Virus record (IMG/VR): IMGVR_UViG_2675903578_000013
Reading direction: 5' to 3' (one strand)
DNA length: 5,475 bases
Source: a virus
Lineage: Duplodnaviria; Heunggongvirae; Uroviricota; Caudoviricetes
In this document: in pieces, positions 1 through 5,475 of the stretch
How the letters are laid out: each line of letters begins with the position of its first letter
How positions within the stretch are numbered: position 1 is the first letter of the stretch
Notes under the pieces: model-generated
The model's database searches: none
What the model was told of the DNA's origin: nothing
What the model saw: the letters and a program-made list of their open reading frames with translations, nothing else
Program-made: the position numbers and the translations under genes

Positions 1-101
1 AGCCAGCTTTCCAGGGATTTCAGCAGCGGTTTCGTTTTCAACTGACGTTCGGCAAGGCGCTGTTTCAGCAGGAAGATGTCGTCAGAAGAGATGTCGTTCA
101 T
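1..101 (-). CDS. hypothetical protein, N-terminal fragment (gene continues beyond the left edge)
   Basis: ATG at 101..99 on the minus strand opens a frame that stays open to position 1; hand translation gives MNDISSDDIFLLKQRLAERQLKTKPLLKSLESW, which looks protein-like, while the opposite-strand frame is Arg/Ser/Cys-rich. No clear Shine-Dalgarno. Not in the supplied ORF track, presumably because the window edge truncates it. Confidence 0.3.
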   Translation of the reverse strand, partial: MNDISSDDIFLLKQRLAERQLKTKPLLKSLESW

Positions 102-203
102 AAGCCCGTATTTTACCGGGCTTATTCTGTGACAACCAGGATAAAGAGATTTACAGCATGGTCAGGGAGGTCAGCAGCCGCTTAGGCTGTCTATAGCGCG
201 GCG

Positions 204-274
204 ATTTTTTTGATACCGATTTGCATTTCATTTGATACCGCTGAAAAACGCCGATACGCAACTTATTTGATACT
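204..274. repeat. direct repeats of TTTGATAC(C/T): two copies of TTTGATACCG exactly 22 bp apart, a third TTTGATAC and a GATAC nearby
   Basis: TTTGATACCG at 209-218 and 231-240; TTTGATAC at 266-273; CCGATACG at 251-258. Read directly from the sequence. Confidence 0.5.
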
Positions 275-300
275 AAATCGGCGCTTTTCTTTTGAGTTTT
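244..300 (-). terminator. hairpin terminator downstream of mom, possibly bidirectional
   Basis: Inverted repeat CGCCGAT (249-255) / ATCGGCG (277-283) with a 21-nt loop. On the minus strand it is followed by TTTTT (complement of 244-248); on the plus strand by CTTTTCTTTTGAGTTTT (284-300). It lies 37 bp past the mom stop codon (320-322). The long loop makes it atypical. Confidence 0.4.
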
Positions 301-319
301 AGAATGAGTTTTTAAGCGT

Positions 320-1057
320 TCATTCACTCTCTTTCAAACCAGTTTTAACTGTTTGTGGTTTTGGGTAAGGCTGGACTTTGAATAGCTTTGTGTTAAGGCG
401 TTTTCTGGCTCTCTTGTCCAGAAACCGGATGTAACGAAACTGACGGAATTTATGAACACTGGCTCTGTCGATATTAGCCCGCAGATGTTCACCTCGCTGT
501 CCTCCTCGTTTGATTGCATTCTTGCAAATCTCGTGATACCACTCGCCATCAAGTTCATAGAATGTTGTTTCATGACTGCCTACATAATCAAAATTGCTTG
601 CCTGGTACACGACACCAAGACAGCCACAACGCTCATCTGCAAACGACTGAACCCACTGCACCTGCGGATAAAGTTGTCTGATTAGTTTGAGCGCGTAACT
701 GATTGCCCTTGATTCGGAGTTTCTCGGCATACAGTCATGCAGCCATAACCGGTTAAGCTCCATATATTCGCGGTTCTGCGTGCCAGTTACGACGCGTGCA
801 CCATTGTTTGGATTAAGGGCATAACCCCATTGCATTACGCCAACCAGCTCCCGTTCTGAAAATATGCCCAGATGAAGGTAGGAATTATTTACGAAACGAT
901 GGCTGTAATGTTTATTGACGACGACCAGCCGGGCCAGCCAGCAACTTATTGTCTCAACCCGTAACTCACGGGAGCCATAACCGACGATATTGTCGTTATA
1001 GTGAATAAGTTCAGGCGTGCTGATGATACGGGATGTAACTTGCTTTCTGTTCCCCAC
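320..1057 (-). CDS. mom: Mom-like DNA modification protein (anti-restriction adenine modification)
   Basis: The 310-aa open frame (320..1252) has its 5' end overlapping, in another frame, a gene for a Com-like zinc-finger protein, which is the arrangement of the phage Mu com-mom operon. I cannot reproduce the Mu Mom sequence from memory, so the family call rests mainly on this context. Start is uncertain: I place it at GTG 1057..1055, which has AAGGA about 9 nt upstream and overlaps the com 3' end by about 15 codons. The frame stays open up to GTG 1252 and ATG 1219, but those would overlap all of com. Stop codon TGA at 322..320. Confidence 0.65.
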
Positions 1058-1211
1058 GACAGGATTTCCTTGTGTATGTGGGGTGCTCTGTGGCGCTCTG
1101 AGATGTGATTTGATTGAGGGTTTTACAGCGCGGACATTTAACTTCCAGATAACTGAAGCTGGCTCGTGCCAGTAGCTTGTTACAATGTCGGCACCGTATG
1201 TTTCGATACAT
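1011..1211 (-). CDS. com: Com-like zinc-finger translational activator of mom
   Basis: ATG at 1211..1209 preceded by AGGAGG (1227..1222). The product [30 protein letters not shown]... has two CxxC pairs and closely matches my recollection of Mu Com (MKSIRCKNCNKLLFKADSFDHIEIRCPRCK...). The 66-aa size fits Mu Com at roughly 62 aa. The ORF-track entry (1011..1256) begins at a TTG; the internal ATG is the likely true start. Confidence 0.75.
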
Positions 1212-1300
1212 GGCCGCATAACCTCCTGCTTTGTTGTTGATATCTTTATCACTCAATCGATCGACAAAAACGATCGATTTGATTTATTTAATTGATACAA
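1212..1300 (-). promoter_or_regulatory. putative com/mom promoter and control region with clustered GATC (Dam) sites
   Basis: AT-rich region directly upstream of com. GATC at 1259-1262 and 1272-1275, both inside short palindromes (TCGATCGA, CGATCGAT), and a third at 1341-1344. In Mu, mom transcription depends on Dam methylation of GATC sites upstream of the promoter. I could not place -35/-10 hexamers confidently. Confidence 0.4.
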
Positions 1301-1467
1301 CAAATAACACGAAATGTCATTAGCGAAAATTTATGAGTTTGATCACTAATTTTAAACGGTGCTGTAACGCATAAGTGCTGAATGATTGTACATTTGAATA
1401 CCGCAAAGCAAACAAATCAACTAATTTATAGAAGTCAATTGGTTAATTGCCAGCGTAAGAGGCTGCT

Positions 1468-1761
1468 ATGGACAATCATGTAACGACGAGAAATCGAAAA
1501 ATGATTGAAAATGCGGAAATCTATAATGATTATTTTTCCGATTATTCAGATGCCTGCAAATACAGTTCGAGTGCGGGAGAGTTCATATGCTTCAACTTTT
1601 TTATTAAATCTTATGTTTTTCCTCCACAGCAAGAAGATGGAGGTGTGCCACCTCCTGAAATCACTTTGCACCGTATAGCCTCCGTCTCAATGATGGAGCA
1701 ACAGGCTAATGAGCTGTATAGCATTCTGGGAACGATTCTACAAAAGCGTGAATCGGACTAA
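1468..1761 (+). CDS. hypothetical protein (97 aa), divergent from com/mom
   Basis: ATG at 1468 preceded by AAGAGG at 5-nt spacing. A 97-codon open frame in AT-rich, stop-prone sequence. No family recognised; the C-terminal half (PPPEITLHRIASVSMMEQQANELYSILGTILQKRESD) looks protein-like. Confidence 0.45.
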   Translation: MDNHVTTRNRKMIENAEIYNDYFSDYSDACKYSSSAGEFICFNFFIKSYVFPPQQEDGGVPPPEITLHRIASVSMMEQQANELYSILGTILQKRESD

Positions 1762-1842
1762 TGATACCGGTTCATTTGCCTGCCCGGATGGGGAAGCAGG
1801 ATTGACTGCTCCATAAGCAGCTATATTTCTGAATACGAAATA

Positions 1843-1871
1843 CTATCCAGCGATTACATATGGCTGGATAG
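1843..1871. other. perfect 9-bp inverted repeat with 11-bp spacer, in a convergent intergenic region (possible terminator or operator)
   Basis: CTATCCAGC (1843-1851) / GCTGGATAG (1863-1871), perfectly complementary. A second hairpin, CAAACCGG (1896-1903) / CCGGTTTG (1916-1923), lies just past the stop of the 84-aa gene. Neither has a strong U-tract. Confidence 0.3.
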
Positions 1872-1928
1872 CGGCAAAGATGTTTTCATTAGTGTCAAAC
1901 CGGCAGAGGACACCACCGGTTTGTATTG

Positions 1929-2183
1929 TTACATCATGGTACTGTCAGTTCCGGGCTGAGCCGGGTCTGGTTGCTCTGGCTGCGCGTCGGTTTTCGGCTC
2001 ATTATCAGCATCACTGGCCGCAACTGCTGGCCCAATAAGTTTTGCCAGCACTTCATCAACGTAAGTGTCGATTTGTGCCTCAAAATCCTTGCGGACCTGC
2101 GCTTTCAGCAACTTATTTACTTCACCGGAATACAGTGCCTGTTTTACCAGGTCTTCAGTGACGGTGCCTTTAATTTCTGGCAT
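1929..2183 (-). CDS. hypothetical small acidic protein (84 aa)
   Basis: ATG at 2183..2181 with a strong AAGGAGG about 6 nt upstream. Product MPEIKGTVTEDLVKQALYSGEV... is strongly acidic with a Pro/Gln/Asp-rich C-terminal tail. It sits 35 bp downstream of the 60-aa gene, so the two are probably co-transcribed. Confidence 0.6.
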   Translation of the reverse strand: MPEIKGTVTEDLVKQALYSGEVNKLLKAQVRKDFEAQIDTYVDEVLAKLIGPAVAASDADNEPKTDAQPEQPDPAQPGTDSTMM

Positions 2184-2218
2184 GTATATCCTCCTTATGC
2201 GGGAATAAAGCCCTGCAA

Positions 2219-2401
2219 TCAGGGCTGGGTCGGGTCTTTTGGGAGCGGAGTTACCTGCGCTGTTTTACTGAGTTTTTCAGCTGCTGCGTCCTCAATTTTG
2301 CGGCGAACATAATTTCTGATGGCCTTATAACCACCACTCACCAGATATAACGCACATACTGCCGTGCAGAAATACAATAAAATAAGCTGTAAAAATGTCA
2401 T
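2219..2401 (-). CDS. hypothetical small membrane protein (60 aa, one predicted N-terminal TM helix)
   Basis: ATG at 2401..2399 with GGGAGGG 3-4 nt upstream. Product MTFLQLILLYFCTAVCALYLVSGGYKAIRNYVRRKIEDAAAEKLSK... has a hydrophobic stretch (residues 3-24) followed by a charged segment. The ORF-track entry (2219..2413) starts at an upstream TTG. Confidence 0.55.
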   Translation of the reverse strand: MTFLQLILLYFCTAVCALYLVSGGYKAIRNYVRRKIEDAAAEKLSKTAQVTPLPKDPTQP

Positions 2402-2497
2402 TATCCCTCCCAATTATTGACATGGTGTTGACACCGGTAATATCTGTTAGGTAAAAAGGTGCACTGCATTTTTTGCTTTGGATATAACGATCTTTTT

Positions 2498-2538
2498 GCC
2501 GCCGGTTTCTTGTTTTCCCTTACCGGCGGCATTTTTTT
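2498..2538 (+). terminator. rho-independent terminator, plus-strand orientation
   Basis: GCCGCCGGT (2498-2506) pairs perfectly with ACCGGCGGC (2522-2530), 15-nt loop, followed by ATTTTTTTAT (2531-2540). On the minus strand the hairpin is followed by AAAAAGA, so it is not a canonical terminator for the large minus-strand ORF that ends at 2546. Confidence 0.6.
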
Positions 2539-2545
2539 ATCCTGC

Positions 2546-3723
2546 TTACGCGTTATTCACTTCCACCACGATACTGTCAATCAGTACCGGGTAAGTCGCA
2601 TTTTTAGTGATATCGGTCACGCGCAACTTGTCTGCCGTAAACGTGCCGACCGGAGACTGCGACAGCATGAATGGTGTCCCGTCCTTACCATCAATGACCG
2701 GCGTCACCTCAATACTGTTGTTACCGGCAAAACGGAAGCCCAGCGTATGCCATTCGTTATTAAATGCGCCGAATGACCCCAGCTTCGTGTTCTGCGCCGT
2801 GTTTCCTTTGTGATACATCACGTTAAGGTCTGTGGCATCGCTCTGTACGTAGAACGATGCCAGCAGGTTATGACCGGCATTTCCTTCCAGAGTAACCCCT
2901 TGCGGCAGGGCAGAAACCGGCCAGTACAGCGCCAGTGCGTACTGATTAGCCGTAAGCGCGCCATCGAGTTTAAAACGACAACTGACAAGACCACCTTTAC
3001 CCAGCAGGTCCGCACCATTACCAGCATCATGCTCAAGGTACCAGGGGGCTCTTCCTGTTTCCTTGGTCAGTTTCATTGCCTTACCCCCGCTGGCTCCGGC
3101 ATCATCCACGATTTGAGCCTTGCCACCTCCGGCAGCCCAACCCTGTGGTGTCAACCGTCCTTCAGACTCAGATGCCCGGTAAGCAAATAGCGTACTCATC
3201 GTCGTGGTGTCTGCGGGTGGCGTGGACGGTTTTGATGGTGTATCAGGTGACGGCTTCTCATCCGGTGGTGTCACGGTCTGCCCACGCATCAGTTCAGCCG
3301 TGCGCCCTGCATGGAGCATAATAGCTGAGGCCAGACGGTCTGAAATGACGCCCCTGCGTGCCCATGAGCTGAAATGGCTGTCACGCTGTGTCGAAACAAA
3401 ACTGCCCTGGGTTCGGGATGCTGCACCGTAATACCCGACAGCCACAATATCCGGGTCTTCCGCCGGAGCATTCGTTGGCGTGCTCTGTCCATTCTCATCC
3501 GTCAGGAACGGTACAAAGAAAATTTTCTGTGCTTCCTTGCCTTTGTAGCCACCGTATACTGCCTCATATTTATCGGTGCCAGCGTTTTTCCAGTAATACG
3601 TGGTATCACCGCAAATCCACGGCACCGTGGTGGCATTTCCACTCACGCACTGCGCAGCAAGCGGAGCCAGGTCAGTTCTGAACTGCTGAACCATGGCCGT
3701 GAATAAACTATTATGCTGCTGGC
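2546..3723 (-). CDS. large hypothetical protein, C-terminal 392 aa; the 5' part is hidden in the N-run
   Basis: Continuous open frame from the N-run edge (3723) to stop TAA at 2548..2546. The translation has a globular region with Cys/His-containing segments (VPWICGDTTYYWKNAG ... HFSSWARRGV ... IMLHAGRTAEL), then a Pro/Thr/Ser-rich linker (TPPDEKPSPDTPSKPSTPPADTTT), then a Gly/Asn/Thr-rich C-terminal domain of about 210 aa. No family recognised by eye. The ORF-track frame reaches 4036 through the N's. Confidence 0.6.
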
Positions 3724-4021
3724 NNNNNNNNNNNNNNNNNNNNNNNNNNNNNNNNNNNNNNNNNNNNNNNNNNNNNNNNNNNNNNNNNNNNNNNNNNNNN
3801 NNNNNNNNNNNNNNNNNNNNNNNNNNNNNNNNNNNNNNNNNNNNNNNNNNNNNNNNNNNNNNNNNNNNNNNNNNNNNNNNNNNNNNNNNNNNNNNNNNNN
3901 NNNNNNNNNNNNNNNNNNNNNNNNNNNNNNNNNNNNNNNNNNNNNNNNNNNNNNNNNNNNNNNNNNNNNNNNNNNNNNNNNNNNNNNNNNNNNNNNNNNN
4001 NNNNNNNNNNNNNNNNNNNNN
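3724..4021. other. run of 298 N (unresolved or masked sequence)
   Basis: Literal N characters in the input. Confidence 0.98.
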
Positions 4022-4676
4022 GCAGTTTTTTGGCAATATGCAACCCCTGACCGACAGTCCCGTACTGGCCTTTTGCCAGATCAGCTTTCGGGTGGTTTAT
4101 CCCGCTCATATCCTGAACATCATGCAGGCAGTGGTCTGCCGGAATGATGTCGTTGTATGTACACGACGTACCGTTGGGCGTTACCGTACTGCGGCGTGCC
4201 AGTTGCTTAATNNNNNNNNNNNNNNNNNNNNNNNNNNNNNNNNNNNNNNNNNNNNNNNNNNNNNNNNNNNNNNNNNNNNNNNNNNNNNNNNNNNNNNNNN
4301 NNNNNNNNNNNNNNNNNNNNNNNNNNNNNNNNNNNNNNNNNNNNNNNNNNNNNNNNNNNNNNNNNNNNNNNNNNNNNNNNNNNNNNNNNNNNNNNNNNNN
4401 NNNNNNNNNNNNNNNNNNNNNNNNNNNNNNNNNNNNNNNNNNNNNNNNNNNNNNNNNNNNNNNNNNNNNNNNNNNNNNNNNGGGATTACCGGATACCGGC
4501 ATTACCCATAATGGCTCTTTCGTGCTGAAGCGGATCACGCAGTCTGCGAAGGTGATCCCCCCTTTATTACCCGAAGGGCGGAAAGGGCTTTCAATAAATG
4601 CCACCGTGCCACCGGCAACCTTGACTGAAAACTCTCCGGGCATGGCGGAGAGCATTTTCCACTTGGAGTCTGACAT
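4022..4676 (-). CDS. hypothetical protein, N-terminal part (a separate upstream gene or the 5' part of the large ORF); interrupted by an N-run
   Basis: ATG at 4676..4674 begins MSDSKWKMLSAMPGEFSVKVAGGTVAFIESPFRPSGNKGGITFADCVIRFSTKEPLWVMPVSGNP (4482-4676). The same frame is open across the 63 codons of real sequence at 4022-4211, on the far side of the 270-nt N-run. After the second N-run this frame stops at 3711-3713 while a different frame is open, so the gene either ends inside 3724-4021 or the gap length is not exact. Weak Shine-Dalgarno. Confidence 0.45.
4212..4481. other. run of 270 N (unresolved or masked sequence)
   Basis: Literal N characters in the input. Confidence 0.98.
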
Positions 4677-4749
4677 CGTCTTTTCTGCCTGTTTCTGAAT
4701 TAAACAGAGTCAGAATAGCGACCGCTGAAAAATATGTGTTTTGCGGAAA

Positions 4750-4781
4750 TTCAAAAAAGCGTCACGGTACTTTTGGTGACG
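4750..4781 (-). terminator. rho-independent terminator of the invertase gene
   Basis: On the minus strand: CGTCAC (4781..4776), 10-nt loop, GTGACG (4765..4760), then CTTTTTTG (4759..4752). The hairpin overlaps the last codons and the stop codon of the invertase gene. Confidence 0.5.
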
Positions 4782-5334
4782 GAGCTGGTGAGGCAGGAAA
4801 ATAACGATAAAGGGTGGAAAGGCCAATATCAAATATCAGTGCGATTTGTTTACGGGACTCGCCATTAGCCAGCAAACGGGCGATTTGCTCCCGCTCTTTC
4901 TCTGTCAGTTTCTGAGGTCTGCCGCCATGACGCCCCTGAGCACGGGCAGCAGCAAGACCCGCGCGTGTACGTTCAATAATGAGTTCCCGCTCCATTTCCG
5001 CCAGCGCGCCCATTATATGGAAAAAGAAACGTCCCATGGGAGTGGATGTATCAATATTGTCCGTAATGCTGCGGAAGTTAACGCCGCGTTGCCGGAGTTC
5101 TTCTGTTAAAAGGACAAGGTGCTGCATACTGCGTCCAAGGCGATCCAGTTTCCAGACCAGCAGGGTATCCCCTGGCCGGAGTCGCTTTAATGCGCGTTTA
5201 AGTCCGGGACGCTCCCTTGTCTTACCGCTTATTCTGTCTTCGAAAAACAGCTCACATCCTGCACATTCCAGCGCATTTCTTTGTAGCGCCGTATTCTGGT
5301 CATTTGTTGACACCCTGATATACCCAATCAGCAT
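4762..5334 (-). CDS. pin: serine site-specific DNA invertase, Gin/Pin/Cin/Hin family
   Basis: 190-aa product MLIGYIRVSTNDQNTALQRNALECAGCELFFEDRISGKTRERPGLKRALKRL...GDTLLVWKLDRLGRSM...MGRFFFHIMGALAEMERELIIERTRAGLAAARAQGR...LSTLYRYF matches my recollection of Gin/Pin along its whole length, including the catalytic-serine N-terminus (RVSTNDQ) and the C-terminal HTH. ATG at 5334..5332 with AAGGAA upstream. The symbol is a family-level guess; it could equally be named gin or cin. Confidence 0.9.
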   Translation of the reverse strand: MLIGYIRVSTNDQNTALQRNALECAGCELFFEDRISGKTRERPGLKRALKRLRPGDTLLVWKLDRLGRSMQHLVLLTEELRQRGVNFRSITDNIDTSTPMGRFFFHIMGALAEMERELIIERTRAGLAAARAQGRHGGRPQKLTEKEREQIARLLANGESRKQIALIFDIGLSTLYRYFPASPAPSPKVP

Positions 5335-5399
5335 ACGATTTCCTTATTATAAAAAGCCGGAATTGTCGCATGAGGAATAAAACAGAGTTAATCCTGGCT

Positions 5400-5425
5400 T
5401 TCCTGAAAACCTCGGTTTACGGGAA
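5400..5425. other. 26-bp Gin/Pin-type recombination crossover site (gix/pix-like)
   Basis: TTCCTGAAAACC-TC-GGTTTACGGGAA: two imperfectly inverted 12-bp half-sites around a central dinucleotide. It is nearly identical to the Mu gix sequence as I remember it (TTCCTGTAAACCGAGGTTTTGGATAA and its complement). It lies 66 bp upstream of the invertase start, as gixR does relative to gin in Mu. Confidence 0.6.
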
Positions 5426-5475
5426 ACGGTAAACAGGGCGGCGAATGCTCTGCCATCGGACGGCACCGCCGTTGC
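5402..5475 (+). CDS. possible start-less variable C-terminal tail-fibre cassette beginning at the crossover site (fragment, continues beyond the right edge)
   Basis: Inference from Mu G-segment and e14 P-region architecture: the cassette next to the invertase-proximal site reads away from the invertase, on the opposite strand, and has no start codon of its own. Consistent with that, only one plus-strand frame is open from 5381 through the site to the window end (…FPENLGLRETVNRAANALPSDGTAVA) and it contains no start codon. The stretch is too short to confirm coding. Confidence 0.2.

Follow-up and report, generated by a model that had tools for sequence, protein, structure and literature searches.

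The stretch of DNA analysed here, referred to as the window, comprises 5,475 nt of viral sequence and carries two partly overlapping genes on its minus strand, com and mom, together with the right terminal region of a Mu-like prophage. The com coding sequence (1011..1211, minus strand) starts with ATG at 1211..1209, ends with TGA at 1013..1011 and encodes 66 aa. The mom coding sequence (320..1057, minus strand) extends from a GTG start at 1057..1055 to a TGA stop at 322..320 and encodes 245 aa. An earlier interpretation made from the sequence alone, termed the sequence-only reading below, had described a gene for a small CxxC...CxxC protein that overlaps the 5' end of a longer open reading frame (ORF) in another frame, as com overlaps mom. 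This arrangement was confirmed: the 3' end of com and the 5' end of mom share 47 nt (1011..1057, minus strand) in different reading frames. All Com-coupled relatives examined show an overlap of 44-68 nt, measured to the position that aligns with the GTG of the window, although these relatives may use other start codons. A Shine-Dalgarno (SD) sequence AGGAGG, read from the sequence, is located 10 nt upstream of the com ATG (1222..1227, minus strand), and the same AGGAGG precedes the com ATG of two relatives (L028 and L030) by 9 nt.

The product of the longer ORF had been proposed to be Mom. It matches the Pfam family PF25680 over the entire profile (positions 1-202 of 202; E 7.8e-78; 261.2 bits at a cut-off of 27.1) as well as PHROG 1384, "Mom-like" (E 2.8e-83). 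BLASTP of both translations, suggested at the time as a check, returned significant matches to the two Mu proteins, with 78% identity to Mu Mom (E 1e-139) and 45% identity over 58 residues to Mu Com (E 2e-14). The solved structure of Mu Mom (PDB 8BV8) is matched over residues 5-233 with an E value of 2.4e-123. The GTG at 1057, which had been put forward as the likely mom start inside the 3' end of com, falls exactly on Val11 in the alignment with the 241-aa product annotated for Mu in NC_000929 and agrees with the RefSeq start. In Mu, the delta-10 form of Mom that begins at Val11 is the one that was crystallised, and it is fully active (PMC13219725). A longer Mom isoform was also considered, as the mom frame stays open across com and defines a 310-aa ORF (320..1252). 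However, the open stretch before the mom start is limited to 27 codons in a relative of 97.5% identity, to 8 in Mu and to 1 in L048. Since openness upstream of the GTG is not conserved among relatives, the 310-aa ORF is attributed to chance and the long isoform was rejected.

Mom attaches glycine from Gly-tRNA(Gly) to adenine N6 of double-stranded DNA; rearrangement of this adduct then yields N6-carbamoylmethyl-adenine (PMC13219725). A 2026 study found that W48, H58, Y59, R111, S124, D149, R151, Y159 and W181 of Mu Mom are required for its function or contribute strongly to it, and also studied Y28 (PMC13219725). Pairwise alignment shows all ten of these residues to be identical in the window protein (10/10). 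The essential helix-turn-helix (HTH)-like insertion of Mu Mom, at residues 175-209 approximately (PMC13219725), aligns without gaps and with 28 of 35 residues identical, and the sole notable difference between the two proteins is a 12-residue C-terminal extension of the window protein. Judged by this identity, the protein probably adopts the GNAT fold with the Mom-specific HTH-like insertion and would be a tRNA(Gly)-dependent adenine N6 aminoacyltransferase. The C-terminal extension and the 22% of positions that differ from Mu Mom, 7 of them among the 35 residues of the putatively DNA-binding HTH-like insertion, might instead point to a Mom-family enzyme with another activity, which would use a different aminoacyl-tRNA or acyl donor or a different DNA site and produce another adduct or modification pattern. 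However, 78% identity is normally well within the range of one enzyme specificity. As all residues reported to be important for the activity or structure of Mu Mom are, in addition, identical (PMC13219725), such a change of activity appears extremely improbable.

The small protein was recognised as Com by its match to PF10122 (Zn_ribbon_Com, "Mu-like prophage protein Com"; E 1.3e-12; 47.4 bits at a cut-off of 22.9) and by matches to PHROGs 6417 and 13819 ("translational regulator" and "gpCom control of modification"), in line with the resemblance to Mu Com noted from the sequence alone. At 45%, Com is far less similar to its Mu counterpart than Mom is at 78%. It contains the stretch CPRCK and the cysteine pattern C7xxC10...C26xxC29, whose cysteines align with Cys6, 9, 26 and 29 of Mu Com, the zinc ligands of that protein (PMC3299994). 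By analogy with Mu, the 66-aa protein would be a zinc-ribbon RNA-binding translational activator. A sequence search of the PDB yielded no solved Com structure. A mechanical ORF call places the start of com at a TTG codon and predicts 81 aa (1011..1256). This start was rejected in favour of ATG 1211, which aligns with Met1 of Mu Com, is annotated by RefSeq in identical DNA and gives Com the N-terminal length seen in relatives, and is most likely the real com start.

In Mu, the mom GUG sits in the stem of a translation-inhibition hairpin (PMC6483171), and Com activates mom translation by binding to a short hairpin immediately 5' of this structure (PMC6483171, PMC3378877). The Com target defined by SELEX and footprinting is 5'-CC(N)2-3GAG-3', presented by a hairpin that lies close to the inhibitory one and has a C-G pair closing its 6-nt loop (PMC6483171). 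Both elements can be traced in the window. The predicted translation-inhibition hairpin (1052..1083, minus strand) is formed by pairing of CCCCAC (1083..1078) with GUGGGG (1057..1052), and the mom GUG start lies within its 3' arm. It is found in both the MFE and the centroid fold of the window RNA, and its 20-nt loop contains an inner helix in which part of the SD-like sequence AAGGAAA (1071..1065) is paired. Mu folds an equivalent hairpin, UCCCAC...GUGGGA, and shares with the window the placement of the GUG in the 3' arm of a CCCAC/GUGGG stem. With its 6-bp outer stem, 20-nt loop and inner helix, however, the hairpin of the window is longer and predicted to be more stable (-11.5 kcal/mol for the isolated hairpin, z -2.07, versus -8.7 kcal/mol in Mu).

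A putative Com-binding hairpin (1083..1096, minus strand; GCGC-CACAGA-GCAC) is located immediately 5' of the inhibitory hairpin, as is a 4-bp hairpin with the CC(N)3GAG loop in Mu. In and around its 6-nt loop it carries the motif CC-ACA-GAG (1093..1086), and the published target is consequently present in its CC(N)3GAG form at the place homologous to Mu. A C.A mismatch occupies the second pair of the stem in the window and three relatives, in contrast to Mu, and because of it the Com hairpin of the window is predicted to be weaker (-1.7 kcal/mol). In L007, which encodes an identical Mom, a U in place of the C at the mismatch position (1095) restores the pair (-4.3 kcal/mol). Folding of the RNA around 1011-1080 had been proposed as a way of detecting a stem-loop that sequesters the mom start. 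Such a hairpin was indeed found, but the element as a whole extends to 1096, beyond the proposed interval. The 53-nt two-hairpin element has a predicted energy of -14.3 kcal/mol (z -2.56; 3 of 200 shuffles as good). Folding of the whole 111-nt junction fragment is no better than that of shuffled sequences (z -0.22), and only the local elements stand out. Nucleotide 1083 can pair in either hairpin and covaries with both partners, which fits a competition between the two structures; this covariation represents only one or two evolutionary events. The Rfam search gave no family for either the Com target or the inhibitory hairpin; its only matches, elsewhere in the window, are at chance level.

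Conservation of these structures was assessed on com-mom junctions obtained by scanning viral contigs with the window Mom, which identified 80 loci at 66-100% identity. Eleven distinct Com-coupled mom junctions were aligned (alignment A1). The two-hairpin structure leaves 96% of cells paired in these junctions, compared to 23-61% when the partners are slid by 1-3 columns. All four pairs of the Com hairpin show double, compensatory changes, and its stem reads, for example, AUGC/GCAU in Mu, GCAC/GUGC in L033 and GCGU/ACGC in L030. The inhibitory stem is paired in 100% of cases. Its outermost pair is C-G in seven junctions and U-A in four, and the two substitutions that separate the window from Mu at this pair are each synonymous in the reading frame concerned. 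In L039, one C-G pair of the inhibitory hairpin is replaced by U-G. The five inner pairs of this stem are essentially invariant and therefore uninformative. For these 11 sequences, which derive from a few lineages and are the same ones from which the structure was read, the observed covariation score was reached by none of 500 column shuffles, and 3 of 500 had at least as many pairs with changes on both sides. More distant Com-coupled loci (L032, L046 and L047) have different sequences and likewise show a predicted hairpin near the mom start that overlaps an SD-like sequence; two of them (L046 and L047) also contain a CC(N)2GAG motif. Mom homologues of approximately 70% identity that are located inside 40-50-kb contigs occur without com.

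The sequence-only reading described the module as "translationally coupled," and its heading thereby presupposed that mom is switched on in cis. In such a scenario, ribosomes translating com would melt the hairpin and the binding of Com would not be the main trigger. Indeed, the com ORF runs through the entire hairpin 1083..1052 and ends 47 nt past the GUG, which means that ribosomes translating com must unfold it, and every Com-coupled relative examined retains the overlap. However, Com of Mu activates the translation of mom by attaching to a hairpin of the mRNA next to the inhibitory one (PMC6483171, PMC3378877), and a conserved CC(N)3GAG motif in a covarying hairpin would be unnecessary if control were purely in cis. 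Activation mainly in cis is therefore considered distinctly unlikely. A contribution in cis is possible alongside that of Com, as ribosomes on com must also traverse the hairpin. Of the earlier description, the layout for Com-dependent activation stands, while classical coupling is at odds with the binding of Mu Com to the mRNA (PMC6483171, PMC3378877). "Translationally coupled" should rather be read as "translationally activated by Com."

Transcription of mom in Mu depends on the activator C, which acts at a weak promoter with a poor -35 element, a T stretch and a non-consensus -10 element (PMC3378877; PMC4461284). Upstream GATC sites provide a further gate through Dam methylation and OxyR, and Fis acts as an additional silencer (PMC3378877; PMC4461284). 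Upstream of com, the window contains a perfect inverted repeat (I6), AATCGATCG-N7-CGATCGATT (1255..1279), with two Dam sites (GATC 1259-1262 and 1272-1275), and a third GATC is located at 1341-1344. GATC is under-represented in the window (8 found versus 15.9 expected), and three of the eight sites are concentrated in an 86-bp stretch directly upstream of com. The region of the palindrome aligns with the GATC cluster of Mu, and a GATCGATT-type site occurs in most of the Com-coupled lineages examined. By analogy with Mu, the region 1255..1279 is likely to serve as a methylation-sensitive control of the operon.

The core of Mu Pmom (C-binding site, T6 run and TAAGAT) cannot be aligned with the window lineage and lies opposite a 34-column gap (alignment A2). 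The pattern TTAT-N6-ATAA, which we take to be that of the Mu C site, is absent upstream of com, and a promoter scan of the minus strand found no sigma-70-like promoter there. A motif that looks like the late-promoter signature of this phage, CGCAAAWM-N18-24-TAnnCT, occurs in only three copies in the 43.6-kb prophage locus, upstream of the lysozyme gene, the head protease gene and a DUF6645 gene. Upstream of com, only a degenerate copy of this late-promoter-like motif is found (1327..1292), located upstream of the palindrome. With only this degenerate copy and no Mu core, the transcription start site could therefore lie either downstream or upstream of the palindrome. A downstream start could represent the order of Mu in compressed form, and an upstream start could place the palindrome in the leader.

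The missing C-site/T6/-10 segment of Mu, together with the Dam palindrome, raises the possibility that the window lineage is wired differently from Mu at the transcriptional level, a reading that is regarded as tentative and rather doubtful. Depending on the start site, the palindrome would form part of the promoter core (about -20 to -45) or, if the promoter is 1327..1292, of the transcribed leader. If true, Dam/OxyR-type gating and the use of the activator would follow a different logic with either placement. It is also conceivable, but less likely, that Mom prefers another DNA sequence on account of its 22% divergence and its C-terminal extension. In all other sequence features compared, the window agrees with the com-mom system of Mu; the missing Pmom core bears on the transcription of the operon and not on the identity of com and mom.

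Downstream of mom, the right terminal region of the prophage (192..319, minus strand) ends with ...CGCTATA-3' at position 192. In 12 other loci the sequence is identical or nearly so over the 128 nt past the mom stop codon and is then followed by unrelated flanks. Because these 12 loci diverge at that base, position 192 marks the prophage terminus, and the element has inserted at many sites. Three TTTGATAC repeats within this region (209-216, 231-238 and 266-273; direct repeats D1 and D2) are likely transposase-binding sites. Beyond the terminus, window positions 1-191 match an IS66-family element, and this copy of the prophage therefore inserted into an IS. A complete genome with the same module illustrates the setting of the operon: its prophage has genes for a transposase, for an AAA ATPase located where Mu has MuB, for Kil and Gam, for a head and tail of the Mu type, for an invertase and for a 140-aa Mor-family protein, the last of these adjoining the lysozyme gene in the position of Mu C. 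Taken together, window positions 192-1344 very probably represent the right-end late operon (control region, com and mom) of a Mu-like transposable E. coli prophage.

The module could also be an intact but silent passenger of a defective prophage that is never induced, without a present role in anti-restriction. One genome with this module has a prophage that contains two IS66-family insertions and whose transposase gene is frameshifted, and in the window the prophage end abuts an IS66-family element, with the rest of the prophage lying beyond the window. Against this scenario, the two ORFs are intact, as are the two RNA hairpins, the SD sequences and the GATC palindrome, Mom is 100% identical in several independent loci, and the occurrence of the same end sequence in 13 different flanks indicates recent transposition. 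A silent module is accordingly judged unlikely.

The preferred reading is that of a com-mom operon of the Mu type. The operon would be transcribed late in the lytic cycle from a weak, activator-dependent promoter gated by the GATC cluster, as suggested by the example of Mu, the GATC cluster itself, the lack of a sigma-70 consensus and the presence of a Mor/C-family activator (WP_000852373.1) in the same type of prophage. Translation of com would come first and yield the 66-aa zinc-ribbon protein, whose ORF, SD sequence and four cysteines are observed here. In the meantime, GUG 1057 and the SD-like AAGGAAA would be locked in the hairpin 1083..1052, as folding and covariation indicate. Com would then bind to the small hairpin 1096..1083, whereupon the inhibitory hairpin would open and ribosomes could start at the GUG. 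The motif and the structure are present in the window, and the binding of Com and the melting of the hairpin are assumed by analogy with the Mu experiments. Acting as a GNAT-fold dimer, Mom would transfer glycine from Gly-tRNA(Gly) to adenine N6 of double-stranded DNA, giving rise to N6-carbamoylmethyl-adenine, an activity suggested by the 78% identity and the complete conservation of the important residues. The modified progeny phage DNA would be resistant to many restriction enzymes. As the best explanation of the data, the com-mom assignment together with this mechanism is given a probability of roughly 0.93, and none of the observations contradicts the assignment. Mom is toxic if it is expressed at the wrong time, which accounts for the layered control of mom.

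Compared to Mu (NC_000929; com 35768..35956, mom 35877..36602), the window shows the same two families in the same gene order and with the same overlap between the 3' end of com and the 5' end of mom. Both systems have a GATC cluster upstream, and both follow the gin invertase gene at the very right end of a transposable phage. They differ in about 3.5 kb of extra genes located between gin and com in the window lineage, and in the terminus of the prophage, which ends with TA in this lineage and with CA in Mu. The Shigella phage SfMu, the Escherichia phage D108 and Yersinia Mu-like phages have annotated Com and Mom at their right ends, with Mom proteins that are 76-78% identical, and all of them are nearer to Mu than to the window lineage. 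None of the isolated phages in the collection searched encodes a Mom more than 78% identical to that of the window. The closest counterparts are the Mu-like prophages of E. coli, including those of O157:H7: the window represents one of these, with no difference of substance. Among them, Sp18 has been described as a Mu-like phage encoding a Mom homologue (PMC3299994).

The segment comprising com, mom and the right end was detected at a coverage of at least 80% in 226 of 5,426 complete E. coli genomes. It shows approximately 95% DNA identity in O157:H7 and other STEC and 99-100% identity in 15 other records. The module, present in roughly 4% of the complete E. coli genomes, those of O157:H7 and other STEC among them, is thus a common element of the E. 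coli mobilome. Where other E. coli genomes carry identical DNA, RefSeq places both genes at the same coordinates and names the mom product "tRNA(Gly)-dependent adenine aminoacyltransferase Mom" (WP_000528246.1). As identical proteins already carry Mom and Com names in RefSeq, the finding is known, and the window pair is an intact, ordinary copy of the well-known Mu-like com-mom operon. Neither protein matches an NCBIfam model for Mom or Com above the cut-off, and the RefSeq names must therefore stem from another rule. The com product (WP_014334043.1) is listed as a "Com family" protein with the designation "DNA-binding transcriptional regulator." This designation was rejected, as the literature describes Com as an RNA-binding translational activator (PMC6483171, PMC3378877).

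By analogy with Mu, the module would give the prophage a broad anti-restriction function. Since Mom-modified DNA escapes many restriction enzymes, phage released from the strain could infect hosts with other restriction systems. The window adds nothing new to what is known from Mu, and its practical value lies in the correct annotation of Com as an RNA-binding translational activator. It also provides a natural variant of the Com RNA switch that can be used to test the published binding model.

The combination of com with a DNA-modifying enzyme is not confined to mom. Pairs of com and a DNA methyltransferase gene are known from Haemophilus (FluMu Hin1523 and Hia5), Neisseria (Nme1821) and Pseudomonas (B3) (PMC3299994). 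These share with the window a Com homologue encoded upstream of a broad-specificity, DNA-modifying anti-restriction enzyme in the same position of the prophage (PMC3299994). Their payload, however, is an AdoMet-dependent methyltransferase, whereas that of the window is a true GNAT aminoacyltransferase of the Mom family. In one E. coli genome (H82), the com of the window was found adjoining a cytosine methyltransferase gene.

The Mu-like prophage's right end directly adjoins an insertion sequence, as the junction at window position 192 is followed by sequence of an IS66-family (ISEc8-like) element that occupies positions 1-191 and is matched at 99-100% identity. The prophage end abuts this element without intervening sequence, which suggests that a copy of the IS served as the target when the Mu-like phage transposed. 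On the minus strand, the terminus reads ...GCGCTATA-3' (window 192-290 region) and ends in TA, whereas the right end of Mu ends in CA. The terminal 100 bp contain three TTTGATAC repeats (209-216, 231-238 and 266-273), together with an inverted repeat of 13 nt (243-255 / 277-289).

Other arrangements of com and mom were found at other loci. In one E. coli genome (entry H82, NZ_CM129862.1 1876769-1877026), the window com is present with 93% DNA identity and is followed by a gene for a DNA cytosine methyltransferase, which replaces mom. This is a further case of payload swapping behind Com. A second arrangement is exhibited by the Mom homologues of loci L049-L082 from the comparison set, which share approximately 66-70% identity and lie well inside viral contigs of 40-80 kb. 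No com was found upstream of the Mom homologues in these loci; what precedes them is a hairpin resembling a terminator, along with a conserved stretch, GGTCACGAGYACACC...TTATTGGAGTRC. Judging from this upstream organization, these Mom genes would have to be under different regulation.

Between the invertase gene and com, where Mu has nothing, the lineage of the window carries a SASA/DUF6645 gene (2546-4676, minus strand) encoding a 684-aa protein. The gene is partly masked by two N runs (3724-4021 and 4212-4481), and ORF calls that span these runs are artefacts. An unmasked copy of the protein revealed a SASA carbohydrate-esterase (sialate O-acetylesterase-type) domain and a C-terminal DUF6645. 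The gene is followed by genes for DUF1378 (2219..2413) and DUF826 (1929..2183), and the trio is similar to the esterase cassette (NanS-p) found in lambdoid Stx phages. Because of this likeness, the three genes may be a cargo block that was moved into the Mu-like phage. A candidate late-promoter signature, CGCAAAWM-N18-24-TAnnCT, occurs only three times in the 43.6-kb prophage locus, always on the phage coding strand and just upstream of the lysozyme, head protease and DUF6645/SASA genes. Copies are located at window 4745..4712 (minus strand) and at positions 31384 and 23197 of the compared locus L083. If this motif were a late promoter, the esterase cargo would be a late gene.

The plus strand carries two additional features. 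A 97-aa ORF (1468-1761), which points away from com and begins at ATG 1501 in RefSeq (86 aa, "hypothetical protein"), showed no match in Pfam, NCBIfam or PHROG; two weak sigma-70-like sites are found nearby (1447-1476 and 1505-1533). Further along (2418-2540), about 90 nt separate a TTGACA-15 nt-TAATAT element from a downstream GC-rich hairpin with a T run (2497-2540), and this interval holds no convincing ORF. This region possibly encodes a small RNA, and an Rfam search of a 191-nt stretch yielded only a weak Esr41 match (22 bits, E 0.024, where the gathering score is 102), which owes its score mostly to the terminator.

Towards the opposite edge of the window, a Gin/Hin-type serine invertase with Resolvase and HTH_7 domains is encoded on the minus strand (4762-5334). 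Just upstream of its gene lies the 26-bp site TTCCTGAAAACCTCGGTTTACGGGAA (5399-5426), which closely matches sequences at both annotated G-segment boundaries of Mu. On the basis of these sequences, the window's right edge should mark the start of the invertible tail-fibre segment.

Follow-up and report, generated by a model that had tools for sequence, protein, structure and literature searches.

The DNA-modifying enzyme Mom is toxic, and the several layers of control placed on it in phage Mu are a textbook case. The region upstream of Mu mom is an OxyR/MomR operator with three Dam sites, which was reportedly worked out by Bolker & Kahmann 1989 and Hattman & Sun 1997. In E. coli agn43 (flu), a second system of this kind, the operator lies at and downstream of the transcription start.

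OxyR is the established binder and repressor of agn43, where Dam blocks OxyR (PMC3764049). P22 gtr contains two GATC pairs, each exactly 13 bp apart; each pair is located within one OxyR dimer half-site, and Dam methylation of a pair abolishes OxyR binding (PMC2909390, Broadbent et al. 2010). A gtr construct containing only the BC site, which overlaps the promoter and combines a half-site without GATC and a half-site with the pair, yielded 9 Miller units, compared with 596 when oxyR was mutated; the GATCs of the construct were shielded from methylation, and it was uniformly repressed and showed no phase variation (PMC2909390). The Mu C activator binds a 16-bp dyad centered at -43.5 (PMC2582627). 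This dyad, TTATgccccaATAA, is directly downstream of GATC III, and the Mu GATCs, as computed from the dyad center, are at roughly -56, -69, and -87. The agn43 operator of E. coli K-12 reads aaaacGATCaatatctattttatcGATCgtttatatcGATCgataagc; the best agn43 promoter, TTGTCC-17-TAGAAT, is just upstream of GATC-I, and the annotated 5' end of IsrC is on GATC-I.

Genomic context of the com-mom operon

The window, i.e., the whole 5,475-nucleotide stretch of DNA analyzed here, corresponds to the right end of an E. coli prophage that is Mu-like and transposable. In comparisons of E. coli genomes, the shared homology ends at approximately positions 186 to 192, and the host genes beyond this point differ from genome to genome; positions 1 to 191 are IS66-family (ISEc8) DNA that abuts the prophage end. 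Repeated TTTGATAC(C/T) motifs are located just within the prophage end (186 to 300) and are probably the transposase end-binding sites of the Mu-like right end. The mom gene overlaps the 3' end of com (Table 1), and the com-mom operon lies directly downstream of a GATC pair, a Mu-type trait. Unlike in Mu, DUF1378 and DUF826 genes and an uncharacterized plus-strand ORF stand between the invertase gene and com-mom. Literature searches returned no account of Dam/OxyR control for this family of prophages.

Several other features were observed in the window and its relatives. Inverted repeats ATGATTGTACAT and ATGGACAATCAT (1382 to 1393 and 1468 to 1479) are 74 nt apart near the start of the plus-strand ORF, and a further inverted repeat (1473 to 1507) surrounds this start in the same intergenic region as the GATC pair. 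A tail-fiber gene (2546 to 4676; DUF6645 in relatives), which has two N-masked stretches (3724 to 4021 and 4212 to 4481), adjoins a gene encoding a Gin/Hin-type serine invertase (Resolvase plus HTH_7; 4762 to 5334). In the related prophage L009, RefSeq annotates a "tRNA-OTHER" (23848 to 23927) between the virion-morphogenesis and minor-head genes.

Table 1. Features of the com-mom region, with positions in the window (G1 to G3 and L088 are com lineages described in the text; PWM, score with the promoter weight matrix)
Feature	Position	Strand	Remarks
Perfect 9-bp inverted repeat AATCGATCG-N7-CGATCGATT	1255-1279		Both Dam targets inside; kept in G1, G2, G3, Mu, and L088
GATC proximal to com	1259-1262		Equivalent of Mu mom site III, agn43 GATC-III, and gtr GATC4
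GATC 13 bp farther from com	1272-1275		Equivalent of Mu mom site II and agn43 GATC-II
Predicted OxyR dimer half-site ATCGtttttgtCGAT (consensus ATAGnTnnnAnCTAT)	1260-1274	-	Contains both GATCs; gtr precedent (PMC2909390)
Predicted second OxyR half-site ATCAattaaatAAAT	1282-1296	-	Without GATC; 22 bp center to center from the first
Candidate promoter A	1292-1320	-	-35 ATGACA (1320-1315), 17 nt, -10 TATCAA (1297-1292); PWM 8.0
Candidate promoter B'	1237-1264	-	-35 TCGATC (1264-1259), 16 nt, -10 TATCAA (1242-1237); PWM 2.1, weak
Third candidate promoter	1356-1328	-	TTTAAA-17-TAAATT; PWM 10.7; window sub-lineage only; spacer contains GATC 1341
com Shine-Dalgarno AGGAGG	1222-1227	-	Conserved in G1
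com	1011-1211	-	Zinc-ribbon translational activator of mom; Pfam Zn_ribbon_Com PF10122 (7.5e-13); RefSeq annotation
mom	320-1057	-	DNA adenine modification enzyme; Pfam Mom PF25680 (1.6e-77); annotation
ORF diverging from com	1501-1761	+	Window ORF without an assigned function

A GATC pair homologous to the Mu mom sites

The preliminary description of this DNA placed two GATCs, 13 bp apart and within palindromes, approximately 50 to 60 bp before com, and all of this was confirmed. The GATCs at 1259 and 1272 start 51 and 64 nt ahead of the com start codon (ATG at 1211, minus strand), within TCGATCGA (1257 to 1264) and CGATCGAT (1271 to 1278), and the dyad that encloses them is perfect. GATC is underrepresented in the window, with 8 occurrences versus 15.9 expected, and no other 13-bp GATC pair occurs across the 41.6-kb prophage. 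The bare arrangement GATC-N9-GATC is only mildly unusual by itself, appearing in 13 of 200 shuffles of the window (6.5%) and in 44% of the whole-prophage shuffles, while the full ATCGATCG-N7-CGATCGAT appeared in none of 200 shuffles even with two mismatches allowed. A third GATC that the preliminary description grouped with the pair does exist (1341 to 1344, 133 nt upstream of the ATG), but it is probably not part of the element. It is confined to the sub-lineage with the window's upstream gene, being found only in relatives that have this ORF, and shows no OxyR-like sequence context. In the O157-type relatives of the window family, homology to the window stops at approximately 1320 or 1306 and GATC 1341 is absent, and it was rejected as a cluster member on this basis; it is probably unrelated to the operator.

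In Mu and D108, the GATCs are 109, 91, and 78 nt before com, with spacings of 18 and 13 bp. Mu sites II and III read ATCGATC-ggtaataca-GATCGAT, and the window reads ATCGATC-gtttttgtc-GATCGAT; aligned in this way, the window pair is homologous to Mu mom sites II and III. The number of sites therefore does differ from that of Mu, as had been remarked earlier (two GATCs versus three), whereas the supposed difference in spacing disappears, the 13 bp of the window being exactly the Mu II-III spacing. Mu site I, located 18 bp farther upstream, is missing in the window, where the corresponding position reads GTTGTA and a 7-bp insertion relative to Mu is present. The gap between the palindrome and the com ATG is 43 nt in the window versus 70 nt in Mu. 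The similarity extends to a chromosomal gene, with the window core ATCGATCGtttttgtCGATCGAT identical to the agn43 OxyR/Dam operator core ATCGATCGtttatatCGATCGAT at 21 of 23 positions.

Conservation of the pair among com loci

The 80 IMG/VR loci encoding Com relatives were reduced to 48 distinct com-upstream sequences, and the 13-bp GATC pair is kept in 39 of these, across lineages with unalignable flanks. In the window family (G1; Com identity, 94 to 100%), the GATCs are 64 and 51 nt before the ATG (70 and 57 nt in CI5, which has a 6-bp insertion), and in G2 (67 to 76%) they are 63 to 66 and 50 to 53 nt before it. The Chuche-like, integrase-bearing lineage G3 (57 to 74%) has three GATCs at 82, 64, and 51 nt, with spacings of 18 and 13 bp as in Mu, and the Mu-type L088 (59%) has GATCs at 122, 103, and 90 nt, with the pair followed by a C-box-like dyad. 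When representatives of five lineages were aligned on the pair, the 25-bp core was 74% identical and the flanks were 32% identical. The G2 core is identical to that of agn43 at 24 of 25 positions, and G1 and G2 have ATTAAATAAATCA in common at the predicted second half-site, their other flanks being unrelated. Within the arms, the GATCs are invariant while the adjacent bases vary (L051 and L079), which points to constraint at the level of DNA and Dam; one GATC of the pair is mutated in L055.

In the species-wide genome scan and the window family, the pair was found in com loci of Escherichia, Salmonella, and Citrobacter, and it was absent from those of Haemophilus, Rodentibacter, Pasteurella, Marinomonas, Acinetobacter, Desulfovibrio, and Firmicutes. 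Among the com loci scanned, the element is thus conserved in, and absent outside, the Enterobacteriaceae. Carriers of the predicted operator include Mu-like transposable prophages, those of O157-type strains among them, and integrase-bearing phages.

In three Chuche-like loci (L083, L086, and L098), the GATC cluster approximately 60 to 90 nt upstream of com has collapsed between GATCGAT direct repeats, leaving no GATC in L083 and L086 and one in L098, and the collapse puts TAGGCA 16 nt from a TATCAT -10 hexamer. They are natural operator-deletion variants. L098 is labeled "Vagococcus sp." but looks enterobacterial (GC, 0.48) and may be contamination.

Predicted OxyR operator

The GATC pair upstream of com is very probably a Dam-methylation-sensitive binding site for the host repressor OxyR. 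The OxyR consensus ATAGnTnnnAnCTAT-N7-ATAGnTnnnAnCTAT was scored across the window (9,598 placements; maximum score, 20), and positions 1260 to 1296, which on the com strand read ATCAattaaatAAAT-caaatcg-ATCGtttttgtCGAT, scored 13, the joint top value. The same score is 13 for Mu mom, 13 for gtr, and 14 for agn43, all of which are proven sites. The consensus is degenerate, and an unrelated position in the window (2433) ties at 13/20, so that the score is supporting but not decisive. The first predicted half-site is identical to the agn43 half-site ATCGtttatatCGAT at 13 of 15 bases, and the second fits the consensus at only 6 of 10 positions; together, they are predicted to form a full OxyR tetramer site. 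The GATCs at 1259 and 1272 thus both belong to the predicted OxyR-binding sequence (half-site 1260 to 1274), which combines a consensus match at the level of proven sites with homology to a proven operator. The Mu-like Dam/OxyR logic suggested in the preliminary description is well supported by the homology to Mu and agn43, the OxyR score, and the enterobacterial conservation, while its details on the spacing, the site at 1341, and the promoter are not.

Promoter region and absence of a C-activator box

A sigma-70 scan of positions 1100 to 1600 returned no promoter on the com strand, and a weight matrix (PWM) based on hexamer frequencies yielded the three candidates listed in Table 1. Shuffles of the same composition reach scores of at least 8.0 in 87% and at least 10.7 in 20% of trials; no candidate rises above this AT-rich background. 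The block of candidate A is conserved in all G1 relatives, and this promoter would place the operator at approximately -11 to +26, which resembles the agn43 arrangement; read in reverse complement, candidate A has the form of a divergent promoter as well, TTGATA-17-TGTCAT. The -35 hexamer of candidate B' overlaps the proximal GATC, and its -10 hexamer is TATCAT in L012 and L026 and CATCAA in O157-type relatives. In G2 and G3, good -10 hexamers (TATACT and TATCAT) begin 11 nt past the G of the final GATC, which places the GATC pair over the -35 and the spacer; the G1 sequence at this position is degenerate. All of the candidate promoters would put the operator between about -45 and +61, and in every model, occlusion or a roadblock by OxyR is therefore plausible.

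Among the G1 relatives, no other part of the region varies as much as the segment between the palindrome and com. A C-activator dyad (TTAT-N6-ATAA with a C-rich center) is not present in the window between the GATC cluster and the -10, and no C or G runs of at least 4 occur within 1212 to 1500. No T6 run like that of Mu occurs between the palindrome and the Shine-Dalgarno sequence, and the 19-bp spacer before a TAAGAT -10 was not found; TAAAGAT at 1247 to 1241 is similar to the Mu -10, but relatives do not conserve it. When Mu Plys, PI, and Pmom were compared with the upstream regions of the prophage's lys, I, and tape-measure genes, those regions were C-rich and the com region was not. The putative lys, I, and tape-measure promoters of the prophage carry a C-rich box like the Mu late promoters, while com-mom appears, as far as we infer from these comparisons, to be without the C-activator layer.

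The cluster is 27 bp closer to com than in Mu and no C-activator box is present, and for these reasons, an overlap of the operator with the core promoter or with the early transcribed region is probable, in the manner of gtr or agn43, and the operator is probably not located upstream of the promoter as proposed by analogy with Mu. A transcription start upstream of the GATC cluster, which had been regarded as speaking against Dam/OxyR control, would be compatible with it because the agn43 operator is at and downstream of the start.

In the O157-type G1 relatives (L003 and L012 to L015), a hypothetical gene diverges from com, its start being 115 bp upstream of the com ATG, and the operator is inside the 114-bp divergent intergenic region. 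On the opposite strand, the conserved ATGAC(A/T)-17-TATCAA reads as TTGATA-17-(T/A)GTCAT, possibly a divergent promoter akin to Mu momP2, with its -35 overlapping the predicted distal OxyR half-site.

Proposed mechanism and alternative explanations

It is likely that OxyR binds 1260 to 1296 and silences com-mom, that full Dam methylation evicts OxyR, and that Com then activates mom translation. With both GATCs unmethylated, a tetramer of OxyR, a LysR-type regulator, would occupy the site, and as this site would overlap or abut the com-mom core promoter, RNA polymerase would be blocked and the toxic operon would be silent. Full Dam methylation of both GATCs would prevent OxyR binding and permit transcription, and the Com produced would activate the translation of mom, in this case, in comparison with Mu, with no separate C-activator box between the operator and the promoter. 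Two GATCs instead of three could discriminate more weakly than those of Mu, which counts against this explanation.

The perfect 9-bp dyad, located near a late-type operon, might instead be bound by a different protein, either the prophage's late activator of the C/Mor type or some other regulator of phage or host origin, with the GATCs being incidental. The prophage encodes one C-like activator, which is nearer to Mu C than to Mor, and L088 and gtr show symmetric changes on both arms (AATTGATC...GATCAATT), as expected of any dimeric binder. However, the same core works in K-12 agn43 without phage factors, OxyR being the established binder there (PMC3764049), and the Chuche-like integrase-bearing phages have the same pair. 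The C site of Mu is a separate dyad downstream of the GATCs, centered at -43.5 (PMC2582627), and the C-rich box of Mu and of the putative prophage late promoters is absent from 1212 to 1500, which makes binding by such a protein rather improbable.

Control that depends on Dam and not on OxyR, through SeqA on hemimethylated DNA or through methylation at the -35 or spacer acting directly on RNA polymerase, would make com-mom expression replication timed. Such control would suit two GATCs that are separated by approximately one helical turn and located in or close to the promoter, and the -35 hexamer TCGATC of candidate B', which contains a GATC. It is nevertheless quite improbable, for it leaves unexplained the conserved ATCG...CGAT context and the upstream ATTAAATAAATCA block, both of which fit OxyR half-sites, as well as the near identity to the agn43 operator.

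The palindrome may also be read as a hairpin, either a plus-strand intrinsic terminator that stops antisense transcription through mom and com entering from outside the prophage end or, if the start is upstream, a stabilizing or attenuating stem-loop in the com leader. A scan flags 1255 to 1279 with the T-rich tail TGATTTATTT as terminator-like on the plus strand, the T-rich tail is present in G2 too, and the predicted RNA folds reach -11.6 kcal/mol on the plus strand and -13.6 kcal/mol on the minus strand (z of about -2.3 to -2.8). Two self-complementary CGATCG/ATCGAT sites fold by construction, however, and variants weaken the stem while retaining GATC (GATCA in L051 and GATCAATT in L079). 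A good T tail is missing from Mu and G3, the com strand has no U-run, and an Rfam search of 1000 to 2000 gave a noise match alone (IS102; E = 0.45). The hairpin, which explains neither the GATC invariance nor the enterobacterial restriction, was consequently ranked low and is very improbable. Chance clustering of GATCs in an AT-rich intergenic region, for which the frequency of the bare pair in shuffles could be cited, is hardly conceivable and is effectively refuted by conservation despite unalignable flanks, the absence of the full palindrome from the shuffles, and homology to proven operators.

A possible portable module

The Dam/OxyR operator may extend beyond com-mom. The exact core was found in 59 IMG/VR loci, of which 30 adjoin com and several others have a third GATC 18 to 19 bp away. 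The sharing of ATCGATCG-N7-CGATCGAT by agn43, gtr, and com-mom suggests that the operator is a portable module, which could help in predicting other methylation-controlled prophage genes. In L143 (605 to 627) and L170 (1007 to 1029), the exact core ATCGATCG-N7-CGATCGAT, with a third GATC 18 to 19 bp away, is located between divergent genes encoding a D12-class N6-adenine DNA methyltransferase (PF02086) and a family-25 LPS glycosyltransferase (PF01755), possibly a further prophage module under Dam/OxyR control. L130, L135, L148, L149, and L165 have comparable cores with three GATCs. In L013 (E. coli 89-3156, NZ_CP027366.1; 510 to 926), the G1 palindrome and com are followed by an annotated DNA cytosine methyltransferase gene with no mom, as though one module had been exchanged for another while the operator and Com control stayed the same.

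In the com cassettes of enterobacteria, the predicted Dam/OxyR layer is the conserved part of com-mom control, and the C-activator layer appears confined to Mu and a small number of relatives. A further reading is that in this lineage and two other enterobacterial com lineages, the promoter-embedded operator without a C-box constitutes an autonomous, phase-variable epigenetic ON/OFF module in lysogens, similar to agn43 or gtr. If this were true, DNA hypermodification, by mom or by the swapped-in cytosine methyltransferase, would be heritable and phase variable in lysogens and not strictly a late lytic function. This reading is unlikely because the single-site gtr construct showed no phase variation (PMC2909390). 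The predicted operator makes phase-variable Mom expression a testable question.

Comparison with Mu mom, agn43, and gtr

The window and Mu share the ATCGATC-N9-GATCGAT core, the 13-bp spacing, and the same com-mom operon; ATCAATTAAAT is just upstream of the core in both phages, and the overlapping half-site layout, ATnAATnAAATCGAT and then ATCG...GAT, is also the same. They differ in the distance of the cluster from the com ATG, and in Mu, the cluster is followed downstream by a separate C-activator box and by a weak promoter containing a T6 run, whereas the window has neither the C-box nor the T6 run.

With agn43, the window shares the 13-bp spacing and the core with GATC-II and GATC-III. In contrast, agn43 has a third GATC 19 bp upstream, its regulated gene encodes an adhesin, and its phase variation is proven.

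The OxyR(BC) site of gtr, which consists of a half-site with a 13-bp GATC pair and a half-site without GATC, has the arrangement predicted here. The -35 of the proven gtr promoter, TCGATC, contains the last GATC and is identical to the -35 hexamer of candidate B'; if B' is used, the window pair would be at approximately -45 and -32, compared with -46 and -33 in gtr. The difference is that a further GATC pair, within a second, activating site (AB), makes gtr phase variable, whereas the window is without a second pair. On these sequence comparisons, the com-mom locus of this prophage is very probably a new example of the known class of switches represented by Mu mom, agn43, and gtr.

Follow-up and report, generated by a model that had tools for sequence, protein, structure and literature searches.

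A DUF1378–DUF826 gene pair that follows a NanS-p-type esterase gene in Mu-like and lambdoid prophages of Escherichia coli

The window analysed here, a stretch of 5,475 nucleotides, is the right end of a Mu-like Escherichia coli prophage. Its minus strand carries two small genes, which raise the question of what a 60-residue protein with a single transmembrane segment and an 84-residue acidic protein do side by side. The initial annotation was correct in describing these two genes as 35 nt apart (2184–2218) and as preceded by Shine-Dalgarno sequences. It also suggested, speculatively, that the acidic product mimics DNA to counter restriction, as Ocr and ArdA do, together with the neighbouring mom module, a proposal that we consider below along with three other readings.

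The two genes and their protein families

Bases 1300–2560 of the window are 100% identical in 14 complete E. coli chromosomes, and a megablast search of the same bases against phages gave zero matches. In one of the 14 chromosomes (L001), the prophage adjoins rhsC/ybfB and encodes Mu-type head, tail and baseplate genes. The features of the window, from the upstream side of the pair to the downstream side, are as follows.

4762–5334, minus strand: Gin-type serine invertase, annotated 'recombinase family protein', the upstream neighbour of the esterase unit
2546–4676, minus strand: gene for a NanS-p-like sialate O-acetylesterase, which opens the unit; partly N-masked
2428–2538, plus strand: sRNA-like unit in the spacer that separates the esterase stop from the DUF1378 start, read antisense to the cassette
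2428–2433 and 2452–2457, plus strand: −35 element TTGACA and, after an 18-nt spacer, TAAAAA, followed by a body of about 75 nt
2498–2506 pairing with 2522–2530, plus strand: GC-rich terminator stem of the sRNA-like unit, then a run of seven T (2532–2538)
2405–2411, minus strand: Shine-Dalgarno sequence GGGAGGG of the DUF1378 gene, read from the sequence
2219–2401, minus strand: DUF1378 gene, 60 codons and stop
2209–2226, minus strand: 7-bp stem-loop AGCCCUG-AUUG-CAGGGCU, spanning the DUF1378 stop codon
2190–2196, minus strand: Shine-Dalgarno sequence AAGGAGG, 6 nt ahead of the DUF826 ATG, read from the sequence
1929–2183, minus strand: DUF826 gene, 84 codons and stop
1842–1923, minus strand: two hairpins just 3' of the DUF826 stop, with a U-rich run after the second, from folding
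1468–1761, plus strand: opposite-strand ORF of 97 codons
320–1256, minus strand: com (about 1011–1211) and mom (320–1030), which form their own unit further downstream, where the prophage ends on the right

The com and mom genes match their Pfam families (Zn_ribbon_Com, E = 1e-12; Mom, E = 2e-77), in agreement with the annotation of L001. Hairpins and the opposite-strand ORF lie between them and the DUF1378 and DUF826 genes.

Both small ORFs are confirmed as real genes, since their dN/dS values are low and indicate purifying selection. The median is 0.20 for the DUF1378 gene (28 distinct alleles); for the DUF826 gene (31 distinct alleles), it is 0.21 over residues 1–52 and 0.55 over the tail. 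Purifying selection also acts within Mu-type lineages that have no adjacent holin, with omega values of 0.15–0.26 when the window is compared with L022, L023 and L028. Where the initial annotation allowed that the pair might not be conserved in related elements, we find it strongly conserved.

The identity of the two genes as DUF1378 and DUF826 is near certain. The 60-residue protein matches Pfam family PF07125 (E = 9e-32, 109.4 bits; cut-off 25), with residues 1–58 aligned to positions 1–58 of the 59 in the model, and phrog_494 (E = 1.3e-32). The 84-residue protein matches PF05696 over residues 1–57 (E = 6e-16, 58.7 bits; cut-off 25) and phrog_311 over residues 1–83 (E = 4.9e-28). RefSeq lists 100% identical proteins from the 14 complete E. 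coli genomes as 'DUF1378 family protein' and 'DUF826 domain-containing protein', and scans of the pair with NCBIfam and PADLOC returned noise matches only. The window pair consists of ordinary members of two families that are already catalogued, rather than forming a new anti-restriction system. Apart from a few members in Citrobacter, the two families are essentially restricted to Escherichia and Shigella. The only publication that we found to name DUF1378 or DUF826 notes the ORFs and no more; it places them, with unknown function, between nanS-p and S in some Stx2a phage genomes (PMC10462455). A literature search by locus tags (ECs1208/9, Z1467, L0106/7) yielded nothing relevant among the papers listed.

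The DUF1378 ORF runs from ATG at 2401 to the stop TGA at 2221–2219. A TTG codon at 2413 would give an alternative protein of 64 residues, but we take the ATG as the start because the homologues and the Pfam model begin with MTF. The Shine-Dalgarno sequence is separated from this ATG by 3 nt (ATA, 2402–2404), with its GGAGG core 4 nt away. Strong Shine-Dalgarno sequences are a trait of the window allele and not of the family, the alleles of Stx phages having weaker ones. The stem-loop over the DUF1378 stop codon (minimum free energy of −17.3 kcal/mol over a 66-nt stretch, z = −1.9) is likewise confined to Mu-type alleles, being conserved with changes in the window and L004 types, whereas the Stx types do not have it.

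The DUF1378 protein has one hydrophobic stretch, residues 3–24 (19-residue Kyte-Doolittle maximum of 2.27), followed by five Lys or Arg residues within ten positions. Since the basic cluster comes after the transmembrane segment, an N-out/C-in topology is predicted. In the AlphaFold2 (AF2) model, residues 3–49 form a single helix and residues 50–60 are disordered. DUF1378 is thus predicted to be a single-pass inner-membrane protein, its cytoplasmic part made up of a basic helix and a short end rich in Pro. Alignments show that the window protein contains the conserved family motif LYF(C)T..YL.SGGY. Six residues of the transmembrane segment (Tyr10, Phe11, Tyr19, Gly23, Gly24 and Tyr25) are invariant, and Cys12 and Ser22 are conserved at 90% or more; conservation of this kind suggests that the segment has a specific partner in the membrane. 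The protein is 51–52% identical with the alleles of Stx phages. A scan of genome contigs with the DUF1378 alignment gave 305 stretches matching the pattern, none of which was confirmed.

The DUF826 ORF runs from ATG at 2183 to the stop TAA at 1931–1929. Its product has a pI of 4.24, a net charge of −8, seven Pro and six Gln residues. The initial description of the protein as strongly acidic therefore holds for the chain as a whole, but not for its N-terminal part: residues 1–52 contribute no more than −2 to the net charge, and the tail, residues 53–84, contributes −6. The AF2 model contains two helices (residues 10–17 and 20–50) with pLDDT values above 90, and the values for the tail lie below 50, in line with the disordered Pro/Asp/Gln-rich tail that had been proposed. 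We therefore picture DUF826 as a predicted cytoplasmic protein with a helical N-domain (about residues 1–52) and a disordered acidic tail.

The tail varies in length across the family from about 25 to more than 100 residues, and a conserved hydrophobic C-terminus, ..TDSTMM in the window allele, is retained throughout, distant relatives included (variants TMM, MMM, TML, MML and LMQQ). DUF826 is 38–40% identical with the alleles of Stx phages. Only 57 relatives were retrieved when 1.84 billion representative proteins were scanned in full with HMMER. When DUF826 was compared with phages by tblastn, two records only were found, both Mu-like insertions; the Stx alleles were missed because they are too diverged for so short a query. 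A sequence-profile search of the PDB with the DUF826 alignment gave nothing at E < 0.05, and a Foldseek comparison of the model with viral structures gave nothing at E < 3, as is expected for a single helix. Apparent natural fusions of DUF1378 and DUF826 (the 109–141-residue 'long DUF826' entries and P0131) proved to be frame-shifted or over-extended gene calls.

Gene order around the pair

The gene upstream of the pair contains two N-masked runs in the window (3724–4021 and 4212–4481), and its frame cannot be traced there because these runs exceed the corresponding stretches of L001 by 46 and 30 nt. Its counterpart in L001 is an intact ORF of 684 codons, whose product matches PF03629 (SASA, E = 1.5e-13) and, in its C-terminal DUF6645 domain, PF20350 (E = 7e-68). 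By homology, the masked gene is a NanS-p-type esterase gene, and the pair is the tail of the unit that it opens; the initial annotation had overlooked both points. The 684-residue protein lacks DUF1737 and has a different N-terminal region of about 100 residues instead; an N-terminal signal peptide is not obvious by eye.

For a survey of gene order, DUF1378 was used to recover 80 IMG/VR loci, to which reference proteins were then mapped; 26 of the loci are Mu-like and 54 lambdoid (two of the latter without upstream DNA). All 78 loci that have upstream DNA (78/78) show the order esterase–DUF1378–DUF826 on the same strand. The flanks differ: the Mu-like loci read gin, esterase, pair, com and mom, whereas the lambdoid loci read esterase, pair, holin S and lysozyme, and in lambdoid and Stx phages the unit is situated between stx (or Q) and the lysis genes. 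We also found the triad in a metagenomic lambdoid contig, in a Citrobacter prophage, in an Escherichia sp. prophage whose holin belongs to another family (PF16080), and in a Mu-like prophage that lacks gin and whose DUF826 has diverged strongly. Since the order is kept across Mu-like and lambdoid phages, the pair travels with the esterase, and neither with mom nor with the holin. These comparisons show that the pair and the esterase move together across the two kinds of backbone. The closeness of the pair to mom, initially taken as a clue to its function, is incidental, given that the 54 lambdoid loci have no mom nearby.

The link between esterase and pair is nevertheless one-sided, because the esterase also occurs without the pair. 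This is the case in EPEC strain E2348/69, where the order is esterase, Pas sRNA and holin in prophage PP2 and esterase, Pas sRNA and IS element in prophage PP5. It is also the case in P2-like prophages of 375 complete genomes, where the esterase lies between the lysis and tail genes. Among phage records, 347 have a NanS-p esterase and 309 have DUF1378. The association could therefore be a legacy of shared inheritance and not functional. Nor is tight co-evolution apparent, because DUF1378 alleles have been exchanged between otherwise identical esterase and DUF826 flanks (L019–L021). Additionally, short homologues of DUF826 that have no acidic tail occur without DUF1378 and the esterase; they adjoin Rz/Rz1 in satellite-like islands or lie upstream of terminase.

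Limits of the transcription unit and the antisense element

The region of the two hairpins downstream of DUF826 has a minimum free energy of −34 kcal/mol (z = −4.6), and none of 200 shuffled sequences was as stable. A hairpin follows the DUF826 stop directly in the Mu-like and lambdoid spacers that we read, including those before holin S. In most alleles, it is succeeded by a T-rich run, most clearly in L002, L003, L007 and L033; the run is weak in the L035 type and is missing after the first hairpin of the window allele. The hairpins are thus the probable 3' end of the transcription unit.

Scanning for promoter consensus sequences revealed no convincing sigma-70 site ahead of either the esterase gene or DUF1378. 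The spacer between these two genes (145 nt) contains a strong hairpin on the sense strand that is preceded by an A-run and has no U-run after it. Since the spacer has no convincing sense promoter and its hairpin no U-run, read-through from the esterase gene is likely, and the likeliest reading is a single transcript that comprises the esterase, DUF1378 and DUF826 genes and ends at the terminator after DUF826. Such a transcript would make the unit moron-like. Taken with its distribution, we regard the cassette as a horizontally mobile, moron-like unit that begins with the esterase gene, continues with DUF1378 and DUF826, ends in a terminator and has a putative antisense sRNA gene in the spacer after the esterase gene.

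The promoter–terminator layout of the antisense element is common to all 34 distinct spacers (34/34), although the bodies vary widely, and the terminator stem shows a compensatory change from A-U to G-C. A comparison with Rfam gave one weak Esr41-like match (2458–2540, 22 bits, E = 0.69), which derives mainly from the terminator. We reject an identity with Esr41: the match falls far short of the gathering score, which is 102; SpLE1 is where Esr41 is encoded; and no Esr41 was found at the gathering threshold in 13 related loci.

The nearest known counterparts are PasA and PasC (EcOnc51/52) of EPEC and EHEC. Both are validated Hfq-dependent sRNAs of EPEC (PMC8550237, table S6), and sRNAs at this spacer position are expressed in lysogens (PMC8550237). 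Zhu, Shabalina and Storz place PasA and PasC between a sialic-acid esterase gene and the holin–lysozyme operon (bioRxiv 10.64898/2026.05.13.724894), and we confirmed their coordinates on the E2348/69 sequence (L089/L090). Like the antisense unit of the window, they lie immediately 3' of the esterase gene and convergent with it, and they have a similar promoter layout, a length of about 75–85 nt and a terminator that abuts the esterase stop. However, the bodies cannot be aligned by eye, and our unit, a candidate sRNA gene, is followed by DUF1378 and DUF826, where in E2348/69 the holin or the IS element stands. Since the putative sRNA promoter is 27 nt from the DUF1378 start, an esterase-derived mRNA that reaches the pair would be complementary to the antisense RNA, and we infer that this RNA may regulate the pair.

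Readings of the role of the pair

The soluble parts of DUF1378 and DUF826 are both predicted to be cytoplasmic and are of opposite charge. Together with the constant gene order, this leads us to favour, tentatively, a module of the two proteins that is anchored in the membrane and cooperates with the cytoplasmic esterase. We put it no higher, well short of an even chance, because the esterase can do without the pair. DUF1378 would insert in the inner membrane in the N-out/C-in orientation, with its basic helix (pI of about 10) facing the cytoplasm, and DUF826 would be a cytoplasmic protein consisting of a long amphipathic helix and a flexible acidic tail. The hydrophobic C-terminus of DUF826 might serve as a tethered binding peptide or, alternatively, as a degradation tag. 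The two proteins would form a membrane-anchored complex serving the esterase made from the same transcript, either by holding it at the membrane or by modulating its release, and without being strictly required for it. The antisense RNA of the spacer would probably uncouple or tune expression of the pair relative to the esterase.

A more specific version of this module, in which DUF1378 and DUF826 are a membrane-anchoring or release adaptor for an esterase without a signal peptide, is improbable as formulated in detail. Here, DUF826 would be recruited to DUF1378 through its helical domain and would bind the esterase with its C-terminal peptide, possibly at DUF6645. The esterase, once at the inner membrane, might have acetylated glycans linked to the membrane as its substrates, or its release from there might be controlled, and the spacer sRNA would set the ratio of adaptor to enzyme.

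A first alternative is a self-contained pair acting on the membrane, with DUF1378 as a holin-like, lysis-timing or toxic protein, DUF826 as its regulator or antidote, and the link to the esterase as hitch-hiking; the initial annotation had already mentioned a toxin/immunity or lysis-control pair. We judge it unlikely. The products have the appropriate form, a small single-pass protein with a charged cytoplasmic end and a small acidic, partly disordered cytoplasmic one, and a non-polar C-terminus after a polar tail could, as we infer, be a degradation tag. The pair also stands directly upstream of holin S in lambdoid phages, the DUF826-only homologues adjoin Rz/Rz1 or sit between a lysis cassette and terminase, and the esterase without the pair fits the hitch-hiking proposed. 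However, purifying selection maintains the pair in Mu-like prophages, where lysis genes are not nearby; in lambdoid phages, a terminator-like hairpin stands between the pair and S; and the flanks of lysis cassettes are general insertion sites of morons, so that proximity to a holin is weak evidence. The neighbouring holin family varies (PF04971, PF16080), which argues against a specific holin partner; as the pair is also selected where no holin is adjacent, its dependence on a specific holin appears unlikely from these comparisons.

Of the traits typical of holins, the transmembrane segment and the charged C-terminus are present, and an adjacent endolysin is found in the lambdoid loci but not in the window or the other Mu-like loci. 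Neither protein is similar to a holin or antiholin family, no holin family was matched in Pfam, and no toxin–antitoxin family was matched in Pfam, NCBIfam or PADLOC. Small phage proteins of this general kind are known from T4, whose antiholins RI and RIII, a small protein with an N-terminal transmembrane segment and a small helical cytoplasmic protein, regulate the holin T. The pair resembles them in general architecture only: a similarity in sequence was not found, the pair is kept where no holin adjoins it, and the soluble domain of RI is periplasmic, whereas that of DUF1378 is predicted to be cytoplasmic.

It is unlikely, in our estimate, that the pair is a lysogenic-conversion or host-modulating module independent of the esterase, in which DUF1378 would bind a host inner-membrane protein (e.g., a transporter, sensor or protease) with DUF826 as a cytoplasmic adaptor, the outcome being superinfection exclusion or altered host physiology. 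The moron-like unit with its own terminator would suit this role, as would its location at prophage positions known for morons, where the spacer sRNAs are expressed in lysogens (PMC8550237). The pair is present in two to three unrelated phage backbones, which makes a host target likelier than a phage target. The sequence-specific conservation of the transmembrane segment is, moreover, typical of small proteins that bind larger membrane proteins, such as AcrZ, MgrB and MgtS. On the other hand, the consensus scan found no convincing promoter for expression in the lysogen, PADLOC gave no match above noise, and the strict adjacency to the esterase would be left unexplained.

The proposal that DUF826 is a DNA mimic of the Ocr/ArdA type acting with mom is very improbable: a low pI is the property that it has in common with Ocr and ArdA, and com/mom is about 0.7 kb away in this prophage, but neither Pfam, PHROG, NCBIfam, PADLOC nor the PDB revealed similarity to Ocr, ArdA or any other anti-defence protein or known mimic, the folded part is a single helix without a rigid acidic surface, most of the negative charge being in the disordered tail, which differs in length across the family, DUF826 is paired with a membrane protein, the transcription unit is separate from com/mom, and the genomic and temporal context is different, most loci being lambdoid and without mom, with the pair in a late operon just before lysis, too late for incoming DNA.

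The closest known relatives of the window unit are the corresponding units of Stx-converting phages (933W, VT2-Sakai, ArgO145 and others). These have the same two families in the same order with a NanS-p-type esterase upstream, the same antisense promoter–terminator unit and the same hairpin after DUF826, followed in most alleles by a T-rich run. The window unit differs in its Mu-like setting in place of the Q-dependent late operon, with gin upstream, com/mom downstream and no holin after it, in the esterase without DUF1737 and in the stronger Shine-Dalgarno sequences.

The pair occurs in 309 of the 347 sequenced phage records with NanS-p, including the major Stx-converting phages, and lies there between the toxin and esterase genes on one side and the lysis genes on the other. 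Its mobility together with the esterase, the hairpin before the holin and the putative antisense sRNA gene at its 5' edge together narrow the hypotheses for its function, and the definition of the unit makes the role of these small genes of Stx phages directly testable.

Esterase gene: reading frame, P2-like loci and mixed contigs

The esterase reading frame of the window seems to be out of frame (4676 relative to 2546), because its two N-masked runs, 3724–4021 and 4212–4481, exceed the matching stretches of the E. coli chromosome L001 by 46 and 30 nt, respectively. In L001, which is otherwise identical to the window, the esterase ORF is intact and encodes 684 aa.

A DUF6645/SASA esterase is also carried by the P2-like prophages L096 (NZ_CP032201.1) and L094, where it is situated between the lysis genes LysB/LysC and the tail genes R/S. 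These loci have neither DUF1378 nor DUF826, and the next gene is only 23 nt away. In 375 of 5426 complete E. coli genomes, the match covers at least 80% of the query.

In two IMG/VR contigs, L064 and L080, Mu-type gin and esterase genes (98–99% identical to the window type) are linked to DUF1378, DUF826, holin and lysozyme genes of the Stx type. They are either prophage recombinants that arose via the common esterase gene or assembly chimeras.

DUF826 relatives and the prophage right end

Homologs of DUF826 without DUF1378 occur in loci L097–L100; they are short (59–61 aa) and lack the acidic tail. These solitary homologs follow Rz/Rz1 in satellite-like islands with integrase, AlpA and DUF927, and in another prophage the short homolog lies immediately upstream of terminase. 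In the variant P0064, the first 35 residues of DUF826 are joined to the frame that lies upstream of mom (STTKQEVMR...; compare window 1100–1252). This fusion indicates that the spacer and com were lost by deletion in some strain. In P0256, a protein of 4219 aa, 10 separate stretches match the DUF826 helical domain (E 3e-13).

The slot between DUF826 and com is variable (the window and, downstream of DUF826, L007, L014 and L022). In the window, it holds an opposite-strand ORF of 97 aa (1468–1761, plus strand), which is found in only some Mu-like loci and for which we obtained no family match. Other loci carry a different ORF on the same strand, beginning MDKNKKQPDTKGLE. Further toward the prophage end lie repeats that may be transposase-binding sites of the right end:

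209–275: three copies of TTGATAC(C/T), set apart from one another, in the stretch from mom to the host junction

Predicted sRNA genes around the esterase gene

The spacer between the esterase gene and DUF1378 contains a unit antisense to the cassette:

2428–2538, plus strand: sRNA-like unit with -35 TTGACA, 18 nt, TAAAAA, a body of ~75 nt and a terminator with T7

The terminator abuts the esterase stop codon, and CUGCAUUUUUUGC, a motif common to several lambdoid variants, is located near the 5' end. The validated sRNAs PasA and PasC occupy the same position, but their body sequence differs.

In the L004 and L019 spacer types, the stem contains a pair that is G-U in the sense RNA but a mismatched A-C in the antisense RNA, and the hairpin may therefore matter on the mRNA too, for example as a 3' stabilizer of the esterase message.

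Rfam places STnc100, followed by the antisense AsxR or AgvB anti-sRNA, upstream of nanS-p in Stx-type loci (L002, 2518–2777; L065, L076 and L088). Because of these upstream matches, the esterase gene of lambdoid phages is flanked on both sides by predicted sRNA genes.

Follow-up and report, generated by a model that had tools for sequence, protein, structure and literature searches.

A NanS-p-type sialate O-acetylesterase gene as probable accessory cargo of a Mu-like transposable prophage

NanS (YjhS), the chromosomal 9-O-acetyl-N-acetylneuraminate esterase, is a protein of one domain and about 326 amino acids encoded in the nanCMS operon. Its catalytic and oxyanion residues are Ser19, His301, and Gln18 (PMC9063846). 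The NanS-p esterases are well established as accessory enzymes that prophages of pathogenic E. coli carry and that help in the use of O-acetylated mucus sialic acids. The characterised lambdoid NanS-p proteins are active Neu5,9Ac2 esterases, which support growth on Neu5,9Ac2 and de-O-acetylate mucin glycans, and the family has been described as contributing to the fitness of pathogenic E. coli; this biochemistry covers lambdoid alleles (PMC8065619). In lambdoid prophages the gene lies between Q/stx and the holin gene, and the N terminus of the protein is a DUF1737 domain. According to a 2026 preprint, phi24B gp84, a lambdoid homologue, decorates the capsid via this domain (bioRxiv 10.64898/2026.04.10.717836). 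The other system relevant here is the right end of phage Mu, in which gin, com, and mom follow one another in this order and only 94 bp separate gin from com.

The window, a stretch of 5,475 nucleotides of phage DNA, has the same gin-com-mom order, but about 3.5 kb of cargo lies between gin and com: a nanS-p-type gene, DUF1378 and DUF826 genes, and one ORF on the opposite strand. A preliminary description of this DNA had correctly noticed the extra DNA relative to Mu, and the coordinates it gave for a large minus-strand ORF were exact, with the ATG start codon at 4676 and the stop codon at 2546-2548. The arrangement is as follows.

4762..5334, minus strand: Gin-type serine invertase gene, the intact upstream neighbour (Resolvase and HTH_7 domains; 74% identical to Mu Gin)
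2546..4676, minus strand: nanS-p-type sialate O-acetylesterase gene (Pfam SASA and DUF6645, phrog_143, PDB 3PT5 and 6YP6)
2219..2413, minus strand: DUF1378 small membrane protein gene (Pfam and synteny; annotated start ATG at 2401)
1929..2183, minus strand: DUF826 gene, the third of the trio (Pfam and synteny)
320..1211, minus strand: com (1011-1211; Com zinc ribbon) and mom (320-1057; Mom), the downstream boundary of the cargo block

Mom is 78% identical to Mu Mom. The same right-end sequence, identical from position 192, was found at three different insertion sites, and the terminal repeats abut variable host DNA, as in Mu-like prophages. Full-length Mu-like prophages with the same gene order carry Mu-type head and tail genes. 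The large ORF is interpreted, with high confidence, as one gene that encodes a NanS-p-type sialate 9-O-acetylesterase and is accessory cargo of a Mu-like transposable prophage. This assignment draws on homology and domain architecture, on the conservation of catalytic and binding residues, and on synteny together with recombination boundaries. Databases already name the protein "sialate O-acetylesterase"; no paper describing the Mu-like variant was found in the literature searched.

The reading frame of the gene is obscured by two runs of N, both of which lie inside the ORF, as previously noted. The pieces visible between them are listed here with the masks.

4482..4676, minus strand: visible part (residues 1-65) of the Mu-type N-terminal module (residue 1 to about 110; alignment, AF2 model, hhalign)
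4212..4481, no strand: second N-mask, 270 N in place of 240 nt (residues 66-145)
4022..4211, minus strand: visible middle piece, esterase domain, residues 146-208 (comparison with the reference protein)
3724..4021, no strand: first N-mask, 298 N in place of 252 nt (about residues 209-293)
3311..3723, minus strand: C-terminal part of the SASA/SGNH type II esterase domain, residue 294 to about 430 (NanS alignment, PMC9063846)
3197..3304, minus strand: Pro/Thr/Ser-rich interdomain linker, residues 433-468, predicted to be disordered (sequence and AF2 model)
2549..3196, minus strand: lectin-like jelly-roll carbohydrate-binding domain, residues 469-684, Pfam DUF6645 (PDB 6YP6, Foldseek)

The ORF pieces in the window look out of frame because the lengths of the masks are wrong. 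The masks are 46 and 30 nt longer than their counterparts in 99.9%-identical E. coli genomes. When they are replaced by the sequence of these genomes, the span of 2131 nt is reduced to a true length of 2055 nt, that is, one ORF of 684 codons rather than the "one or two" considered before. The last visible piece (residues 294-684) comprises 391 residues, not 392. Two motifs of the SGNH fold, CCRGGS and WMQGE, are covered by the first mask. Under the second lie the end of the N-terminal module, a recombination junction at codon ~111, and the nucleophile Ser124 within SGNH block I (GQSN). Resequencing of the masked stretches, which had been advised, is not needed, as many public genomes contain the complete gene.

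An alternative is that the N-runs hide disruptions and that, in this genome, the gene is a relic without activity, left in a Mu-like prophage undergoing decay. The 164 codons masked in the window, the nucleophile block among them, are unreadable there, and their intactness was read from the 99.9%-identical genomes. The closest copies in complete genomes are located in a prophage remnant of about 10 kb in ypdB, which has many pseudogenes and a frameshifted gin, and another copy of the nanS-p-type gene is annotated as frameshifted. However, all 519 visible codons match the intact RefSeq protein WP_001284083.1 without a stop codon, each of the three visible pieces being identical to it, and this protein represents a cluster of 599 member sequences. 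The gene is intact even within the ypdB remnant, and the window has an intact gin and a flank from a different insertion site. A relic is therefore improbable.

The preliminary description called the ORF unassignable to any family. Sequence searches of Pfam, PHROGs, and the PDB each gave it an assignment; it is a NanS-p, and two of the three parts of the protein have homologues of solved structure. The stretch from residue 110 to 428 aligns with E. coli NanS (PDB 3PT5) over 319 residues, at an E value of 1.8e-117. The Pfam SASA family (PF03629) was matched at 1.5e-13, above the curated cut-off, and phrog_143 at 1.7e-296. In a Foldseek comparison of the AF2 model with 3PT5, the target-normalised TM-score was 0.76. 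Ser124, His409, and Gln123 align with Ser19, His301, and Gln18 of NanS, respectively; in other words, the Ser-His dyad without a catalytic Asp is common to both proteins. Gln123 and Ser124 are in the GQSN motif; Ser124 is under the mask and was taken from the 99.9%-identical genomes. The codon of His409 is visible in the window at 3374-3376, in the RDSH block within 3311..3723. This block IV reads RDSH in the protein of the Mu-like phage, whereas it is RSSH or RASH in NanS and in NanS-p of the Stx2a phage (PMC10462455).

In addition, NanS has neither an N-terminal module nor a lectin domain, and the phage protein extends beyond the esterase domain on both sides. Residues 469-683 match the C-terminal domain of a phage NanS-p, vb_24B_21 (PDB 6YP6), with an E value of 7e-98, and Pfam DUF6645 (PF20350) was matched at 7.4e-68. 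The target-normalised TM-score between the AF2 model and 6YP6 was 0.93 (Foldseek). The aromatic residues of the sugar site proposed for this domain (PMC10462455), Tyr554, Tyr559, Tyr584, and Phe654, are all kept. The earlier suggestion of a multidomain protein, an enzyme plus a binding domain joined by a Pro/Thr-rich linker, was thus right in its architecture. Secretion in the Sec sense is not supported, as no hydrophobic stretch resembling a signal peptide is present at the N terminus.

By analogy with the characterised NanS-p enzymes, from which the substrate, the release route, and the benefit are all inferred, the following mechanism may be proposed. The Ser124-His409 dyad would hydrolyse O-acetyl esters of sialic acid (Neu5,9Ac2 to Neu5Ac), and Gln123 together with a glycine would form the oxyanion hole. 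The lectin-like domain, connected via the Pro/Thr linker, would hold the enzyme on sialoglycans. Since there is no signal peptide, the substrate, probably the O-acetylated mucin sialic acids of the gut, would be reached at lysis of induced cells or on released phage particles. De-O-acetylation would open the sugar to sialidases and to the Nan pathway of E. coli, from which the lysogen population might benefit.

Homologues were found in 349 phage records, mostly of Stx-converting phages, including 933W, whose L0105 is 62-65% identical in the SASA/SGNH and DUF6645 domains. Alleles of lambdoid non-Stx prophages are closer, with identities of up to 89-91% across 84-86% of the protein. The lambdoid proteins have the same catalytic Ser and His and the same sugar-site aromatics; they are likewise prophage-borne and lack a signal peptide, and their genes are likewise followed by DUF1378 and DUF826. 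These three genes precede the holin gene in two lambdoid cases, 933W and a non-Stx prophage. The DNA homology to the latter prophage (87%) runs from nucleotide 331 of nanS-p into DUF1378 and ends at about 2268, and the junction with the lambdoid alleles at codon ~111 is sharp. Judged from these alignments, the esterase body is still recombining with lambdoid alleles, and the N-terminal module alone is specific to the Mu-like context. The nanS-p/DUF1378/DUF826 trio is not restricted to the lambdoid late region from Q to holin but is also present at the gin/com-mom junction of a Mu-like phage, still recombining with lambdoid alleles; it is therefore a mobile cassette common to unrelated phage types. 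NanS-p itself is a known enzyme family, and the copy described here is a modestly new variant in architecture and context. What is unusual is the Mu-like phage host and a front end unlike that of the Shiga-toxin phage versions.

This front end, a module of about 110 residues, takes the place of the DUF1737 domain of lambdoid NanS-p. PF08410 (DUF1737) had no Pfam match in the protein, and the Mu-type N termini could not be aligned with DUF1737 (hhalign probability of 0.2%). The module is predicted to be all-beta, with strands within residues 7-79 followed by a disordered Gly/Ser/Asn linker. The AF2 confidence is moderate here (pLDDT of 63-79 for residues 1-70); for the full protein, the pLDDT value was 60 with a multiple sequence alignment and 31 from the single sequence. 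A tblastn search of phages and plasmids with the module returned only the nanS-p copies of Mu-like phages. These form two lineages that are approximately 60% identical. Inside a lineage the module is near-invariant, while the esterase body ranges from 83 to 100% identity.

When 1.84 billion representative sequences were searched by HMMER with the 65 visible N-terminal residues, the results comprised only fragments of the same protein and five weak matches, and no annotated structural protein resembling the module was among them. Four of the five are mixed repeat-rich proteins (SprB repeats, Big_13/Y_Y_Y, CarboxypepD_reg, fn3), and the strongest, P0125, has only fragmentary Pfam matches. Homology to beta-sandwich repeat proteins was rejected, as the matches are weak and heterogeneous; a beta-sandwich character of the module is at most hinted at. 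A word-indexed search with the N-terminal 115 residues found three fragments only. Comparison by tblastn of the module with the remaining sequence of the Mu-like prophage, and with the 5.7 kb at the right end of Mu, gave only noise.

It should be mentioned that gp84 was found in phi24B virions, where a DUF1737 hexamer sits on the capsid hexons (bioRxiv 10.64898/2026.04.10.717836). Given this preprint, a role in lysogen fitness only may be an incomplete account. The protein might instead be mainly a virion-associated enzyme, in which the Mu-type module anchors the esterase and the lectin-like domain to the Mu-like particle, so that the phage, while spreading or adsorbing, binds or modifies O-acetylated glycans, either those of mucus or polysaccharides of the bacterial surface. 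The exchange is limited to the DUF1737 domain and its linker, with the sharp junction after it. The replacement is confined to copies of Mu-like phages and, within a lineage, varies far less than the esterase body. Its predicted form, a small folded beta domain on a disordered linker, is consistent with an anchor. On the other hand, the module has no detectable similarity to DUF1737, to proteins of the same prophage, or to annotated structural proteins; its model is of moderate confidence; and the gene is outside the morphogenesis operons, adjoining com-mom. Such a role is considered possible, though unlikely on balance. The broader proposal, that NanS-p decorates virions as a modular enzyme and that its N-terminal anchor is swapped according to the particle (DUF1737 for lambdoid Stx capsids, the ~110-residue beta module for the Mu-like myovirus), is likewise considered unlikely. 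If it were true, virions of two unrelated temperate E. coli phage lineages would independently carry the same esterase-lectin for sialoglycans. This would imply a role at the level of the phage in mucus, instead of or besides lysogen nutrition. Because the swapped domain is the reported capsid anchor of phi24B, it offers a testable handle on whether these enzymes serve the phage particle or the lysogen.

SASA domains also occur in the tail proteins of other phages, which is in keeping with a virion enzyme. The catalytic fold is common to the SGNH/SASA domains of phage tail and tailspike proteins. The similarities found were weak matches to the PHROG "tail protein" family phrog_25867 and to a minor tail protein of an Arthrobacter phage, with only 29% identity over the esterase core. 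In contrast to tail and tailspike proteins, the nanS-p-type protein has no tail-fibre or tailspike scaffold, and its gene is outside the tail block. A tail-fibre or structural identity was rejected, since the sole "tail" similarities are these weak matches to a common esterase fold. The homology to a standard structural protein that the preliminary description had set against its own reading was not found in the sense intended, phi24B gp84 being the caveat.

The position of the cargo should be considered as well. The end of the phage genome beside mom is a typical place for accessory genes, and mom has an anti-restriction function. The additional 3.5 kb carries three small ORFs besides nanS-p. 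A 97-aa ORF is among these small neighbours, and like DUF1378 and DUF826 it has no known function. A defence, anti-defence, or toxin gene might be suspected from this setting. However, the esterase had no match in PADLOC, in which DUF826 gave only a marginal one (PbeC, E value of 0.0076), and esterase and lectin domains with solved homologues account for the whole of the large protein. NCBIfam returned nothing for the esterase. Defence or toxin cargo is thus very improbable for this gene. Of the first reading, the domain architecture and the cargo status at the gin/com-mom junction were borne out; the unassignable family, the second ORF, the secretion, and the defence function were not.

Regulation of the sialate esterase gene must differ from that of lambdoid nanS-p. 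The host element is Mu-like and the gene is between gin and com-mom, and therefore control by the late promoter and Q cannot apply. A promoter scan gave no convincing sigma-70 site upstream of the gene. The one promoter-like match, at 4804-4832 inside the 3' end of gin, was rejected, as it is not kept in a gin-deleted copy. Two hairpins border the gene.

4753..4781, minus strand: weak hairpin of 6 bp (10-nt loop) that overlaps the stop codon of gin, with U6 after it (hairpin inspection)
2497..2531, no strand: G+C-rich hairpin of 10 bp just past the nanS-p stop codon, with a T7 tract on the plus side and A-tracts on the minus side

The former had been taken as the invertase's own terminator. 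A candidate hairpin does exist there, but it is weak and was not picked up by a consensus terminator scan; it may act between gin and nanS-p as a leaky terminator. The latter is, as judged from its tracts, a terminator-like structure mainly for transcription of the plus strand.

The large minus-strand ORF, referred to here as nanS-p, lies between a serine invertase gene (gin) and com-mom. The genes of this region are as follows.

4762-5334, minus strand: serine invertase (Resolvase and HTH_7; 74% identical to Mu Gin), 5' neighbour of nanS-p
4676 (ATG) to 2546-2548 (stop), minus strand: nanS-p ORF, broken by two N-runs (3724-4021 and 4212-4481)
2219-2413, minus strand: DUF1378 gene, in the extra block
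1929-2183, minus strand: DUF826 gene, in the extra block
1468-1761, plus strand: 97-codon ORF between DUF826 and com (RefSeq form of 86 aa, WP_000571916.1)
1011-1211, minus strand: com, 3' of nanS-p
320-1057, minus strand: mom, 3' of nanS-p (Mom 78% identical to Mu Mom)

A megablast search of complete E. coli genomes gave 22 records at an identity of at least 99%. Alignment with E. coli DLI.5a shows that the run of 298 Ns replaces 252 real bases and the run of 270 Ns replaces 240; outside the runs, the two sequences are identical except for one synonymous difference. With the true lengths, the visible pieces (residues 1-65, 146-208, and 294-684) fuse in frame into a single 2055-nt, 684-codon gene, whose product is RefSeq WP_001284083.1, labelled "DUF6645 domain-containing protein". 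The preliminary description spoke of one or two long ORFs; the long minus-strand ORF is retained, whereas the apparent second ORF was an artefact of the wrong mask lengths, which put the visible pieces out of frame. The N-runs, which are not length-preserving, resemble masking more than assembly gaps. They hide residues 66-145 and approximately 209-293, and with these the three esterase motifs of greatest diagnostic value, GQSN, CCRGGS, and WMQGE. The family was therefore not recognisable by eye.

The protein had been called unassignable, but Pfam, PHROGs, and PDB sequence searches all place it in the well-characterised NanS-p family. SASA (PF03629) is at residues 117-312 and DUF6645 (PF20350) at residues 533-650, and phrog_143 covers residues 71-684 (E 1.7e-296). 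Residues 110-428 match the E. coli 9-O-acetyl-N-acetylneuraminate esterase NanS/YjhS (3PT5; E 1.8e-117), and residues 469-683 match the crystallised C-terminal domain of a phage NanS-p (6YP6; E 7e-98). These entries were again the top two Foldseek matches of the MSA-based AlphaFold model (mean pLDDT 60), with target-normalised TM-scores of 0.93 (6YP6) and 0.76 (3PT5). The suspected enzyme-plus-binding-domain architecture is thus correct: the Cys/His region, the Pro/Thr linker, and the Gly/Asn/Thr domain noticed by eye are the end of the esterase, the linker of residues 433-468, and the lectin-like domain, respectively.

NanS has Ser19 and His301 but no catalytic Asp, and its oxyanion hole consists of Gln18 and a glycine (PMC9063846). 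Gln123-Ser124 and His409 of the window protein align with Gln18, Ser19, and His301. Four aromatic residues have been proposed as the sugar site in the C-terminal domain of vb_24B_21 (PMC10462455); all four are kept here, as Tyr554, Tyr559, Tyr584, and Phe654. It should be mentioned that SGNH block IV (window 3374-3385, residues 406-409) reads RDSH, as in most non-Stx alleles, whereas NanS and the NanS-p of Stx2a phages have RSSH or RASH. The family is reported to have no catalytic acid; the Asp of RDSH sits two residues ahead of the catalytic His.

Homologues were found by tblastn in 349 phage records, nearly all from Stx-converting phages and including L0105 of 933W, the founding NanS-p. NanS-p enzymes are active Neu5,9Ac2 esterases, which permit growth on Neu5,9Ac2 and de-O-acetylate mucin glycans (review PMC8065619). 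The name "sialate O-acetylesterase" is already on the window protein in databases; no paper on a NanS-p of Mu-like phages was found in the literature searched. The esterase matched no defence-system model in PADLOC. Accordingly, the large ORF at this junction is confirmed with the above corrections, and of the guess of defence or virulence cargo, accessory cargo holds and defence is very unlikely.

The gin-com spacing of phage Mu is only 94 bp, whereas in the window an extra block of about 3.5 kb (nanS-p, DUF1378, DUF826, and the opposite-strand 97-codon ORF) is present; the earlier statement of extra DNA was therefore right. The 97-codon ORF had no match in Pfam, NCBIfam, PHROG, or PADLOC. 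It is conserved in copies of lineage A (the window-type Mu-like nanS-p), and there are weak promoter-like sites at 1447-1476 and 1505-1533. At the matching position, the phage of lineage B (the LC727881/LC727895 type) has another ORF, which is 64 aa long and contains two CxxC pairs.

The nanS-p/DUF1378/DUF826 trio is likewise present in the lambdoid late region, where the order in 933W and in a non-Stx prophage of strain ZH48 is Q, (stx), nanS-p, DUF1378, DUF826, holin. By blastn, the Mu-type locus and the ZH48 prophage share one 87%-identical block, from nanS-p nucleotide 331 (codon ~111, under the second N-run) into DUF1378 (window ~2268). The closest lambdoid alleles are 89-91% identical across 84-86% of the protein. 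In the Mu-type proteins, residues 1-110 are nearly invariant; identity in the body ranges from 83 to 100%, and segments of it are shared with one or another lambdoid allele. The esterase body thus goes on recombining between phage types, and the N terminus remains tied to the Mu-like backbone.

Lambdoid NanS-p carries an N-terminal DUF1737 (PF08410), which the window protein lacks; no alignment to DUF1737 was obtained for its first ~110 residues (hhalign probability 0.2%). DUF1737 is described as a helix plus three strands (bioRxiv 10.64898/2026.04.10.717836), whereas AlphaFold predicts an all-beta module, with strands within residues 7-79 (pLDDT 63-79), followed by a Gly/Ser/Asn-rich disordered linker. 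Exhaustive searches (HMMER, tblastn, and within the prophage) located this module nowhere but in the nanS-p genes of Mu-like phages. What has been exchanged is precisely the reported virion anchor, which makes the swap of interest: phi24B gp84, a NanS-p, is reported to decorate the capsid, its DUF1737 binding hexon centres (same 2026 preprint). By analogy, the Mu-type module might anchor the protein to Mu-like particles, although we consider this rather unlikely.

Q-dependent late transcription cannot apply to the window nanS-p. The only hairpin in the gin-nanS-p gap (6 bp, 10-nt loop, followed by U6) is weak and overlaps the gin stop codon. The invertase had been credited with its own terminator; the hairpin and U6 are there, but the terminator scan did not detect them, so that read-through from gin into nanS-p would be possible. 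The single promoter-like match 5' of nanS-p (4804-4832) is not kept in a copy without most of gin. A strong 10-bp hairpin lies 3' of nanS-p (2497-2531), with its T-tract on the plus strand.

From position 192 inward, the sequence is identical at three host junctions (the window, ypdB, and citF). The outer flank (47-191) is 97-99% identical to the tnpB/transposase junction of an IS66-family (ISEc8) element, and the ypdB and citF junctions of other genomes are absent from window 1-191. This means that the window copy occupies a third insertion site, either next to an IS or within one. A transposing phage would be expected to produce such a pattern. The right end (192-319) contains three direct TTTGATAC copies (209-216, 231-238, and 266-273), plausibly transposase-binding repeats. 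Mu ends begin with a TG dinucleotide, whereas the outermost conserved bases here are TATAGCG.

The Mu-like context of nanS-p is real and recurrent. Of 5426 complete E. coli genomes, 28 have lineage A, at times in two or three places per genome. The full-length Mu-like prophage of JE86-ST05 has DUF935 portal-type, gpT-family head, sheath, tube, tape-measure, and baseplate genes, and its right end carries nanS-p, DUF1378, DUF826, the 97-aa ORF, com, and mom. In this copy (at locus positions 19560-20020), gin is gone except for its last ~75 nt, and the tail-fibre assembly gene therefore directly adjoins nanS-p. Frameshifts are annotated in many of the prophage genes, owing perhaps to sequencing errors or to decay. 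RefSeq also has a "tRNA-OTHER" (locus positions 4049-4128), which lies on the other strand in the interval that separates the head-morphogenesis from the virion-morphogenesis genes.

Lineage B, a Mu-like phage inserted in the Stx phages LC727881 and LC727895, has gin, nanS-p, DUF1378, DUF826, and com. Its NanS-p (680 aa) is 66% identical to the window type overall and 60% in the N-terminal module, and lineage-B proteins are on more than 1000 contigs. After com, LC727881 has a 350-aa ORF in place of mom (locus positions 11420-12472), in which GTPCQAFS and ENV motifs were seen by eye. This would be a C5-cytosine-methyltransferase-like protein, so that a Com-type regulator would here control a DNA-modification gene other than mom.

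The closest complete-genome copies are in a ~10.4-kb Mu-like remnant splitting ypdB (DLI.5a locus positions 9582-20780). Its sheath and transposase-region genes are truncated and gin is frameshifted; nanS-p, DUF1378, DUF826, com, and mom are still intact, a pattern that would fit selection for the cargo end.

Follow-up and report, generated by a model that had tools for sequence, protein, structure and literature searches.

The DNA invertases of the Din family are small serine recombinases, in which a resolvase catalytic domain at the N-terminus, whose catalytic serine is found near residue 9-10, is joined to a DNA-binding HTH_7 domain at the C-terminus. The switches that they operate contain two 26-bp, imperfectly palindromic sites, placed in inverted orientation and sharing identical central dinucleotides, at which a 2-bp staggered cut is made. 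The reaction depends on Fis and on negative supercoiling, and requires an enhancer in cis with two Fis sites, which in the phage systems is situated within the 5' end of the invertase gene. In the e14 prophage, an assembly gene is available for each orientation of the segment. Phages of the Mu type insert at host sites that are essentially random, are bounded by precise and constant ends with terminal 5'-TG...CA-3' dinucleotides, and carry the MuA/MuB transposition genes. On invertible tail-fibre segments of Mu-like prophages, our literature search returned the description of SfMu only, and not the prophage family examined here.

We analysed a stretch of 5,475 nucleotides, called the window below, and conclude, with a probability of roughly 0.93, that it holds the invertase side of a Gin/Hin-type tail-fibre switch, that is, one run by a Fis/enhancer-dependent serine invertase, at the right end of a Mu-like E. 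coli prophage, with one of the two crossover sites inside the window. In the proposed mechanism, invertase dimers would bind two inverted 26-bp sites, one at 5400-5425 and its partner 1,317 bp to the right, within the tail fibre gene S. Both sites would be cut at the central TC/GA, the cleavage at TC being presumed, the strands would be exchanged, and the 1.3-kb segment flipped. The last 116 amino acids of the 293-aa fibre would then be replaced by a 119-aa tip, and the downstream assembly gene brought along. Such a swap of tips probably alters the receptor, and hence the host, that is recognised. Host Fis, bound at two candidate sites near the start of the invertase gene, within its first 85 bp, probably activates the reaction.

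The recombinase gene of the window is the following:

4762 to 5334, minus strand: Gin-family serine DNA invertase gene, 190 aa (ORF, Pfam, PHROG and phmmer).

Its product matched the Pfam families Resolvase (PF00239, 1.6e-51) and HTH_7 (PF02796, 4.9e-15), as well as PHROG 125, 'DNA invertase' (1.9e-94). With phmmer, the Mu Gin structures 4m6f and 3uj3 were matched at 2.5e-88, in an alignment that runs end to end and includes the RVSTNDQ motif. Identities measured by tblastn were 74% with Mu Gin, 73% with P7 Cin and 78% with the invertase of a Mu-like phage that some Stx phages carry as an insertion. A preliminary description of this DNA had called the protein a Gin/Pin-type invertase, which is borne out by the identity with Mu Gin and by the two domains. 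The ORF was intact, and identical across thousands of assemblies.

The same description had pointed to an extra Pro-rich tail (PASPAPSPKVP) at the C-terminus. This tail is not extra: Hin also counts 190 aa in total, its tail has the same length, and STLYRYFPAS is identical in the two proteins, so that only the composition of what follows differs (PAPSPKVP in the window invertase, SIKKRMN in Hin). The C-terminal 53 aa aligned without gaps to the 52-aa Hin DNA-binding peptide (1hcr), right through STLYRYFPAS. The idea of an added C-terminal domain was rejected on the basis of this gapless alignment, and of the 193-aa length of Gin. Residues specific to the Fis-dependent invertases, and needed for their activation by Fis, have been described, namely Hin Gln151, Arg154 and Leu155, and the basic helix B residues 47, 48 and 51 (PMC3798978). 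In an alignment without gaps, Q150, R153 and L154 of the window invertase corresponded to Hin 151, 154 and 155, and the stretch RPGLKRALKRL, which contains the basic helix-B residues, was identical in Mu Gin.

Upstream from the invertase start, the window contains one crossover site:

5400 to 5425, no strand assigned: 26-bp crossover site, equivalent of gixR, TTCCTGAAAACC-TC-GGTTTACGGGAA (alignment with Mu gixR and strain comparison).
5400 to 5411: outer half-site, which stays with the invertase.
5412 to 5413, no strand assigned: central dinucleotide TC, predicted strand-exchange point and left boundary of the invertible segment.
5414 to 5425: inner half-site, which inverts.

The half-sites are symmetric at 10 of 12 positions. 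In a base-for-base alignment, 21 of the 26 bases were identical to Mu gixR, and the site occupies the homologous position upstream of the invertase start, as had been proposed by analogy with Mu. It is separated from the invertase ATG by 65 bases, and the crossover-to-ATG distance is 78 bp, compared to 67 bp in Mu. The 14-mer TCGGTTTACGGGAA, made of the central dinucleotide and the inner half, was searched for with up to 2 mismatches, and occurred once in the window when 0.04 occurrences were expected. Because of the gixR alignment at a homologous position, and of the rarity of the 14-mer, the site is confirmed, as judged from sequence, to be a real crossover site rather than a chance match. 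The first reading had also reported no second site in the window, and this stands, the 14-mer being single there. The site pattern AACSTCGGTTTACGGGAAACGGT gave 0 matches in a genome contig scan.

All DNA to the right of position 5475 was read from other genomes with identical DNA, and not from the source genome. Over positions 4482-5475, the window and E. coli JE86-ST05 are 100% identical, and matches of 99% or more were obtained in 20 complete E. coli genomes. In JE86-ST05, an inverted-repeat search returned an 86-nt inverted repeat whose arms, at 12706-12791 and 13953-14038, are 93% complementary. At the outer end of this repeat, at 14018-14043 and in inverted orientation, lies a 26-bp partner site, TTATCGATAACG-TC-GGTTTACGGGAA. 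Its central TC and inner half are identical to those of the proximal site, whereas its outer half has diverged, which is why a search with the palindrome core (AAACCNNGGTTT, up to 1 mismatch) missed it. Over the 24.8-kb reference region, TCGGTTTACGGGAA (up to 2 mismatches) was found exactly twice, in inverted orientation, for 0.21 occurrences expected. With 1,317 bp between the two site centres, the partner corresponds to positions 6717-6742 of an extended window, about 1.24 kb past the right edge. An inverted partner within several kb to the right was the test that the preliminary description had named, and in the genomes with identical DNA the partner is present. Its view that the segment extends past the right edge is therefore upheld, while the start that it gave, 5426, is to be moved to 5412/5413. 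A second site hidden in the N-masked stretches of the window was also considered, and discarded, as none was found in the unmasked reference.

The partner site falls in codons 174-182 (FIDNVGLRE) of a 293-aa protein, annotated 'hypothetical' in JE86-ST05, which is the tail fibre S (PHROG 1833, 6.7e-141). The segment contains the last 116 codons of this expressed fibre, a convergent tail-fibre assembly gene (Caudo_TAP, 4.8e-19) and a start-less, 119-codon alternative tip, whose beginning is visible in the window:

5414 to 5475, plus strand: first 20 codons, GLRETVNRAANALPSDGTAV, of the start-less alternative tip (Sv'-type, assembly-gene-linked), which doubles as inner arm of the repeat and is truncated at the window edge (direct translation).

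These 62 bases are 100% identical to 12715-12776 of JE86-ST05, where they continue into the 119-aa tip, and then the assembly gene. The order of genes in JE86-ST05 is tail sheath, tube, tape measure, Mu-type baseplate genes and the 293-aa protein, then the assembly gene followed by a 'partial phage tail protein', both on the opposite strand, and onward the recombinase, a DUF6645 protein, DUF1378, DUF826, com, mom and host DNA.

Both orientations of the segment exist in nature, as found by comparing assemblies, rather than reads of one culture. In FORC_043, the same prophage carries the segment reversed, and a 296-aa fibre is then followed by a co-directional assembly gene. The fibres of the two orientations are identical up to residue ~205, and then diverge. 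Among the complete genomes closely matching a junction-spanning query, 18 were in the orientation of the window and 3 were flipped. Both states were also present among IMG/VR contigs (about 23 versus 15 Sc-side junctions), and both junction types were common when NCBI and IMG/VR loci were considered. The most informative pair consists of two Korean isolates, FORC_029 and NCCP 13983, which share a common insertion site with identical flanking protein accessions. When FORC_029 was inverted in silico between the central dinucleotides (1,319 bp), its comparison with NCCP 13983 gave 0 mismatches in 9,557 bases, as against 819, all within the segment, for the uninverted sequence. A four-way alignment of the junctions of these two strains showed that the outer half-sites stay in place, and that the two strains have swapped all sequence from the first diagnostic base inward. 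The exchange interval is the 19 bp TCGGTTTACGGGAAACGGT, at 5412-5430 of the window, which starts at the central TC. From knowledge of the family, we infer that cleavage and exchange occur exactly at this TC.

These observations bear on two other explanations, both of which we regard as very improbable. According to the first, the switch is decayed or fixed, the invertase and one site being left next to a segment that no longer inverts. A predominance of one orientation (18 of 21 complete genomes, and 10 of 10 places in another comparison) would fit with such a fixation, as would the single site of the window and the truncated tips of some relatives (105 aa in L002/L053, 36 aa in L022 and 99 aa in L014). 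Decay is nevertheless argued against by the near-isogenic strains, which are found in both orientations and, over 9.6 kb, differ by the inversion only; in addition, the invertase ORF is intact, and the inner half and central dinucleotide are identical in the two sites. According to the second explanation, the inversions seen between strains are produced not by the invertase, but by RecA-dependent recombination between the 86-nt inverted repeats. The 93% identity of the arms over 86 nt would permit this, and the arms are homogenised at some loci (L047 and L039), which suggests gene conversion. However, the exchange in the isogenic pair took place in the 19 bp that adjoin the non-homologous outer half-sites, the shortest identical stretch and at the very edge of the homology, when RecA would have favoured the 32-nt perfect run located deeper in the repeat. 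Moreover, in every flipped locus of that lineage, the diagnostic base closest to the 19-mer, 1 nt beyond it, moves with the segment, which matches the prediction of a site-specific exchange at the central dinucleotide.

Inversion by the invertase would probably be helped by Fis, for which two candidate sites were found within the invertase gene:

5298 to 5312, no strand assigned: candidate proximal Fis site GGTCATTTGTTGACA (match to a degenerate Fis consensus; nt 23-37 of the gene; nearly invariant in Mu gin and P7 cin).
5250 to 5264, no strand assigned: candidate distal Fis site GCTCACATCCTGCAC (match to the stricter consensus GNNYRNNWNNYRNNC; conserved in Mu gin and P7 cin).

The centre of the proximal candidate is placed 107 bp from the crossover, and the two candidate centres are 48 bp apart. 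In the Hin enhancer, the spacing between Fis-site centres is said, from the work of Johnson et al. in 1987, to be 48 bp. In the P7 record, the cin enhancer is annotated at nt 19-86 of the gene, and the homologous stretch of the window, 5249-5316, holds both candidates. The importance of Y-R steps at +/-(3-4) positions in Fis sites has been stressed (PMC4784862), and such steps are present in both 15-mers. The Fis motif was not enriched in the window, whether a strict pattern (6 matches for 9.8 expected) or a loose one (37 for 41 expected) was used, so that the support for an enhancer comes from positional homology, and conservation of the candidates could be explained by coding constraint. We infer, from these sequence comparisons, a recombinational enhancer with two Fis sites in the 5' end of the invertase gene. 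The preliminary description had suggested that 5230-5330 be searched for Fis sites: two Fis-type candidates do lie there at homologous positions, and their role as enhancer is putative. In a simple scan of 4650-5475 for promoters and terminators, no sigma-70-like promoter was detected for the invertase, and none pointing rightward from which the silent tip and the assembly gene could be transcribed.

To the left of the invertase, the following genes were recognised:

2546 to 4676, minus strand: NanS-p-type prophage sialate 9-O-acetylesterase, outside the switch (Pfam SASA, DUF6645).
192 to 1256, minus strand: com and mom genes, with the right end of the prophage at base 192, outside the switch (Pfam).
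About 1011 to 1211: com (Zn_ribbon_Com, 1.3e-12).
320 to about 1057: mom (Mom, 1.6e-77).

The NanS-p gene is interrupted in the window by two N-masked stretches, and encodes 684 aa in unmasked relatives. The middle of this 684-aa protein corresponds to E. coli NanS (3pt5, 1.8e-117) and its C-terminus to the NanS-p carbohydrate-binding domain (6yp6, 7.1e-98). Its identity with the yjhS/nanS-p genes found in many Stx phages is 63-68%. After it come a DUF1378 gene, a DUF826 gene, a 97-aa ORF for which no family match was obtained, com and mom. The left-hand genes had been described as no part of the switch and of puzzling identity. The first statement is right, since they keep the same place and orientation in both states, and the second no longer applies, as the genes are NanS-p, DUF1378, DUF826, com and mom, in other words unrelated cargo and late genes. 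We observe in passing that a NanS-p esterase cassette, typical of Stx phages, is found here between gin and com in a Mu-like phage; a literature search combining 'NanS-p' and 'Mu-like' returned nothing. A Hin-type layout, in which the invertase would lie inside the segment, or a movable promoter controlling the left-hand genes NanS-p and mom, is less credible still than decay or RecA action, for even if the left-hand genes point the same way as the invertase, at a distance of 85 bp, in a region partly masked in the window, no further site was present in the 12.7 kb left of the proximal site, masked stretches included (as read in an identical, unmasked reference), the partner is on the other side, in the tail-fibre gene, and invertase, NanS-p, com and mom keep this order whichever way the segment is turned.

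The right end of the prophage could be placed exactly, at base 192, because in other genomes the sequence 5'-TATAGCGCGGCG is flanked by at least 18 distinct host sequences. In the window it abuts ISEc8, a multi-copy, IS66-family element matched by positions 47-191. Upstream from the fibre gene, Pfam returned Phage_Mu_Gp45, GP46, Baseplate_J and Phage_Mu_Gp48, i.e. a baseplate of the Mu gp45/46/47/48 type. Given these baseplate genes upstream, com-mom downstream, and a constant end with varied flanks, the window is, on sequence grounds, the right end of a Mu-like transposable prophage of E. coli. Its right edge, 5475, falls within 5450-5481, the 32-nt run that is the longest perfect one in the inverted repeat, and several IMG/VR contigs terminate 150 bp or less from a site. 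With ISEc8 on its left and the inverted repeat on its right, the window looks like a short-read contig bounded by repeats at both ends.

In every relative examined, the invertible segment contained one assembly (chaperone) gene, linked to one tip only. This layout spans at least 5 tip types, and invertase identities down to 78%. At least 2 unlinked and at least 3 linked tip types were distinguished, mostly with intact ORFs. One of the two orientations consequently has an expressed fibre without a co-transcribed assembly gene, which is not the case in Mu and P1. It is conceivable, but rather doubtful, that inversion acts beyond receptor specificity: in one state the fibre would be co-expressed with a chaperone, and in the other the chaperone gene would lie antisense to the late operon. 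Either the tips of the unlinked 116-aa and 126-aa types would then be chaperone-independent, or the second orientation would be a low-infectivity or 'off' state. If true, such a toggled chaperone would amount to a design with two states that has not been described for Mu, P1 or e14. This asymmetry, with its single chaperone, is the one feature for which follow-up might be worthwhile.

For the rest, the significance of the locus beyond annotation is small. Thousands of E. coli assemblies contain a 'recombinase family protein' and a 'partial phage tail protein pseudogene', which are the two halves of one working Gin-type switch, with a probable effect on host range, in a widespread Mu-like prophage. 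The 'incomplete' tail gene is a silent alternative tip, and not a pseudogene. The breaks of draft assemblies at this place would also be explained, as the window ends in the inverted repeat of the switch and begins in an IS66-family element.

Finally, we compared the locus with the described invertible segments. The general design, a serine invertase beside a short segment with alternative tail-fibre ends, is that of the Pin P segment of e14 (E. coli K-12) and of other Din-family prophage switches. Salmonella Hin shares STLYRYFPAS, a C-terminal region of similar size (53 aa here versus 52 aa), and a similar distance between site and proximal Fis site (~107 bp here, for a candidate, versus ~100 bp; PMC3798978). 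However, hin lies inside its own segment, the H segment, and moves a flagellin promoter, whereas here the invertase lies outside and coding ends are swapped. The likeness with Cin and the C segment of P1/P7 consists of the 73% identity and of the 5' coding region carrying the annotated cin enhancer, which is conserved here, both candidate Fis sites included. Two differences are that cix overlaps the 3' end of cin, while the present site is upstream of the invertase start, and that the host element is a plasmid prophage in P1/P7, and a transposable phage here.

The G segment of Mu (gixL/gixR) occupies the same position in its genome. Baseplate genes, S, invertible segment, invertase, com, mom and right end follow each other in the common order. 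As in gixR, the central dinucleotide is TC on the plus strand of the window, which reads GA in the Mu orientation. As in Mu again, the partner site is inside the S coding sequence, and a constant N-terminus is joined to alternative C-termini. The differences with Mu are a segment of 1.3 kb instead of 3 kb, tips of 116-119 aa instead of ~320-335 aa, and one assembly gene instead of U and U'. A 3.4-kb cargo (NanS-p, DUF1378, DUF826 and the small ORF) separates the invertase from com, when in Mu com comes 95 bp after gin, and the terminal bases of the right end are 5'-TA on the outward strand, instead of 5'-TG. We conclude that this is a switch of the Gin/Hin/Cin/Pin family, in the genomic position of the Mu G segment, and of a well-known kind.

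The gene content of the invertible segment, which carries two alternative tail-fibre tips, was compared in the E. coli JE86-ST05 reference (L001) and in related loci (L005, L007, L010, L013, L017, L027, L028, L039 and L043). Its extent in the reference is as follows.

L001 12701-14043, equivalent to window 5400-6742: invertible segment with its crossover sites

A single tail-fibre assembly gene was found per 1.3-1.4-kb segment in all prophage-family members examined, whereas the segment of Mu contains both U and U'. This means that, in one orientation, the expressed fibre precedes an assembly gene that is convergent and not co-transcribed with it. Tips are mostly intact ORFs, of at least three types for the one linked to the assembly gene (118, 119 and 121 aa), and at least two for the unlinked one (116 and 126 aa). 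Precisely between the stop codons of the convergent fibre-tip and assembly genes lies a GC-rich palindrome, AGAAGGCC GGAA GGCCTTCT (L001 13647-13682), plausibly a bidirectional terminator located midway through the segment that inverts.

In a few loci, tips were frameshifted or truncated, with lengths of 105, 99, 41 and 36 aa (among them 105 aa in L002 and L053, 99 aa in L014 and 36 aa in L022), meaning that the switch is decaying in individual copies, although that of the family is functional. Some loci carry the same variant on both repeat arms (L047, positions 4605 and 5923; L039, positions 2101 and 3527), a sequence pattern that points to gene conversion from one arm to the other.

The right end of the prophage was placed exactly at window base 192 (5'-TATAGCGCGGCGATTTTTTTGATACC...), with a terminal dinucleotide TA, compared to TG in Mu. 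A TTTGATAC(C) motif is repeated within the first 80 bp of this end (about 209-217, 231-239 and 265-272), and these repeats may be transposase-binding sites. The host flank (window 1-191) gave an IS66-family match, to the tnpB/transposase region of ISEc8 (99% over 47-191), hence the Mu-like phage of the source genome had inserted into an insertion sequence. As the left flank is an IS66-family element and the right edge falls within the inverted repeat, the window appears to be an entire short-read contig with repeats at both bounds.

Between this end and the invertase, the following features were recognised.

320-1256, - strand: com and mom
1468-1761, + strand: 97-aa ORF, flanked by DUF826 and com, which are on the other strand
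1929-2183, - strand: DUF826 gene of the cassette
2219-2413, - strand: DUF1378 gene of the cassette
2546-4676, - strand: NanS-p sialate O-acetylesterase

Two runs of N, 3724-4021 (298 N) and 4212-4481 (270 N), correspond to 252 and 240 nt in a reference otherwise 99.9-100% identical to the window; they are thus 46 and 30 nt too long, making frames and distances across them unreliable. The esterase gene, in reality a single one of 684 aa, is split in the window into two ORFs that are out of frame with each other. It matches yjhS/nanS-p genes of many Stx phages. In lambdoid Stx phages, all three members of the NanS-p, DUF1378 and DUF826 trio are located downstream of the stx genes. The 97-aa ORF had zero matches in Pfam and PHROG. 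In relatives, the ORF at its position is either a version of 86 or 97 aa or a different one of 66 aa, so that this spot is variable.

The length of Mom depends on the gene caller (245 aa, or a 299-310-aa ORF swallowing the com region), and com is marked as frameshifted in the JE86-ST05 annotation. The NanS-p/DUF1378/DUF826 cassette was observed here in a Mu-like prophage, with the invertase on one side and com-mom on the other; a literature search combining 'NanS-p' and 'Mu-like' found no paper. The com and mom genes overlap and are read in different frames, as they are in Mu. The gin-com gap of Mu is 95 bp, whereas in the window prophage that interval holds the NanS-p cassette.
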